64,000 nucleotides of DNA from Actinomycetota bacterium (GCA_036679125.1 JAZIGI010000004.1:5904-69903); one strand, 5' to 3'. Shown: positions 1-64,000, counted from the stretch's first letter. The notes: generated by a model from the sequence alone, not told the origin. Numbers and translations: made by a program.

Positions 1-1564
1 GGTCCTGTTCGAGCGAGGAGCAGTCGCCGTCTTCAGGGAGCGTGTCGAGGCGGCGCATGCCGAACGCCAGCACGCGGAGTCCCTCGGCTGACCACCCGTC
101 CACGAGCGCGGCCGATGCCGCGGGATCCAGCGGCACGGTCGACCCGTCGGCAACCATCGCCTCGCGTGAACGCTCGAGGATCGCCTCGGCGGCGCCCTTG
201 GTGAACGACACGTACCCGCCGCCGGGCAGCGTATGCACGGTGGTCATGAGCTTGCGGTCCGAGTCGAACGGCACTTCGGCGGAACGCGGCAACTCCGAGG
301 TGAGGTCCCTCGGCACGAATCCGTTGTCGGCGGCGATTCGGTAGAACGCGATCTCCGTGGGGTCGCCCACGAGCGCGTCGTCGTTGCCGGTCACGTCGTT
401 GGAGAGTGCGAGCGCCCGGCCGAACCAGGTGAGCCCCTCGCCGTCGCCTGCCAGTATCGCGGGATCCACTGCGCGTGCATCGCCGGTGGCGACGTGCTCA
501 ACGGTCATCTCGTTCAGCGTGAGGGTCCCTGTCTTGTCGGTGCAGATGTACGTGACAGAGCCGAGCGCCTCCACGGCCGGTAGCTTGCGGACAAGCGTGT
601 TGGTCTTCACGAGCCTGCTTGCACCCACCGCGAGAGAGATCGTGGCGACGGCGGGCAGCGCTTCCGGAACGGCGGCCACGGCGAGCGCTACCGCGGTGAT
701 GAACAGTTCGAGTGGGTCGCCGCCCTGCATGATGCCGATGACGAACACGAGCGCGCACAGGGCGAGCGCGGCCAGACCGAGCTGCTTGCTGAACTGCGCG
801 AGACGCTTCTGGAGCGGCGTCTTCGTGTCGCCGGCCGAGCCAAGAAGGTGCGCGATCTTGCCGAGTTCGGTCGCCAGGCCGATGCCTGTCACCACACCCA
901 CACCCCGCCCGTAGACCACCTGCGTGCCACGGTACGCCATGCTCGAGCGGTCACCGATAGGGCTGTCGGCGCCCTCGACGGCCTCGATGTACTTCTCCAC
1001 CGGCAGCGACTCGCCGGTGAGCGCCGCCTCGGCCACACGCAGGCCGGCCGACTCGATGAGTCGCATGTCCGCCGGGACCACGCGACCGGCATCGAGCTGC
1101 ACGATGTCGCCCACGGTGAGTTCCGAGGCGGGCACATCGGCGGCGACTCCGTTGCGCCGTACGGTGGCGGTCTCCGCGGCCATCTCACGGAGCGCCTCCA
1201 TCGCGCGCTCGGCACGGAACTCCTGCACCACGCCGATGACGGCGTTCAGGATGACGATCACGAGGATGGCGATGGTGTCGGCGAGCTCGCCGAGCACGCC
1301 GGAGATCACGGCTGCGCCAAGCAGCAACAGGATCAAGAAGTCCTTGAACTGGTCGAGGATCATGGCGGGGATGGTGCGCTTCTCGCCTTCAGGGAGCTCG
1401 TTGGGGCCCACCGCTTCCTGTCGACGCGCTACCTCTTCGGCGCTGAGGCCGTCGGGCGTGCTGCCGAGGCGGGCGAGGACCTCATCGGCGGGGACGGTGT
1501 GCGCCGCATCGACCACGAAGGCGGGGTCGAATGATGCGGGGTCGAGCGGGGTGCGTTTGGACAT
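1..1564 (-). CDS. P-type cation-transporting ATPase (P2-type, Ca2+/Mg2+-like); N-terminal ~521 codons, 3' end lies beyond the window start
   Basis: Absent from the ORF track because it is open at the window edge. My translation starts at ATG 1564-1562, behind GGAGGAAG: MSKRTPLDPASFDP... It contains GLSAEEVARRQEAVGPNELPE (cation-ATPase N-domain), LTGESLPVEK (TGES motif) and ICTDKTGTLT (phosphorylation site). The + strand ORFs at 42-1607 are shadows of this gene. Confidence 0.85.
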   Translation of the reverse strand, partial: MSKRTPLDPASFDPAFVVDAAHTVPADEVLARLGSTPDGLSAEEVARRQEAVGPNELPEGEKRTIPAMILDQFKDFLILLLLGAAVISGVLGELADTIAILVIVILNAVIGVVQEFRAERAMEALREMAAETATVRRNGVAADVPASELTVGDIVQLDAGRVVPADMRLIESAGLRVAEAALTGESLPVEKYIEAVEGADSPIGDRSSMAYRGTQVVYGRGVGVVTGIGLATELGKIAHLLGSAGDTKTPLQKRLAQFSKQLGLAALALCALVFVIGIMQGGDPLELFITAVALAVAAVPEALPAVATISLAVGASRLVKTNTLVRKLPAVEALGSVTYICTDKTGTLTLNEMTVEHVATGDARAVDPAILAGDGEGLTWFGRALALSNDVTGNDDALVGDPTEIAFYRIAADNGFVPRDLTSELPRSAEVPFDSDRKLMTTVHTLPGGGYVSFTKGAAEAILERSREAMVADGSTVPLDPAASAALVDGWSAEGLRVLAFGMRRLDTLPEDGDCSSLEQD

Positions 1565-1734
1565 GCTTCCTCCTGTGTGCGGCTGGTCAGGACACATCTG
1601 TTCCTGAAGGTCTCGCACGCGAGGTGTCTCGTCGGCAGGGCCGGGGCGGATTCACCCGTGATGACGGCCTGCCTCCCGGTGCGGGACCGGGCAGCTACTC
1701 CCCTTCGGACGGCAATGATAGCCGAATCCGGCGG

Positions 1735-2115
1735 CTAGTGCGCGCGAAACGCTTCCTCGCCGCGCACTTCCACAACATGGTTGTCGTTGTCCACGAAGAC
1801 CGCACGGGGTTTCCATGTGCGGGCCTCGGCGTCGTCAAGCTCAACGAACGAAGCGATGATCACGAGATCGCCCTCGCTCACGAGGTGTGCGGCTGCGCCG
1901 TTCACGCAGATCGCACCTGAGCCGCGCGGGCCGGCGATCGTGTAGGTGGTGAGGCGGGCGGCGTTGGTGACGTCCCAGATGTGGACGACCTCGCCGGGCA
2001 GGATGCCCGCCGCGTCGAGCAGGTCCTCATCGACCGTGACGCTGCCTTCATATTCCACATTGGCTTCGGTCACGACGGCGCGGTGGATCTTGCCGCCGAG
2101 CATGGTGCGCTTCAC
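1735..2115 (-). CDS. panD: Aspartate 1-decarboxylase proenzyme
   Basis: ORF 1735..2244 trimmed to GTG 2115 (RBS GAGGGAG). [38 protein letters not shown]... has the typical PanD N-terminus and the G-S self-cleavage site (YEGS). Confidence 0.9.
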
Positions 2116-2334
2116 TGTCTGCTCCCTCGGGTACACGCCGCGTGAGCGGTCGCGTCTCGATCCGGATCCTAGGTGGGGGATTGTAGCACGGGTGTGTGCA
2201 GTGCGGTGTTCTGAGCGTGCCGACCAGCGGCGCGGCAGCGTCACATCCGGGCGACCCGCCGGTGACGCGAAGCGAGGTGGCCGCGCTCTGAACGAGTACG
2301 GCCACCTGGTTTGGCGCAGATGCCGCGCCCTTCG

Positions 2335-2496
2335 TCACGCATGATGGTGCGCCTGTGGATGTACAAGCGGTTCACCAGTGATGATACTTGCATCCTCTTT
2401 GTGGTTCAGCTGCCAGAATGCAACCATCGTCGGAATACCGAACCAGAACACGATCCACGCGATACCGGCGACCACAAGCCTCATCGTCTCAGACAC
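2335..2496 (-). CDS. Candidate 53-aa single-pass membrane peptide (below the ORF-track cutoff)
   Basis: My translation: (V/M)SETMRLVVAGIAWIVFWFGIPTMVAFWQLNHKEDASIITGEPLVHPQAHHHA*. GTG 2496 lies 9 nt downstream of GGGGGAGG. It has one hydrophobic helix. It sits in a 667-bp low-GC gap between panD and purB. Confidence 0.35.
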   Translation of the reverse strand: MSETMRLVVAGIAWIVFWFGIPTMVAFWQLNHKEDASIITGEPLVHPQAHHHA

Positions 2497-2782
2497 GGCG
2501 ACTCACCTCCCCCGGAGCGAATTGCAGGTTTGATACGAAGCAAGCCCCTCGTTGTTGGATATACCCAATCGGCCTGGTTCTATGCATGGAATATGCAGAA
2601 ACTCACCGAAAGTTTGCAACAACGGGTTACAATCACCTGGCATATGCGCGGCGTGACCAGCGCACCACTCGCGCGCGTTCCTCGCGTGGGCGATAATGAG
2701 ATCCTGCGGGAGGCGTGGAGATGGCTCCATGCGTGCACCGCATCTCGCGTTCACCCGCGGACTTCACATGAAGGGGCCGATG

Positions 2783-4123
<1,341 letters not shown>

Positions 4124-4248
4124 GGACGGACCGTCCGTCCGCGCGAATGCCAACCGGCGCACAGTCATCTGGCGGATGGCTCTCAACACGCGCGCGCAGA
4201 GGCCGATAGCACCAGGGTCGACATCCACCCGATCGTTCGAGGTTCCGC

Positions 4249-4932
4249 ATGCGCCCCGTCGAACCCATCCTCTCGTCAGTCCGCCCGCACTACGAGGCGG
4301 ATCCCGACCTGACCCGCATCCTGATCAATGCCGCCTCATGGTTCGAGGCGAGCCTCGCCCTCGGGGTGCTCTCCGATGTCCTGCCCGTGCGGGCGCTCGT
4401 CACCTGTGCGAACGTACGGGAGATCGTGAAAGAGCTGCCGCGCTGTCCGATGCCCATGAGTCTCGACTTCGAGAGCCTCGCCCGGGTGTGGGAGCTCGAG
4501 CGGGACGAACACGCATGGGTGCGACGGTTCGAGGACACCGCCGGTGACTACAGCATCGCGCTGCTCGGCGATGGCAACCTCCTCTATGACATCGTGCTGC
4601 GCATCGACGGACGATCGCTGATGCTGATGCCACCGGATCGCTCGCAGGACTTCGTGAATCCCGAGGTGATCGACCTGGTGGTCGAGCGGCCGGCGATCCT
4701 TGCCAGCGTGGTCGACCTCACCGTTGCGATGGGTCTGCCGTTCTACCCGATGTTCTACATGTCGCTGGAAGACTGGCAGCAGGAGTACGCGACGGCGGTC
4801 TTCAGCGAGATTGTCGATGGGTTCGACAGGTTCAGGGAGCCCGCCGTGGTGGAGGCCGCTCGTGCGACAGTGGCGCCGGTGAAGCACAAGCCGCGGCGTC
4901 GCACGAAGAAGGCTGCCACGAAGACGACGTAG
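4249..4932 (+). CDS. Hypothetical protein with a basic C-terminal tail (KHKPRRRTKKAATKTT)
   Basis: 227-aa ORF with ordinary amino-acid composition and a GAGG RBS 6 nt upstream of the ATG. I recognise no motif. Confidence 0.6.
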   Translation: MRPVEPILSSVRPHYEADPDLTRILINAASWFEASLALGVLSDVLPVRALVTCANVREIVKELPRCPMPMSLDFESLARVWELERDEHAWVRRFEDTAGDYSIALLGDGNLLYDIVLRIDGRSLMLMPPDRSQDFVNPEVIDLVVERPAILASVVDLTVAMGLPFYPMFYMSLEDWQQEYATAVFSEIVDGFDRFREPAVVEAARATVAPVKHKPRRRTKKAATKTT

Positions 4933-4988
4933 TATCGGGAGACGCGGCGGCGTAGGTGCGGCTGCGGTTCCGCCACCTTCCTGGCCGC

Positions 4989-5969
4989 TCAGTACCCCCG
5001 GGCCAGGTCCACCGCACTCCGTGGCATGCGCTCCGCTCGCAGGTCCTCGAGGACGGCCGAGAGGGCCCCGACGACATCATCGGCATCCGTGACCGCTGCG
5101 ATGTGCGGTGTGAGCGTCACCCGCGGGTGGCCCCAGTACCACGCATCGCCCGGCGGTGGCTCCACTGGCAACACGTCGAGTACTGCGTGGCGGACGTGTC
5201 CGAGGTCGAGCGCCTCCCGCAGATCCTCCATCACCACCGTGGCCCCGCGTCCCACGTTGATGAACAAGGCATCGTCCAGCCGCGAGAACACCGACATGCC
5301 GATGCTGTGCTCGGTGTCGGCTGTGAGTGGCAGCGCGTTCACCAGCACTACCGTGTCGTGCGGCATCGCATCCGGGTTGCTGGCAGCAGCCGTGCGCGAG
5401 AACGCCGCGTGGGCATGACCGCTCCGATTGAGGCCGCACGTATCGAACCCCACACCGCGGAGCACGGCTGACACGCCGGCGCCGATCTCACCTGTGCCGA
5501 GGATGCTCGCGACCGCACCGCGCATCCGGGGCGGGTCGAGGCGCCGCCACTCGCGGCCGGCCTGCTGATCGCGGTACTCGGCAAGGTGGTGTGCGTGCCC
5601 GAGCACGTGAGCCAGGACGTACAACGCGATCTTGCGCGGCATGTCCCCCACGGTTCGGGTGAGCAGGACGGGGCGGGGGAGTGCGCGCAGCACTGGCACC
5701 AGCGCGTCCACGCCCGCCATCATCGCGTGCACCCACGTGATCCGTGATCGGTCGATGTTCGCTGGCAGCTGGAATCCGGCGAACGCGTCCGCCCAGGCCA
5801 GGTCGTCCCCTGAGAGCGGGCCCTCAGGGACCATGCGGGTCTCGAGGTCGGGGGCCACGACACGCAGCCGCTCGACCACCGCCTCGGCAAGGACGTTGGC
5901 CACCAGCAGACGGCGCACATCGCCGGTCAGTACACCGTCGTGCATGCCGCTGTCCACTGCGATCTCCAC
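4989..5969 (-). CDS. D-isomer-specific 2-hydroxyacid dehydrogenase family protein
   Basis: ORF 4989..6098 trimmed to GTG 5969 (GGAGG 5 nt upstream). NAD fold ILGTGEIGAGVS, plus NVGRGATV...E...LDVLPVEP...TPHIAAVT (the R/E/H catalytic pattern). Confidence 0.8.
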   Translation of the reverse strand: MEIAVDSGMHDGVLTGDVRRLLVANVLAEAVVERLRVVAPDLETRMVPEGPLSGDDLAWADAFAGFQLPANIDRSRITWVHAMMAGVDALVPVLRALPRPVLLTRTVGDMPRKIALYVLAHVLGHAHHLAEYRDQQAGREWRRLDPPRMRGAVASILGTGEIGAGVSAVLRGVGFDTCGLNRSGHAHAAFSRTAAASNPDAMPHDTVVLVNALPLTADTEHSIGMSVFSRLDDALFINVGRGATVVMEDLREALDLGHVRHAVLDVLPVEPPPGDAWYWGHPRVTLTPHIAAVTDADDVVGALSAVLEDLRAERMPRSAVDLARGY

Positions 5970-6059
5970 GAGCGCCTCCAGAAGGTGATGTATGCGTATC
6001 AGTCTATGGACTCGGCGCGGATAGCGCCATGCGGTTCGGCTCACCCGGATTGCGACACG

Positions 6060-6077
6060 CTCTACATTTTTGTAGAG
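6060..6077 (+). promoter_or_regulatory. Perfect inverted repeat CTCTACA-tttt-TGTAGAG, a candidate operator of the RHH/GNAT TA operon
   Basis: AT-rich 7+7 palindrome 20-37 nt upstream of ATG 6097. It overlaps a TAGAGT -10-like hexamer. RHH antitoxins typically autoregulate through such repeats. Confidence 0.45.
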
Positions 6078-6096
6078 TATCCTACGGAGGTATGAC

Positions 6097-6372
6097 ATGG
6101 CCGACTACATTCAGATATCCGCCCAGATCAGTGAGGCCACGCGCGCTCGGCTGGATCAGTACGCGCGCGAGACGGGGCTCAAGAAGGGGCGGCTGATCGA
6201 GGACGCCATCGAGGCGCACCTCGACGCTCTCGATGAGGTGCCGGCCGAGTACCTCATTCCGCACCGCGTGGTGGTGGATGCGGAGTCGTGGGAGCGGATC
6301 GCGGCCGAGATGGACAGCCCCGCCGAACCCACAGCAGCGCTCCGCAACCTGATGCGCACCGATGCTGATTAG
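6097..6372 (+). CDS. Ribbon-helix-helix antitoxin (TacA/DUF1778-like) of a GNAT toxin
   Basis: 91 aa. The RHH-like N-terminus is QISAQISEATRARLDQYARETGLKKGRLIEDAIEAHL. It overlaps the downstream GNAT gene by 11 nt. Confidence 0.8.
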   Translation: MADYIQISAQISEATRARLDQYARETGLKKGRLIEDAIEAHLDALDEVPAEYLIPHRVVVDAESWERIAAEMDSPAEPTAALRNLMRTDAD

Positions 6373-6877
6373 GTCGCTCGAGCGCTCCGACGTGCGGGAG
6401 GGCTTCAGGTGTGGCGAGCCCTCACTCGACCGCTTCCTTGAGCGCTACGCCTGGCAGAATCAGTCGCGCTACCGTCTCGGCGTGACGTACGTGGCGGTCG
6501 ATGATCCCTCTCGCCGCGTACTCGGCTACTTCACCCTTGCGTCCGCGTCCGTGAGCAGCGATGGGTCACCAGTGCGGCTGCCGACGGGGTATGCCGAGGT
6601 CCCGTGCATCCGCATCGGTCGGCTGGCGGTCGACACGCGCGTGCAGGGAGCGGGGCTCGGCACAGAGCTCCTCCGGGCCGCACTCGTAATCGCGCTGGCC
6701 GAGTCTGAACGCGTGGGCTGCGCCGGCGTGATCGTGGACGCGCTGCCCGGGGCCGTGGGCTTCTACGAGCGCTTCGGTTTCCGCTCGCTTGGAGTGCGCG
6801 CGGGCGCCGGAGCCGCACGACCCCGGCCGACGCTCATGTGGCTCGGGGTGGGGACCATACGGCGAGCGGCGGAGTAG
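6362..6877 (+). CDS. GNAT-family acetyltransferase toxin (TacT/AtaT-like)
   Basis: 171 aa. FRCGEPSLDRFLERYAWQNQ...VLGYFTLASAS...IGRLAVDTRVQGAGLGTELL...FYERFGF. This pattern and the operon context are typical of type II GNAT toxins. Confidence 0.8.
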   Translation: MLIRSLERSDVREGFRCGEPSLDRFLERYAWQNQSRYRLGVTYVAVDDPSRRVLGYFTLASASVSSDGSPVRLPTGYAEVPCIRIGRLAVDTRVQGAGLGTELLRAALVIALAESERVGCAGVIVDALPGAVGFYERFGFRSLGVRAGAGAARPRPTLMWLGVGTIRRAAE

Positions 6878-6994
6878 CCGGGCCAGGGCGCGGTACTCTC
6901 TCGCGCATCCGGAACCGCCGATGGTACTCTGAGCTCGTCATCGGTGTCCGCAGGGGCCGGCGCACCGGATCGAGCGACCTCTGGGGGTACACGC

Positions 6995-9900
6995 ATGCGC
7001 CGACTGCTCGCGCCACTTCTTCTTGCGCTCTCGATCCTGGTGGTGACTCCGGCCGCGGCTTTCGCGGTCGACTACCACGTGGCGGTAGGCGGTGACGACG
7101 CGGCTGGCACAGGCGCACCCGACGACCCGTTCGCCAGCGTCCAGAAGGCGATCGACGTCGCGGCCGTCGGCGGCGGCAACGTGTACGTCGGACCCGGTAC
7201 GTTCACCGGGAACATCACGCTCAAGAACGGCGTTTCGCTCTACGGGGCGGGCGCCACGAACACCACGCTCACCGTCGTGAGTGGGAGCGTGATAACCATC
7301 AGCAACATCGGCGGTGGCGAGACCGTCTCCGGGTTCACCATCACCGGCGGGTCGGCGGTGTACGGGGCAGGCGTGTACTGCGTGAACTCATCGCCGGTCA
7401 TCGAGAACAACACCATCAAGGGCAACTCCGCATTCCGTGCCGACGGAGAAGCATCCGGCGGTGGCCTCCACAGCCGTGGCGGCGCGCCTCTCATCCGCAA
7501 CAACCTCATCACCGGCAACACCGCTTCGGGGGCGTACCCCGCGGGAGCCGGTATCACCCTGGTGAGCTCCGCCGCAACGATCCACGGCAACACCATCGTG
7601 GCGAACTCGGTCGAAGGCGACGAATCCGACGGCATGGGTGGCAGCGGCTACGGCGGCGGCATCCACAGCGTCGGCACGTGCTACATCACCGCGAACACCA
7701 TTGCGGACAACATGGTCACCGCCGGGTACGCCGTTGGTGGCGGCGTCTTCGCGATCGACGGGTCGCCGCAGATCGTCGGCAACACCATCACCGGCAACCT
7801 GGCCGAAGGTGCGCCAGCCGACGCGTACGACTATGGTTCGGCGACGGCTGGCGGTGTCGGCGTGCTCCGCGCCTCGGCGCTCATCGCGCGCAACGTGATA
7901 GCGGACAACGTGGCTCGCGGGCAGGGCGCCACGGCTGGTGGCCTCTACTTCAACTCGCAGTTGGATGTGCACACACCCGACATCGTCGGCAACATCATCA
8001 CCGGCAATTCCGCCGAAGGGGTGCCTTCGGCGATGGGTGGCGGATCGGCGTCCGGCGGCGGCGTCGAGCTTTCCGATGGAGCGCCGCGGCTGATCGGCAA
8101 CGTGATCAGCGACAACACCGTGAGCGGCGAGTGGGGCGAGGCCGGCGGGGTGCGTGTGAGCGCGTTCTGGGAGCGCACGACGCCCACGATCGCCAACAAC
8201 GTAATCACGGGGAACACCGTGGCTGTCTCGTCGAGCGGTACGGGTGCCGGACTGGTGTTCGACTCCTCGGCCGCGTTCGTGCGGAACAACACCATCGCCG
8301 ACAACACGGTCCAGGGTGCCTATGCGGGCGCAGGCGGCGTGTTCGCGGACGACTTCTGGGGACTCGGCCGGCCGGACATCAAGAACTGCATCCTATGGGG
8401 CAACACAGGAGCAGAGCTCACGGGTGTGGGCGCCACCTACTCGTGCGTCGAGGGCGGCGCCTCGGGGGAGGGGAACACCAGCAGCGATCCCGGGTTCGCG
8501 GATGCCGCCGGCGATGACTACAGCCTTACCGGGGACTCACCGTGCATCGATATGGCCGATGCGTCCGTTGCGCCTGCGCTCGATATCCGCGGAGTCGTGC
8601 GTCCGCAGGGCGTCGGTCCGGACACGGGTGCGTACGAGTACGTGTCCGCCACGCCGGCCCCGCCGGCGGCTAGCGACGATGCGTACGTGGTGCGTGAGGA
8701 CCACCTGCTCGCGGTCCACGGTCAGGGAGTGCTCGCGAATGACTCGGTCCTCACCGACGGCGCACCGCTGATCGCCAGCGTCACGACGGCTCCCTCGCAC
8801 GGAAGCGTCTCGCTCGATCCTCGCGGCTCCTTCACCTACATGCCCGACGCCGACTTCGACGGTCTCGATTCGTTCGAATACACGGTGACCGATGGCCTCG
8901 GCGGCACCAGCGTCGCAACCGTCACGATCACCGTGACGCCCACATCGAGCGCGCCCGTCATCGATGCTATCGAGGACGTGGTCGCCGACGAGCTCGTGGA
9001 GCTCGTCGTGAGCGTGACGGCGACTGACGGCGTGGCGCCGATCCAGCCTCTCGTGTTCGGTCTCGTCGGCGACGTGCCGCCGGGGGCGTCGATCGACGCC
9101 ACGACCGGCATCTTCACCTGGACGCCGACCGAGGAGCAGGGTCCGGGCGAGTACGACATCCACGTCACCGTGCGCGGCAGCGCCTCGGTGGACGCCGAGG
9201 CGTTCACGGTGACGGTAGCCGAGGTGAATGTCGCCCCCGTGTTCGATGCGATCGGTGACGTACATATCGATGAGTGCGTCGTGTCCACGTTCACCGTGAC
9301 CGCGGCTGACACCGACATCCCCGCGAACACGCTCACGTTCTCGCTCGCCGACGGCGCGCCGGACGGCGTCTCGATCGACGCCACCACCGGCGTTCTCACC
9401 TGGACGCCAACCGAGGAGCAGGGCCCTGCCGCCTACGAGATCCCCGTGGTGGTGAGCGACGGGGCGCTCGAGGACACGGCAGCGGTCACGGTGAACGTGG
9501 CCGAGGTGAACGTCGCCCCAATGCTCGGCGAGATAGGCGACCAGAGCGGGGACGAACTCGCGCCGATCACGTTCACAGCCACGGCGACGGACGCGGACAT
9601 TCCGGCGAACACGCTGACCTTCGCGCTCGCCGACGATGCGCCCGCAGGCGCTTCGATCGACGCCACGACCGGGGTCTTCACCTGGACGCCCAGTGAGGCG
9701 CACGGCCCAGCCGCTCACGAGATCACGATCGTCGCCTCAGACGGTGCGCTGGAGGACTCCGCCACGGTCACGGTCAACGTGGCCGAGGTGAACACGGCGC
9801 CGGCTCTTGATTGGATCGGGAACCAGTCAGTCACGCTCGGGGAGGCCGTTGCGTTCACGGCCAGCGCGGTCGATGCCGACCTGCCAGCCAACGACCTGGC

Positions 9901-11557
9901 CTACAGCCTGCAGGCGGCACCGCCTGGAGCCACGATCGACCCCGTCTCCGGTGAGTTCACATGGACGCCTCCGACGACCGGCGTCTTCGGCATGATCCTC
10001 AGAGTGACCGACGGCATCGAGACCGACTTCCAGGTCGTGGTCATCACCGTGACCGAGCCAGCCGACACGATCGCGCCGCTCCCACCTGCGGACGTGAACG
10101 CCACGCCGCTATCCGCCACATCCGTGCGGGTGAGCTGGAGCGCCTCGGCGGATCCGAGCGGTATCAGGTACTACACCGTGTATCTGGACGGTGTCGCGGT
10201 GACCACCGTGGCCGACACCTCGGCTGTCATCACGGGTCTGGCGCCGGCGACGACCTATGAGTTCTCGGTGGCGGCAGTGGATGGCTCACCCGCCGCGAAC
10301 GCATCTACGCCGAGTGCCGGTGTCAGCGCCACCACACCGGGTCTGCCCGACACCACCGCACCGGTCATCACGATCGAAGGCGTGACCACCGGTGCCATGT
10401 ACGACGCTCCCGTGACGATCACGGCCTCCGCGCTCGACTCGGTGGACGGCACGATCACGCCTTTGCTCACCCTGAACGGGCAGCCGTTCGGCAGCGGCGG
10501 CACAGTCTCCGCTCCTGGCGCCTACGCGCTCGTGGCGATCGCCGAGGATGCCGCTGGCAACTCGGCAACCCGCAGTGTCACGTTCAGGATCGTGGAGCCG
10601 GCGCCCCGGCCGACGGTGATCGAGGTTGCGGGCGACGATCGCGTGGAGACCGCGATAGCCGCCTCCGCACTCGCGTTCCCCGGGGGCTCGGAGTACGTGC
10701 TCATCGCCACCGCACGCGACTTCCCGGATGCTCTCGGAGGATCCGCGCTGGCCGGTCTGCTTGACGCGCCGATCCTCCTCACTGAGCCCGACGCACTCTC
10801 CGCGGCGACTGCGAGCGAGATCGCGCGGCTCGGCGCGACCCGCATCGTCGTGCTCGGCGGTGAGGGCGCTGTAAGCGCGGATGCGTACGCTCAGCTCGCC
10901 GGGCTGGCGGACGCTGGCTCGATCGAGCGCATCGCGGGCGCCACCCGTTACGACACTTCTGAGCTGATCGCCACCCGCGTCATCGAGGAGCTCGGCGAGG
11001 GTTGGGACGGCACCGCGTTCATCGCGACAGGGCAGGACTTCCCGGACGCGCTCGCGGCATCCCCGCTGGCGGCCGCCAAGAGCTGGCCCATCTATCTTGC
11101 GAGGCCGGACCACGCCGAAGCGGGAGCGCTCGTCACGGCGATGCAGGCCGACGGGGTCTCACGGGTCGTCATGCTCGGAGGTGAGGGCGTGCTTCCTGAG
11201 GCGCTCGCGCAGTCGCTCGGCGATGCTTTCGGCGAGAGCGCGGTAGAACGTCTCGCCGGAACGAACCGCTACGCCACGGCCGTTGCTGTAGCCACGTACG
11301 GCGTGGAGGAAGCGGGACTTGCATGGGATAGACTCGCCATCGCGACGGGCGAGGACTTCCCGGATGCGCTCGCGGGTGGAGCGCTGCAGGGCAGGAGCGG
11401 GTCGGTCATGATCTTGGTTCACCCCGCCGCACTGCACGACGGCATCGCCGGCGTGCTTGGCGAGAACAAGGCCAGCATCGCCGAGGTGCGGTTCCTTGGC
11501 GGTACGGGCACCGTGCCGCAAGAGGTCCGCAACGCGGTGGTGCAGGCGCTGCAGTAG
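6995..11557 (+). CDS. Large secreted cell-surface protein: signal peptide, parallel beta-helix repeats, cadherin/Ig-like domains, FN3, 3x CWB2 wall-binding repeats
   Basis: ORF trimmed to ATG 6995 (MRRLLAPLLLALSILVVTPAAAFA). Domains by approximate coordinate: NNxIxGN beta-helix repeats (7100-8650); cadherin-like domains containing IDATTGVFTWTPTEEQGP (8940-10066); FN3 (10070-10330); three DFPDAL-containing CWB2 repeats (10617-11557). Confidence 0.9.
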   Translation: MRRLLAPLLLALSILVVTPAAAFAVDYHVAVGGDDAAGTGAPDDPFASVQKAIDVAAVGGGNVYVGPGTFTGNITLKNGVSLYGAGATNTTLTVVSGSVITISNIGGGETVSGFTITGGSAVYGAGVYCVNSSPVIENNTIKGNSAFRADGEASGGGLHSRGGAPLIRNNLITGNTASGAYPAGAGITLVSSAATIHGNTIVANSVEGDESDGMGGSGYGGGIHSVGTCYITANTIADNMVTAGYAVGGGVFAIDGSPQIVGNTITGNLAEGAPADAYDYGSATAGGVGVLRASALIARNVIADNVARGQGATAGGLYFNSQLDVHTPDIVGNIITGNSAEGVPSAMGGGSASGGGVELSDGAPRLIGNVISDNTVSGEWGEAGGVRVSAFWERTTPTIANNVITGNTVAVSSSGTGAGLVFDSSAAFVRNNTIADNTVQGAYAGAGGVFADDFWGLGRPDIKNCILWGNTGAELTGVGATYSCVEGGASGEGNTSSDPGFADAAGDDYSLTGDSPCIDMADASVAPALDIRGVVRPQGVGPDTGAYEYVSATPAPPAASDDAYVVREDHLLAVHGQGVLANDSVLTDGAPLIASVTTAPSHGSVSLDPRGSFTYMPDADFDGLDSFEYTVTDGLGGTSVATVTITVTPTSSAPVIDAIEDVVADELVELVVSVTATDGVAPIQPLVFGLVGDVPPGASIDATTGIFTWTPTEEQGPGEYDIHVTVRGSASVDAEAFTVTVAEVNVAPVFDAIGDVHIDECVVSTFTVTAADTDIPANTLTFSLADGAPDGVSIDATTGVLTWTPTEEQGPAAYEIPVVVSDGALEDTAAVTVNVAEVNVAPMLGEIGDQSGDELAPITFTATATDADIPANTLTFALADDAPAGASIDATTGVFTWTPSEAHGPAAHEITIVASDGALEDSATVTVNVAEVNTAPALDWIGNQSVTLGEAVAFTASAVDADLPANDLAYSLQAAPPGATIDPVSGEFTWTPPTTGVFGMILRVTDGIETDFQVVVITVTEPADTIAPLPPADVNATPLSATSVRVSWSASADPSGIRYYTVYLDGVAVTTVADTSAVITGLAPATTYEFSVAAVDGSPAANASTPSAGVSATTPGLPDTTAPVITIEGVTTGAMYDAPVTITASALDSVDGTITPLLTLNGQPFGSGGTVSAPGAYALVAIAEDAAGNSATRSVTFRIVEPAPRPTVIEVAGDDRVETAIAASALAFPGGSEYVLIATARDFPDALGGSALAGLLDAPILLTEPDALSAATASEIARLGATRIVVLGGEGAVSADAYAQLAGLADAGSIERIAGATRYDTSELIATRVIEELGEGWDGTAFIATGQDFPDALAASPLAAAKSWPIYLARPDHAEAGALVTAMQADGVSRVVMLGGEGVLPEALAQSLGDAFGESAVERLAGTNRYATAVAVATYGVEEAGLAWDRLAIATGEDFPDALAGGALQGRSGSVMILVHPAALHDGIAGVLGENKASIAEVRFLGGTGTVPQEVRNAVVQALQ
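8939..10066 (+). repeat. Four tandem 282-bp (94-codon) intragenic domain repeats
   Basis: GAGGTGAA(T/C) unit markers occur at 9221, 9503 and 9785, a period of 282. Blocks such as atcgacgccac(g/c)accgg...ttcacctggacgcc recur in each unit. Confidence 0.7.
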
Positions 11558-11573
11558 CGTTCGGGCACACGAT

Positions 11574-11615
11574 CAGCCGGCCCCGGTCCGCCTGTTGAGG
11601 CGGCCGGGGCCGCTG
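11574..11615. terminator. GC-rich hairpin between convergent genes, likely a bidirectional terminator
   Basis: cagccggccccggtccgcc-tgttgag-ggcggccggggccgctg. The stem is near-perfect at about 17 bp with two bulges. It lies 17 nt after stop 11557 and 49 nt after the vapC stop. Confidence 0.6.
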
Positions 11616-11663
11616 ACTGTCCGGCTACGCTTGAGGGGAGCGGCCGGACCCCCATCGGGCCCG

Positions 11664-12095
11664 TTACCCGATGAATCGCACCCTGCATGAGCGGGTCGTG
11701 GCCTGCTTCCGGTCGGCGGTCACGAGTTCGGCGTCGAGCGCGGCCGCGAGCGCGATGAAGACCGCGTCGTGGAGCGCGAGACGCTCGGCGTCGGCGATGC
11801 GGATGGCGCTGATGAGGAGCGAATCATCGACCGGCGCTATCAAGAGGTCGGCGTCGGCGAGGAAGGCCACAGCGCGCTCCATGTCGGTCGTCGTCATGCG
11901 CCGTGAGACGAAGATGTTCAGCACCTCGAGCGGCAGGTGCATCGGAGCGAGCAACGCGATCTCGTCCAGCCTGTGTCGTTCTAGCAGGTCGAGTGCGACA
12001 GCTGCTCCACGCTCGGAGCCATCGAACCACTTGAATGCCACAGATGAGTCGATCACGACTGGCCGACCCGCGGAGATGCGGAGTGGCCTACTCAT
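11664..12095 (-). CDS. vapC: PIN-domain toxin VapC (module 1)
   Basis: Trimmed to ATG 12095, which overlaps the vapB stop by 8 nt. VVIDSSVAFKWF...LHDAVFIALAAALDAELVTADRK shows the PIN acidic-residue pattern. Confidence 0.85.
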   Translation of the reverse strand: MSRPLRISAGRPVVIDSSVAFKWFDGSERGAAVALDLLERHRLDEIALLAPMHLPLEVLNIFVSRRMTTTDMERAVAFLADADLLIAPVDDSLLISAIRIADAERLALHDAVFIALAAALDAELVTADRKQATTRSCRVRFIG

Positions 12096-12387
12096 CCTCG
12101 TCCCGCTCATCCTCAGCGAGCCACTCGGGGAGCGCGTCGCGCATCTGGCGGAGGATCGTCACGCCGTCTGGTCCGGGTGGCATGCGCTTGCCGATCTCGC
12201 GCATGCCGACCATCGCCCGCTCGATGCGCCTGCGGCGCTCTTCGCGCTCGGCATCCTGATCGAGACGCGCGATGTAGGTGGCGGTGGCCTCCTGGATGAA
12301 CCCGCTGCGTGTCGTGCCGACCTCGGCCGCGCGCCGATCGATCTCTTCCAGCATGCCGTCAGGGAAGGAGATGTTCGCTTTGCCCAT
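12088..12387 (-). CDS. vapB: Ribbon-helix-helix (CopG-like) antitoxin VapB (module 1)
   Basis: MGKANISFPDGMLEEIDRRAAEVGTTRSGFIQEATATYIA is an RHH fold. The tail is acidic. The RBS is AAGGA. Confidence 0.85.
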   Translation of the reverse strand: MGKANISFPDGMLEEIDRRAAEVGTTRSGFIQEATATYIARLDQDAEREERRRRIERAMVGMREIGKRMPPGPDGVTILRQMRDALPEWLAEDERDEDE

Positions 12388-12388
12388 C

Positions 12389-12424
12389 GGTAGTCCTTAC
12401 GGTAGCACTGGTGGTAGCACTACC
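12389..12424 (-). promoter_or_regulatory. GGTAG(CAC) repeats upstream of vapB1, a candidate operator
   Basis: GGTAG at 12389. GGTAGCAC at 12401 and 12413, 12 bp apart. Inverted GGTAG-CA-CTACC at 12413-12424. All lie immediately upstream of the vapB RBS. Confidence 0.3.
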
Positions 12425-12453
12425 CTACGCCGGTGGTCTGACACGCGCAAGGA

Positions 12454-14574
12454 TCACACGGCCGGTCGCCACCGTCTCAGCAGCTGGGCGTTGGCAGCCA
12501 CGATCAGCGTGCTTGCGCTCATGAGCACCGCGCCCACGGCGGGGGAGAGCGTGATGCCCCACGGTGCGAGCACGCCGGCCGCAAGCGGGATGGCGAGGAT
12601 GTTGTAGCCGGCCGCCCACCACAGGTTCTGCACCATCTTGCGGTACGTCACGCGCGAGAGGTCGATAGCCGAGGCCACAGCACGGGGGTCGGAGCGTACG
12701 AGCACGATATCTCCGGCCTCCACGGCCACCTCGGTGCCCGCTCCGATCGCGATCCCGAGGTCGGCGGTGGCGAGCGCCGGGGCGTCGTTCACGCCGTCGC
12801 CCACCATGGCCACGCGGCGACCCTCGGCTCGCAGGCGCTCGACCTCGGCGGCCTTGTCAGCGGGGAGCACGCCCGCGCGCACATGGTCGATGCCGAGCTC
12901 GGCCGCCACGGCTCGCGCCACGGGCTCCGCGTCGCCGGTGAGCATCCCCGTGGACCCGCCGGCCGAATGGAGCCGCGCCACGGCCTCGCGCGACTCGGGA
13001 CGCACCGCGTCGGCGATCGTGAAGAGCGCCGCCACCCGCGCGTCGGGCCCGCCCGGGTCGTCCACAAGGAAGACCGCCGAGCGCCCCGCCGCCGCCGCGC
13101 TGGAGAGCGCCCCGGCGAGCGCGGGCGGCACTTCGAGTCCGAGGTGGCCGAGCAGCGCCGGTCCACCCACCGCCGTTGTGCGATCGTCCACCCGGGCACG
13201 GACTCCCTGGCCGGGCAGCGCCTCGAAGTCGTGTGCGTGAGGGAGCGCGAGCGCCTTCTCGGCGGCGTGGGCCATCAGCGCACGGGCGATCGGGTGCTCG
13301 GAGTCCGCCTCGGCAGCGGCGGCGCGGGCAAGCGCCTCATCGGCGGCCACGCCCTCCGCGTACGCCTCGGCCACCACGCGGTGCTCGGCCATGGTGAGCG
13401 TGCCGGTCTTGTCGAAGACGACCGTGTCGATCAGGCGTGCCTCCTCAAGGCCGCGCCGGTGGCGCACGAGCAGACCGCTCCGCGCGCCGAGCGCCGTGGA
13501 GATCGCGACCACGAGCGGGATCGCGAGACCGAGCGCGTGCGGGCACGCGATCACGAGCACCGTCACCACGCGCTCCACGATGTACGACCACTCGGCGCCG
13601 GCGATCCACCAGCCGAACGCGGTGAGCGCGGCTGAGCCGATCGCCACAAACGTGAGCAGCCGCGCCGCGCGGTCCGCGAGGTCCTGCGCCCGGGAGCGCG
13701 ACGCCTGCGCTCCGGCCACGAGTCGCATGATGCCGGCGAGCGCCGTGTCATCGCCAACGCGCGTCACGCGCACCCGCAGCGCCCCGGCGCCGTTGACCGT
13801 GCCCGCGATCACCGGGTCACCAGGAGCCTTGCTTACGAGCCGGGACTCGCCTGTGATCATCGACTCGTCCACCGCGCTTTCGCCTTCGGCCACTTCGCCG
13901 TCCGCAGGTACGCGTGCGCCTGGACGCACGAGCACGAGATCGCCCGCGATGAGCGCTGACACCCGGACGCGTTGCGGCGCTCCTTCGGCGTCCACCCGCT
14001 CGGCTTCATCCGGCAACAGCGACGCGAGCTCGGCCAGAGCTCCCGAGGCCTGCGCGATCGAGCGCATCTCCACCCAGTGGCCCAGGAGCATGATGGTCAC
14101 CAGCGTTGCGAGCTCCCACCACAGGTCCATGCCCGGCGCGCCCAAGGTGACGGCCACGCTGTAGCCGAAGGCCACGCTTATCGCGAGCGAGATGAGCGTC
14201 ATCATGCCGGGCAACCGGTCGGCGAGTTCGTTCCTGGCGCCCTTCAGGAACGGCAGTCCGCCGTAGAAGAACACGATGGTGCCGAACACCGCGGGGACAA
14301 GCGTCGAGCCCGGGAACTCCGGAGCCGTATAGCCGAGGAGGTGCTGGACCATCGGCGAGAAGATGACCGCCGGGATGGTGAGCGCCAGTGACAACCAGAA
14401 CTTGTCCCGGAACATGCTGACGCTGTGGCCTTCGTGGCGGTCGTGCGCGGCGGCCTCCGAACCCAGCTGCCCGTGTCCGTTGTGCCCGCCGTGCCCTGGC
14501 GCCGGTGCGCCGGCACCGTGTCCGTTGTGCCCGCCGTGGTCCGACGCTGGTGCGTGATCGTGGTCGTGTGTCAT
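12454..14574 (-). CDS. copB: Copper-translocating P1B-type ATPase with a His-rich N-terminus (CopB-like, CPH motif)
   Basis: ORF 12454..14853 trimmed to ATG 14574 (RBS AAGGAGG). MTHDHDHAPASDHGGHNGHG... Motifs: ACPHALGLAIP (CPH), FDKTGTLT, GDGVNDAPAL. Confidence 0.9.
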   Translation of the reverse strand: MTHDHDHAPASDHGGHNGHGAGAPAPGHGGHNGHGQLGSEAAAHDRHEGHSVSMFRDKFWLSLALTIPAVIFSPMVQHLLGYTAPEFPGSTLVPAVFGTIVFFYGGLPFLKGARNELADRLPGMMTLISLAISVAFGYSVAVTLGAPGMDLWWELATLVTIMLLGHWVEMRSIAQASGALAELASLLPDEAERVDAEGAPQRVRVSALIAGDLVLVRPGARVPADGEVAEGESAVDESMITGESRLVSKAPGDPVIAGTVNGAGALRVRVTRVGDDTALAGIMRLVAGAQASRSRAQDLADRAARLLTFVAIGSAALTAFGWWIAGAEWSYIVERVVTVLVIACPHALGLAIPLVVAISTALGARSGLLVRHRRGLEEARLIDTVVFDKTGTLTMAEHRVVAEAYAEGVAADEALARAAAAEADSEHPIARALMAHAAEKALALPHAHDFEALPGQGVRARVDDRTTAVGGPALLGHLGLEVPPALAGALSSAAAAGRSAVFLVDDPGGPDARVAALFTIADAVRPESREAVARLHSAGGSTGMLTGDAEPVARAVAAELGIDHVRAGVLPADKAAEVERLRAEGRRVAMVGDGVNDAPALATADLGIAIGAGTEVAVEAGDIVLVRSDPRAVASAIDLSRVTYRKMVQNLWWAAGYNILAIPLAAGVLAPWGITLSPAVGAVLMSASTLIVAANAQLLRRWRPAV

Positions 14575-14608
14575 GGGTACCTCCTTGTCCGGTTCCTCCC
14601 CTGACACG

Positions 14609-14618
14609 CACACATGTA
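14609..14618 (-). promoter_or_regulatory. cop-box-like element TACAtgTGTg upstream of copB
   Basis: The copB sense strand reads CCACGTGTACATGTGTGCG 35-44 nt upstream of the ATG. It matches 9 of 10 positions of the CopY-type box TACAnnTGTA, which I recall from Firmicutes. No copY gene is in the window. Confidence 0.3.
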
Positions 14619-14719
14619 CACGTGGCGACCCGCTGGTCGCACATCGGCCGTGCACGACCACCGCCTTATGGCTGTTCGTGGGTACATAGTGCACATCGTT
14701 TCCCAGGGGAGGAGTCGCG

Positions 14720-15592
14720 ATGTCCGCCTTGCTCGGTGTGGTCGCGCTTGTGATGCTGGTCGGTGCGGTCGCGCTCGGTTGGTTCGTGTCCAAGGGGGGT
14801 CGGCCTCGTACCGGACTCCGATGCCTCCTGTTGGGTGTCGTCACCGTTGCCACGCTGTTCCTACTGCAGGTCGCCCAGATCCTCTACCGCCCGTCGGCGG
14901 TCGTCATGGCCGCGCTCGGCGCGGGACTCATCGCGATGGTGGTGCTGTTCATCAGCATCGGCAAGGACGTGGACTGGAAGGCCGTGCGCGTTGCCGCGCT
15001 CGTGGGGGTGGTGCTTGTGGTGATGGGCGCGTTCCTGTTCGGCGCGATCGCGATGCCCACAGGAGACCTCTTCGTGCCGCTGCTCGAGGCCAGGGCCCGG
15101 CAGATGGCTGAGGATCAGGGCTTCGACGTGTTGCTCGCGCCGGAGGAGACGATGTTCACCGAGTATCTTCCCGTGACCGAGGTGGGCTCCGGCGAGGGCG
15201 TACAGATCCAGTACGAGCGGTTCACGCTCACCGAGCGCGTTGCGGACGTCGATCCGGGTGAAGGGGGACTCCGTGAGGTACTTGCGCCGGGGGCGGAGCC
15301 CCTCGGTCCGGGGAGCGTCAGAGTCGAGCCGGACGCGGACTACGATGCGGTATCCGTGAACGGGGAACTCGGACTCATCGCCACCTACAAGGACCGCTCC
15401 ACAGCGGAGAAGAGTTCGTTCGGCATCGAGGACGTACGCGTCTTGGCCTTCGTGCGCGATGGCGTGCTAGTGACCGTCTACAGCCAAGGCAGGATGGAGT
15501 ACCAGCCGAAGGACGACATCTACACGCCGGTCGATGCGCTTGTCGCCGATGAGCTCGTGAGAGTGGCGGAGACGCTCGAGCCCGTGCAGTAG
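14720..15592 (+). CDS. Membrane protein: four predicted N-terminal TM helices plus a soluble C-domain; hypothetical
   Basis: 290 aa. The RBS GGGGAGGAG lies 5 nt before the ATG. The N-terminal 115 aa are hydrophobic; the C-terminal part is acidic and soluble. Confidence 0.7.
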   Translation: MSALLGVVALVMLVGAVALGWFVSKGGRPRTGLRCLLLGVVTVATLFLLQVAQILYRPSAVVMAALGAGLIAMVVLFISIGKDVDWKAVRVAALVGVVLVVMGAFLFGAIAMPTGDLFVPLLEARARQMAEDQGFDVLLAPEETMFTEYLPVTEVGSGEGVQIQYERFTLTERVADVDPGEGGLREVLAPGAEPLGPGSVRVEPDADYDAVSVNGELGLIATYKDRSTAEKSSFGIEDVRVLAFVRDGVLVTVYSQGRMEYQPKDDIYTPVDALVADELVRVAETLEPVQ

Positions 15593-15613
15593 AGTCCGGG
15601 GCGTGGCGCTCCG

Positions 15614-18247
15614 TCAGTCGCAGCGCACGATCTCGCAGCGGTCCGAGACGAACAACGCCGCACGCTGCTCGAGCGCGTCGGACCACAGCCACATCGAGCG
15701 TCCGTCGAGGTCGGCCACGTCGATCACGCGCAACAGGTCGCCCCGGTCCGCCTCGGCGGGCAACAGGCGGCCAAGCGCGTTGGGGAGCCCCTGCAGCAGG
15801 TCGGCGTTGAGCAGGCTGTCACGCGCCCCCGGCTTGATGCCCACGTACAGGATGCCGAGGTCCACGAGGTCGTTGAAGAAGTGCGTGCCGAGGGACAGGT
15901 CGGGGCTCAGGCCTCCGTGCATCTCGGCCACCTCACAGAGTACCGAGGCGTTCTTGATCTGCGAGAGCGTGGCAGGCACGCCGAGCTCGGGCATGCGCGT
16001 GCCCCAGCGTCCGGGGCCGATGAGCGCGATCCGCTCGGCCCGCTCGGGATGGTTCATCACGCGACCCACGAGGGCGGCGAGCGCGAACCGCTCCTGCGTG
16101 GGGAGGATGCCGTACTCCTCGGGCACCACGTACACCACACGGTCGATCTCGGTGGCCACGCTCTGTCCGATCACGGGGCCACCGCTCGTGAGCAGGATCG
16201 TGGCCGGCGGGATGTCCGCGGGCGCCGGGAGGTGCGTGAGCTCGCCGGTGAAGTGGAACGGCCGGCACTGCAGCAGGTTCACGCGGTAGTCGCCGTTGGT
16301 GAAGTTCACCGTGAACTCGATGTCCACCGGGTGACGATACGCTCCGGCGATGGTGGCCATCATCTCCCGCATCTCGTGCGGGAACGCTGTGTGCGTGAGT
16401 ATGCCGTCGAAGGTGAGCACCTGTGAGAACACGTCGCACATGCCGGCCTCGCGGGCGCGTTGCTCGAGCGCGGTGTCACGTGAGGCGACCATCGCAAGCG
16501 GCAGACCGTCGGAAGCCTTCACGACCGCCTCGAAGTCGCGCGAGACGTGCGCGTTCTCCTTCAGGTCGATCACGTTCACGATGTGCTGGCTGTACTTGCG
16601 CACCTCATCGGAGGAGCCTTCGGGACGCAGCGTTGGCTGATCGAGCGCGACCACCCGCGTGTAGTCGTCATCGTGCCGATCCACAGCGCGCGTCCCCAGG
16701 CCGAAGACCAGGCGCAGCATGCCCTGCTTCGGGTCGATCCGCGGATCCCACGCGTACGGATTGAACGAGTAGCCGACGCCACCCACGTGCGGGTAGTACT
16801 GGCTGCCGTGGAAGTCGCCCGAAACCCGCTGCACCAGCAGCGCCATCTGCTCGTCGCGGTGGATGAGGCCGCGGTGGAGCCGGTAGGAGAGCGCCTCCTG
16901 GCTCATCGTGGAGGCGTAGATGGTGCGCACGGCGGCCACGAAGTCGGCGAGGCGCTCATCAGGATCGCCCTGGTTGCCGCAGAACACGCTCTCGTACTTG
17001 CCGGAGAACGAGTTGCCGTACGCGTCCTCGAGCAGGCTCGACGACCGCACGATCACCGGTGATTGGCCAAAGTACTCGAGGATCTCGCGGAACTGGTCGA
17101 GCACCACCGGCGGCATGGTGCCGGCACACAACCGCGCCTCGAGTGCCTCGGCACGCTCGAAGAGGTCCTCGGCGGTGCGCATCCGGTACCGCTCCCACCA
17201 GCAGTCGTTGAGCACGAGATAGCTGTAGAAGACGTCCGCGCCTACGTAGAACGAGTCGTGCACCTCAAGTCGTTGAGCCAGATCGGGCCGGGTGCCGGCG
17301 AGGATCTTCCGCGCGAGCAGCATGCCCACCGACTTGCCGCCGATCTGCCCGGTGCCCACCATCCGCTTGCCGATCGCGAGGAGGTCGGGGAGCTCGAAGT
17401 GGTCCCGGCACAGGCCGAACACGTCGTCGGTCTCATCACGGCTGAGCAGCATGCGAATCAGCCGCAGCCGGTGCGGTTCCGCCTCGGCGGGATCGGCCTC
17501 GCCGGCGTCGATGCGCTGCTGCACCGCGCGCGCCTCGGCGAAAGCGTTCGTCCACGGGTCGCGCCACTCGATGCTGGTGTCGATCCACGGCTGGGGGATC
17601 GAGGTGCGGATCTCGGCGAGCTCCACGCTCTGCGTGACCGGGCGCACCTCGTCGCCGCGCCACGAATGCAGCATGTACATGGTGGGTGAGCGGCGCTCCC
17701 ACACCTTGAGCGGCAGGATGTAGAGCTCGCTGTCGTGCCGGAAGATGTCGAGCACCACCTGCGCGGTGGTGTGGATGGCGCGCGTGGCAAGCGGCGTGTG
17801 CACGTTGCGCAACAGTGGGAACAGCGCGACCGTGTCGTAGTCGAACAGGTACGGGCACGTGAGCCGGAAGAAGTTGCCGAGCATGCGGTCCGAGTACCAG
17901 TCGACCGCAAGGCCCGAAAGGGAGTCGAAGAGATAGTAGACGGCGTCATGCCCCTTGCGGTCGATGACCGTGAGCACCTCGGCGATGAACCCCTCGAATC
18001 CTGCCGAAGGATCGAGCTCGTGGACCTCGGCGGGCAGTCCCTCGGGGAGGAGCGGCTCATGGTCCGCGAAGCGGAAGTACACCAGCTTGCGGTCGGCAAC
18101 GTGCGTGTACTCGCAGTACCGCTGCGCGAAGGGCAGGAAGTCGGCGATGTCGTCCACCTGCAACACGATGTTGTCGCCCGCCCACACGCCCTCGAGCACG
18201 CTGTCGAGCGCCGGGATGCCGCTGCTGAGGTCCTTACGCTTCGCCAT
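15614..18247 (-). CDS. PEP/pyruvate-binding (PPDK_N ATP-grasp) domain protein with an N-terminal degenerate KaiC/RecA-like domain
   Basis: ORF trimmed to ATG 18247 (MAKRKDLSSGIPALDSVLEGVWAGDNIVLQVDD). The central part, GTGQIGGKSVGMLLA...VIVRSSSLLEDAYGNSFSGKYES, is typical of the PEP-synthase N-domain. The start overlaps the dus stop by 14 nt. Confidence 0.85.
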   Translation of the reverse strand: MAKRKDLSSGIPALDSVLEGVWAGDNIVLQVDDIADFLPFAQRYCEYTHVADRKLVYFRFADHEPLLPEGLPAEVHELDPSAGFEGFIAEVLTVIDRKGHDAVYYLFDSLSGLAVDWYSDRMLGNFFRLTCPYLFDYDTVALFPLLRNVHTPLATRAIHTTAQVVLDIFRHDSELYILPLKVWERRSPTMYMLHSWRGDEVRPVTQSVELAEIRTSIPQPWIDTSIEWRDPWTNAFAEARAVQQRIDAGEADPAEAEPHRLRLIRMLLSRDETDDVFGLCRDHFELPDLLAIGKRMVGTGQIGGKSVGMLLARKILAGTRPDLAQRLEVHDSFYVGADVFYSYLVLNDCWWERYRMRTAEDLFERAEALEARLCAGTMPPVVLDQFREILEYFGQSPVIVRSSSLLEDAYGNSFSGKYESVFCGNQGDPDERLADFVAAVRTIYASTMSQEALSYRLHRGLIHRDEQMALLVQRVSGDFHGSQYYPHVGGVGYSFNPYAWDPRIDPKQGMLRLVFGLGTRAVDRHDDDYTRVVALDQPTLRPEGSSDEVRKYSQHIVNVIDLKENAHVSRDFEAVVKASDGLPLAMVASRDTALEQRAREAGMCDVFSQVLTFDGILTHTAFPHEMREMMATIAGAYRHPVDIEFTVNFTNGDYRVNLLQCRPFHFTGELTHLPAPADIPPATILLTSGGPVIGQSVATEIDRVVYVVPEEYGILPTQERFALAALVGRVMNHPERAERIALIGPGRWGTRMPELGVPATLSQIKNASVLCEVAEMHGGLSPDLSLGTHFFNDLVDLGILYVGIKPGARDSLLNADLLQGLPNALGRLLPAEADRGDLLRVIDVADLDGRSMWLWSDALEQRAALFVSDRCEIVRCD

Positions 18248-19271
18248 ATGTCCCGTCCGCATCCGTGGGGTCGTTGGTGTGCAGAAGATACCCCCGATAC
18301 TCCTCGAGCAGCGCATCGAGTTCGGCCGAGCTGGTGACGTGGTTCACCCGGTCGCGCACATGGCGGGCGCCGGGCATCCCCACGATGTACCACCCGATGT
18401 GCTTGCGCATGCGCGCAACGGCGTGCTCGCCGGCGAAGGCCACCAGCGCCCGCGCGTGCTCGCGCGCCATGTCCACGCGCTCGAGCGGCGTGGGGGGCGC
18501 CAGCGTCTCGCCGTTTTCGAGGAGTGCGCGCGCCTCGCGGAAGATCCACGGGTTGCCCTGCGCCCCGCGTGCCACCATCACGGCGTGGACGCCCGTGCGC
18601 TCGAGCATCGCACCCGCATCGTCCGCTGAGAAGATGTCGCCGCTGCCGATCACCGGCACCGTGACGGCCCTTGCGACCTCGGCGATCGTGTCCCAGTCGG
18701 CCACACCCTGGTAGAACTGCTGTCTGGTGCGCCCGTGCACGCACAGCGCCGCCGCACCGGCGGCCTCCATGCGGCGAGCGAACTCCACCGCGTTGATCGA
18801 GCTCGCGTCCCACCCCGTGCGGAACTTCACGGTCACCGGCATGCTCACCGCCTCGGCCATGCGCGACACCACCTCGGCAGCGAGATCCGGCGTGCGCATG
18901 AGCGCGCTGCCCTCGCCGTTGCTCACGACCTTGGTGACGGGGCAGCCCATGTTGATGTCGATGAGCGCCACACCGCTGCCGTAGCGCTCGAGCACCCACG
19001 CGGCGCGGTCGGCCATGAGGGCGGGGTCGGAACCGAAGAGCTGCACGCCGCAGGGCACCTCGGCGGGGTCGAACGAGAGCAGCTCCTGCGTGACGCGGGC
19101 GTCGGGGTTGTAGTGCAGCCCCTTGGCGCTGATCATCTCGGTGTAGGTGAGCGTCGCGCCCATGCGCTTGCAGATGCCGCGGAACGGCGCCTCGGTCACG
19201 CCGGCCATGGGGCCGAGGACCACGGAGCGCGGTGGCAGCAGTGTGTGGATGTGGGGCGGTGTCGTACGCAT
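18234..19271 (-). CDS. dus: tRNA-dihydrouridine synthase
   Basis: Only the C-terminal 345 aa of the 670-aa ORF are convincing. MRTTPPHIHTLLPPRSVVLGPMAGVTEAPFR...IDINMGCPV...VHGRTR... GTG 19277 is an alternative start. Confidence 0.9.
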   Translation of the reverse strand: MRTTPPHIHTLLPPRSVVLGPMAGVTEAPFRGICKRMGATLTYTEMISAKGLHYNPDARVTQELLSFDPAEVPCGVQLFGSDPALMADRAAWVLERYGSGVALIDINMGCPVTKVVSNGEGSALMRTPDLAAEVVSRMAEAVSMPVTVKFRTGWDASSINAVEFARRMEAAGAAALCVHGRTRQQFYQGVADWDTIAEVARAVTVPVIGSGDIFSADDAGAMLERTGVHAVMVARGAQGNPWIFREARALLENGETLAPPTPLERVDMAREHARALVAFAGEHAVARMRKHIGWYIVGMPGARHVRDRVNHVTSSAELDALLEEYRGYLLHTNDPTDADGTYGEA

Positions 19272-19303
19272 GAGCACATGGTACGACGAGCGGAGCGCGG
19301 TGG

Positions 19304-19732
19304 TCAGGCCGATCGCGCGGGGGTGCGTCCGCCGAGCAACACGAAGGCGGCCCCCATCACCAGGAGCCCCGCGCCGTCGAAGACCGTGAACCGCGCGATG
19401 CTGGCCGCGAGCGCGTCGTGGCCCGCGGGGAGCGTGAGCAGCAGCCACGTCTCGCCCGCAAGCCCGATCAGCTGTTGAGCGAGCACCACGGCGAAGAGCG
19501 CCCGGTGCCGCCGCGGGTCCCACAGCACGAGGGGATAGGTGGCGTTCCACATCAGGAACGCGATGCCGAGGCCGCGGACCGCTGCCTCGCCGGGTACGCC
19601 CGCAAGCTCGAAGCCCGCGGTGTAGCGCCCGGGCCACAGGATGAACTGCAACGCGCACTGTACGTTCAGCAAGAAGACGGCGCCCACAGCGAGCCGCGCG
19701 AACCACACGCGAGGGTCCGCAGGCCGGGACAT
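19304..19732 (-). CDS. Small polytopic membrane protein, hypothetical
   Basis: Trimmed to ATG 19732, which makes an ATGA overlap with the upstream gene's stop. 142 aa with about four hydrophobic helices. Confidence 0.6.
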   Translation of the reverse strand: MSRPADPRVWFARLAVGAVFLLNVQCALQFILWPGRYTAGFELAGVPGEAAVRGLGIAFLMWNATYPLVLWDPRRHRALFAVVLAQQLIGLAGETWLLLTLPAGHDALAASIARFTVFDGAGLLVMGAAFVLLGGRTPARSA

Positions 19733-20556
19733 CAGCGTCTCCAGGGGTCGCGCGCTCCGTCGCGGATCCGGCGGGCCGCGCCGAAGAGCAGCGGCGAGAG
19801 GTCCGACGCGGGCTTCGTCTCCCACTTGAGCCACACCGACAGGCCGCGCACCACCACGGCAAGCGCCACGGACACGATGCCGGCCCACCCCTTGGTGACG
19901 TGCGCGATGTCCACCAGCAGCACGAAGAAGCCGGCCCCAACCACCGCCGTGAGGCCGTACAGGGTGCCCGGGCGGAGCAGGCGTGGCACGTCTCCCACGA
20001 GCATGTCGCGCAGCACGCTGCCGCCCACGGCCGTGATGGTGCCGAGCAGGATCGCGGGCATCGGCATGAGCCCCGCGCGCATCGCCTTGTCCGCGCCGAC
20101 GATCGCGAACAGGCCGAGCGAGAGCGCGTCGATCGTGAACAGCACCGGGTTGAGTCGGTGCACGAGGCCAGTGAAGTAGTAGCCGAGAGCGGCCGCCAGC
20201 AGTGCCACGATGAGGAAGTCGCGCGATGAGAAAGCCGCCACGCCATGATCGAGCAGGATCACGTCGCGGATGATGCCGCCGCCGAGTCCCGCCACGATGC
20301 CGAGCGTGGCCATGCCCATGATGTCGAGCTTGTGGTCGGCGGCGAACACGCCACCCACCACCGCGCCCACGAAGACCGCCGCGAGCTCGAGCGGAAGCGG
20401 CACCGCCACCTGTCCGATCGTGGCGGGAGCCGTGGTGGTGATCGCCGAGGGAAGTACCTCGGCGGCGATGCTCGTGAGGACGGACTCTACCGCGCCCGTG
20501 GCCTCAGGTGCGGCGGTGGCGGCGGCAGAAGCGAGTGCAAGGAGTGTGGCGTCCAT
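19732..20556 (-). CDS. Trimeric intracellular cation channel (TRIC/UPF0126, YadS-like) family membrane protein
   Basis: Trimmed to ATG 20556 (MDATLLALAS). It has two internal repeats with GLGGGIIRDVIL and AVGGSVLRDMLV motifs. Confidence 0.8.
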   Translation of the reverse strand: MDATLLALASAAATAAPEATGAVESVLTSIAAEVLPSAITTTAPATIGQVAVPLPLELAAVFVGAVVGGVFAADHKLDIMGMATLGIVAGLGGGIIRDVILLDHGVAAFSSRDFLIVALLAAALGYYFTGLVHRLNPVLFTIDALSLGLFAIVGADKAMRAGLMPMPAILLGTITAVGGSVLRDMLVGDVPRLLRPGTLYGLTAVVGAGFFVLLVDIAHVTKGWAGIVSVALAVVVRGLSVWLKWETKPASDLSPLLFGAARRIRDGARDPWRR

Positions 20557-20585
20557 GAGCGGATGGTAGCACCGGCAGGGGGGCG

Positions 20586-21596
20586 CTACACCTGCGCGAC
20601 CCGCTCGGCCACGATGATCGTGAGAAGGATCAGCAAGGTGATCGCCCAGGCGGCGATGGCGATGCGCCGCGCCTTCTTGGCCTTCTCGGCCTCCCACCAC
20701 TTGCGTGGCCGGATGCGCTGGATCACGAACGTGGCCATAGCGGCGAGGTTCACCGACGCGATGTTGGCGATGAGGAGCAGCAGCGCTCCTGATGCCTGGG
20801 CCCAGTGACCGTCTCCGGCGAGCATGCCCGCCGTGGCGAGAGGGGGCAGCAGGGCAACGGCGACCATCACGCCCACGAGCACCGCCGGCACGCCGGTGGT
20901 GAAGGCGAGCGAGCCCGCCGCGCCTGCGGCGAGCGCCAGCGCGATGCTGCCGAAGCCGACACCCGTGCGCGACACGATCTCCGGCGCCGCCGGATCGATG
21001 TCGAGCAGCACGCCGAGGGCGATCGAGAGCACTGCGGCGATGCCCAGGCCCGCCACGAGCGTGGTGGCCGCGCGCCGGGCGAGCGAGGTGTCGCCGAGCG
21101 TGCTGGCGAACGAGAGCGCGATGTTGGGGCCGAGGAGCGGGGCTATCACCATGGCGCCGATGATGGTGGCAACGTCGCCACGGATCAGGCCGAGGGCAGC
21201 GACGATCGTTGAGAGCGCGACCATCGCGGCGTAGGTGGGCGTGAGCTTGGTGCCCGAGGCGAGGTCCTCATAGAGCTCCTCGCGGCTGATGCGGAGCGCG
21301 GTACCGTTGGGCTGCTCCGGCTCCTCCGCCGTCTGCTCGGGCTCGGGCTCCTCGATGCGAGGCAGAGTGGCCTCCACGGCCAGCAGCACCATGCGATGCG
21401 TTTCTCCCGGCAGGCGCGCCGAAAGCGCATCGGTGACCTCTTCGACCGCCTCGGCGTCGAGTAGCACCCGCATGGCCGTCCGCTGACTGGAGTCGCGGTC
21501 CACCCACAGGTGGTGGATACGCTGCTCCTCGAGGAGCGCGATCACATCGTCGGCTTCGTCCGCCGAGGTGTCGAATTCCAGCAGGCGCAGACTCAC
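20586..21596 (-). CDS. DUF389/TIGR00341-family membrane protein
   Basis: Trimmed to GTG 21596 (VSLRLLEFD...). It has a soluble N-domain followed by a polytopic region, GAMVIAPLLGPNIALSFA...LPPLATAGM. Confidence 0.75.
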   Translation of the reverse strand: MSLRLLEFDTSADEADDVIALLEEQRIHHLWVDRDSSQRTAMRVLLDAEAVEEVTDALSARLPGETHRMVLLAVEATLPRIEEPEPEQTAEEPEQPNGTALRISREELYEDLASGTKLTPTYAAMVALSTIVAALGLIRGDVATIIGAMVIAPLLGPNIALSFASTLGDTSLARRAATTLVAGLGIAAVLSIALGVLLDIDPAAPEIVSRTGVGFGSIALALAAGAAGSLAFTTGVPAVLVGVMVAVALLPPLATAGMLAGDGHWAQASGALLLLIANIASVNLAAMATFVIQRIRPRKWWEAEKAKKARRIAIAAWAITLLILLTIIVAERVAQV

Positions 21597-21645
21597 GGCC
21601 GCTCCGATCCAGGGCGTGACCGTGCTGTCCGGGATGCGCTCACGG

Positions 21646-21987
21646 TCACGACTCGAGCGTGGTGTCCACCAGCGCCGCATCGGCAGCGTTCTTCTTCACC
21701 GAGGCGATGCCGTTTTCCATTGTGGCCGCCGAGGCGTACATCTGGCTGCGCCCGACCTCCTGGCCGTTGCTGGCCTTCAGCACGAAGTACGGACGGCCGT
21801 CTTTGGCGGTGCGGCGCTCGAAGCGCTCGTCGAGCACGCCGTTCTTCCGCACGGACTCTATGCCGGCCAGGGCGCTCTTCTTCGCCTTGTAGGTCTCGCT
21901 CGTGAGGATGGTCTGGCTGTTGCCGGCCTTGAGGTTGAAGGTGAACTCACCGTTCTTGGCCAGGGCGAGCACGAATTTGCCGGGCAT
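21646..21987 (-). CDS. YegP/DUF1508 family protein (two tandem repeats)
   Basis: MPGKFVLALAKNGEFTFNLKAGNSQTILTSETYKAKKSALAGIESVRKN and ...GRPYFVLKASNGQEVGRSQMYASAATMENGIASVKKN. The RBS is AAAGGAG. Confidence 0.85.
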   Translation of the reverse strand: MPGKFVLALAKNGEFTFNLKAGNSQTILTSETYKAKKSALAGIESVRKNGVLDERFERRTAKDGRPYFVLKASNGQEVGRSQMYASAATMENGIASVKKNAADAALVDTTLES

Positions 21988-22275
21988 GAGGACTCCTTTC
22001 GGCGGGGGCTATGTCAGGTAGGTACCCGAAAGGAGGCGGGGGAGGTGTCTGCCGGTTGGGGTAGACTTACGGCGACTTCTATACCGAGGGTTGGGCGATC
22101 GATTGGGTGCAGCTGTCCTGCTGACTACAGGGTGCATTCTCAAGGATTCCGAAGCCGTCTGAGACAACTGTCACTGTGGCTCCCGTCAAGCCGAGGTCGA
22201 AACGAAAGCCAGTGTGTCGGAATAGCATGGCTCAGTGATGGGGTGGCCGGTGCTAGTCCACCGTGCACAGAGTCG

Positions 22276-22842
22276 TCATGCGCTTTCCTCGTACACGGCC
22301 ATCTCGATTCCGAGGAGTTGAAGCCCCCGACACAGCAGTTCTCTGTCGGCTAGGTTGATGATCGCGCCCCCCGAAAAGAGCACTAACAGCTTCCTTGGCG
22401 CTCGTGAGCCATCTGTGAGTCCGGGTGCAGCGGCCATGAACTCGAGCATTCGACGGACAGCTGTTTCCCACTTCGCATACGCCCCGCGCGAGGCCACAAG
22501 AAGCTCGCCAGAGTCGAGCCGATGAAGCGAAACAGGCTTGCGATACTCGATCTCGACTGCGCCCAAGCCGTATGTTGAATCGATGACGGTGTCGATATCT
22601 CTCTCAAGTGGCCGCCGGTCCTTGGAGTACCTGTTGAGAACCCCATCCTTGATGTAGGTGCGCACCTTTTCCGAGGGCATGTACTGGCGAAGAACGCCGC
22701 CGACGTCCTCACACGCAAGCAGCGAATCCATGAAGATGCCGTTGTCGATGCGGCCCATGCGCAGGTAATGCGTTTCGTCGGCCTGGCGGTAGATTTCGGC
22801 CTTCACGCGCTTCTGTACGTCTCGCGGCAACTGAACGCTCAT
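22276..22842 (-). CDS. Hypothetical 188-aa protein, last gene of the island operon
   Basis: Start ATG 22842 overlaps the stop of the helicase gene (ATGA). The composition is normal. I recognise no motif. Confidence 0.7.
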   Translation of the reverse strand: MSVQLPRDVQKRVKAEIYRQADETHYLRMGRIDNGIFMDSLLACEDVGGVLRQYMPSEKVRTYIKDGVLNRYSKDRRPLERDIDTVIDSTYGLGAVEIEYRKPVSLHRLDSGELLVASRGAYAKWETAVRRMLEFMAAAPGLTDGSRAPRKLLVLFSGGAIINLADRELLCRGLQLLGIEMAVYEESA

Positions 22843-24497
22843 GCAATCTCCGGAAACTCGAGGACGTGGGCATCATCTTGCTCGCTAAGGTCAGCCACAT
22901 CCCGCAGCCATTGGTCGATGAAGGGGCCAACCTGCGGATCGCTGAACTCGACCATTCCGGTCCCAAGGTACACATTCTCAGGTCTGGGTTGTCGTCGCAA
23001 TTCGCCGTCGAGATCGGACACCACAGCTATCCTGCGAATGTCGGACACGAAGTCCAGGACGACGACCGAGGTCTTCTCTGGAGTGACCCTAAGGCCTCTT
23101 CCGAGTTGCTGTACGAAGATGCGTCTAGAGTGCGTTGCGCGAAGGAAGACGAGGATGTTCACGTCTGGGACATCGATACCTTCGTTCAGGACGTCCGCCG
23201 CAGCAACAGCCGCCACTGAGCCTGCCGAGAACTCCATCAGGGCCCGATTCTGTTCGATGCGACTGACTCCTGATAGGCACTTGCAGCGAATGCCGGCGAT
23301 CGTCGTCAGCATCTGGGCGAAGCGCTTGGCGTGCTCTACTGACGGGCTGAAGATGGCGATTCTCGGGTTCTCCATTTCGGTTGCCACCTGTTTGATTTCC
23401 TCGATGCATGCTTCGTCACGCTGCGGCATGAATAGCTTCTTGTTCAGGTCCCTGATTGTCAGTCTGTTCCTGCTTAGCTTTGGGACAGCGTCCCAATCGA
23501 CGTTGTCGCAGAAGATGCGGTAGTCGACTGTCGCCAGGTATCCAGCGCTCATCCCGTCCACGAGCGAGACCCGCTCGACAGGCTCTCCGAAGATCCCGTC
23601 GATCGACGATCCATCGCCTAGCCACGGAGTGGCCGTCATCCCCACAAGGAACTTCGGTCTCAGGTGGCTCAGGCAAGTTCTGAATCCGTGAGCTAGGGCA
23701 TGGTGGGCCTCATCGACAATGACAACATCGAACTCGTCTTCATCTATGCCGCCCAGGTAGCCCAGGAAGCTCTGGTACAGACCGAAGTTCACCCCATCGT
23801 ATGCGTGCGGTGGAGCTCCCCCGTAGAACGTGCGTGTGGGGACGTCCTTGGGTAGCTGAGTCCAGAAGCTCTGTTCAAGCTGAAGGGCCAGCGGTTGTCG
23901 ATCGCAGAGAACCAGCGCCCGCTTCAGCCCTCGCTGTCGCAGCTCTACCAGGAGTTGTGCAGCGACCACACTCTTCCCCAGTCCCGTCGCGAGTACGAAC
24001 TGCGCGCGCTTCTCGCCGGCATCGTATGCATCCAGGCAAGTCCTCACAACGCGGTCCTGATAGTCCCGAAGCTGGCGCTTCTCGTGATGCTCTGACGGCC
24101 ACATGTCCAGCAAGTCGCGCAGGAACTTCCCATTCCAAAGCTTCAGATCAAAGCCAGCGTTGCGAAGTTCGTCGCGACGAAGATGTGCCGACTTGGTGAA
24201 GTCGCCGTTCGTCACGACCACGCCCACTTGGGCTCCGTATGCGGCCTGGGCCGCAACCGCTTCATCAATTGGCGACTTGCCAACATAACGGTCGCCGGTA
24301 ACGGCTTTTGATTGCACCACATATGGGATTCTACGGGGACCATTGGCGCGAACCGCGATAATGTCACCGCCCATGTCGCCAGCCCGACCGATAACCCGTA
24401 CCGAGCTCCAACCACAATGTGACATGACGCGAGCCACTGCTCTCTCAAGTCCGCGCCAATCCGCCCCCGACATCAACTCGTCAGTGAGGAAACTCAT
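22839..24497 (-). CDS. Fusion protein: N-terminal Mrr-like PD-(D/E)xK nuclease plus SF2 DEAH-box helicase (type III restriction res-like)
   Basis: The Mrr_cat-like part is WRGLERAVARVMSHCGW..GDMGGDIIA...YVVQSK. Helicase motifs: ATGLGKS (Walker A), VDEAHH (DEAH), MTATP (III), QQLGRGLR (VI). Confidence 0.85.
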   Translation of the reverse strand: MSFLTDELMSGADWRGLERAVARVMSHCGWSSVRVIGRAGDMGGDIIAVRANGPRRIPYVVQSKAVTGDRYVGKSPIDEAVAAQAAYGAQVGVVVTNGDFTKSAHLRRDELRNAGFDLKLWNGKFLRDLLDMWPSEHHEKRQLRDYQDRVVRTCLDAYDAGEKRAQFVLATGLGKSVVAAQLLVELRQRGLKRALVLCDRQPLALQLEQSFWTQLPKDVPTRTFYGGAPPHAYDGVNFGLYQSFLGYLGGIDEDEFDVVIVDEAHHALAHGFRTCLSHLRPKFLVGMTATPWLGDGSSIDGIFGEPVERVSLVDGMSAGYLATVDYRIFCDNVDWDAVPKLSRNRLTIRDLNKKLFMPQRDEACIEEIKQVATEMENPRIAIFSPSVEHAKRFAQMLTTIAGIRCKCLSGVSRIEQNRALMEFSAGSVAAVAAADVLNEGIDVPDVNILVFLRATHSRRIFVQQLGRGLRVTPEKTSVVVLDFVSDIRRIAVVSDLDGELRRQPRPENVYLGTGMVEFSDPQVGPFIDQWLRDVADLSEQDDAHVLEFPEIA

Positions 24498-26863
24498 TCG
24501 GTCAGCTCGGATTCGAGGAACGAGATGCTGTGACTGCAGCGCGACAGCTCCTCCTTCTGTCGATAGGCGCCAGCGGATGCAGCGGCCTCTCCGAGCACCC
24601 AGGTAGCGTCCTTCATGAGTCCGATGATCCTATCGAGCGACTCTGATCGTGCTCTCTTCGTGGCGGCAGGATCGCCAAGTGAGATTGATGTGTACGGAGT
24701 GCTCAGGCACGCTCCATCGAGCACCCTTCCGGGGAAGGCGTCCACAAGCCGAACCAGCGCACGAGGCGATACTGAGTAGATGGCCTCAATGCACCCGGGT
24801 GATGCGTCCTGAAACTTCTTGAGGAGTGACGGCTGCTCCAAGAGGGCCATCGCCGTAACCTCCTCGTCGCCCGCATGTTGCTTGATCGATGCGATCACTT
24901 CGGCCTCGACAGGTGCAAGCTCCAAGACCATCCTCTCGCGCAGTCCGTTGAAGAAGTGCGACGCTCGCTCCTGGAGACCGATTCTGTCTATTCGGCCGTC
25001 GGAGAAGTTTCGCTCGTAGACATCGAGGAAGGCCGCGCCCAGGTCTGTAAGGTTGTCGCGAATCTTGAACCTCTCGGCCAGGTACAGCGCTAGTAGCTCT
25101 CTTGGTCCTGCGGGGTAGGCGGCAATTCCCGGGTGTCGGGGATCGAACACGAAGTCGCAGTTGTAACCTTGCGAGAAGAAGGCGCAAGCTCGCCTCTCGC
25201 CGTCCACAAGTATGCTTCCTGACTCCAGTTCCCAGGTCTTCACTTCGAACGGAGAAGCATTGCCGCCCACGAAGTAGCGGCGCGACATAGAGCTGTTGGC
25301 CCTCGCCAGAGTCTTCAACTCATCAAGACTACTTGTCTTCTTCGGTGTAGCCTCAGGCGTGCTTGGCGTGGGGGTAGGGGGTTCGTCGTCATGCGTGGAT
25401 GGTGCATACTCGTCTGGGTCGTCGCTAGCGATACCGCCGGAATCGACAGGTCCCTCATCTCCGGACTTCTTGTTAGCCTTTCGGCGGTCAGACTCCTTCG
25501 CGGCCTCGAACCACTTCTGATCCGGAACGTATTCTGGATCGCCCTCCCGGAAGCGCTCGGCCCACTGGCGTGCCAACGCTGGTTCGACCGCCAAGTTCTT
25601 CGTCCCTGAGTCTGCACGACGGTAGGCGTTTACGAGTCTACCGATATACGAGGAGTTCTCATCCGTGAAGCCCATTCCGCGACGGGCCTGGGGAAGAATA
25701 GGACCCACTCCCCGAAGTGCATCGATGGTCTCCCGCCAGGAATCGTCCTGCCGATCGAAGTCGTTCTTCTGATATGTCGGAATCAGATAGTCCACATGGA
25801 GTTCGCCGATGATTCGCCCGCCGACGGTGGAGCCGAGCTCTTTTGGATACTCTTGCGACCGAGTGCCTGTGATTGGGTTCTCATAGAAGAAGAGGGTCTT
25901 GTCTGACAGAAGAATCTTCCTACCATTGCGCACGAAGTCGATGCCGAAGTCGTCCGGATCAGCGTACCTCTGGATGCCAATCCAGCCATGCAGGACCTTG
26001 CGGCGCATGATGATGCTGTCGGGTAGTTGCTCGCCGCGTGATAGAAGTTCAAGCAGTGAATCCGCCTCGAGCGGAGCGACGTAGGCGTTCCGCACTACGT
26101 CAAAGAAGGCCTCACCGAGCGTCTCCTCCACCTGGATGACTGCTGGCACCTGCACTCCGTTGCGGACCACAAAGCGGTCGTCACCCCAGACACATGCTGG
26201 TCGAGTTACGAGTCGCTTACCTTGAACTTCAACTGCCACGTCTGAGGTGGCGAGAAGGGGCGAGTAGACTCGCTCGAGTTGTCGTCGAATCTGCTGCTCC
26301 TGATCTCGTAGCGTCCTATATGCACCAGGCTTAAGGTCACTGACCACCACTCTGGTGCCGTGCTCGCTTGTCACGGTCTTCGGTTCATGGATCACGGGTG
26401 CCATGAAGTCGCCCGACTTCTGCAGCTCGTCGAAGTCGATCTCGATGCCGACCCACTCCGATGACTCTTGCGTGGCCGATAAGACGCGCGTGCGGTTGCC
26501 AAGACGGGCGGTCGCTATGTTGAACCCCATCCCAAAGAGACCGAGGTTATCGAGCGGGTTTCGTCCTGTGTAGCCCGCCCTTGCGACGTTACTGATTTGC
26601 TCCAGCGTCATGCCAGGGCCATTGTCACTGACCTCAAGCGTGCGATCTCGCGCCGGCACTGCGGCAGCAGACCAAGAGACTGCGACGCGCGCGCCCTGCG
26701 GCGCGGTGTCTGGGCCCGATGCTTCGGCGGTAGCGAATGCATCGATAGCATTGTCGACGAGTTCCGCAATGCACTGCCATGTAGCGTACGGAATGTCACC
26801 GAGCACTCTCAGTACCCGCGGAGTCGGATGGATGCCGACCTTCTGTACTTCGTCTGCGCTCAA
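24494..26863 (-). CDS. GHKL-superfamily ATPase, MORC-like (prokaryotic MORC/paraMORC), 789 aa
   Basis: Bergerat-fold motifs: ELVDNAIDA (N-box), DNGPGM (G1), GLFGMGF (G2). Downstream are FGIDFVRNGRKIL and GRIIGELHVDYLIPTYQKNDF. These resemble the MORC S5-domain signature (..PTHNKQDF..), which I cite from memory. Confidence 0.85.
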   Translation of the reverse strand: MSADEVQKVGIHPTPRVLRVLGDIPYATWQCIAELVDNAIDAFATAEASGPDTAPQGARVAVSWSAAAVPARDRTLEVSDNGPGMTLEQISNVARAGYTGRNPLDNLGLFGMGFNIATARLGNRTRVLSATQESSEWVGIEIDFDELQKSGDFMAPVIHEPKTVTSEHGTRVVVSDLKPGAYRTLRDQEQQIRRQLERVYSPLLATSDVAVEVQGKRLVTRPACVWGDDRFVVRNGVQVPAVIQVEETLGEAFFDVVRNAYVAPLEADSLLELLSRGEQLPDSIIMRRKVLHGWIGIQRYADPDDFGIDFVRNGRKILLSDKTLFFYENPITGTRSQEYPKELGSTVGGRIIGELHVDYLIPTYQKNDFDRQDDSWRETIDALRGVGPILPQARRGMGFTDENSSYIGRLVNAYRRADSGTKNLAVEPALARQWAERFREGDPEYVPDQKWFEAAKESDRRKANKKSGDEGPVDSGGIASDDPDEYAPSTHDDEPPTPTPSTPEATPKKTSSLDELKTLARANSSMSRRYFVGGNASPFEVKTWELESGSILVDGERRACAFFSQGYNCDFVFDPRHPGIAAYPAGPRELLALYLAERFKIRDNLTDLGAAFLDVYERNFSDGRIDRIGLQERASHFFNGLRERMVLELAPVEAEVIASIKQHAGDEEVTAMALLEQPSLLKKFQDASPGCIEAIYSVSPRALVRLVDAFPGRVLDGACLSTPYTSISLGDPAATKRARSESLDRIIGLMKDATWVLGEAAASAGAYRQKEELSRCSHSISFLESELTE

Positions 26864-26883
26864 CTGGCCCCCCTACTATCCCG

Positions 26884-27867
26884 CTATCGTCTGGTGTTCT
26901 CCAAGTAGGTCGCGACTGACTGCGCAACATGGTGAGCTAGCACCGGCGGTACCGCATTGCCTATCTGCATTATGTTCGTTGTTGCGGAATGGGGAAACAC
27001 GAAGCTGTCCGGGAAGGTCTGAAGCCTCGCACACTCCCTAACCGTAAGACGCCTTGGCAGCGAGTAGTGGAACTGAACGCGAGACTTGGCATTCGCCCTG
27101 ACGGTGTATGCTGGCTTGTCCGCCTGGCTGGTCTCATCCCCTTGACCGTTGCCACGTTTCGCCTTGCTGGCCAGGAAGAACTGGCTTTGGTTAGGCACGG
27201 ACTCATCAGTTACGGGCTCCAAGTCCTCGATAGCCCACCGAATCGATCTGTGCGCCCCCGCATGCGTCGCCCGTGGCGCCAAGGGCGCGCCATCCAGGTC
27301 ACTCCGGACGCCGACCAGGAAGATTCTTGTTCGATTCTGTGGGACACCGTAGTCCGGAGCGAACAAACGCCATGTCTGAAATCGATAGTCCTCAGCCTCG
27401 AAATCGAAGATTATCTGCCTGAGCGCATCCCCATCATGAATGCGCTCCAGGTGAGGAACATTCTCAGCGACCACGACCTTCGGTCGGTGCCTCCTCATGT
27501 ACGCTACAAGCGCCAAGTAGAGTTGTCCGCGCTCGGAGGTCAGCCCACGCTTGGGGCCACATGAAGAGAAGTCCTGGCAGGGAAAGCCGCCGATCAGAAC
27601 GTCCGTGCCCTGCATGCCATCGACGTATGGATTGCTGAGGTCTCTGATCTCGATTGACTGGTCGAGGTTCTCGCGGTACGTGGCGACGGCCTTCGCGTCG
27701 TAGTCGAACGACTGGGCGATCTCAAATGGAAGTCCTGGCAGTGATTCACCCCGGAACTCGAAGCCCCCTCTGAACCCAAGGTCCATGCCGCCGCATCCGG
27801 CGAAGAATGAGGTGATGGTGAACCGGCTGCTCGACTCGGCGATTGAGACACGATGAAGAGGGATCAC
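26884..27867 (-). CDS. dcm: DNA (cytosine-5)-methyltransferase
   Basis: Motifs: I FFAGCGG, IV GGFPCQDFS, VI ENV, VIII QNRTR, X GNAVPP. The start is uncertain. GTG 27867 lies 20 nt after the vsr stop with a GAAGGG RBS. ATG 27975 would overlap vsr by 88 nt. Confidence 0.9.
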   Translation of the reverse strand: MIPLHRVSIAESSSRFTITSFFAGCGGMDLGFRGGFEFRGESLPGLPFEIAQSFDYDAKAVATYRENLDQSIEIRDLSNPYVDGMQGTDVLIGGFPCQDFSSCGPKRGLTSERGQLYLALVAYMRRHRPKVVVAENVPHLERIHDGDALRQIIFDFEAEDYRFQTWRLFAPDYGVPQNRTRIFLVGVRSDLDGAPLAPRATHAGAHRSIRWAIEDLEPVTDESVPNQSQFFLASKAKRGNGQGDETSQADKPAYTVRANAKSRVQFHYSLPRRLTVRECARLQTFPDSFVFPHSATTNIMQIGNAVPPVLAHHVAQSVATYLENTRR

Positions 27868-27887
27868 AGCGCCCTTCGGCGATTCTT

Positions 27888-28361
27888 TCAACGTCTCCCC
27901 AAGAACGAAATCAACCGCATCTTCAGAGCATCTAAGTCCTTGGTCTCGCACTCCCAAACCGTCAGCACATCCCATCCCATTTCACGGAGCATGCACTCAT
28001 TGCGCATGTCTCGCTCATGATTTGCGTTGAGCTTCGGCTCCCAGAAATCCAGCCGGCTCTTCGGCATGCGAGACAAGGCGCAACCAGGATGCCGATGCCA
28101 AAAACAACCATGCACGAAGATTACCTTGCGTCTTGGGCCAAAGACCAGGTCAGGCTTGCCCGGAAGTCCGGCTACGTGCAGTCGGTACCGATATCCAAGC
28201 GAATGGACGGCACGCCTCACGACCATTTCTGGCCGACTACCCTTCTGGGGCACTCTCGCCATGATCGAGCTTCGGACTTCACTCGATACCGTGTCCACGC
28301 GTTCACTCGTCTTCAGACCATGCGCATAATCTGGCACCGACAGGGCCCGCATGGACACCAT
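27888..28361 (-). CDS. vsr: Very-short-patch repair endonuclease
   Basis: RSSIMARVPQKGSRPEMVVRRAVHSLGYRYRLH..LPGKPDLVF...IFVHGCFWHRH..C...PKS...FW..K...N..RD...GW.VLTVWECE. The RBS GAGGAG lies 8 nt upstream. Confidence 0.9.
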   Translation of the reverse strand: MVSMRALSVPDYAHGLKTSERVDTVSSEVRSSIMARVPQKGSRPEMVVRRAVHSLGYRYRLHVAGLPGKPDLVFGPRRKVIFVHGCFWHRHPGCALSRMPKSRLDFWEPKLNANHERDMRNECMLREMGWDVLTVWECETKDLDALKMRLISFLGRR

Positions 28362-28653
28362 ATCGCAGACTCCTCGTTAGAGGAATGCTCGAAGTCAGCC
28401 CTGACAAGGCAGACGGTCCAGACCGACCAAGCATGCCCGAACTGTGAGTCCGTCGGCTGGAGGGCCGGATTCCAAACGACGGCCTGCGGGTCATGAGCTT
28501 TCGGTTCATGACTCCGCAATGCGGGAGCACCGAGATGACTTGTCCGCTCTGGAGCTTGCCCCTGCCGATGTCGCGTTGATCGCGGAGCTTCAGCGCCAGG
28601 GTATCTGGTAGCCTTCTTGAAGCTGGTTCACCACGCTCCTGAAAGGCCCCCGC

Positions 28654-29481
28654 ATGGACATCACCTCTCGCATCGCCGCCAATCACGCGCTCTGGCAGCG
28701 CTGGACCGCCCTGCACGTCCCGTCCGACTTCTACAATGTCGAGGACTTCATCGCTGACCCCGACGCCCGGCCGTTCGACTCGATCGTCGCCGACCTTGTC
28801 GGCAGCGATCTCTCCGGTCAGCGCGCGCTGCATCTGCAGTGCCACTTCGGCATGGACACGGTCCGCCTCGCACGCCTCGGCGCCGAGGCCACCGGCTTCG
28901 ACTTCTCCTCGGCGGCCATCGAGGCTGCGCGCGAGCTTGTCCGTCGCATGGACGTGCCGGCCACCTTCATCGAAGGCAACGTGCTCGAGCCGCCCGCGGA
29001 GCTCCCCGAGAACGCGTTCGACCTCATCTTCACGTCGTGGGGCGTGATCTCGTGGCTGCCCGATCTCGACCCGTGGGCGTGCACCATCGCGAGCCGTCTC
29101 GCGCTCGGCGGCGTGTTCAAGATCGCCGACATGCACCCCACGCTCTGGATCTTCGACGACGAGGCCGAGGATCCCACGCTCCGCGTGAAGTACTCGTACT
29201 TCCAGCGCGACGCGCTCGAGTGGGAGGAGCGCGGCAGCTACGCGGCGCCAGGCGAGGAGCTCGTAGGCGTCTCGCACTCCTGGCAGCACACCTTCGAGGA
29301 GATCGTCGGCTCGCTGGTGCGCGCTGGCCTGGTGATCGAGGACATGCGGGAGTTCCCGCTCATCGCGTGGCAGTTCACGCCGGGGATGGTGGAGCGCGAG
29401 GAGGGTCTCTTCGGCATGCCCGAGGGGCAGCCGGAGCTGCCGCTCACCTTCACGCTCACGGCGCGCAAGCCGCTGGGGTAG
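28654..29481 (+). CDS. Class I SAM-dependent methyltransferase
   Basis: 275 aa. ALHLQCHFGMDTVRLARLGAEATGFDFS (motif I region)...DLIFTSWGVISWLPD... The gene has backbone G+C. Confidence 0.85.
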   Translation: MDITSRIAANHALWQRWTALHVPSDFYNVEDFIADPDARPFDSIVADLVGSDLSGQRALHLQCHFGMDTVRLARLGAEATGFDFSSAAIEAARELVRRMDVPATFIEGNVLEPPAELPENAFDLIFTSWGVISWLPDLDPWACTIASRLALGGVFKIADMHPTLWIFDDEAEDPTLRVKYSYFQRDALEWEERGSYAAPGEELVGVSHSWQHTFEEIVGSLVRAGLVIEDMREFPLIAWQFTPGMVEREEGLFGMPEGQPELPLTFTLTARKPLG

Positions 29482-29488
29482 CTGCCCG

Positions 29489-31072
29489 CTACTGCACCTG
29501 GATGAGCTCGTCGGTAGGCGCGTGCGAGTCGGTGAGCAGCGGCACGTCGGCCACCTCGACGGGGCTGGAGTACAGGTCCTGCGCCATCTCCGCGAAACCG
29601 CTGATGGTCACCCGGCCATCCACTCGTGAGGCGATCGCGCCGAGCATGCGCGCGTCGTCGGCAGGTGCGTCGGTGGCGAGCACGATGATGTTGCGCATCG
29701 CGAGGGTGTTCCCGTCGGCGCCCAGACCGATGGGGAACACGCGGATCTGGCTCCACACACCCTCGGCGGTGCGGTACATGCTGCGGAAGAGCTTGCTGGC
29801 ATCTCCTTCAGGCGCAGAGATCACGTTGTACGCGATCACGCCGTCGGGCGACATCACCGCCTTCACCTCGCGCAGGAACTCCTCGGTGGTGAGGTGGAAC
29901 GGCAGCGCGTCGGAGTAGTAGGCGTCCACGATCACGATGTCGTACGTCTCGCCCGTGGTCTGCACGTAACGGCGTGCGTCCTCCACGAACACGCGGCTCC
30001 GCTCGTCTTCGGGCAGCCAGAAATACTTGCGCGCCACGTCTACCACCACCGGGTCGATCTCCACCGAGTCGACCGACACGCCCGGGTAGTCGCGCCAGAA
30101 GCGCTTGGTGATCGCGCCGCCGCCGAGGCCGAGCACCAGCACACGCTCGGCGTCGGGCTTGAGCGTGAGCGCCAGATGCATGTAGTCGGGGTAGCGGATG
30201 CGGCTCTCGTAGGGGTCGTCGAGCGAGATCGCGCTCTGGTGCGAGCGGTCGAACCGCAGGTGACGCGCACCGTCGCCCTCGGTCACCGTGATGCGGTGGT
30301 ACTGGGTGTCCTGCCGGAAGAGGACGGTCTCCCCCTGTTCGTTCACCGCAGGCGCCGGGGCCACGCGCCACAGCACGAATCCGCCGAGTGCGGTGGCGGC
30401 CACGCACAGCGCGATGGTGGCCGGCGCCACGGCGCGCGCCAGACGCGCATGGTGCTCGGCTGTTCCCTCGGCAGGCTGCTCCGGCCTCAGCGTGAGCGCC
30501 AGGAGCGCGATGCCGATGAGCACGAGCCCGGTCCAGACCACGAGCGGTTCGAGCGAGAGCATCGGGATCAGCCAGAACGACGTGGCGAGCGTGCCCACGA
30601 TGCTGCCGGCGGTGGAGACGGCGTACAGGTTGCCGGTGGAGCGACCCAGGCGCGCCATGCCGCCGCTTGCGGCGAGGCGCACGCCCAGCGGCGAGACCAT
30701 GGCGAGCAGGAGCGCCGGCACGAAGTAGATGGCGGTTGCTGCGGCGAGCGAACCGAGGCGCGGACCGAGGTCCGCCGCGGACGGCAGCACCCACTGCGAG
30801 AGCAGCGGCCCGGCGGCGGTGACCAGGCCTGCGGCGGCGATCACGGGCGGAAGCGAGCGGGCGGCGCCGAAGCGGTCGGCCAGCTGACCGCCGAGCGCGT
30901 AGCCGATGGAGAGCGCGATCATCACCACGGAGATCACGGCGCCCCACACATAGATGGAGTTGCCGAGGTACGGCGCGAGCACGCGCGCCGCTACCATCTC
31001 GAGTCCCATCAGCGCGGCCCCGCACCAGAAAATGATGAATCGCAGCATGTTTGCAGCTCCCGTCTCGCGCAT
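29489..31072 (-). CDS. Fused polytopic membrane / spermidine synthase-like protein
   Basis: The N-terminal ~200 aa are hydrophobic. The C-terminal part is RVLVLGLGGGAITKRF...DIVIVDAYYSD...PDGVIAYNV. The start is ATG 31072 or 31048. Confidence 0.8.
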   Translation of the reverse strand: MRETGAANMLRFIIFWCGAALMGLEMVAARVLAPYLGNSIYVWGAVISVVMIALSIGYALGGQLADRFGAARSLPPVIAAAGLVTAAGPLLSQWVLPSAADLGPRLGSLAAATAIYFVPALLLAMVSPLGVRLAASGGMARLGRSTGNLYAVSTAGSIVGTLATSFWLIPMLSLEPLVVWTGLVLIGIALLALTLRPEQPAEGTAEHHARLARAVAPATIALCVAATALGGFVLWRVAPAPAVNEQGETVLFRQDTQYHRITVTEGDGARHLRFDRSHQSAISLDDPYESRIRYPDYMHLALTLKPDAERVLVLGLGGGAITKRFWRDYPGVSVDSVEIDPVVVDVARKYFWLPEDERSRVFVEDARRYVQTTGETYDIVIVDAYYSDALPFHLTTEEFLREVKAVMSPDGVIAYNVISAPEGDASKLFRSMYRTAEGVWSQIRVFPIGLGADGNTLAMRNIIVLATDAPADDARMLGAIASRVDGRVTISGFAEMAQDLYSSPVEVADVPLLTDSHAPTDELIQVQ

Positions 31073-31346
31073 CACTGCGTCTCCATGCAACCTTCGGCGC
31101 AACTGGACAGGCTCCTGCCGTATCCGAGTTCTATCGAGCTACCTCCTGGTGAGTCATCGAAACTGCTCATCATGAACAGGGGACTATGCGATTACCCATG
31201 GACAACCAATGGATGCTGTGCTAGATAGGGCCTGCGGCCCAATGGCCGTTTGCGGCGCGCACCGTGTCATTTCGCGTTTACGTCGAGACAGGGTGTCGGG
31301 TTCGGGCTTCGCCTCACGGAGCCGTCGGTACTGGGGGAATACGAAT

Positions 31347-32258
31347 ATGTCTTCTTTGTTGAGCGTCGCGGCGCTCGATGTCCGGCGTATCGTCACGTCC
31401 CGAGGGACGGCCGTCCTGTTGGTGATTGCGCTCACGATCATGGGATACCAGACCGTGACCGCCGCACACACGATCGGCTACGCCGTGAGCCCCAGCCTGA
31501 TGGATACTTCGGGATTCCAAGCGTTTGTCGAGCCGACGCCCCCCCATTTCTCAGGCGGCGAGGTGCTCGCCCATGAAGCCTCCCCAAGCGTGCGATTTGC
31601 CACGTCCTTGTGGTACCTGGACTACCTTGCGCTGGCGGCGCTTGTCGTGTTTGGAGGGTTCTTCGCCCGCGACACCCAAGCTGGGTACGACCTGGTGCGC
31701 CGCTCCCGGGGCCTATCTGCGGGGTCTCTGTTTGCCGCAAACGTACTGAGCGTGATCGCAGTCTCTTTCTCCTTCTCGGTGATCGGCGTTCTCGCGCTCT
31801 ATCTCGTATGCCTCGCGGTGAATCCGCAGAGCATGAACTCGCTTGCACAGGGGCAGATGATGCTCGAGCAGGTTCTGTTCCTCCCGCAGTTCGCCGCCAG
31901 CCGGCCGCTGCTCTATGCCGGTTTCTTCGTGCTCATCTACACGGGCATACTCAGCTTCCTTGGCGTACTCGGCCTGCTCATCGCACGTCTTACACGCAGT
32001 GTGGTTATCGCCGCAGTGGCACCCGCCGGCTTCTTGTATGTACTTGGCGGATTCGTAGCGGCACGACTCCCAGGGGTCTTCGTTGTGTTCGCGTACGACA
32101 ACCTCTCGATTGCCACACGGAGCATCACCAGCATGTCAGTCATGCGGCAGTATGTCGCACCGTACTTCATGTGGATCGTGGTGCTGGTGGCGTTGGGTCT
32201 GTCGCTGCCGCTGATCAGTCCAGGAGTCAGGAGGTTGTGGCTGTGGCCGAGTCGATAG
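31347..32258 (+). CDS. ABC-2-type transporter permease-like membrane protein
   Basis: Trimmed to ATG 31347 (GGGGGA RBS). 303 aa with about six hydrophobic segments. It overlaps the ATPase gene. G+C is lower than in the backbone. Confidence 0.65.
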   Translation: MSSLLSVAALDVRRIVTSRGTAVLLVIALTIMGYQTVTAAHTIGYAVSPSLMDTSGFQAFVEPTPPHFSGGEVLAHEASPSVRFATSLWYLDYLALAALVVFGGFFARDTQAGYDLVRRSRGLSAGSLFAANVLSVIAVSFSFSVIGVLALYLVCLAVNPQSMNSLAQGQMMLEQVLFLPQFAASRPLLYAGFFVLIYTGILSFLGVLGLLIARLTRSVVIAAVAPAGFLYVLGGFVAARLPGVFVVFAYDNLSIATRSITSMSVMRQYVAPYFMWIVVLVALGLSLPLISPGVRRLWLWPSR

Positions 32259-32950
32259 TGGAGGCCCGTGGGCTCAGGAAGTCCTTCCGGGGGCGGCAGG
32301 TCTTGAAGGGCGTCGACATCGAGATCCATGAGCGTGAGGTCGTGGGGTTGGTGGGGCTTAATGGCAGCGGCAAGAGCACGCTGCTGAAGATTCTTGCCTG
32401 CGCGGTTGCCCCCGATGCCGGACATGGGCGCGCATGCGGCGTTGCCCTTGGCGGCAGCCGCAGTCCTGTTTGCGGATACATGATGGAGCACCCGCCCTTC
32501 ATAGAGAACTTCTCCGGACTACAGAACCTCCTCGCGTTGGCGGACATGAGTGGCACAGTCACACGCTCGGAAGTCGAGGCCACGCTCCGCCGTGTCTGTC
32601 TTGACCCCGGTGACCGCACGCACGTGCGGCGCTTCTCTCAAGGGATGCGGCAGAGACTCGGTCTTGCTCAGGCACTCATGGAGAAGCCGCCCCTGCTGCT
32701 GCTCGACGAGCCCCTGAACGGGCTCGACCCGTCCGGGATTCTCGATGTTCGACGAATCATCTCCGAGTCGGCGGCACAGGGCGCGACCGTGCTGTTCTCA
32801 AGCCACGTACTCTCAGAGGTGCAGAGGCTATGTGACCGCGTACTCGTCCTGAATGATGGGGTGATCATCGAGCTCGGCGGAGACTGTCTCTCCACGTGTG
32901 ACGCGTTGGAGTCAGCATATCGAGATACGACGGGCTACGCGCGTGCGTAG
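32243..32950 (+). CDS. ABC transporter ATP-binding protein
   Basis: This is the C-terminal part of ORF 31610..32950. GTG 32243 lies 8 nt after GGAGG. Motifs: GLNGSGKST (Walker A), FSQGMRQRLGLA (signature), LLLLDEP (Walker B). Confidence 0.9.
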   Translation: MAESIVEARGLRKSFRGRQVLKGVDIEIHEREVVGLVGLNGSGKSTLLKILACAVAPDAGHGRACGVALGGSRSPVCGYMMEHPPFIENFSGLQNLLALADMSGTVTRSEVEATLRRVCLDPGDRTHVRRFSQGMRQRLGLAQALMEKPPLLLLDEPLNGLDPSGILDVRRIISESAAQGATVLFSSHVLSEVQRLCDRVLVLNDGVIIELGGDCLSTCDALESAYRDTTGYARA

Positions 32951-34370
32951 GGAAGAGTGGGCACTGCTCGTCTCCGAAGTCAGGCGCCGAGTCGTCTCAT
33001 ACAAGTACGGCGTGGTCTTGTTCGTCATGACCTCCTTCATCTGGTCGACGGTCAACCAGATGAAGGCATTCGAGGCCAGCACCGGTGTCGGGTACAACGC
33101 CTGGGACGTCTTCATCGGTCTGTTCGGAAACACGTATAGCGCGCTCACCTCCACTGTCGTGTTCACATTGCTGTTCATCTTCCTTCTCGGTTCGAGCGTG
33201 CAGGAGGACGTTGCATCCGGGTACTCCGTGCTCGTACAGTCGCGACTTTCGCGCAAGAACTCCTACTGGTGGATCAAGATGCTCGTTGTGCCGATAGTCG
33301 TTGGTACGACTGTCGCCGCGCTTCTGGCCATTTCGCTCGTCATGGGAGCAACTCGAGGCCTGCCCGTTCTCCCGGCGACGCTCTCGGAGGCCGGTGTCCA
33401 TCCGGACGCGTGGGGTATCGCGCCAGCGGGGACCCCACCGATCTACTACTCGTTGCCCTCCGGCACATCGGTGGTCCTGCATGGACTCTTGATCGCGCTG
33501 TACTTCTCGTTCGCATACACGTCGGTGACTGTCTTCACGATCGGCACTGCTGCGAGATCCCGAAGCTCCTACACGCCTCTCGCCTCCGGGGTCCTCTTCA
33601 TGGGACTCAACCTCGCGGCGGCCACTGCAGCCCCAGACAGCATATACAGCGTCACCCTGATCAGCGCACTGACAGAAAGCAGCCATCGGCCGATCCCGCT
33701 GATGGACAGTCCGGTGTACTACTCCGTCCCGTGGTCCCACAGCCTTCTCCTGCTCTTGGCGCTGCTCATCATCGGGCTGCTCATCGGCTATGCGATCACG
33801 CCAACCCGAAGGGCTTCTTTGAGAGGCGCACGGTTGCCACGGGCGGTGGCACTCGTGCTTATCGCGGTCCTCGCGATGCCGGCTGCGGGATGCGTCGAGT
33901 TGCCTGAGGGCGTGACGTACGAGCAGTTCATCGGGGCCGCATACCCCCAGGTCCCTGATGTGCGGCTTGAGGGTCTGACCCAAGCTGACATCGACTACGT
34001 GAGGACTGTGGCCCGGCAAACGGTTCGCCTGAGGGACGCCGTCGCGGACCTCAACGCTGTCTGGGGTTCTCAGAACCTGCATGCCAGCGAAGTTGAGGTG
34101 AACCGCATGCTGTCTGATCGCCTTGATACCCTCGATGAGCTTATCCGAGAGACGCGGGCAATCGAAGTGCCACCGACACTCGAAGACTGGTTCGCGCTGC
34201 AGTATGGGCCGGGGCTTGACGAGTTGCAGTACGTCGTCGACAACCTCCAGTCACTTCATGAGCGGCACGACCATGTAGGAATCAAGATGTGTCTCAAGCA
34301 CGTCTGGTATGCGGACACGTACTTCTCTGCTGCAGCGGAGAGCGTCACTGGGTTCATGCCGAGTGAATAG
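32943..34370 (+). CDS. Large polytopic membrane protein with a C-terminal extracytoplasmic domain (ABC-2/immunity-like)
   Basis: GTG 32943 overlaps the ATPase stop. There are about 7 hydrophobic segments over ~300 aa, then a soluble ~150-aa tail. The start is uncertain. Confidence 0.65.
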   Translation: MRREEWALLVSEVRRRVVSYKYGVVLFVMTSFIWSTVNQMKAFEASTGVGYNAWDVFIGLFGNTYSALTSTVVFTLLFIFLLGSSVQEDVASGYSVLVQSRLSRKNSYWWIKMLVVPIVVGTTVAALLAISLVMGATRGLPVLPATLSEAGVHPDAWGIAPAGTPPIYYSLPSGTSVVLHGLLIALYFSFAYTSVTVFTIGTAARSRSSYTPLASGVLFMGLNLAAATAAPDSIYSVTLISALTESSHRPIPLMDSPVYYSVPWSHSLLLLLALLIIGLLIGYAITPTRRASLRGARLPRAVALVLIAVLAMPAAGCVELPEGVTYEQFIGAAYPQVPDVRLEGLTQADIDYVRTVARQTVRLRDAVADLNAVWGSQNLHASEVEVNRMLSDRLDTLDELIRETRAIEVPPTLEDWFALQYGPGLDELQYVVDNLQSLHERHDHVGIKMCLKHVWYADTYFSAAAESVTGFMPSE

Positions 34371-34446
34371 GAGGTGAGGACTGGGGGACTTGCCATGAAA
34401 GGATGACCGGAACGAGTGAGGGGAAATCACGAAACGGCATAGGCTC

Positions 34447-34821
34447 GTGATCGCACTGGCGATCGTCATGGTATTGGGAAGCAGCCAGGCTGCCTTCGCA
34501 ACATCGCAGTACTATCACTTCCACAACAACGTGCCCCGCACGGGCTGGCTGAGCTCTTCATACAAGACCTTGCCGGCCAACACCAACTTCACCACCACTC
34601 TCAACAGCTGTGTTGCCACGAACGGTAGTTCAGAGGGCTCTAAGGGCGTCCTGATGAAGCCGGTTCGCTCCAACGGCACGCAGTACTCGTACAAGACGGT
34701 GCTTCCTGGCGAAGCTCGGAAGCTCCTGCTCGGCTCCGTCGGGTACTCACGGTCGATCCGCATCGATCTTCAGGCCGTGGGAACCTCGGCGGTTGACTGC
34801 ACGGGGTACTGGTACTTCTAG
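34447..34821 (+). CDS. Small secreted protein with two Cys and an aromatic C-terminus (possible lactococcin-972-like bacteriocin)
   Basis: GTG start. The signal-like part is IALAIVMVLGSSQAAFA / TSQYYHF... The mature ~105 aa are rich in S/T/N/G/Y and end in CTGYWYF. The RBS is weak. Confidence 0.6.
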   Translation: MIALAIVMVLGSSQAAFATSQYYHFHNNVPRTGWLSSSYKTLPANTNFTTTLNSCVATNGSSEGSKGVLMKPVRSNGTQYSYKTVLPGEARKLLLGSVGYSRSIRIDLQAVGTSAVDCTGYWYF

Positions 34822-35077
34822 AAGGTTCGGTTCTCTGCTTCCGGCGCCCGGAGTGCTCACCTCGGTGGTGCACATCCCGGCGCCCCGACATACCAGGATT
34901 AATCTGCGGCAACCACCCATCGGGGCAGAGCGAACAACCCCGTCAACGCCCCCCCACGACGGTCCTGTGAGGGTTCGAGCGGCGCAGGTCCGAAAAGATG
35001 CGCGCGTCGTTGTCCTGCGCGATACTCGTACCTGCGACAGAGCATCGGCCAATCGCTCCACGGCGCGAGGGGGCACC

Positions 35078-36598
35078 ATGTCTGAACCACTTCCCGGACT
35101 GCTCATCGGCAAGGCGGGCGGCGATGTCTCGCTGCTGCCCGCGATGGCCAACCGCCACGGACTCGTGGCCGGCGCCACCGGTACCGGCAAGACGGTGACC
35201 CTGCAGGTGCTCGCCGAGGCGTTCAGCTCGATCGGCGTGCCGGTGTTCGCCGCCGACATGAAGGGCGACCTCTCAGGAATCTCGCAGGCCGGCGCGATGA
35301 ACCCCAAGATCGAGGAGCGCGTTGCCAAGATGGGCCTCGGCGAGTGGAGCTTCTACGGCTCACCGGTGACGTTCTGGGACGTCTTTGGCGAGAACGGGCA
35401 CCCCATCCGCACCACTGTGTCCGAGGTAGGCCCGCTGCTCCTCGGTCGCATGCTCAACCTGAACGACACGCAGGAGGCTGTGCTCACGATCGCCTTCCGT
35501 GTTGCCGACGAGAACGGCCTCTTGCTGCTCGACATCAAGGACCTCCGCGCGATGCTCAAGTACGTGTCCGACAACGCGCGCGAGATCGGGAGCACGTACG
35601 GCAACGTCTCGCCCGCGAGCGTGGGCGCCATCCAGCGCTCGCTGCTCGCGCTCGAGGAGCAGGGCGGCGACCTCTTCTTTGGCGAGCCGGCGCTCGATCT
35701 GTTCGACTTCATCCAGATCGACGGCAACGGCAAGGGCATGGTGAACATCCTCGCCGCCGACAAGCTCATGAGCTCCCCGCGCCTGTACTCCACGATGCTG
35801 CTTTGGCTGCTCTCCGAGCTCTTCGAGCGGCTGCCTGAGGCGGGCGACCTGCCCAAGCCCAAGCTCGTGTTCTTCTTCGATGAGGCGCACATGCTCTTTG
35901 ACGACGCGCCGGACGCGCTGCTCACTAAGATCGAGCAGGTCGTGCGGCTCATCCGCTCCAAGGGCGTGGGCGTGTACTTCGTCACGCAGAACCCCATCGA
36001 CATCCCTGACACCGTGCTCGCCCAGTGCGGCAACAAGGTGCAGCACGCGCTGCGCGCCTACACGCCACGCGAGGCCAAGGCCGTGAAGGCGATGGCCGAG
36101 ACGTTCCGGCCCAACCCCGCGCTCGGCGATGTGGAGGCCACGGTCACCGAGCTCAAGGTGGGCGAGGCGCTCGTGTCGTTCCTGCAGGCCGACGGCTCGC
36201 CGATGCCCGTGGAGCGCGCGATGATCGTGCCGCCGCACGGCCGCATCGGCGCGATCGCACCGGCCGAGCGTCAGGCGATCATCGCCGGCTCGCTCATCGC
36301 CGGCCACTACGAGGCTGTCGTGGATCGCGAGAGCGCCTACGAGCTGCTCAAGGCGCGTGCCGAGGCGGAGATCGCGGCCGAGCAGCAGGCGGCCGCGGCA
36401 GCCGAGGCCGCGAAGCTCGAGGTGACCGTGCCCAGACCCAAGCCTGCGGCGAAGAAGCCGCGTGCGGCGTCCTCGTCACGCAAGGACACGCCGCTCGAGG
36501 CGTTCACCAAGAGCGCCACTCGCGCTATCGGCAGCCAGGTGGGCCGGCAGATAGCGCGCGGCATCCTGGGTACCATCCTCGGAGGGTCCAAGCGATAG
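35078..36598 (+). CDS. HerA-like ATPase, DUF853 (YjgR) family
   Basis: Trimmed to ATG 35078 (MSEPLPGLLIGKAGG). Motifs: GATGTGKT (Walker A), VFFFDEAH (Walker B). The C-terminal tail is basic. Confidence 0.85.
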   Translation: MSEPLPGLLIGKAGGDVSLLPAMANRHGLVAGATGTGKTVTLQVLAEAFSSIGVPVFAADMKGDLSGISQAGAMNPKIEERVAKMGLGEWSFYGSPVTFWDVFGENGHPIRTTVSEVGPLLLGRMLNLNDTQEAVLTIAFRVADENGLLLLDIKDLRAMLKYVSDNAREIGSTYGNVSPASVGAIQRSLLALEEQGGDLFFGEPALDLFDFIQIDGNGKGMVNILAADKLMSSPRLYSTMLLWLLSELFERLPEAGDLPKPKLVFFFDEAHMLFDDAPDALLTKIEQVVRLIRSKGVGVYFVTQNPIDIPDTVLAQCGNKVQHALRAYTPREAKAVKAMAETFRPNPALGDVEATVTELKVGEALVSFLQADGSPMPVERAMIVPPHGRIGAIAPAERQAIIAGSLIAGHYEAVVDRESAYELLKARAEAEIAAEQQAAAAAEAAKLEVTVPRPKPAAKKPRAASSSRKDTPLEAFTKSATRAIGSQVGRQIARGILGTILGGSKR

Positions 36599-36635
36599 GC
36601 GCTGCGGGGGCGGCGCCTCGAAGGAGCGTGGCACG

Positions 36636-37190
36636 ATGAGCGACGAGCAGAACACGGGATACGCACCGGTCGATCCGGAGCCGGCAGACGCACCCGGCGC
36701 CGCGCCCGAGAGCGCGCCCGACGCGGGCGAAGCATGGCGCGAGGTGGTAGCCGAACTCGACGCGCTCGGCGACGCGCTCGGTCGGTGGCTGAAGGCTGCG
36801 GTGAACGACCCGGAGAACAAGCGGCGGCTCGAAGAGGTGTCGAGCCGTCTCGACAGCTTCGTGAACGACGTGGGCTCGAGCGTGAAGGGCGCCGCCGACT
36901 CCGAGGTGGGGCAGTCGTTCAAGGAGGCCGCTGACAAGACCGGCGAGGCCTTCAAGATGGCAGGGGAGAAGTTCTCCGAGGAGGTCGGCCCTAAGCTTGC
37001 GGGGGCCTTCAAGACGATGGGTGAGAAGCTCCGTGGCGCTGCCGATAGGATCGAGGAGCGCCAGGCCGCCGCGCCGGAGGCCGCTGCACCTCCCACGGTT
37101 GAACCGCCTGCGCCCACGGTACCCACCGCCGAGCCGCCCACACCCACGGTGGTCACGCCACCTCCGCCCGCAGAGCCCACCAACGACTGA
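36636..37190 (+). CDS. Hypothetical acidic protein with a Pro-rich tail
   Basis: 184 aa. It has a helical, apolipoprotein-like middle (KGAADSEVGQSFKEAADKTGEAFKMAGEKF) and a PPTVEPPAPTVPTAEPPTPT tail. Confidence 0.6.
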   Translation: MSDEQNTGYAPVDPEPADAPGAAPESAPDAGEAWREVVAELDALGDALGRWLKAAVNDPENKRRLEEVSSRLDSFVNDVGSSVKGAADSEVGQSFKEAADKTGEAFKMAGEKFSEEVGPKLAGAFKTMGEKLRGAADRIEERQAAAPEAAAPPTVEPPAPTVPTAEPPTPTVVTPPPPAEPTND

Positions 37191-37208
37191 CATACAACGG
37201 AGTAGCGC

Positions 37209-37649
37209 ATGCCAGAGTGCACGTTCCACCGCGGCGTTGAGACCAACGTGCGCTGTGTTGAATGCGAACGGCCCATCTGCCCCAAGGACTTCGTGCCCAC
37301 GCCCGTGGGCTACAAGTGCCCCGACTGCGCACGCCAACTGCCCTCGGCGCGTCGCGTGGTGAAGCCGCGTCAGCTCGCCTTGGCGGCGCTGGCGGCGGTG
37401 GGAGTGGGGGCCCTCGGAGGACTCATCGCCTCGATGGTTCCCTACGGCTCGCTGCTGCTGGCTATCGTGCTCGGGCTGGTCACCGGTGAGGCCGCACGTC
37501 GTGCCTCGGGCGGTCACCGACAGGGCGCGGTGGCCGCAGTGGCGGGAATCGGGGCGGCGATCGGCATTGCGTTCACCAGCTTGGACCCACTGACGGCGCT
37601 CATCGCAGGGGCGGCTGCTGCGGTTTCGGTCTCTTCCGCCAGGTGGTGA
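37209..37649 (+). CDS. B-box/zinc-ribbon membrane protein
   Basis: CTFHRGVETNVRCVECERPICPKDFVPTPVGYKCPDC, with 8 Cys/His ligands, followed by Ala/Gly-rich TM segments. Confidence 0.65.
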   Translation: MPECTFHRGVETNVRCVECERPICPKDFVPTPVGYKCPDCARQLPSARRVVKPRQLALAALAAVGVGALGGLIASMVPYGSLLLAIVLGLVTGEAARRASGGHRQGAVAAVAGIGAAIGIAFTSLDPLTALIAGAAAAVSVSSARW

Positions 37650-37653
37650 GGCG

Positions 37654-38229
37654 ATGACAGCGCCGGTTCTCGCGTCGTTCAGGCCCGCCCGCTCGTTCGG
37701 CTGGGCGTGGCTGCTCGCCATCGTTCTGCTCATTGCGGCATCCGCGTTCCCGCTGTTCCGGCCGGAGGTCGTGCCTCCCGAGGAGCGCGCCGCCCTGTGG
37801 ATCACGGCCGCGATCATGGTTCCGCTGATCACGTTCCTGCTGGCCACGCTGCTGTCCATCCCGGCGATGCGCTACGACCTCACCAACGACGGACTGCTGC
37901 TCTCGTGCGGGCCGCTCTATCGCTACCGCGTCCCGTACGCGGAGATCACCGACGTGCGCCGCACCACGCTCACGCCCACGCTGTGGTCGAGCATGCGGAT
38001 GCCGGGCCTCGCCCTCGGCGGTGTGCCGTACGGGGATATCGGCACCGTGCGCATGTGCGCCACCCGCATGTCGCGCGACATCCTACTGGTGACGGCCGGT
38101 AAGCGCCGGTACGGGATCACTCCTGCCGGCGAGGCCGCGTTCATGGCCACGCTCATGCCGCTGCTGCCCCGACCGGCACAGGCTGGAAGTGTGGTGCCAG
38201 GGAGCGAGACCGCGCTCGTGGAGGGCTGA
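37654..38229 (+). CDS. Membrane protein with a bacterial PH (YdbS-like) domain
   Basis: Two TM helices, then MRYDLTNDGLLLSCGPLYRYRVPYAEITDVRR, a bPH_2-like pattern. Confidence 0.6.
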   Translation: MTAPVLASFRPARSFGWAWLLAIVLLIAASAFPLFRPEVVPPEERAALWITAAIMVPLITFLLATLLSIPAMRYDLTNDGLLLSCGPLYRYRVPYAEITDVRRTTLTPTLWSSMRMPGLALGGVPYGDIGTVRMCATRMSRDILLVTAGKRRYGITPAGEAAFMATLMPLLPRPAQAGSVVPGSETALVEG

Positions 38230-38230
38230 C

Positions 38231-38977
38231 GTGCATCCCATCGTGCCGATGGCGGTCATCACGCTGGTGCTCTCGGCGGCGCTCTGGTGCGGGATGCTGT
38301 GGCTGTACTCGGGGCGCACGATGCGCTTCGTACGGCTGGTGTGGCTCGGCCTGCCCCTCTCGGCGGCCGTGAACCTGCTTGTGAAAGCACCGATCGGCGA
38401 GGGCGTGGGCGCGCTTGCGGGGATTGAGCCGGGCCGCAGCCTGGACACGCCTCTGTGGTTCCTCGTGCTGCTCTTCATGCTGGCGCCGGTCTTCGAGGAA
38501 CTCATCAAGGTGGCGCCGCTGCTGGCGCCTGCCGTGCGGCGAACCGTGGCCACCGCCGACGACGCGCTCTGGACCGGCATGGCGCTCGGTATCGGGTTCG
38601 GCCTCGGCGAGGCGGCGTATCTCGCGTGGGGCATGATGTCGGCCGGGCTGTACACGGAGTACCCGTGGTACGCGTTCACGGGCTTCCTCAGCGAACGGCT
38701 GCTCGTGGTGTTCATGCACGGGATGATGACCGCGGTCTTCCTGCGGATCGCCAAGGGCGGGCGTCCGCTCCTCGGCTACCTCGCCGCGATGGGTGCGCAC
38801 GCCGTGTTGAACTCGGGTGCGATGCTCTACCAGCTCGGCGTTGCGTCCGGGTGGGTGGCGGAAGTCGTGCTGGTTGTGATGCTCATCGCGGCGGTGCTCA
38901 TCCTGGAGCGCATCCGGCCCAAGCGCGCTGCCGCAGGGCGTGCCGGGGACACCGTCTACTACTCGGCAGGTGAGTGA
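38231..38977 (+). CDS. PrsW-family intramembrane protease-like protein
   Basis: GTG 38231 follows a GGAGGG RBS. Motifs: FEELIK (EExxK), GFGLGEAAY, HGMM, HAVLN. Confidence 0.7.
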   Translation: MHPIVPMAVITLVLSAALWCGMLWLYSGRTMRFVRLVWLGLPLSAAVNLLVKAPIGEGVGALAGIEPGRSLDTPLWFLVLLFMLAPVFEELIKVAPLLAPAVRRTVATADDALWTGMALGIGFGLGEAAYLAWGMMSAGLYTEYPWYAFTGFLSERLLVVFMHGMMTAVFLRIAKGGRPLLGYLAAMGAHAVLNSGAMLYQLGVASGWVAEVVLVVMLIAAVLILERIRPKRAAAGRAGDTVYYSAGE

Positions 38978-38978
38978 C

Positions 38979-39932
38979 GTGCCGATCGTGCTGGTAATCG
39001 TAGGGCTCGTGCTGCTCGCAGTGGGCGGCGAGTCGCTCGTGCGCGGCGCGGTCTCGCTCGCTCGGCGCTCCGGGCTCTCCGTGCTGCTCATCGGCATCAC
39101 CGTGGTGGCCGCGGCCACCTCGATGCCCGAGCTCGTGGTGAGCGTGCAGGCGGCGCTTGCGGGCAACCCGGGCATCGCCGTGGGCAACGTGGTAGGCAGC
39201 AACATCGCAAACCTCGCGCTCGGCCTCGGCACGATGGGCGTGCTCGTGCCGTTCACCGTGCGGCGGTGGTCGCTCTGGCACGACCTGCTGGCGCTCATGG
39301 CGGCCTCGGTGGCGTTCCTGGGTCTCGGACTGCTCGGCAGCATCGAGCGCGCGGTGGGCGCGCTCATGCTTCTCGCACTCGGCTACCACCTCTGGCGTAC
39401 GTACGTGCGTGACAAGCGCGAGCGCGACGCGGTGGCAGCGCTGCATGCCGAGGAGCCCATCGAGTTCCTCGAGTCGTGGTCGGTGGGGTTCTCACTCGCC
39501 GTCCTCGCGGGATCGAGCGCGCTTCTGGTGCTCGGCGCCCGTCTGCTGCTGGAGGGCGCGGTGCCGCTTGCCGAGATGTGGGGAGTGAGCGACGCGGTGA
39601 TCGGCGCGAGCGTGGTGGCGCTCGGCACGTCGCTTCCCGAGATCGCAACCACGGCCGCTGCGGCCCTGCGCCGCGAGCACGAGGTGGCCCTCGGCAACTT
39701 GGTGGGGAGCAGCCTCTTCAACACGCTCGCGATCCTGGGCGTGACGGCGCTCGTGCGGCCGGTGCCGCTCGACCCGGAGTTCGTGTTCACGAACGGCGCG
39801 ATCGTCCTGGGTGTGGTGGCCGTGAGCGCACCGTGGCTCACCGGGCGGTGGCGGTTCGGACGGCGGGCCGGATTCGCGTTCCTTGCCGGATACGTGCTCT
39901 ACATCGCGATCACCACCGGGGCACTCGGCTGA
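38979..39932 (+). CDS. Ca2+/Na+ antiporter (CaCA family, YrbG-like)
   Basis: Alpha-repeats GNVVGSNIANLALGLG and GNLVGSSLFNTLAILG. The start is GTG 38979 or 38970. Confidence 0.85.
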   Translation: MPIVLVIVGLVLLAVGGESLVRGAVSLARRSGLSVLLIGITVVAAATSMPELVVSVQAALAGNPGIAVGNVVGSNIANLALGLGTMGVLVPFTVRRWSLWHDLLALMAASVAFLGLGLLGSIERAVGALMLLALGYHLWRTYVRDKRERDAVAALHAEEPIEFLESWSVGFSLAVLAGSSALLVLGARLLLEGAVPLAEMWGVSDAVIGASVVALGTSLPEIATTAAAALRREHEVALGNLVGSSLFNTLAILGVTALVRPVPLDPEFVFTNGAIVLGVVAVSAPWLTGRWRFGRRAGFAFLAGYVLYIAITTGALG

Positions 39933-39990
39933 GCGGCTCGCGGTCTCCACGCAGACGCGCTTCGCGGTATCCTCGCGGTGAGGAGGCCGA

Positions 39991-41589
39991 ATGAACGAGC
40001 GCGCGACCATCACCTTCGAGCCCTCTGGCCGGACCGTGTCCGTGCCGGTGGGCTCGACGCTTCTCGAGGCGGCCCGGGTAGCCGGCGTCGACATCGACTC
40101 GCCCTGCGGCGGCACCGGGACGTGCGGTTCGTGCCGGGTGCGTGCGACCGGCGGTCTTTCAGCGATGAGCGGTAGCGAACGGGAGCTGCTCGGCGGTGCT
40201 GGCGTGACAGCCGGTAAGCGGCTCGCGTGCAGGGCACGTGCCGAGGGCAACGCGACAGTGCTGCTGGCCGACGCGCCACGCGAAGCGCGCGTGGTGTCCG
40301 CCGCGCGGCACCGTCCCGCCGAGGTGCAGCCGCCGCTCGCGCGCGGTATCGACCGCGTGGGCGATGTGTTCGGGACCGTGGTGGACATCGGCACCACCAC
40401 CGTGGCCGCCGAGCTCGTGGATCTGCGCACCGGCGCCGTGCTGGCAACGGCGGGCGAGCTGAACGCGCAGCGCACCTTCGGGGCCGACGTGCTCTCGAGG
40501 GTGTCGCGCGCCACCGCCGGAGAAGCCGCCGCTCTTCACGACGCGATCGTGGGTCAGGTCGACGCGATGACCACCCGCATGCTCGCCGAGGCGGGTGTGA
40601 GCGCTGATTCGCTCGCCGAGAGCATGGTCGTGGGCAATGTGGCGATGACAGGGCTCTTCCTGGGCAGGGACGTCTCGGCGCTTGGCGAGGCGCCGTACGA
40701 GGGCGCGCCGCTTGCGGGGTCACACGTGCGGCCTGCGAGCATCGGCTCGGCGCTGCCGGCGGGCGTTGACGTGATCGTGCCGCAGGCCCCCTCGGCGTTC
40801 ATCGGCTCGGACGTGACCGCTGGGATGATCGCCACCGCGCTGGCCGAGCGCGTCGCGCCCACCCTGTACATCGACCTCGGCACCAACGGCGAGATCGTGC
40901 TCGCCGCACGCGGACAGCTGCTCGCCGCCTCCACCGCCGCTGGCCCGGCGCTCGAGGGCGCCTCGATCGAGTGCGGGATGCGAGCCGAGACCGGCGCTAT
41001 CGAGCAGGTGGCGTTCGCCGACGGCGCGCTCACCCTCGGCGTGATCGGCGAGCGCGAGCCGGCTGGCATCTGCGGGAGCGGACTGCTCGACCTCATCGCC
41101 GTGCTGCTGGACGCGGGGCTGATCGACGCCACCGGCCGCATGCTCGACCCGGTGGGCCATCCCCTCCGGATGCGCGTGACCGAGCGCAACGGGAGCAGGG
41201 CGTTCGTGGTGAGCGAAGGCGTGGTGCTCACGCAGCAGGACGTGCGCCAGGTGCAGCTTGCGGTGGGCGCCGTGCGCACGGGAATCGAGCTCCTGCTTGC
41301 CGAGGTGGAGCTGGCGCCCTCGGCGATCGTCACGGTGGTGGTGGCTGGCGGCTTTGGCTATCACGTGCGGGCCGCCTCACTCGTACGCCTCGGCCTGCTG
41401 CCGCCGGTGTGGCTCGATCGCGTGGACTTCGCGGGCAACACAGCGCTCGCCGGCGCGCGCATGCTGCTGCTCGATGGCGAGCTGCGCGAGAAGGCGGTCG
41501 CCGCGGTGGACCGGGTGCGCACGATCGACCTCGCCGCGCATACGGAGTTCCAGCAGCGCTTCATCGCGTCGCTGACGTTCCCCGCGTAA
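39991..41589 (+). CDS. [2Fe-2S] ferredoxin-domain / ASKHA (DUF4445, RACo-like) protein
   Basis: SPCGGTGTCGSCRV cluster motif. VVDIGTTTVAAELVDL and YIDLGTNGEIV are ASKHA phosphate motifs. The RBS is GAGGAGG. Confidence 0.85.
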   Translation: MNERATITFEPSGRTVSVPVGSTLLEAARVAGVDIDSPCGGTGTCGSCRVRATGGLSAMSGSERELLGGAGVTAGKRLACRARAEGNATVLLADAPREARVVSAARHRPAEVQPPLARGIDRVGDVFGTVVDIGTTTVAAELVDLRTGAVLATAGELNAQRTFGADVLSRVSRATAGEAAALHDAIVGQVDAMTTRMLAEAGVSADSLAESMVVGNVAMTGLFLGRDVSALGEAPYEGAPLAGSHVRPASIGSALPAGVDVIVPQAPSAFIGSDVTAGMIATALAERVAPTLYIDLGTNGEIVLAARGQLLAASTAAGPALEGASIECGMRAETGAIEQVAFADGALTLGVIGEREPAGICGSGLLDLIAVLLDAGLIDATGRMLDPVGHPLRMRVTERNGSRAFVVSEGVVLTQQDVRQVQLAVGAVRTGIELLLAEVELAPSAIVTVVVAGGFGYHVRAASLVRLGLLPPVWLDRVDFAGNTALAGARMLLLDGELREKAVAAVDRVRTIDLAAHTEFQQRFIASLTFPA

Positions 41590-41640
41590 GGCGCCCCAGC
41601 GCGCAACCACAAGACCCCTTTCCCGTGGGGGCTCATGTCC

Positions 41641-41666
41641 TTGACATTACGATTTCGTAATGACAA
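41641..41666 (+). promoter_or_regulatory. Promoter/operator of yedE: TTGACA box embedded in a 26-bp near-perfect palindrome
   Basis: TTGACATTACGA-tt-TCGTAATGACAA, with 12-bp arms and one mismatch. The core CATTACGA/TCGTAATG is perfect. It is an AT-rich patch 45-70 nt upstream of ATG 41710. Confidence 0.5.
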
Positions 41667-41709
41667 TCATTCAGCGGGCTTATACATGTTCCGAGGGAGA
41701 GGGAGTGGC

Positions 41710-42969
41710 ATGGCCAAGCGTCGGGTGATCGGCCCCACAGCATGGGTGCTGGGTGGAGCCGGTCTGTTCATCGGTGCGGTTGCCGCGTGGCTGGTAAGCC
41801 AGGGCAACCCGGGCAACATGGGCCTGTGCATCGCGTGCTTCCTGCGCGATATCACGGGCTTCTTCGTGGGCGGCGTCACCAACCAGGGCGCTGTGGCCTA
41901 TATCAGGCCGGAGATCATCGGCATCATCCTGGGCGCGATGGGTGCGGCGCTCCTCACCCGTGAGTTCCGCCCGCGCGGCGGCAGCCAGCCGCTCGTCCGG
42001 TTCGTGCTCGGCTTCATCTTCATGGCCGGCGCGCTCATCTTCCTCGGCTGCACCGTGCGCGCCTGGCTGCGTCTGGGCGGCGGTGACCTCACCGCCATCT
42101 GGGGCATCCTCGGCATCGTCGCCGGCGTGCTCGTGGGCATCGTCTTCCTCAAGAAGGGCTTCAACCTCGGTCGCGCCAAGGCCGTCGCCAAGCCCCTCGG
42201 GTGGATCCTGCCGACCTTCGCGGTCGTGCTCCTGGTCCTGGTCGTGGTGAGCACGCTCGGCACCAAGCCCGACTTCGCCACGCAGACCAAGGCCGGCGCG
42301 TTCGCCACGGGCGACAAGCCGCCGGCGGTGTTCCTCAAGCACGACGGTGAGCCTGACCAGGTGCTCAAGCCCGAGGGCGCCACGCTCGCCGAGGACGGCT
42401 CGATCGTTGCCGAGGACGGCGCCGTGGTGGCCTCGGCCGAATCGGTCGCCAAGGCATCCCCGCAGCCCGGCGGCAAGCGCGCGCTGCTGTGGGTCTCGCT
42501 CGCCGCCGGTCTCGCCATCGGCGTGGTGGCGCAGCGCAGCCGCTTCTGCTCCATCGGCGGCATCCGTGACGCGATCCTCGTGCGCCGCTACGACCTGCTC
42601 TTCGGCGTGGCGGGCCTGCTCATCGGCTCCACGGTCGTGAACATGCTCTTCGGTCAGTACAACCTCGGCTTCACCAACCAGCCGATCGCGCACAACGACG
42701 CGCTCGGCAGCTTCGCCGCCATGACCATCGCCACGTTCGCGGCGATGCTGCTCGGCGGCTGCCCGTTCCGCCAGGTGATCATGGGCGCCGAGGGCGACGC
42801 CGACTCCACCACCGCGGTGGCTGGCATGCTGGTGGGCGCCGGCTTCATGCACTGGGCCACGCTGGCCTCGTCGGGCAAGGGCCTCGCGCCCAACGCCTGG
42901 CCGGCGATGGCCGTGATGGCCGTGATGCTGGTAGCGATCGCGCTCTATGGCAGCCGTAAGTCGGCGTAG
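41710..42969 (+). CDS. yedE: YedE/YeeE-family sulfur/selenium (thiosulfate-type) transporter
   Basis: Trimmed to ATG 41710 (RBS GGGAGAGGGAG). It carries the conserved Cys-containing half-repeats GLCIACFLRD and RSRFCSIGGIRD and is polytopic. Confidence 0.85.
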   Translation: MAKRRVIGPTAWVLGGAGLFIGAVAAWLVSQGNPGNMGLCIACFLRDITGFFVGGVTNQGAVAYIRPEIIGIILGAMGAALLTREFRPRGGSQPLVRFVLGFIFMAGALIFLGCTVRAWLRLGGGDLTAIWGILGIVAGVLVGIVFLKKGFNLGRAKAVAKPLGWILPTFAVVLLVLVVVSTLGTKPDFATQTKAGAFATGDKPPAVFLKHDGEPDQVLKPEGATLAEDGSIVAEDGAVVASAESVAKASPQPGGKRALLWVSLAAGLAIGVVAQRSRFCSIGGIRDAILVRRYDLLFGVAGLLIGSTVVNMLFGQYNLGFTNQPIAHNDALGSFAAMTIATFAAMLLGGCPFRQVIMGAEGDADSTTAVAGMLVGAGFMHWATLASSGKGLAPNAWPAMAVMAVMLVAIALYGSRKSA

Positions 42970-42976
42970 AGAGGGG

Positions 42977-43189
42977 ATGACGATGAAAGAACTCGACGTG
43001 CGCGGGCTGTCCTGCCCGATGCCGCTGATGCACACGAAGAAGGCACTGGAGGATGACCCCGCGGAGATCATGGTCCATGCGGACAGCGGGACCGCCAAGG
43101 CCAATGTGGTAGCGTTCCTGCAGGATTCCGGCTACACGGTCACCGTGGACGAGTCGGGCGAGGAGTACAAGATCAAGGGGACACGCTAG
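42977..43189 (+). CDS. TusA/SirA-like sulfurtransferase (YedF-like)
   Basis: KELDVRGLSCPMPLMHTKKAL carries the CPxP active-site motif. The start is ATG 42977 or 42983. Confidence 0.8.
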   Translation: MTMKELDVRGLSCPMPLMHTKKALEDDPAEIMVHADSGTAKANVVAFLQDSGYTVTVDESGEEYKIKGTR

Positions 43190-43749
43190 TGGCTCTGTTC
43201 TCCCGCAAGGACAGGAAGACAGCCCCGGGCGCCGATGAGGCGCTCGGGCTCTTCCTTTTCGATGCCGTGAACGACGCACTCGCCGCCGAGCGGGCGCTCA
43301 AGGCCGCCGGATATGAGTTGTCGCTTGTGGCGCCTCCGCAGCATCTGCGTGCCGGGTGCGATCTCTCGATCGCGCTTCCGCGCGTGGAGCACATCGGCGC
43401 CGAGCGCGTGCTGGCCGACGCGGGCGTGCACGTGCGCGACTGGATCGCCGATGCCGAGGGCACCGCCGAGGTGTGCGACCTGGTCACGACCGTGGACTTC
43501 GGCGAGTGGCTGATGGTGCGCGCCGGCAACATGAAGATCGTCGTGGAGAAGTCGACGGGCGTGATCGTGAACACCTCCGGCGGCGGATGCCCCGACATCC
43601 CGTATCTGAACCTCGCGCTCGTGGGCAAACGGCTCGACGAGGTGCCGCGACCCAAGGACCTCGGCTACACGCTCTGCGGGCTGATGCTCGACCGCGCGTA
43701 CGTGGAGGTCCGCTCGCTGCTGGGCGGCGCGGAAGGCGGTGTCGCATGA
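43189..43749 (+). CDS. DUF3343 (putative Se/S carrier-like) domain protein with an unknown C-terminal half
   Basis: GLFLFDAVNDALAAERALKAAGYELSLVAPPQHLRAGCDLSIALP fits the DUF3343 pattern. The C-half contains GGGCPDIP. GTG 43189 overlaps the upstream stop. Confidence 0.6.
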   Translation: MALFSRKDRKTAPGADEALGLFLFDAVNDALAAERALKAAGYELSLVAPPQHLRAGCDLSIALPRVEHIGAERVLADAGVHVRDWIADAEGTAEVCDLVTTVDFGEWLMVRAGNMKIVVEKSTGVIVNTSGGGCPDIPYLNLALVGKRLDEVPRPKDLGYTLCGLMLDRAYVEVRSLLGGAEGGVA

Positions 43750-44633
43750 CGCTTCTGGTGATAGCCACGTACCCGGTGGTGGACGGACCCGTGCTTGAGG
43801 GCCCGGTCACGATCGAGCCCGATGGCGGCATCGCCATCGGCGGCACCCGCGTACCGAGCTCGCAGGGCACGTCGGCGATGCTTGGCGCCGCCGCGCAGGT
43901 GGCGGCGCACCTCGGCACCACTCCGCCGCACGCGCTGGTAGCGGGCGACATCGGCCGGGGCGACGGCACGCGGCACGTGTACGAGCGGCTGCTCGACGCG
44001 GTGGAGCGCATCCGCCCGTCGGTGATCGCGTTCCACTACATGCAGCCGGTGATGGCGCTGATGCGGAAGGCGGTCGACGGCCTTGCCGAGGCGGCCCCGG
44101 ACACGCTCCTGGTGGCCGACGCCGGCGGCATGTACGCCGCCAAGGCCGCCGGCCTCGCGTCGCGCTTCGAGCTGATGACGCCGGACGTGGGCGAAGTGGG
44201 CTTCCTCGCGGACCCCGCGGTCACGCACCCCGCGTACGTGTCGCACTACCTCTTCGGCAACGAGGGCTTCGACCCGGTGAGGCTCGCGGCATCGGCGCAC
44301 CAGACCGGCGGCGCCGCGCGCGTGCTGCTCATCAAGGGCGTTCGCGACCACATCGCGCTCGACGGCGAGATCGCCGAGGTCGTGGACGAGCCGTGCGTGC
44401 CGGAGCTCGAAGCGATCGGCGGCACCGGCGACACGGTGGCGGGGCTCGCCTCGGCGTTCCTGGCGGCGGGCTTCCCCACGGTGGATGCCGCGCGCTGCGC
44501 GTGTCTCGCCAACCGCGAGGCCGGCCGCGTGATGGGCGCTACGCCTGCGATGCACGCCCGTGACCTCGTGGCCACGCTGCCCGGCGTGCTCGCCGACAAC
44601 CTGTGTCGCTGGGGCGGCGCCTGCGTGGTGTAG
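43746..44633 (+). CDS. Ribokinase-fold protein, NnrD/YjeF-C-like
   Basis: This is the C-terminal part of ORF 43356..44633, with an ATGA overlap at 43746. LVADAGG...LMTPDVGE...LLIKG...AIGGTGDTVAGL... Confidence 0.6.
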   Translation: MTLLVIATYPVVDGPVLEGPVTIEPDGGIAIGGTRVPSSQGTSAMLGAAAQVAAHLGTTPPHALVAGDIGRGDGTRHVYERLLDAVERIRPSVIAFHYMQPVMALMRKAVDGLAEAAPDTLLVADAGGMYAAKAAGLASRFELMTPDVGEVGFLADPAVTHPAYVSHYLFGNEGFDPVRLAASAHQTGGAARVLLIKGVRDHIALDGEIAEVVDEPCVPELEAIGGTGDTVAGLASAFLAAGFPTVDAARCACLANREAGRVMGATPAMHARDLVATLPGVLADNLCRWGGACVV

Positions 44634-44768
44634 GTGCGCACACGGCTCGGCCCGGTGATGGCGCGTGCCACGCCTGCCCCGTGATGGCGCGCACACTCCG
44701 CTCTGGACGGTGAGGCCCCTCGGCGCGTACCCTCAGGGCAGCGAACCGCCCGCGAAAGGGGATCCGCC

Positions 44769-44981
44769 ATGCTGCTTGGGATCACGATCAAGCCGTTCAT
44801 GCTCGTTGCCGGTGGCAGCGCGCTCTTCGTGCTCATGGTGTTCCAGATCCTCCAGGGCATGCGCAAGATCAAGTTCAAGGGCAAGCTCCACCTCACCGTG
44901 CACAAGTGGGTGGCGTTCGGCATCCTGGCCGGATCGGTGTTCCACGGCCTGTTCGCGCTCGCGTATCTGAACATCATCTAG
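44769..44981 (+). CDS. Small two-TM membrane protein
   Basis: 70 aa. The RBS is GAAAGGGGA. It has two hydrophobic helices separated by MRKIKFKGKLHLTVHK. Confidence 0.55.
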   Translation: MLLGITIKPFMLVAGGSALFVLMVFQILQGMRKIKFKGKLHLTVHKWVAFGILAGSVFHGLFALAYLNII

Positions 44982-45023
44982 CCCGCTTCCGGGTCACCCG
45001 GGTCAGGCGGTACGGAGGACTCC

Positions 45024-45974
45024 ATGGACGAGAACGTGCAGCAGCAGAGCGTGCCGCAGCCCGAGCCCAGGAAGCGCATGTCGGCCGGCGCCAAGTGGGC
45101 GATCGGCCTGGGGGTCGCGTTCCTGCTGCTGGTCCTCGGCTCGTGCGCGCTCATGATGGTCGCCCTCGGGGATACCGACTCACTCGCACTCTCGATGGGC
45201 GACAACGTCGCGGTCATCTACATCGACGACGTGATCTCCGGCACCAGCGGTGTCACCCCTGAGTACATCCTCGACCAGCTCGACCAGGCACTCGAGGACG
45301 ACAGCGTGAAAGCGGTCATCCTGCGCATCGACTCCCCGGGTGGTACCGTGGCGGCCTCGCAGGAGATCATGATGGGTGTGCAGCGTGTCGCCGAGGAGAA
45401 GCCGATCATCACGAGCGTCGGCGACCTGTGCGCATCGGGTTCCTACATGGTGGCGGCGCAGACCGACGAGATCATCGCGGCCCCTGGTTCCACCATCGGC
45501 AGCATCGGCGTGATCATGTCGCTCGTGAACGCCGAGGAGCTCGTGGACAAGGTGGGCCTGCAGTTCATCACCCTCACCGCGGGCGAGTACAAAGACGCGG
45601 GCAGCATGTATCGCAGCCTCACGGAGACCGAGACCGCCATGTTCGAGGAGCAGCTGGCGCTCATCCACGAGCAGTTCGTGGCCGATGTCGCCGAAGGTCG
45701 TGGGAAGTCCGTGGAGGAGATGGAGGAGCTGGCCACCGGCTGGGCATGGCTCGGCAGTGAGGCGCTCGAGCTCGACCTCATCGACTCCATCGGCAACTAC
45801 GACGACGCGGTCGATCGCGCGGCGGAGCTCGGCGGCATCGAAGGCGAGCCTGGCATCGTGACGTACGAGCCCGTGGATCCCCTCGGCGACCTGTACCTCG
45901 ACCTCCTGGGCATCCTCGCACCCGGCAACGACATCGATGCCGAGGCGCTTCGTCGGATGGGCCTGCCGCGTTAG
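45024..45974 (+). CDS. sppA: Signal peptide peptidase SppA (36K type)
   Basis: VKAVILRIDSPGGTVAAS...GDLCASGSYMVA...GSIGV. These are the ClpP/crotonase-fold S49 motifs. There is an N-terminal TM anchor. Confidence 0.88.
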   Translation: MDENVQQQSVPQPEPRKRMSAGAKWAIGLGVAFLLLVLGSCALMMVALGDTDSLALSMGDNVAVIYIDDVISGTSGVTPEYILDQLDQALEDDSVKAVILRIDSPGGTVAASQEIMMGVQRVAEEKPIITSVGDLCASGSYMVAAQTDEIIAAPGSTIGSIGVIMSLVNAEELVDKVGLQFITLTAGEYKDAGSMYRSLTETETAMFEEQLALIHEQFVADVAEGRGKSVEEMEELATGWAWLGSEALELDLIDSIGNYDDAVDRAAELGGIEGEPGIVTYEPVDPLGDLYLDLLGILAPGNDIDAEALRRMGLPR

Positions 45975-46024
45975 GTGGGTGCAGAGCGCGGGCGAGAGGC
46001 GCCGCACGGCGCCCCGGTATCGCC

Positions 46025-46036
46025 TACAATGCACGC
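46025..46036 (+). promoter_or_regulatory. Putative -10 region TACAATGCACGC upstream of purC
   Basis: A TACAAT hexamer lies 60 nt upstream of the purC start. The same 12-mer recurs upstream of purM at 57579-57590. Confidence 0.35.
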
Positions 46037-46095
46037 ATGAGCCGCGCCCCTGGTGGCGTTTGGCGTGATGTAGGCCAGCCCCGAAAGGACGCCGC

Positions 46096-46980
46096 GTGGA
46101 GCCCATCGAACTGAAGCCCTCCGCACAGGGCAAGGTCCGTGACATCTACGACCTCGGGAAGGCGCTGCTGATCGTGGCGACCGACCGGCTCAGTGCGTTC
46201 GACGTGGTGCTGCCCGACCCGATCCCGTACAAGGGCGAGGTGCTCACAAAGCTGTCGCTCTTCTGGTTCGAGCTGTTGGCTGATGTGGTGCCCAACCACC
46301 TTCTCACCGCCGAGGCGTGCGACCTGCCCGAATCGCTCGAGCAGTATGAGGAAGCACTGCGCGGCCGCTTCATGATCGTGAAGAAGGCCGAGGTCTTCCC
46401 GGTGGAGTGCATCGTGCGCGGCTACCTGGCGGGCAGCGGGTGGAAAGAGTACCGCGAGCACGGCACGGTGTGCGGTCAGAGGCTGCCGGGAGGGCTCATG
46501 GAGTCGAGCCAGCTGCCGGAGCCGATCTTCACGCCGTCGACCAAGGCGGCAGTGGGCGATCATGACGAGAACATCACGTTCGAGCAGATGGTCGAGATCG
46601 TCGGCGCCGACAACGCCGTCCGGTTGCGCGACGCGTCGCTCGCGCTGTATGGCGCCGCCCGCGATCACGCGGCCGGCCGCGGCATCATCATCGCCGACAC
46701 GAAGTTCGAGTTCGGTGTGGTCGATGGCGAGATCACGCTCATCGACGAAGTGCTCACGCCCGACAGCTCGCGATTCTGGCCTGCCGACGAGTACCGTCCT
46801 GGCGGAGCGCAGCCGAGCTTCGACAAGCAGTTCGTGCGCGACTGGCTCGAGACGAGCGGCTGGGACAAGCAGCCTCCGGCGCCCGGGCTTCCCGAGGATG
46901 TCATCACGATGACCGCCGAGAAGTACATCGAGGCCTTCGAGGCCATCACTGGCGAACCGTTCATGCCGGAAGGGGACTGA
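46096..46980 (+). CDS. purC: Phosphoribosylaminoimidazole-succinocarboxamide synthase
   Basis: GKVRDIYDLGKALLIVATDRLSAFDVVL...ADTKFEFG...DEVLTPDSSRFW. Confidence 0.93.
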   Translation: MEPIELKPSAQGKVRDIYDLGKALLIVATDRLSAFDVVLPDPIPYKGEVLTKLSLFWFELLADVVPNHLLTAEACDLPESLEQYEEALRGRFMIVKKAEVFPVECIVRGYLAGSGWKEYREHGTVCGQRLPGGLMESSQLPEPIFTPSTKAAVGDHDENITFEQMVEIVGADNAVRLRDASLALYGAARDHAAGRGIIIADTKFEFGVVDGEITLIDEVLTPDSSRFWPADEYRPGGAQPSFDKQFVRDWLETSGWDKQPPAPGLPEDVITMTAEKYIEAFEAITGEPFMPEGD

Positions 46981-46984
46981 GCGC

Positions 46985-47458
46985 GTGTCTCAGCGCAGCT
47001 ACAGCAACGAGCGCTATCGCAAGGACGCCAAGATCGGCTCCACGCGCAAGAGCGCTGCCAAGGCCAAGCCTGTGCGCAAGCAGGGAACGGTCGAGACGGT
47101 GAAGGCCGATACCCCTAAGAAGGTCTCGTCCGGCCCCGAGAAGGACTGGACCGGACTCCCCACTTCGCCCGAGATCAAGAAGTGGCGCCGCGTGTGGTGG
47201 GTGCTGCTCCTCACGGGCATCGCGCTCGTGGCCCTCGGCTATCTGGTGCCGGAGCTCCGCGACAGCGAGAACACCCAGCGCATCATCGCGATGGTGGTCC
47301 TTGCCGCCTCGATGACCGCAGTCACCATCGATCTGGTGGTGATCCGCCGTCTGCGAAAGCAGCTGATCGAGTCGATGGGCAAGAAGCCATCCAAGAAGGA
47401 GCAGAAGCACGCCGCCGGAGCCGACGGTGACGCGAAGAGCGGGAAGGCCAGCGAGTGA
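46985..47458 (+). CDS. Hypothetical membrane protein with a basic N-terminus
   Basis: GTG start 5 nt after the purC stop. It has a Lys-rich N-terminus and two TM helices. Confidence 0.55.
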   Translation: MSQRSYSNERYRKDAKIGSTRKSAAKAKPVRKQGTVETVKADTPKKVSSGPEKDWTGLPTSPEIKKWRRVWWVLLLTGIALVALGYLVPELRDSENTQRIIAMVVLAASMTAVTIDLVVIRRLRKQLIESMGKKPSKKEQKHAAGADGDAKSGKASE

Positions 47459-47805
47459 GCCTGCGCCACGTGCCGATAGACGTCCGTCTGTACCTGTACC
47501 TCTTCTGGGCCGGCATGGCGGTCGCGGGGGCCGGCGTCGTCGGCTTCTTCCTCAGCTTCTGGCGCGTGGGCTCCTCGGCGGCGGCCATGGTCGACGTGCA
47601 CTACGACACGCCTGTGGTAGCGTACGCGTCGATCGCCGCATGGGTGCTCGGGCTCGTGGCGATGTGGTTCAGCAGGCGTAGGCTCGACGCCGCCGTGGCC
47701 GCCAAGCTCGAGGCGGACCGCGCCGGACTGTACGTCGACTTCCCGGACGCCGTGTCCGGAGATGATGGTGTATCGACAGACGCGCCCGAGGGGCGCGACA
47801 GTTAA
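47455..47805 (+). CDS. Hypothetical membrane protein
   Basis: GTGA overlap with the upstream gene. 116 aa with two hydrophobic helices. Confidence 0.5.
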   Translation: MSLRHVPIDVRLYLYLFWAGMAVAGAGVVGFFLSFWRVGSSAAAMVDVHYDTPVVAYASIAAWVLGLVAMWFSRRRLDAAVAAKLEADRAGLYVDFPDAVSGDDGVSTDAPEGRDS

Positions 47806-47821
47806 GGGGAGGAGCCGCCTG

Positions 47822-48064
47822 ATGGCACGCTTCGAGATCTACGTGACGTACAAGAAGGGCATCTTCGACCCGCCAGGCGCCACCGCCGAACGCGCGCTCG
47901 TGAACCTCGGCTATGACGAGGTCTCCTCGGTGAAGATCGGCAAGTACATCCAGCTCGAGGTCGCCGACGGCACGCCTGTGGAGCGGGTGCGCGAGATGTG
48001 CGACAAGCTGCTCGCGAACCCCGTGATCGAGGACTACCGCATCGAGACCGTCGGGGAGGCGTAG
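47822..48064 (+). CDS. purS: FGAM synthase subunit PurS
   Basis: Trimmed to ATG 47822 (RBS AAGGGGAGGAG). MARFEIYVTYKKGIFDPPGATAERAL... Confidence 0.9.
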   Translation: MARFEIYVTYKKGIFDPPGATAERALVNLGYDEVSSVKIGKYIQLEVADGTPVERVREMCDKLLANPVIEDYRIETVGEA

Positions 48065-48067
48065 GCG

Positions 48068-48763
48068 ATGCGCTTTGGAGTGGTGCGGTTCCCCGGTTCG
48101 AACTGCGAGCAGGACGTGGTCCATGCGGTGCAGCACCTCGGATTCGACGCCGGCTACATCTGGCACGGCGACACCGATCTGGCGGGCTACGACGCGATCG
48201 TGCTTCCGGGCGGTTTCAGCTACGGCGACTACATCCGCTGTGGCGCGGTCGCGCGCTTCTCACCGGTGATGGCTGAAGTCGTGCGATTCGCCGAGCGCGG
48301 CGGCCCGGTCATCGGCATCTGCAATGGGTTCCAGATCCTGACCGAGGCGCATCTGCTCCCCGGCGCGCTGTTGCGGAACACAGGGCTGAAGTTCGTCTGC
48401 AAGCCCGCATCGCTGCGTGTCGAGGAGAGCGCGTGCGAGTGGCTCGACCTGCCCGCAGGGACCGTGGTGAGCGTGCCGGTCAACCACAACGAAGGCAACT
48501 ACATCTGCGATGAGCAGACTCTCGAGCGGCTGCGCGGCAACGGCCAGGTGGTGCTGCGCTACTGCGAGCCCGATGGCAGCATCGCCGAGGGCGGCAGCGC
48601 CCCCAACGGCGCACTCGACGACATCGCAGGCATCTGCAACGAGCGCGGCAACGTCTTCGGCCTGATGCCGCATCCCGAACGCGTGGTGGACCCGCTCTCC
48701 GGAGGTACCGACGGCCAGGCGTTCTTCACCGCCGTCGCGAAGCGGATCGCCAGCGTCGGATAG
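48068..48763 (+). CDS. purQ: FGAM synthase glutaminase subunit PurQ
   Basis: FPGSNCEQD...GGFSYGDY...GICNGFQIL...MPHPER (Cys-His triad-type amidotransferase). Confidence 0.93.
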   Translation: MRFGVVRFPGSNCEQDVVHAVQHLGFDAGYIWHGDTDLAGYDAIVLPGGFSYGDYIRCGAVARFSPVMAEVVRFAERGGPVIGICNGFQILTEAHLLPGALLRNTGLKFVCKPASLRVEESACEWLDLPAGTVVSVPVNHNEGNYICDEQTLERLRGNGQVVLRYCEPDGSIAEGGSAPNGALDDIAGICNERGNVFGLMPHPERVVDPLSGGTDGQAFFTAVAKRIASVG

Positions 48764-48830
48764 GGCTCTGACCTGCGCGTTCACATCCTGGTAAGGGTCC
48801 GCTCGTAGTCCAGGAGCCATCGGCTGGCAT

Positions 48831-48862
48831 CCTCGTACCGGAAGTGTTCCATCGGTACGAGG
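48831..48862 (+). terminator. Perfect 10-bp stem-loop after purQ that also pairs part of the next gene's SD
   Basis: CCTCGTACCG-gaagtgttccat-CGGTACGAGG. The 3' arm overlaps GAGGAGG, the RBS of ATG 48873. There is no U-tract. Confidence 0.45.
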
Positions 48863-48872
48863 AGGCATCGCC

Positions 48873-49541
48873 ATGAGATGGGGACGCGCGTTCATCGCAG
48901 CAGTCTGTGCGTGTGCGTTGGTGGCGGGGGGTGCTGCTCCGGCATACGGCGCCGGTGGCCGGGCCACCAAGCGCGTCGGGCCTGGAGGCGCGGTGCCTGC
49001 CCGGTGGAACCTCCCGAAGCCGGCCGTCGTACCGCACGACGACGTCGCTCCACCCGGCGCGGGCGGCATCCTGGGTGATGGCCAGAACACCATCGCGTTC
49101 ACGTCGTTCGATACCGGCGACATGATCGTGGTCCTCGGCACGACGTTCGGCCACGCCGGGTGCTGGTCTGACACCCTCTACAGCGCATCGCGCGGGCTGT
49201 ACTCCTACTGCATCTGGAGCGCGAACACCACGCCCGTCAACGGAGTCCAGCTCGAGCAGCCGGTGAAGTACCGCGCCTACGATCGCGCCTACGGTCTCTG
49301 GGTGCCGAAGAAGGCGGGCTGCGGGTCGGCCGTGGTGAGCTACTGCGCCCTGCAGATGGGCGAGCCTTACAACATCGTGTCCTCCAAGACCGATTACGGA
49401 CGCTGGTACTGCAGCAAGCTTCCGTGGGTGGGATGGAAGCTCAAGGCCGGCGTCGATCTCGACGCCGACGGCGGGTACTGGGTGTGGCCGGTCGACCTGG
49501 TGAACGACAGCGACACGGCCGTGTTCGCAAGCGCGAGCTGA
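48873..49541 (+). CDS. Secreted permuted papain-like (NlpC/P60-YiiX-type) hydrolase candidate
   Basis: Signal peptide MRWGRAFIAAVCACALVAGGAAPAYG. His precedes Cys: GDMIVVLGTTFGHAGCW ... GRWYCSKLPWVGW. Confidence 0.55.
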   Translation: MRWGRAFIAAVCACALVAGGAAPAYGAGGRATKRVGPGGAVPARWNLPKPAVVPHDDVAPPGAGGILGDGQNTIAFTSFDTGDMIVVLGTTFGHAGCWSDTLYSASRGLYSYCIWSANTTPVNGVQLEQPVKYRAYDRAYGLWVPKKAGCGSAVVSYCALQMGEPYNIVSSKTDYGRWYCSKLPWVGWKLKAGVDLDADGGYWVWPVDLVNDSDTAVFASAS

Positions 49542-49547
49542 CGCGGT

Positions 49548-49589
49548 GGATGCTCCGCCCCTCGCGCGGACGCGCGGGGCGGAGCATCC
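49548..49589 (+). terminator. GC-rich hairpin terminator
   Basis: ggatgctccgcccctcgcgcg-ga-cgcgcggggcggagcatcc, a near-perfect ~19-bp stem 7 nt after stop 49541. Confidence 0.6.
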
Positions 49590-49630
49590 CTGCCGCTTCA
49601 TCGGAGGGACGCCGGAGCAAGGGGGATATC

Positions 49631-50731
49631 GTGGCTCGAGTCATGGGGCTGGTGGCGGGCGTGTGCCTGCTCGCGCTGCTTGCGGGGTGCTCGATGCCCG
49701 GAGTGCGGAAAGAGCCGATCGACGGCGACGTGATCGCCGTGGTCTCGTACTCGCCGCACGAAGTGGTGCTCGTCGACCGGAAGACGCTCTCGGTCATCAG
49801 GCGGGTGCGGTTGCGCTCGATGGGGACCGACCCGGTCGCGATCGCGGAGCGCAGGGTGTTCGTCACCGCGCAGTGTGGCGGCGTGGGCGCTGACAGCGAC
49901 GATGCGGTGGCCGTCGTCGACCTGTCACGCGGCGGCGAGGTCACGTACATCGAGCTGCCCACGGTGAACCCCGGGTTCCTGGAGTCCGCGGGGCCGGACA
50001 CGCTGTTTGTCTCGCACGGTGTGTGGGTCGAGGGAGCGTTCCCGGTGACGGAGGTCGACCTCTCACGGGGGACGGCTGTGGCGCGTGACGCGATACCCAA
50101 CGCCCAGGGAGACCTGATCGCGGTGGCGGGAGCGCTCTGGACGGCCGGCGTGGAGGATGCGGGCATCAACGCGACCGGTGATGGGGCGGACAGCGAGGCC
50201 CCGGTCGCGACCGTCCGCAGAACGCCGCTCGATCACGCACGACCGCACGTGCTCCCATGGTCGGAAGAGCCGCCGCTGCTCGCCCGTGATGGCGCGAGCG
50301 CCGACACCCTGCTGGCGGTGACCGGCGCCGGCGGATCCGCCGAGGTGGCGCGTGTGTCGGCAGCGACCTCCGAGCGCATCGCCGCCACGACGGTCCGTGG
50401 TCTTGCGAGCGGCCTCAGTCAGGTCGTGAACGCGGGAGGCACCCTGGTGATGCGCGACTCGAGCGGTGCGGACATGGCGGATCCCGGCGGCCCCCTCGTC
50501 GTGCTTGACCGAGCGACGCTCAGGGAGCTTCGCCGCATCGAGGCGGGAGGCTGCGTCTCGCACCTGGCCGCGCTCGGAGACCTCGTCTACGCCGTCACCT
50601 GGGACTCGGGCGAACTCCTCGAGATCGACCCCGCATCCGGCGAGGTCCTGCGGCGCACGCACATCAGCGGCCTGGAGTGCAAGATGCTGCAGGTTGCCGC
50701 CCTCGGCCACAGAGCGACAAGCGGCCCGTAA
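49631..50731 (+). CDS. Lipoprotein, probably a beta-propeller (YncE-like repeats)
   Basis: Trimmed to GTG 49631 (GGGGGA RBS). The lipobox is LLALLAGC. The body is repetitive and beta-rich. Confidence 0.65.
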
Positions 50732-50749
50732 TGGCCGTGCGCTTTCGGC

Positions 50750-50755
50750 TACAAT
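50750..50755 (+). promoter_or_regulatory. Putative -10 hexamer TACAAT upstream of purL
   Basis: ggcTACAATcgag lies 42 nt upstream of ATG 50797. Confidence 0.3.
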
Positions 50756-50796
50756 CGAGCCACCATCAGCCGCCACTGCCCGGGGAGCACCGCGAT

Positions 50797-53049
50797 ATGC
50801 CGATTCCAGATCTCTCGCCCGAACTCGCACCGCAGCTTGCTGTTGAGCTCGGTCTCAAGCCCGACGAGTACGAGAAGGTCGTAGACATCCTCGGCCGCAC
50901 GCCTACGATCACCGAGCTCTACATGTACTCGCTGATGTGGAGTGAGCACTGCTCCTACAAGCACTCCCGGAAGACGCTTGGCATGTTCCCCACCACGGGC
51001 GAGCACGTGCTGCAGGGCCCCGGCGAGAACGCCGGCGTCATCAGCGTGGGCGATGGCTGGGCGGTGGCCTTCAAGATGGAGTCGCACAACCACCCTTCGG
51101 CGATCGAGCCGTACCAGGGCGCTGCCACGGGCGTGGGCGGCATCATCCGCGACATCTTCACGATGGGTGCGCGCCCGATCGCTTCACTGGACTCCCTGCG
51201 CTTCGGCACGCTCGACAAGCCGCGGCAGCGCTATCTGTTCGAGGGCGCCGTTGCGGGCATCGGCGGCTACGGCAACTGCCTCGGCGTCCCCACCGTGGGC
51301 GGCGAGGTCTACTTCGAGGAGGCGTACGAGGGCAACTGCCTCATCAACGCCATGGCTGTGGGCCTGATGCGCGAGGAGAAGCTCACGCGTGCGGTCGCCG
51401 CAGGCCCGGGCAACCTCGTGGTGCTCATCGGCTCCACCACCGGTCGCGACGGCATCGGCGGGGCCTCCACTCTCGCCAGCCAGGAGTTCGACGAGAAGGC
51501 CGAGGACAAGCGGCCGAGCGTGCAGGTGGGCGACCCCTTCGAGGAGAAGCTGCTGATCGAGGCGTGCCTCGAGCTGCTCGACAAGAGCCTGCTCGTGGGA
51601 CTCGGCGACCTCGGCGCCGCGGGCCTCACGTCGAGCGCGAGCGAGATGGCATCTCGTGGCGGTGTGGGCCTCGACATCGATGTCTCGAAGATCCCCGCCC
51701 GCGAAGAGGCGATGAAGCCGTTCGAGTACATGGTCTCCGAGAGCCAGGAGCGCATGCTCGCGGTCGTGACGCCGGAGGACCTCGAGGCGGTCCACGAGGT
51801 GTGTGGCCGTTGGGGCCTGCGCTCGACCGTCATCGGCGAGGTCACCGACACCGGCCGGTTCGTGGTCCGCGAGGGTGAGACCGAGGTGGCTGACATGCCG
51901 GCGGCCACACTCGCGCACGACGCCCCCGTCTACCATCCTGCCAAGGAGCGTCCGGCCTATCTCGATGAGGTGCAGGCGTTCGATCCGAGCACGCTCGAGC
52001 ATCCCGTGTCGCAGGAGCAGCTCGGCGACACGCTGCTCAGGGTGCTCGCGAGCCCCAACGTGTGCTCGCGTCACTGGATCTGGGAGCAGTACGACCATCA
52101 GGTCATGCTGAACACTGTGGTCGTGCCGGGTTCCGACGCGGCCGTGCTCCGCATCGGCGACACCGGGCGTGGGGAAGTAACCGACCGGGGCATCGCCGTC
52201 TCTACCGACTGCAACGGGCGGTATTGCTACCTCGATCCGTACACCGGTGCGCAGATCGCGTTCGCCGAGGCCGCGCGCAACGTCGCGTGCAGCGGCGGCC
52301 GGGCAGCGGCGATCACCGACTGCCTCAACTTCGGCAACCCTGAGAAGCCCGAGGTGTTCTGGACCTTCTACGAGAGCGTGCGCGGCCTCTCCGACGCATG
52401 CACCGCTTTCGGTGTGCCGGTCATCAGCGGAAACGTGAGCTTCTACAACGAGAGCTTCGGTCAGCCCATCTACCCCACGCCCACGGTCGGCCTGGTCGGC
52501 ATCCTCGAAGATGTCTCCCGTCACTGCACGATGGACTTCAAGCAGGAGGGCGACGCGATCGTGCTGCTCGGCCACACCAAAGACGAGCTGGGCGGGAGCG
52601 AGTACCTCAAGGTGGAGCATGACCTCGTGGCAGGGCGGCCCCCGAAGGTCGACCTCGTCTCCGAGCGGCTCCTGTGCGAGCTGCTGGCGACCGCGATCGA
52701 GACCGGGATCGTCCGCTCCGCACACGACTGCTCCGAGGGCGGCCTCGGCGTTGCGCTCGCCGAGTGCTGCATAGCCGGCGGAGTGGGTGCCACGGTCGAC
52801 CTCGGCGGTAAGCTGCCGGGCGTCGCGGCGCTGTTCAGCGAGTCGCAGGGCCGTGCGGTGCTCACGGTCGCAGCCGACCACTTCGAGGCGCTCAGGGTAC
52901 TCGCCGCCACGCACGCGACGCCATGCGCGAAGATCGGCACCGTTGGCGGCGATCGGCTGCGCGTGGAGGGGATGGTCGACCTCTCGCTCGCCGAGCTGCG
53001 TGAGGCCTACCTGCCCACGCTCGAGCGGTTGGTGCACGGGGAGGCCTGA
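50797..53049 (+). CDS. purL: FGAM synthase II, large subunit
   Basis: Trimmed to ATG 50797 (GGGGAG RBS). [18 protein letters not shown]...[26 protein letters not shown]... Confidence 0.93.
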
Positions 53050-53107
53050 GCGCGGACCGTGCTGAGGGTGCTATGCTTCCCACGTTGTCGCACGTAAGGA
53101 GGCGCAC

Positions 53108-53668
53108 GTGGAGCTGCTCACCGGCCTCGGCTTGTCGATCCCGGCAGGTCTGAACGCGTACATCCCGTTGCTCGTTGTCGCTGTTGCCCAGCATTTCGAA
53201 TGGCTGGAGCTCAAGGCGCCGTTCAACACCCTCGGCGAGTGGTGGATGATCGCGGTCATCGCGGTGCTGCTTGTGGTGGAGATCGTCGCCGACAAGATCC
53301 CTGCCGTCGACCACGTGAACGACGCCATCCAGGGGTTCGTCCGACCGGCTGCGGGCGGCATCGTGGCGGTCGCCGCCGCTGGCAGCGCCGTCGATGTGAG
53401 TCCGTGGCTGCTCGTGCTTGCCGGCGTGGTGCTGGCAGGCGGCGTGCATGCCGTGAAGGCCACCGCCCGGCCCGCGGTGAACGTCACCACCGCAGGAGTG
53501 GGGACGCCTGCGGTGAGCGCCGCTGAAGACGCTGGTGCACTCGTGCTGTCGATACTTGCGCTCGTCGCGCCGGTCCTCGTGGTCTTCGTGTCCGCGGGTG
53601 TGGTCTACACGCTCTGGCGGCTCTGGCACCGACGTCGCGATACCGGCAGCTTCGTCTCGGGGCCGTAG
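53108..53668 (+). CDS. DUF4126-family membrane protein
   Basis: GTG follows AAGGAGG. LSIPAGLNAYIPLLVVA...IVADKIPAVDHVNDAI... Confidence 0.7.
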   Translation: MELLTGLGLSIPAGLNAYIPLLVVAVAQHFEWLELKAPFNTLGEWWMIAVIAVLLVVEIVADKIPAVDHVNDAIQGFVRPAAGGIVAVAAAGSAVDVSPWLLVLAGVVLAGGVHAVKATARPAVNVTTAGVGTPAVSAAEDAGALVLSILALVAPVLVVFVSAGVVYTLWRLWHRRRDTGSFVSGP

Positions 53669-53673
53669 CCGGC

Positions 53674-53982
53674 GTGCCCGCCGACCCCGAAACCCTGCAC
53701 TCCCTCAAGCGCGGTCTACGCAGCGACGATATCGCCGTGCGCGAGGACGCCGCGACTCAGACCATCGCCGTGGCCCGCGATGCGCTCGTGCCGGTCCTGA
53801 CCGAAGCGCTGCTCTCAGGCACCCCCGTTGTGTGCGAGCGAGCGCTCGCGCTGCTCGAGCATCACGCCGGGGCCGAGGCCGCCGACGAGGCGCGTCGAAT
53901 CGTCCTCGGCGGTGGGTCGGACGCCCCGAAACGCCTCGCTCCCGTGCTTGCCCGGGTGCTCGCTTACGATGCCGACGCCTGA
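53674..53982 (+). CDS. Hypothetical helical (HEAT-like) protein
   Basis: 102 aa, GTG start, weak RBS. The composition is helical-repeat-like (LRSDDIAVREDAA..). Confidence 0.4.
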   Translation: MPADPETLHSLKRGLRSDDIAVREDAATQTIAVARDALVPVLTEALLSGTPVVCERALALLEHHAGAEAADEARRIVLGGGSDAPKRLAPVLARVLAYDADA

Positions 53983-54055
53983 CCGTTCGAGAGCGGCTCG
54001 TGCTATCCTACTCGGCGCACATCACCCTACTTCATCGAGGACGTGGGATTCCGGT

Positions 54056-55519
54056 ATGACGGACTGCCATCGCGACGACGAGTGGATCTTGAGCGAGCGC
54101 CCGGACCACATGGAGGAGGAGTGCGGCGTCTTCGGCGTGTGGGCCGACGGTGAAGACGTTGCCCGCCTCACGTACTTCGGCCTGCATGCGCTGCAACATC
54201 GCGGCCAGGAGTCGGCCGGCATCGCGGTGGCCGACGGTCACACGCTCATGGTGGTGAAGAACCTCGGCCTGGTGCCACAGGTGTTCGCCGAGAGCGATCT
54301 CGACTCGCTGCAGGGGCACCTCGCGGTGGGACACACGCGCTACTCCACCACCGGCGCGTCCAAGAAGTGGGAGAACGCCCAGCCGATGATCTCGGCGATC
54401 GGCCCCAACACCATCGCGCTCGCGCACAACGGCAACCTTGTGAACACCGCGTCGCTCCGCGAGGAGTTGCAGGCGCTCGGCGTCCGATTCCGCTCGACCA
54501 CCGACTCCGAGGTCATGGTCCGGCTGGTCGACCACTTCACGCAGCAGCACAACTCCATCCGCAGCGGCATCCGTGACGCAATGCGTCTGATGCGCGGCGC
54601 GTACTCCGTTGTGATGATGTCCGAACAGGCGCTCTACGCGTTCCGTGATCCGCAGGGTGTGCGTCCGCTGTGCATCGGCCGGCTGCCCGACGAGCGCGGA
54701 TGGGTCTTCGCTTCCGAGTCGTGCGCCCTGGACATCATCGGCGCCGAGTATGTCCGCGACGTGGCGCCCGGTGAGCTCATCCGCGTGAAGGACGGCGTGT
54801 TCGAGGCCGAGCAGGCCGTGCCCGCCGAGAAGCCGAGCCTGTGCGTCTTCGAGTTCGTCTACTTCGCTCGGCCGGACACCGTGCTCAACGGACGCTCGGT
54901 CTACGAATCGCGCCGGGCGCAGGGTGTGGCGCTCTCGCGCACGCGGCCCGTCGAGGCTGACCTCGTGATCGGCGTACCCGACTCGGGCATCCCTGGCGCT
55001 GTGGGTTACGCCCAGGCGAGCGGCATACCGTATGCCGAGGGGCTCGTGAAGAACCGCTACGTGGGGCGCACGTTCATCTCGCCCACGCAGTCGCTGCGGC
55101 AGCAGGGAATCAGGATGAAGCTCAATCCGATGCGCCACATCATCGAGGGTAAGCGCCTCGTCGTGGTTGATGACTCGATCGTCCGCGGCAACACGTCCAA
55201 GAAGCTCGTGCAGTTGCTGCGCGACGCGGGTGCGGCGGAGGTGCACCTCAGGCTGACCTCGCCACCGGTGGTGTGGCCCTGCTTCTACGGGATCGACACC
55301 GACACCCAGGACCAGCTCATCGCGGCGAGTCACTCCGTAGAGCAGATCACCGCGTTCATCGGTGCGGACTCTGTGGCGTACCTGCCGCTCGAGGACCTCG
55401 TGGCCTCGACGAACCGACCGGCGGGCGAGTTCTGCACCGCCTGCTTCGACGGTGCGTATCCCATCGCGATCCCCGATTCCCTTCGCCGCGGCAAACTGCG
55501 CCTGGAGCAGAACGGGTGA
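54056..55519 (+). CDS. purF: Amidophosphoribosyltransferase
   Basis: This is the C-terminal part of ORF 53828..55519. The propeptide is followed by CGVFGVW (N-terminal nucleophile Cys). The PRPP motif is VVVDDSIVRGNT. The start is ATG 54056 or 54110. Confidence 0.92.
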   Translation: MTDCHRDDEWILSERPDHMEEECGVFGVWADGEDVARLTYFGLHALQHRGQESAGIAVADGHTLMVVKNLGLVPQVFAESDLDSLQGHLAVGHTRYSTTGASKKWENAQPMISAIGPNTIALAHNGNLVNTASLREELQALGVRFRSTTDSEVMVRLVDHFTQQHNSIRSGIRDAMRLMRGAYSVVMMSEQALYAFRDPQGVRPLCIGRLPDERGWVFASESCALDIIGAEYVRDVAPGELIRVKDGVFEAEQAVPAEKPSLCVFEFVYFARPDTVLNGRSVYESRRAQGVALSRTRPVEADLVIGVPDSGIPGAVGYAQASGIPYAEGLVKNRYVGRTFISPTQSLRQQGIRMKLNPMRHIIEGKRLVVVDDSIVRGNTSKKLVQLLRDAGAAEVHLRLTSPPVVWPCFYGIDTDTQDQLIAASHSVEQITAFIGADSVAYLPLEDLVASTNRPAGEFCTACFDGAYPIAIPDSLRRGKLRLEQNG

Positions 55520-55962
55520 CGGAAGTCGCAGTGGCGCTCGGCGCGCTCCTCCGGGGCCTGCGTTTCGCGCTCGAGTTCAACCCGCTCGCGGCGACCATCA
55601 CGGTCGCGCTCGCCGCTGGCATCTCCGGCTATCCCCGCGCTCCTCATGAGCGCAGGCTCGAGGCCCTCGGCATCGGGGCGCTCGGCTGGCTGCTCGGCGA
55701 CGGTCTCCGCGTGCTCGGCCATGCACGCGATCTCTACGACGGTGTGGCCGATGCCGCACTGGCCGGTGCGCCGGGGTGGTCAGGGTGGGTCTTCCTCGCA
55801 GCGTGGACGGTGGGCTCACTTGCTATCGGGTACATCGCACCGATGCTGGTGGGCGCGTCGGTGGGACGCCGCGTGACACACGGCACCGGCTGGCTCGCCG
55901 CGGCAGGAGTGGCCGTGGCGCTTACGCTCGCGGTCTCCGCGGGAGCGGGCGCGCTGCGGTAG
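55516..55962 (+). CDS. Hypothetical membrane protein
   Basis: GTGA overlap with the purF stop. 148 aa, Ala/Gly/Leu-rich, about 4 TM helices. Confidence 0.5.
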   Translation: MTEVAVALGALLRGLRFALEFNPLAATITVALAAGISGYPRAPHERRLEALGIGALGWLLGDGLRVLGHARDLYDGVADAALAGAPGWSGWVFLAAWTVGSLAIGYIAPMLVGASVGRRVTHGTGWLAAAGVAVALTLAVSAGAGALR

Positions 55963-55982
55963 GGGCGCACCATCATCACCGC

Positions 55983-56396
55983 TCAGGCAAGCGCCCTGAT
56001 CTTGCACGCCCCGGCGGCTGCCAGCGTGCGGTCATCCGTGACGAGTTCGCAGCCGAGACTCCCCGCGAGCGCGGCGAACACTGCGTCGTACGCTGTGATG
56101 CGATGCTCCACGGCGAGCGTGGCGGCTGAGGCCAGCAGGCGGTCATCGGGCTCGACGAACACGATGTGCAGCTTGCGAAGCAGTTCGATCGCGCGCTCGA
56201 TCTGTTCGGCTGATGCGTGATGTGACCAGAGCGCATTCATCACCTCCAGCAACAGATGACCGGGAGCGTGTAGCACAGACGCTCCGGACTGGTGCTCGTC
56301 CAGCAGCACCAGGGCCGCCTCCACATGTCGTTCACCCTGCGGCTTCAGCCACTTGAGCGCCACGGATGTGTCGACGACCAACGGCCGGCCGCTCAT
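55983..56396 (-). CDS. vapC: PIN-domain toxin VapC (module 2)
   Basis: LVVDTSVALKWL...AYDAVFAALAGSLGCELVTDDRT. It is a paralogue of module 1 and overlaps vapB by 4 nt. Confidence 0.85.
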   Translation of the reverse strand: MSGRPLVVDTSVALKWLKPQGERHVEAALVLLDEHQSGASVLHAPGHLLLEVMNALWSHHASAEQIERAIELLRKLHIVFVEPDDRLLASAATLAVEHRITAYDAVFAALAGSLGCELVTDDRTLAAAGACKIRALA

Positions 56397-56677
56397 GCTT
56401 CACCCGCCTTCCGCCCGTGACCGTCGCGGTCGGCGCGTACCGCCGCAGTCCCGTCGAAGGGCTCGAGGTCGCGCGCGAGGGTACGCATTCCTCGCCGGGA
56501 TGACTCGATATCGGCCGCACGCTCGGCAGCGGCACGCTCCTCCCGCACCTGCGCGACATACACCGCTGCGGCCTCCTGGATCACACCGCTCCTCGATCGC
56601 TTCAGCCACGTGGCGGCCTCGTCCAGCTCGTCGAGCAGACCGTCAGGGATGGAGATGTTTATCTTCGCCATGGCCAT
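56393..56677 (-). CDS. vapB: RHH antitoxin VapB (module 2)
   Basis: MAMAKINISIPDGLLDELDEAATWLKRSRSGVIQEAAAVYVA. Confidence 0.85.
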   Translation of the reverse strand: MAMAKINISIPDGLLDELDEAATWLKRSRSGVIQEAAAVYVAQVREERAAAERAADIESSRRGMRTLARDLEPFDGTAAVRADRDGHGRKAGEA

Positions 56678-56756
56678 GGGGTGCCTCCGTGGTACTAGCG
56701 ATCAGTGGTTCCAGAGAGACTATACCCATCGGCACTGACATGCGGATGCCGCGCCC

Positions 56757-56785
56757 TTGACACCGGCATTGAGCGGTCATACTCT
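56757..56785 (+). promoter_or_regulatory. Sigma-70-like promoter for vapBC module 3
   Basis: TTGACA (56757-62), a 17-nt spacer, then TACTCT (56780-85). It lies 38 nt upstream of ATG 56823. Confidence 0.5.
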
Positions 56786-56822
56786 CGGTATGAAGCACGG
56801 TATGACCATGAAGGGGCACACA

Positions 56823-57134
56823 ATGACCGCCAAGGTCACCATCTCACTGCCCGACGAACTCCTGGAACGCCTGGATGCCGAGGCGCGTGAGCTTGGCGTG
56901 GCCCGCAGCGAGCTCGTGCAGGAGTCGCTCACCACCTACCTCGGCAAGACGGCCGAGGAGCGGCAGGCCGAGGCGCGTCGCGCACGCATGGAGTGGGCGC
57001 TCGAGGGGATGCGCACATTCGCGGATCGTCACCCCGTGATCTACGACGACAGACCGACGCTGGAGATTCTGCGTGAGATCCGGGAGACGGACGATTCAGC
57101 GCCTCTCCGTGGCAGGCACGGTGACCCGAGGTGA
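56823..57134 (+). CDS. vapB: RHH antitoxin VapB (module 3)
   Basis: Trimmed to ATG 56823. MTAKVTISLPDELLERLDAEARELGVARSELVQESLTTYLG. Confidence 0.8.
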   Translation: MTAKVTISLPDELLERLDAEARELGVARSELVQESLTTYLGKTAEERQAEARRARMEWALEGMRTFADRHPVIYDDRPTLEILREIRETDDSAPLRGRHGDPR

Positions 57135-57538
57135 ACTTGACCGAGCGAGTGGTGTTGGATGCCTCCGTCGGCGTCAAGTGGTTCCGGCGGGAGCGCGGTT
57201 CGGCTGCGGCTCACCTACTTCAGCAGCGCTCAGCTTCTGGTGAGATCCGGCTGGCGGCCCCCACGCACTTCGTCCACGAGGTGCTGGCGGCAGTGAATCG
57301 TGAGAACGACGCGGATGCCGTCATCGAAGCGTGGCAGATCATCAAAGCATCAGGGATCACGATCGTGCCGCTCACCGACGACGTCGTCATCGAGGCCGCC
57401 CGCCAGTGCGATGTCCTCGGCTGCTCGTTCTGCGACGCGCTCGCCCCCGCGTGTGCGGTGCTGCTGGATGCGACGCTTGCGAGCGCCGACGCACGCGCCC
57501 ATGGGGCGTTCCCCGGCGTGCTCCTGATCGAGGAGTGA
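57131..57538 (+). CDS. vapC: PIN-domain toxin VapC (module 3)
   Basis: GTG start overlaps the vapB stop. VVLDASVGVKWF...FCDALAPACAVLLDATLASADAR. Confidence 0.8.
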   Translation: MNLTERVVLDASVGVKWFRRERGSAAAHLLQQRSASGEIRLAAPTHFVHEVLAAVNRENDADAVIEAWQIIKASGITIVPLTDDVVIEAARQCDVLGCSFCDALAPACAVLLDATLASADARAHGAFPGVLLIEE

Positions 57539-57578
57539 TCGGGAGCCGTCGCGGCCGATGAGGGCGCGCGGCGTGGGG

Positions 57579-57590
57579 TACAATGCACGC
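57579..57590 (+). promoter_or_regulatory. Putative -10 region TACAATGCACGC upstream of purM
   Basis: A 12-mer identical to 46025-46036, 35 nt upstream of ATG 57625. Confidence 0.35.
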
Positions 57591-57624
57591 GTGCGCGCTC
57601 GCGCACACGATCCGAGGGGAGACC

Positions 57625-58680
57625 ATGGCAGCCGACCAGCATCAGGGTCCGGTCGATTACCGTACCGCCGGCGTGGACACGGCCGAGGGCGCACGTGCCG
57701 TCGAGCGCATCCGCTCGCACGTGCGTGCAACGTATCGGCCCGAGGTGATCGGCGACATCGGTGGCTTCGGCGGGCTGTTCTCGGCCAGGGCGCTCAAGGA
57801 CATGGACGATCCGGTGCTCGTTTCGGGCACTGACGGCGTGGGCACCAAGCTCAAGCTGGCCCAGCTGCTCGACGTGCACGACACCGTGGGTATCGACCTC
57901 GTGGCGATGTGCGTGAACGACATCCTCGTGGCCGGCGCCGAGCCACTCTTCTTCCTCGACTACGTGGCGGTGGGCAAGCTCGACTCCGCGCGCATGGAAC
58001 GCATCGTCGCCGGCATCGCGCGCGGCTGCGAACAGGCCGGTTGCGCGCTTGTGGGCGGCGAGATGGCCGAGCACCCCGGCACGATGGATCCGCATGATTA
58101 CGACCTCTCCGGCTTCTGCGTGGGCGCGGTGGATCGGCCGAAGATGATCACAGGTGAGACGATCGCCCCCGGCGACGTCATCCTCGGCCTGGCCTCCAGC
58201 GGCGTCCACTCCAACGGCTTCTCCCTGGTGCGTAAGGTGCTTGTGGAGGGCCGCGAGGCGGAGCTCTCCGTGCCGCGTGTCGACCTCGGCGGTGCCACGC
58301 TCGGCGAACTGCTGCTCACCCCCACGCGCATCTACGTGAAGAGCGTGCTCGCCACCCTGGCCGAGGTGCCGATCAAGGGCATGGCGCACATAACCGGCGG
58401 CGGCATCACGGAGAACCTCGACCGCGCGCTCCCCGACACGTGCGACGCGCGTGTGGTTCGCGGCTCGTGGAAGGTGCCGCAGGTCTTCGGCCTCGTGCAG
58501 GAGGCGGCAGGCATCGACGACGACAGCATGTATCGCACATTCAACATGGGCGTCGGGTTCGCGCTGGTGCTTGACCCCGCGCATGCGCCCGCTGCGGCGG
58601 CGAAGCTCCGTGAACTCGGTGAGACTGTGGCCGAGATCGGCGAGATAGTGGAGGGCACGGGGGCGGTCATCTATGGGTGA
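57625..58680 (+). CDS. purM: Phosphoribosylformylglycinamidine cyclo-ligase (AIR synthase)
   Basis: Trimmed to ATG 57625 (GGGGAG RBS). GGFGGLF...SGTDGVGTKLKLA...DLVAMCVNDI... Confidence 0.93.
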   Translation: MAADQHQGPVDYRTAGVDTAEGARAVERIRSHVRATYRPEVIGDIGGFGGLFSARALKDMDDPVLVSGTDGVGTKLKLAQLLDVHDTVGIDLVAMCVNDILVAGAEPLFFLDYVAVGKLDSARMERIVAGIARGCEQAGCALVGGEMAEHPGTMDPHDYDLSGFCVGAVDRPKMITGETIAPGDVILGLASSGVHSNGFSLVRKVLVEGREAELSVPRVDLGGATLGELLLTPTRIYVKSVLATLAEVPIKGMAHITGGGITENLDRALPDTCDARVVRGSWKVPQVFGLVQEAAGIDDDSMYRTFNMGVGFALVLDPAHAPAAAAKLRELGETVAEIGEIVEGTGAVIYG

Positions 58681-59440
58681 TGTGTATCGCGACCCGCAGC
58701 CGCCGTTCCTGCGGCGCGTGGGTGTGGAGACCGGCGCTGTGTCGGCCGAGGAGCTGCCCGTGGCGCCCATGGTGATCGACGAGGCAATGCGCGCCGAGCT
58801 TGCGCTCGAAGGCATCGAGGTTCCCGCCGAGCCGCAGCCGCTTGCACTCGGCGTGCTCATCTCCGGCAGCGGCACCAATCTGCAAGCGGTGATCGACGCG
58901 ATCGCCGAGGGTCTGCTGGACGCGCGGGTGGCGGTGGTGATCTCCAACAAGGAGGCCGCCTACGGCCTCGAGCGGGCGCGCAAGGCCGGCATCCCGGCCG
59001 TGCACATCGACCCTTCGGCTCGCGACTACCGCGCCTACAACCACGCCATCCGCCAGGCGCTCGAGGATCACGGCGTGGAGCTCGTGGTGATGGCCGGGTA
59101 CATGCGCCTGCTGGGCACCGAGGTGCTGCGGGCGTATCCGGGCGCGGTCATCAACCTGCACCCCGCGCTGCTCCCGGCGTTCCCGGGAGCGTCGGCTATA
59201 CGCGACGCGTTCGAGTACGGCGTGAAGGTCACCGGCGTCACCGTGCACTTCGCCGACGAGGAGTTCGACCGCGGTCCGATCCTGTGTCAGGAGCCGGTGC
59301 GCATCGAGGAGACCGACTCGCTCGAGGCGCTTGAAGCGAAGATCCACGCCGTCGAGCACCGGCTGTTGCCGGAGGCGATCGGCCTTGTCGCCGCCGCTCG
59401 ACTGCGTCTCGAAGGCCGCACGGTTCACATCAGCGAGTAG
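58673..59440 (+). CDS. purN: Phosphoribosylglycinamide formyltransferase with a ~55-aa N-terminal extension
   Basis: The core is LGVLISGSGTNLQA...INLHPALLPAFPG...VTVHFADEEFDRGPI. ATG 58673 overlaps purM by 8 nt. Internal ATGs at 58769 and 58784 are alternative starts. Confidence 0.88.
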   Translation: MGDVYRDPQPPFLRRVGVETGAVSAEELPVAPMVIDEAMRAELALEGIEVPAEPQPLALGVLISGSGTNLQAVIDAIAEGLLDARVAVVISNKEAAYGLERARKAGIPAVHIDPSARDYRAYNHAIRQALEDHGVELVVMAGYMRLLGTEVLRAYPGAVINLHPALLPAFPGASAIRDAFEYGVKVTGVTVHFADEEFDRGPILCQEPVRIEETDSLEALEAKIHAVEHRLLPEAIGLVAAARLRLEGRTVHISE

Positions 59441-59457
59441 TGAGGGAGCATTCCGGC

Positions 59458-61017
59458 ATGGACAACGTGAAGATCAAGCGCGCGCTCGTATCGGTCACCG
59501 ATAAGACCGGCGTGGCCGAGTTCTGCAAAGTGCTGGCCGAGGAGTTCGGCGTGGAGATCGTCTCCACGGGCGGCACGGCGGCGGCCCTCGCCGATGCGGG
59601 CGTCACCGTCCGGCCTATCGACGACCTCACCGGGTTTCCCGAGATGATGGATGGCCGGGTGAAGACGCTCCACCCCAAGGTCCACGGTGGGCTGCTCGCC
59701 CGGCGCGATTCGGCGGAGCACATGGCGCAGGCCGAGGCGCATGGCATCGGCATGATCGACATGGTCGTGGTGAACCTCTACGCCTTCGAGGCCACGGTCG
59801 CCCGCGAGGGCGTCACCCTCGAGGAAGCGGTGGAGAACATCGACATCGGCGGGCCGAGCATGCTGCGCTCGGCAGCCAAGAACTTCGACTCGGTCACCGT
59901 GGTCACGAGCCCGGTCGACTACAGCGCGGTGATCGACGAGATGCGCGCATCCGGCGGCCTCGTGTCGTACCCCACGCGGAAGCGTCTCGCAGCCGACGTC
60001 TTCCGGATCACGAGCTCGTACGACACGGCGATCTGGGACTACCTGGCGGGACCGAGCAAGGAGCTCTTCCCGGATGAGGTGCGCTTCCGTCTTGAGCGGG
60101 TGCAGAGCCTGCGCTACGGAGAGAACCCCCATCAGGACGCCGCGTTCTACCGCTTCAATGACAGCAAGGAACACACGCTGGCACGATCCACGCAGATCCA
60201 GGGCAAGGAGCTCTCGTACAACAACATCCTCGATACCGATGCCTGCTGGACCGCGGTGCGCGAGTTCGAGCGGCCATGCTGTGTGATCGTGAAGCACATG
60301 AACCCATGTGGGATCGCGATCGGCGAGAACCTCGTTGACGCGTACGTTCGCGCGCACGCGTGCGACCCGGTCTCGGCGTACGGTGGTGTGATGGCGTTCA
60401 ACCGCACGGTCACGGCCGACCTGGTGCGCGCCATCTACGAGAACAAGCAGTTCGTGGAGGTCATCATCGCTCCCGATTACGATCGCGAGGCGCTCGCCCT
60501 GCTCGACGAGAAGCGGAATCTCCGGGTCCTGCGCACCGGCGGCATCCGTACCGTGGCGGGGCACTACGAGTCGCGCGCTGTCGAGGGCGGGATGCTCATC
60601 CAGCTCTCCGATGGTGTGACCGAGGACCCGTCGCGCTTCCGGGTGGCCACCATCGCGAAGCCGACCGACGAGGAGATGGAGCAGCTGCTCTTCGCCTGGA
60701 AGGTCGTCAAGAGCGTGAAGAGCAACGCCATCGTGCTCGCACGTGACTTCGCCACGATCGGCGTGGGTGCGGGGCAGATGAACCGGGTCAATTCGGCGCG
60801 CATCGCCGTGGACGCCGCCGCGGCCAAGGTGCGCGGCTCCGTGTGCGCCTCGGATGCGTTCATGCCGTTCCCGGACACCCTCGAGGTATGCGCCGACGCC
60901 GGCGTGACCGCGTTCATCCAGCCCGGTGGGTCGATCCGTGACGACGAGGTCATCGCCGCGGCGAACAAGTTCGGCGTGTCGATGGTCTTCACCGGCTACC
61001 GCCACTTCCGGCACTAA
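59458..61017 (+). CDS. purH: Bifunctional AICAR transformylase / IMP cyclohydrolase
   Basis: Trimmed to ATG 59458 (GGGAG RBS). [12 protein letters not shown]...STGGTA...[15 protein letters not shown]...FTGYRHFRH. Confidence 0.93.
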
Positions 61018-61039
61018 GGGCACCACCTGCAAGAGCCAC

Positions 61040-61066
61040 CGAAGGGCCGCCACGTGCGGCCCTTCG
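61040..61066 (+). terminator. Hairpin terminator after purH
   Basis: CGAAGGGCCGC-cacgt-GCGGCCCTTCG, a perfect 11-bp stem 23 nt after stop 61017. Confidence 0.65.
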
Positions 61067-61148
61067 CGCGTTGCGGGATGTCAGTGGTAAGGAGTAGAGT
61101 GAGAGTAAGGAAGCGAGCAAACGTAAGGAATCTCCACGAAGGTGGACC

Positions 61149-61445
61149 ATGCCCAACGCCAAGATCACATCAAAAGGCCAGGTCACGATACCCGTCGCGG
61201 TGCGCGAAGCGCTTGGCTTGAAGCAGGGCGACATGCTGGCGTTCGAGGTGCAGGCCGAGTACGTGGTGGTCAGGAGAGAGCTCACTGCGGCGGAGGTCGC
61301 TGCCCAACTGGATGCCGAGGGCGGGTGGCGGCTGCCTGAGGGAATGACCGAAGACGACGCGGTCGCCGAGTACTTCGATCACTGGGTCGACGAGAGCGGA
61401 ACCACGCCGTACATCGTGACCGGGCGGCGAGGGCAGTCCGCGTGA
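61149..61445 (+). CDS. AbrB/MazE/SpoVT-family antitoxin (module 4 partner of PIN)
   Basis: AKITSKGQVTIPVAVREALGLKQGDMLAFEV is the swapped-hairpin beta-barrel motif. Confidence 0.8.
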   Translation: MPNAKITSKGQVTIPVAVREALGLKQGDMLAFEVQAEYVVVRRELTAAEVAAQLDAEGGWRLPEGMTEDDAVAEYFDHWVDESGTTPYIVTGRRGQSA

Positions 61446-61819
61446 CGACCTACGCCGACACGAACGTGTTGCTGGCATTCACGCTGCAGGACCGACCTGT
61501 GCAGCGCTCCGAAGTCGAGCGGTGGTCGCGCGACAACGGACGGCTCGTGGTCAGCGAAGCGGTGCTTGCGGAGGTGTGTTGGGTGTTGATTCGGTCGTAC
61601 GGGTACCCCGTTCGTGAGGTGGCGGTGCGAGTGCGGGCCTTACTGGCGAGCTCGACGTTCGATGCGTGGGACGCGGACCTCGCGGAATCAGCTCTGTCGC
61701 TTCTGATAGCGCGTCCCACACTCGGGCTGCCCGACTGCCTACTGGCCGCACGAGCACTTCGTGGCGATGCGGTCTACACCTTTGATCGTCGCCTCGCCAC
61801 CACGATTGACGAACTGTAG
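61442..61819 (+). CDS. vapC: PIN-domain toxin (VapC-like, module 4)
   Basis: GTGA overlap with the antitoxin. YADTNVLLAF...SEAVLAEVCWVL...LPDCLLAARALRGDAVYTFDRR. Confidence 0.8.
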   Translation: MTTYADTNVLLAFTLQDRPVQRSEVERWSRDNGRLVVSEAVLAEVCWVLIRSYGYPVREVAVRVRALLASSTFDAWDADLAESALSLLIARPTLGLPDCLLAARALRGDAVYTFDRRLATTIDEL

Positions 61820-61823
61820 CCGG

Positions 61824-62642
61824 TTATCCCTGCACCACGTGCACAGTGCGCGTGGGGAACGGGAAGTGGATGCCTTCGGCGGCGAACCGCTGATAGAGCG
61901 TCTTGATGAACGCGCTCTTCAGCGGGAACTGCTCGCCAAAGGACGGCACGTACATGATCGCCGCGCAGGTGATCTGCGAATCCCCGAATGCGCGGAAGCG
62001 GAACACCGGCGGGTGTGCCTCGGACACGAAGCCCGTATCGCGCAGGACCTGCTCGGCCACTTCAAGGGTCACCCGCTCCACCTGGTCGAGGTCGGCATCG
62101 TACGAGACCCCGAACTCATTGATCACCGCCACCGCCTCGGCGGGCAGCTTGTAGTTGGTGACGATCGCCTGGCCGAGTACCGCATTCGGCACGATCACGA
62201 GGTTGTCGACCGTGGTGCGCAGCGTGGTGGTCCGCCACGCGATATCGACGACGGTCCCCTCATGGCCGCTCTCGAGCACGAGGTAGTCACCGGGCCGGAT
62301 CTGTTTGGTGGCGATGATCTGCAGCCCCGCGAACAGGTTGCCGAGGGTGTCCTGGAGCGCGAGGGATACCGCCAGACCGCCTACGCCGAGCGCGGTGAGC
62401 ACGGGCGTAATCGAGATGTCGAACACACTGAGGATCGCGAGCGCGCCGATCACGAGGATGGCTGCACGCGCGATGTTCACGAGCACGCTGTTGGCAGGCA
62501 TCGTGCTTCCGGTGACGGCGAGTGAGCGTCGGATGACCTTGCCTGCGGCACGCATCCCCACAATGGTGCTGACCGCGATCGCGATGACCAAGGCGATCTG
62601 CACGAGTGCGTCTGAGGCGAGTGTCAATCCCATGATGGTCAT
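61824..62642 (-). CDS. mscS: Small-conductance mechanosensitive channel (MscS family)
   Basis: LTALGVGGLAVSLALQDTLGNLFAGLQIIATKQIRPGDYL...G.V.DI.WR.T. Confidence 0.88.
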   Translation of the reverse strand: MTIMGLTLASDALVQIALVIAIAVSTIVGMRAAGKVIRRSLAVTGSTMPANSVLVNIARAAILVIGALAILSVFDISITPVLTALGVGGLAVSLALQDTLGNLFAGLQIIATKQIRPGDYLVLESGHEGTVVDIAWRTTTLRTTVDNLVIVPNAVLGQAIVTNYKLPAEAVAVINEFGVSYDADLDQVERVTLEVAEQVLRDTGFVSEAHPPVFRFRAFGDSQITCAAIMYVPSFGEQFPLKSAFIKTLYQRFAAEGIHFPFPTRTVHVVQG

Positions 62643-62793
62643 CGATGTCTCCTGTCGGTGGGTACCACCTGATTATACGGGCTCCATCGCGAGGTTCTGA
62701 CAGGTGGTTGCGGACCCTGATGCACTCCGTGCTAAACTACCCCTTGCGCTTTGGGCCGAAGAGAGTCGACCCGGCACGGAACATGCAGGTCAC

Positions 62794-62869
62794 GGGCCGT
62801 TAGCTCAGTTGGTAGAGCAGGGGACTTTTAATCCCAAGGTCGCAGGTTCGAGACCTGCACGGCCCACCA
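62794..62869 (+). tRNA. tRNA-Lys(UUU): tRNA-Lys (anticodon UUU), CCA encoded
   Basis: Cloverleaf folded by hand: GGGCCGT/ACGGCCC acceptor, GCTC/GAGC D-stem, anticodon loop CTTTTAA, GCAGG-TTCGAGA-CCTGC T-arm, discriminator A plus CCA. One mismatch at 27:43. Confidence 0.93.
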
Positions 62870-62898
62870 GCCATACGACGCACATGCGTTGCACATAG

Positions 62899-62974
62899 GC
62901 CCCCATCGTCTAGCGGCCAAGGACTCCGCCCTTTCAAGGCGGCAACAGGGATTCGAATTCCCTTGGGGGCACCA
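62899..62974 (+). tRNA. tRNA-Glu(UUC): tRNA-Glu (anticodon UUC), CCA encoded
   Basis: GCCCCCA/TGGGGGC acceptor, CCGCC-CTTTCAA-GGCGG anticodon arm, AGGGA-TTCGAAT-TCCCT T-arm, A plus CCA. Confidence 0.93.
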
Positions 62975-62984
62975 CATCTGAGCT

Positions 62985-63004
62985 GCGGCGACTTCGGTCG
63001 CCGC
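62985..63004 (+). terminator. tRNA operon terminator hairpin
   Basis: GCGGCGAC-TTCG-GTCGCCGC, a perfect 8-bp stem with a UUCG tetraloop, followed by TTCCATTT. Confidence 0.6.
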
Positions 63005-64000
63005 TTCCATTTGTCCGTGCCGATCATCTCCTTGAGTGGGTAGATCGTCTCCTGCCGAATGCTGTCGGCGCGCACTGCGGTTCGCTCTCTGCCATACGTT
63101 CCGAGCGTCCGGTAGACGTTGAACATGTTGCGCGAGAGCGGATCGACGCCTTTGGGCTCACTGGCGATCAGGAGCGCCGTGGCCGCGATGATCGCTTCGG
63201 CGCTGGCGTTCCAGAACGCCTCATTGCCGCCATGCCCGCCGAGCTGTGCCGAGACGATCGTCTTGGCGAGCTCGTGCGCCATGTCCTCGGCGTGCGCGAT
63301 CTCAGCCGACCAGATCAAGTCGACGATCAGGTCCAGCGGCGACCACTGGACGGACCGCGAGGGATCACGCAGGTCGATCGTGTCGACTCGGTAGCCCTTG
63401 GCCTTGAGGTGCTCGCAGGTGGTGAGGTAGAGCTCGCCCTTGGGGTCCGGAATCACCATCGACTCGCCGAGTTCGCCGAGCGCGTAGATGCTCGGCAGCA
63501 CGATCCGGCGCGTCTTTCCCGAGCCGGTGGAGCCGATCACGAGCACATGGCCCTCTGAGCCCGAGAGGTAGTAGGTCTCCTTGCGGCCGCGCTCGGCCGG
63601 GGTGGCGCCGATCACGAAGCCCGAGACGCCGGGGTCTGGGGTCGTGCCGGGCGACCAGGTGACTGCCGAGGCCTCGAGCGCCGCGGGGGTCATGAGGTTC
63701 GAGGTGCCATGCTCGCCGCTGCCGGCGGTACGCGGGATACCGGCGACCACGCCGGTGCCGCCGGTTCGCGGATGCATGAGGTGCCCGGAGATCCAGACCC
63801 ACCAGACCACAATCGCGACGATGAGAAGGAGCGAGAGGGCGAGGGTCGCCGGGTTCGTGACGGTGGCCAGCCAGCGGGTCAGGAGGGGGGAGAGCGCCCA
63901 CGAGGTCAGCGGCGCGGTGTCCGCCGCTCGGTCGAGGAGGAGCGGGGCGAGAGCTGAGAGTCCCAGTGGGATGAGAGCGGCGGCCAGCGTGGCCAGGAGG
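63005..64000 (-). pseudogene. Truncated type IV secretion coupling protein (VirD4/TraG/TraD-like) gene; N-terminus off-window, C-terminal half missing
   Basis: The frame is open from 64000: TM-rich LLATLAAALIPLG...VAIVVWWVWISG, then LVIGSTGSGKT (Walker A, ~63511-63534), VIPDPKGELY and NEAFWNASAE. There is no Walker B region. Recognisable sequence ends at ~63010, and the ORF then runs through the terminator and both tRNA genes. Confidence 0.6.

Follow-up and report, generated by a model that had tools for sequence, protein, structure and literature searches.

What kind of system is encoded by a compact block of five genes in an Actinomycetota genome that places a mismatch endonuclease and a cytosine methyltransferase beside a GHKL ATPase, a helicase-nuclease and a small orphan protein? 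We addressed this question in a window of 64,000 nucleotides, meaning the whole stretch of DNA that was analysed, and in homologous loci from other genomes.

Layout of the cassette and its modification genes

The first-pass annotation of this DNA, made from the sequence alone, had placed five minus-strand genes between positions 22276 and 28361. All five open reading frames (ORFs) are present there: Vsr, Dcm, a 789-amino-acid (aa) GHKL ATPase, a 552-aa fusion of an Mrr nuclease to an SF2 helicase, and a 188-aa orphan (Table 1). The ATGA stop/start overlaps described at 24494-24497 and 22839-22842 can be read in the sequence. The other gaps had been given as about 20 nt; this holds between dcm and the MORC gene (dcm stop codon TAG at 26886-26884, followed 20 nt further by the MORC TTG at 26863), but between vsr and dcm only if dcm starts at the GTG at 27867. 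The longest ORF for dcm (26884-27975, 363 aa) begins at an ATG at 27975 and overlaps vsr by 88 nt. From the GTG the product is 327 aa, in line with the lengths of its homologues, and gene callers put Dcm at 300, 327 or 335 aa in sister samples. A sigma-70 consensus scan of the intergenic region beyond vsr (28362..28653) found nothing convincing.

Table 1. Features of the five-gene cassette, in window coordinates.
Feature	Position	Strand	Evidence or remark
vsr, very-short-patch-repair T:G mismatch endonuclease, 157 aa	27888..28361	-	Pfam Vsr 6.8e-24
dcm, C5-cytosine DNA methyltransferase, 327 aa	26884..27867	-	probable GTG start 27867; PF00145 (DNA_methylase) 1.2e-61
MORC gene, 789 aa	24494..26863	-	TTG start
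MORC N-terminal GHKL + S5 module + helical region, aa 1-465	25469..26863	-	HATPase_c_3 8.6e-10
MORC acidic/proline-rich linker, low confidence, aa 466-512	25328..25468	-	AlphaFold2 pLDDT <50 over 467-504
MORC C-terminal domain, aa 513-789 + stop codon	24494..25327	-	beta-sheet then helical bundle; pLDDT ~90
Helicase-nuclease, whole gene, 552 aa	22839..24497	-	its ATG overlaps the MORC stop (ATGA)
N-terminal Mrr-type PD-(D/E)xK nuclease, aa 12-130	24108..24464	-	Mrr_cat 9.2e-17
SF2 (Rad25/HsdR-like) DEAH motor, aa 142-488	23034..24074	-	ResIII 3.4e-26, Helicase_C 3.7e-14
Small orphan subunit, 188 aa	22276..22842	-	its ATG overlaps the helicase-nuclease stop codon
Shine-Dalgarno-like AGGGGGG	26868..26874	-	direct reading; 4 nt upstream of the MORC TTG start
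Intergenic region, vsr to divergent SAM-methyltransferase gene	28362..28653	n/a	presumed operon promoter region, by position only

Measured in 500-nt windows, G+C is 0.57-0.60 within the cassette, compared with 0.69-0.72 on one side (18.5-21.5 kb) and 0.66-0.72 on the other (28.5-31 kb). The dip seen at first pass is real, but its size was overstated (47-53% against 70-75% in the flanks, rather than 57-60% against 66-72%). The cassette is horizontally acquired, the window copy having a G+C content below that of its flanks. The family is also mobile, with homologous cassettes found on an integrative and conjugative element (ICE), on a conjugative plasmid beside transposases, and on putative prophage contigs.

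Vsr scores 133.5 bits against NCBIfam TIGR00632 (cut-off, 97.85), and its translation carries the motif FVHGCFWHRH. Dcm scores 187.5 bits against TIGR00675 (cut-off, 100.65) and has M.HaeIII as its nearest solved relative (4.8e-35). It had been called a complete m5C methylase with motifs I, IV, VI, VIII and X, and these are readable in the translation as FAGCGG, PCQDFS, ENV, QNRTR and GNAVPP. At 327 aa, Dcm is an ordinary Type II-like methylase without extra domains.

A fixed module of three genes: MORC ATPase, helicase-nuclease and small protein

The ATPase is a true MORC. The only PDB sequences matched by its profile are MORC3 and MORC4, the S5 lysine segment included, and the best Foldseek matches are MORC3, MORC2 and MORC4, followed by SMCHD1 and Hsp90. 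All four GHKL ATP-binding motifs (E34/D37/N38, D80xGxG84, G108LFGxGFN and T170) are invariant across 79 homologues, as are K366 and the motif GIDFVRNGRK. The latter belongs to the S5 motif GhXhhpXXRhl, which sets MORC apart from the paraMORC families (Iyer, Abhiman and Aravind 2008, Biol Direct 3:8; PMC2292703). Located at G307-L318 in the window protein, this motif is fitted at 10 of 11 positions by G307-IDFVRNGRKI, the exception being K316, where a hydrophobic residue is expected; G307, R312, N313, G314 and R315 are invariant in the 79 homologues. Although eukaryotic MORC2/3/4 and SMCHD1 provide the closest sequence and fold matches to the ATPase module, and MORC2 has been solved bound to DNA, the window protein has no CW or coiled-coil domains, its C-terminal domain is specific to the prokaryotic family, and its partners are restriction-modification (R-M) enzymes rather than chromatin factors. 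That C-terminal domain has neither a Pfam nor a PDB sequence match, is among the fastest-diverging parts of the system, and is a candidate DNA-reading or partner-binding domain.

The helicase-nuclease retains its catalytic residues. D41, D45, Q62 and K64 of the nuclease are invariant in 74 homologues, and the motor motifs GxGK, DExH, TAT and QxxGRGxR are invariant or nearly so (at least 71 of the 74). The nearest solved relatives of the motor are SauUSI (7CLG; 1.6e-26), RadD, HsdR (3H1T) and XPB (Rad25); the best family match of the protein is to EcoAI-type HsdR (3.1e-34), followed by these same SauUSI and HsdR structures. Pfam searches revealed no recognisable target-recognition domain, and neither Pfam nor PADLOC searches revealed a methyl-reading target-recognition domain or a PLD domain.

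Walker A of the motor reads GKS in the window copy, compared with GKT in 74 of 74 homologues. On a sister-sample contig, the MORC gene carries a nonsense codon. Both observations could indicate that the window copy is an inactive remnant. However, GKS is a functional Walker A variant, the nonsense codon lies amid a cluster of 5 mismatches on a contig with 4x coverage, and all five window ORFs are full length with each catalytic motif intact; we consider a defunct copy highly improbable.

The 188-aa protein had been described as lacking any recognisable motif, and it indeed has no match in Pfam, PADLOC or NCBIfam. Its N-terminal half is helical and contains the invariant motif RTYIKDxxLNxYxK, and its C-terminal half is alpha/beta and contains the motif KWETA; the AlphaFold2 model (mean pLDDT, 85.8) gave no significant fold match. 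The family comprises 291 clusters at 50% identity, practically all of them standalone proteins of ~185-195 aa, and the gene lies directly downstream of the helicase-nuclease gene wherever examined.

This arrangement is not due to chance, because ~100 independent loci spanning many phyla carry this set of genes. The three non-methylase genes, whose co-occurrence in other genomes the first-pass annotation had proposed as a check, nearly always appear together, in searches begun from the ATPase as well as in those begun from the small protein. Among loci from species genomes with enough flanking sequence, all three are adjacent in 28 of 30 from clade A, while in clade B the helicase-nuclease is present in 42 of 42 and a detectable small protein in 37 of 42. 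The helicase-nuclease adjoins MORC in 70 of 72 such loci, and the MORC stop overlaps the helicase-nuclease start at 63 of 74 loci, the overlap being 4 nt at 58 of them and 1 nt at the other 5. The full three-gene module is also found on 14 of 20 IMG/VR contigs, and reverse look-ups from small-protein homologues led to the same cassette in 3 of 3 cases. MORC, the helicase-nuclease and the small protein are thus a fixed, obligately syntenic three-gene module.

The modification genes accompany this module more loosely. Of 50 fully flanked loci, 49 carry a Dcm gene and 43 a Vsr gene, but where these genes sit and which way they face varies, as a separate modification module would lead one to expect. 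The Dcm genes fall into three lineages (35, 35 and 10 loci). Between the two largest groups all components of the restriction module are also strongly diverged, as expected if each lineage carries its own version of the module. Conservation is lowest in the small protein and in the C-terminal domain of MORC: identity between clades is 13% for the C-terminal half of the small protein and 21% for that MORC domain, compared with 40% for the MORC N-terminal domain and 43% for the core of the helicase. The linkage of the module to its cognate Dcm lineage is nearly obligate. A co-evolution test does not single out any one component as tracking the methylase, since within clades each of them co-varies with Dcm.

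We consider it probable, at roughly 60%, that the cassette is an ATP-dependent R-M system composed of a modification module and a three-gene restriction module.

Relation to predicted and characterised systems

None of the PADLOC, NCBIfam or Pfam models names the system. The first-pass annotation had allowed that such tools might assign the cassette to a characterised system; the only PADLOC matches are to generic helicase, methylase and Vsr models, with no model at the system level. System-specific NCBIfam models (HsdR, MzaB, NF050001 and MutL) match far below their cut-offs or weakly, RefSeq annotates the family generically, and a literature search found no experimental paper on any family member.

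A close fit is provided by the type 1 MORC operons of Iyer et al. (2008; PMC2292703), a purely computational prediction that the annotation had cited correctly and in which these operons were proposed to be R-M systems. As described in the main text of that paper, a type 1 operon encodes a Rad25-like SFII helicase fused to a restriction endonuclease (RE)-fold nuclease, with cytosine methylase and Vsr genes nearby. The window cassette shares with these operons the GHKL + S5 ATPase with its MORC-specific S5 motif, the adjoining SFII helicase with the RE-fold nuclease at its N terminus, the (mostly cytosine) methylase and Vsr in the neighbourhood, and a sporadic, laterally mobile distribution. 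Its architecture therefore places it, by sequence, in this predicted and uncharacterised class of type 1 MORC R-M systems, in which restriction itself is a prediction. The architecture is not new, since its in silico description dates from 2008; three features go beyond the main text of that paper, namely the obligate 188-aa subunit, the conservation of the MORC C-terminal domain and the exchange of Dcm lineages as modules.

With HsdR, Res and SauUSI, the helicase-nuclease shares the fusion of a nuclease to an SF2 translocase, in the N-terminal nuclease order of HsdR. Unlike Type I and Type III systems, the cassette encodes neither HsdM/HsdS nor Mod; the motor is paired with a GHKL ATPase, and methylation is left to a standalone m5C enzyme. 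We rejected a Type I assignment, since EcoAI-type HsdR reaches 118.5 bits where the cut-off is 550, and the cassette encodes neither an N6-adenine methylase nor a specificity subunit. A Type III assignment was rejected as well, the nuclease being N-terminal here but C-terminal to the motor in Res, with PADLOC REase_III matches at an E value of 4e-4 or worse.

The Mrr_cat domain and the top matches of the helicase-nuclease, mREase_IV in PADLOC and SauUSI in the PDB, would suit a modification-dependent, Type IV-like nuclease that attacks modified DNA of foreign origin and has no connection to the neighbouring Dcm and Vsr. Both matches align over the motor only (residues 152-489), though, and the PLD nuclease and methyl-reading domain of SauUSI have no counterpart in the window protein. 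Furthermore, a system that cuts 5mC is incompatible with an always-linked Dcm. We rejected the SauUSI/Mrr-like assignment, and this explanation appears very unlikely.

GHKL ATPase modules are also found in the curated Type II restriction-enzyme family BbrUII/HgiDII (NF050001) and in the experimentally shown defence nuclease VcSduA (paraMORC3/Shedu), but these are single polypeptides with their own nuclease or specificity parts. Neither assignment was retained: NF050001 aligns only over residues 60-218, with 20.4 bits where the cut-off is 550, and the DUF4263 PD-(D/E)xK domain fused to GHKL in Shedu type I-D/paraMORC3 has no match here, the MORC C-terminal domain being without a Pfam match. Mza (MzaABCDE), an anti-phage system represented in the PADLOC and NCBIfam libraries, likewise contains a GHKL ATPase, MzaB. 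Mza combines this ATPase with a helicase and protects against phage; it is not known to include a methylase. It was rejected because MzaB (NF041932) scores 17.5 bits against a cut-off of 850 (E = 0.001), no Mza model matches the other four proteins, and there are no PADLOC Mza matches.

The existence of single-chain GHKL-nuclease defence proteins such as VcSduA, and of MzaB, lends some support to an infection-triggered or abortive defence, in which MORC would sense a phage cue or aberrant DNA and free the helicase-nuclease to act non-specifically, with Dcm offering partial self-protection or serving another role. The fastest-evolving parts could then be targets in a phage arms race instead of sequence readers. 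However, near-obligate linkage to Dcm, in three lineages each with its own module clade, is the signature of a modification-based self mark, and we regard this alternative as unlikely.

An analogy to MutL-MutH/Vsr-UvrD was drawn by Iyer et al. (PMC2292703), who cite the stimulation of Vsr and the loading of UvrD by E. coli MutL. The cassette shares with that machinery a GHKL + S5 ATPase, a PD-(D/E)xK nuclease, a helicase, methylation as the discriminating mark, and Vsr. It differs in that the ATPase is a MORC and not a MutL (NCBIfam MutL, 0.005), no MutS-like sensor is present, a single protein combines nuclease and helicase, and the likely outcome is the destruction of foreign DNA instead of repair. 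In an alternative reading, MORC might be a MutL analogue that stimulates Vsr, with the helicase-nuclease in a UvrD/exonuclease role, making the cassette a mobile methylase equipped with repair of Dcm damage rather than a restriction system; the frequency of Vsr (43 of 50 loci) favours this. Yet 5 of the 15 fully flanked clade-A loci lack Vsr, whereas the three-gene module is almost always intact at loci with enough flanking sequence. The combination of an Mrr-type double-strand nuclease and a Type I/III-like motor in one protein is, in addition, typical of restriction enzymes. In E. coli very-short-patch repair, Pol I and ligase suffice after the Vsr nick. A repair kit thus seems quite improbable.

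Whether the families are those of Hma, on which the first-pass annotation was unsure, is now settled: they differ. HmaA is a Snf2/DUF3883 helicase, HmaB a DUF1156 methylase and HmaC a DUF499 AAA+ ATPase. No Hma model matches the helicase-nuclease or the ATPase, none is among the PADLOC matches listed for the five proteins (for the methylase, the best 25 of 62), and the Pfam domains differ; Hma was rejected. The cassette shares with Hma and with the BREX-related MANTIS the logic of combining an ATPase and a small or auxiliary protein with a methyltransferase and a helicase-nuclease, but every family differs from their DUF499 AAA+ ATPase, DUF1156 or N6-adenine methylase, and Snf2/DUF3883 or PLD-SF2 effector.

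Unmethylated sites have been shown to be restricted by MANTIS, which uses an AAA+ ATPase and a small co-regulator together with a methyltransferase and a helicase-nuclease; in Type III systems, the Mod methylase carries the target-recognition domain. By the same principle, Dcm could be the sole sequence reader: MORC and the small protein would load or activate it, and the Dcm complex would hand unmethylated sites to the helicase-nuclease, leaving the restriction module without DNA specificity of its own. This would agree with the search of the restriction module, which found no reader domain, and with gene order, since dcm directly precedes the MORC gene and shares its strand both in the window and in 12 of the 15 clade-A loci that are fully flanked. 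Against it stand the plain Type II-like character of Dcm and the free variation of its position and strand (in clade B convergent, divergent and several kb away), which fits an independent module better than an obligate subunit. We regard a Type III- or MANTIS-like division of labour as unlikely.

A restriction-modification model

The preferred R-M reading can be phrased as a self/non-self model, which we infer from, and which fits, everything seen. Dcm would methylate C5 of cytosine in a short specific sequence of the host and so mark self, while Vsr would nick beside the T of T:G mismatches arising from 5-methylcytosine deamination and lower the mutational cost. The three translationally coupled genes probably encode one complex. 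By analogy with MutL and eukaryotic MORCs, binding of ATP may cause MORC to dimerise and to close as a clamp on DNA. The unmethylated state of the Dcm site would be read by the MORC C-terminal domain, the 188-aa subunit or both; these are the candidate readers because they are the least conserved parts and no target-recognition domain is recognisable in the helicase-nuclease. On unmethylated DNA, the clamp would then bring in the helicase-nuclease or license it to act. Like HsdR and SauUSI, the helicase-nuclease would use an SF2 motor to translocate, and its N-terminal nuclease domain would make the cut. Methylation of the target sequence would block cleavage, and the expected phenotype is anti-phage or anti-plasmid. 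That a set of parts of this kind can operate along such lines is shown by MANTIS.

Several observations weigh against this model. Both candidate readers match nothing, so that no DNA-reading domain has been positively identified. The solved protein most closely related to the motor, SauUSI, acts in a modification-dependent manner. At one locus with full flanks (L057), the restriction module is present but no methylase is recognisable within 8 kb, a situation that a lethal nuclease for unmethylated DNA should not tolerate unless it is inactive or the methylase is encoded elsewhere.

More tentatively, and at rather less than even odds, the module may be a distinct ATP-dependent restriction class in which a MORC clamp and an orphan reader check cytosine methylation and license a translocating nuclease. 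Were this so, it would represent a two-ATPase checkpoint with no equivalent in Types I-IV and the prokaryotic ancestor from which the association of eukaryotic MORCs with DNA-methylation-linked silencing descends. New folds that read DNA or its methyl state would then be present in the 188-aa protein and in the C-terminal domain of MORC.

In further support of the R-M reading, a homologous cassette found in two samples carries an additional gene upstream of dcm. It encodes an 83-aa HTH protein resembling C-proteins, the small transcriptional controllers of many Type II systems.

Gene content and setting of the cassette

The first-pass annotation of the window had described five co-directional minus-strand open reading frames, and we confirmed all of them in the sequence at the places claimed. 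It had assigned the first four products as a Vsr endonuclease, an m5C methyltransferase (Dcm), a GHKL ATPase (MORC) and a nuclease-helicase fusion (hereafter helicase-nuclease), and Pfam, PADLOC and NCBIfam agree on these four. Vsr matches PF03852 (6.8e-24) and scores above the cut-off of NCBIfam TIGR00632; Dcm matches PF00145 (1.2e-61), and the m5C motifs FAGCGG, PCQDFS, ENV, QNRTR and GNAVPP are all readable in its translation.

Both reported ATGA stop/start overlaps are real. The gaps were given as about 20 nt; this is correct between the dcm stop and the TTG start of the MORC gene, itself placed 4 nt downstream of an AGGGGGG run, and for vsr-dcm the value of 20 nt is conditional on a dcm start at GTG 27867. 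That start yields a protein of the same length as in homologues, and the longest dcm open reading frame would overlap vsr. Promoter and terminator consensus scans returned nothing exceeding background. The claimed dip in G+C content is real in direction but was overstated in size (0.57 to 0.60 inside versus 0.66 to 0.72 outside).

Coordinates of the cassette genes and of other features in the window and in homologous loci (L-numbers)
Feature	Position	Strand	Product or detail
vsr	window 27888-28361	-	Vsr endonuclease
dcm (probable extent)	window 26884-27867	-	m5C methyltransferase, 327 aa, GTG start
MORC gene	window 24494-26863	-	GHKL ATPase, 789 aa, TTG start
Helicase-nuclease gene	window 22839-24497	-	Mrr/SF2 fusion, 552 aa
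Small-protein gene	window 22276-22842	-	orphan protein, 188 aa
MORC/helicase-nuclease overlap	window 24494-24497	-	ATGA
Helicase-nuclease/small-protein overlap	window 22839-22842	-	ATGA
Codon of helicase-nuclease S176	window 23970-23972	-	
DUF1508 gene	window 21646-21987	-	113 aa, two repeats
Second lower-G+C block	window 31000-36600	+	operon-like run
MORC gene, sister sample	L087:1125-3494		equivalent to window 24494-26863
Extra clade-B gene	L046:12615-13931		~440-450 aa
Extra clade-B gene	L057:12619-13971		~440-450 aa
HTH_3/HTH_19 gene	L111:1182-1433		83 aa
HTH_3/HTH_19 gene	L112:1182-1433		83 aa

In the window, the cassette points to a putative defence locus gained by lateral transfer in an uncultured, high-G+C organism that is probably an actinobacterium. 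The window shares its sequence exactly with a 266-kb metagenome contig (ENA ERZ16299685 NODE_48); the nearest named relative of its ATPase is from 'Actinobacteria bacterium 66_15' (84% identity). Because the sister contigs are all identical up to their ends, none of them offers an empty site from which to read the insertion boundaries, and the flanks contain no convincing repeats, tRNA genes or integrase genes. The DUF1508 gene directly downstream (6.7e-41) sits in the G+C transition zone and falls outside the conserved cassette elsewhere.

The three proteins of the proposed restriction module

Several lines of evidence place the ATPase in the MORC family. It matches HATPase_c_3 in Pfam (8.6e-10), and a profile of 65 homologues, compared with 177,635 distinct PDB sequences, has MORC3 and MORC4 as its sole matches, extending to a second segment over the S5-domain lysine. 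A Foldseek search with its AlphaFold2 model (mean pLDDT 85) ranks MORC3, MORC2 (one structure of which is bound to DNA) and MORC4 highest, with SMCHD1 and Hsp90 also early in the ranking. Iyer et al. (2008; PMC2292703) give the motif GhXhhpXXRhl as the discriminator between MORC and paraMORC proteins; in the window ATPase it reads G307-IDFVRNGRKI, and all 79 homologues compared keep its key residues unchanged, as they do K366 and the ATP-binding motifs. We conclude from this evidence that the protein is a true prokaryotic MORC.

Beyond the ATPase core, a disordered, acidic and proline-rich linker (amino acids 466 to 512) leads to a C-terminal domain of ~275 amino acids that AlphaFold2 predicts well, as a beta-sheet with a helical bundle. 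This domain has no relative by profile search of PDB sequences and no Pfam match among 16 members scanned. In a sister sample (ERZ16299682, L087), codon 212 of the MORC gene is a stop (E212*), within a cluster of 5 substitutions in 24 nt, and the remainder of the 8.8-kb contig shares 99.86% identity with the window. At a coverage of only ~4x, either the ATPase has been inactivated naturally or the assembly is wrong at this point. The MORC gene is also split in one further locus (L115).

The helicase-nuclease combines Mrr_cat (9.2e-17), ResIII (3.4e-26) and Helicase_C (3.7e-14) domains in the same order as HsdR, with the nuclease N-terminal. Among solved structures it is most closely related to SauUSI (7CLG), RadD, a Type I HsdR and XPB/Rad25. 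Nuclease residues D41, D45, Q62 and K64 and helicase motifs I to III (GxGK, DExH, TAT) are invariant in 74 homologues, and motif VI is kept in at least 71 of the 74; that the window copy is an inactive remnant appears very improbable. We found no recognisable target-recognition domain in this protein. Residue S176 makes the Walker A motif GKS, against GKT in all 74 homologues; the variant is found in the window lineage alone and is probably functionally neutral.

The small protein has no match in Pfam, PADLOC or NCBIfam, even when 18 family members are searched at E values up to 1. Its family comprises 291 clusters at 50% identity, essentially all of them standalone proteins of about 185 to 195 amino acids, with the invariant motifs RTYIKDxxLNxYxK and KWETA. 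The AlphaFold2 model (pLDDT 86) has a helical N-terminal half and an alpha/beta C-terminal half, and matches nothing in PDB or BFVD at E < 1e-3. It weakly resembles PD-(D/E)xK proteins (NucS/EndoMS, FokI) and also KilA-N; we do not call it a nuclease because its beta2/beta3 strands lack conserved acidic residues.

Distribution and modular organization

Relatives of the ATPase account for more than 2,600 matching protein clusters and occur in at least 356 representative species genomes (one genome scanned per GTDB species), from which we fetched 79 loci. In clade A, the ATPase is 39 to 55% identical to the window protein, and hosts come from many phyla, among them Desulfobacterota, Nitrospirota, Bacillota, Bacteroidota, Verrucomicrobiota, Chlamydiota, Planctomycetota, Chloroflexota, Alphaproteobacteria and Betaproteobacteria; in clade B it is ~33% identical, and hosts are mostly Actinomycetota, notably Streptomyces.

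Co-occurrence of the three non-methylase genes had been put forward as a testable claim. Indeed, they are adjacent and co-directional in 28 of the 30 clade-A loci with enough flank; in clade B, the helicase-nuclease adjoins MORC in 42/42 loci, 37 of which have a detectable small protein. Reverse look-ups from divergent small-protein homologues led to the same cassette in all three cases. Of 74 loci, 58 have a 4-nt overlap between the MORC stop and the helicase-nuclease start and another 5 have a 1-nt overlap, a conservation that argues for translational coupling and for a stoichiometric complex.

Of the 50 fully flanked loci, 49 carry Dcm and 43 carry Vsr. A Type IV-like enzyme seems scarcely credible, and we consider it quite unlikely, if less so, that the cassette is a self-contained very-short-patch repair kit. 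Dcm and Vsr both vary in placement, upstream or downstream and on either strand. Three Dcm lineages can be distinguished (35, 35 and 10 loci), and the components of the restriction module, too, differ strongly between the two largest groups. From the fixed three-gene synteny, the variable Dcm and Vsr placement, and the Dcm lineages with their diverged modules, we conclude that the system pairs a fixed restriction module of three genes with a second module, an exchangeable cognate Dcm that may or may not be accompanied by Vsr.

Homologous cassettes occur in several mobile settings. They lie on an ICE of Geopsychrobacter electrodiphilus, adjoining TraF, TraG and TraH genes, and beside transposases on the conjugative Rhodococcus plasmid pLW4, where RefSeq names are purely generic. 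Twenty IMG/VR contigs carry them, 14 with the full restriction module, and cultured phage genomes yielded no homologue of the ATPase.

Two additional genes accompany some cassettes. In clade-B actinomycetes, a conserved gene follows the small-protein gene (for example, in L046 and L057) and occurs in 28 fetched loci; its product has a Sigma70_r4-like HTH at the N terminus and may serve in regulation or as a fourth subunit of the restriction module. The window's clade lacks this gene. In a cassette recovered from two samples (L111 and L112), an HTH protein resembling the controller (C) proteins of Type II restriction-modification systems is encoded ~540 nt upstream of dcm; the window has no equivalent.

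Proposed mechanism and relation to known systems

The restriction interpretation of the first-pass annotation holds as far as computation can test. We propose, with a probability of roughly 0.6, ATP-dependent restriction in which Dcm would mark self DNA, Vsr would keep deamination damage down, and an ATP-driven MORC dimer clamp would read unmethylated sites via its C-terminal domain and/or the small subunit and license the helicase-nuclease, with translocation and cutting to follow. We favor reading by the MORC clamp because the helicase-nuclease lacks a target-recognition domain and because conservation within the system is lowest in the small protein and in the C-terminal domain of MORC. Between clades, identity is 13% for the small-protein C-terminal half, 21% for the MORC C-terminal domain and 25% for the Dcm target-recognition region; the helicase core reaches 43% and the MORC N-terminal domain 40%. 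We regard the small subunit and the MORC C-terminal domain as candidate readers.

In partial Mantel tests across all loci, controlled for helicase divergence, MORC and the small protein track Dcm (r ~0.3 to 0.5, depending on whether the whole Dcm or its target-recognition region is the input) and the Mrr domain does not (r ~0); the test is confounded by shared phylogeny because every component covaries within clades. A Type III- or MANTIS-like mode, with Dcm as the only reader, is unlikely, and an infection-triggered, non-specific nuclease equally so. The two-ATPase logic recently shown in MANTIS does parallel our model, which also extends the MutL-MutH/Vsr-UvrD analogy drawn by Iyer et al. 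(2008; PMC2292703). A mild difficulty for the MORC-clamp restriction model is the fully flanked 18-kb locus of Streptosporangium nondiastaticum (L057), where the restriction module is intact and no recognisable DNA methyltransferase lies within 8 kb. Upstream there is only a weak Vsr-like ORF, and downstream a fragment of an integrase; the module appears to be an orphan, or else its methylase is encoded elsewhere. We did not transfer the GGCC target of M.HaeIII to Dcm, as the relationship is only moderate and the target-recognition domain aligns poorly.

The cassette fits the 'type 1' MORC operon of Iyer, Abhiman and Aravind (2008; PMC2292703) on every testable feature. In 2008, prokaryotic MORC ATPases were also proposed to be ancestral to the eukaryotic MORC and SMCHD1 silencing factors. 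Hma (Snf2/DUF3883, DUF1156 and DUF499 proteins) and MANTIS (AAA+ ATPase, DUF3870, N6-adenine methylase and PLD-SF2 effector) were rejected because all protein families differ. Matches to Mza, Type I, Type III, Type IV, BbrUII/HgiDII and Shedu/paraMORC3 systems are far below threshold or confined to the generic motor, and Caulobacter ScmA/VsrA, considered as a potential characterised relative, is unrelated. The family is absent from PADLOC v2, and RefSeq annotation is generic only. The paraMORC3 protein VcSduA has been tested experimentally; our literature search found no experimental characterisation of a bacterial system of MORC, helicase-nuclease and Dcm, and no study that addressed any restriction-modification system of the prokaryotic MORC family by biochemistry or genetics.

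The cassette adds a member to a class that had been predicted in silico before and is no categorically new system; specialists are unlikely to be surprised that such a class exists. What we add is an obligate orphan third subunit, a MORC C-terminal domain specific to the family, translational coupling conserved across loci, exchange of Dcm lineages as modules and quantified co-occurrence. Our analysis delimits a compact testable unit, three coupled restriction genes and a cognate Dcm with or without Vsr, in a class that is widespread, missing from the defence catalogues examined and relevant to the origin of eukaryotic MORC function. If true, the model would represent a new architecture for ATP-dependent restriction and a bacterial model of MORC-clamp coupling to DNA methylation.

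A second lower-G+C block (58 to 62%) lies 3 kb from the cassette and may be a second defence-like module. It encodes a 303-aa unknown protein, a 235-aa ABC/AAA_21 ATPase (PADLOC mad3, 2.8e-31, a partial match; AriA, 8.5e-14), 475-aa and 130-aa unknown proteins and, after these, a full-length HerA_C NTPase (PF05872, 9e-222).
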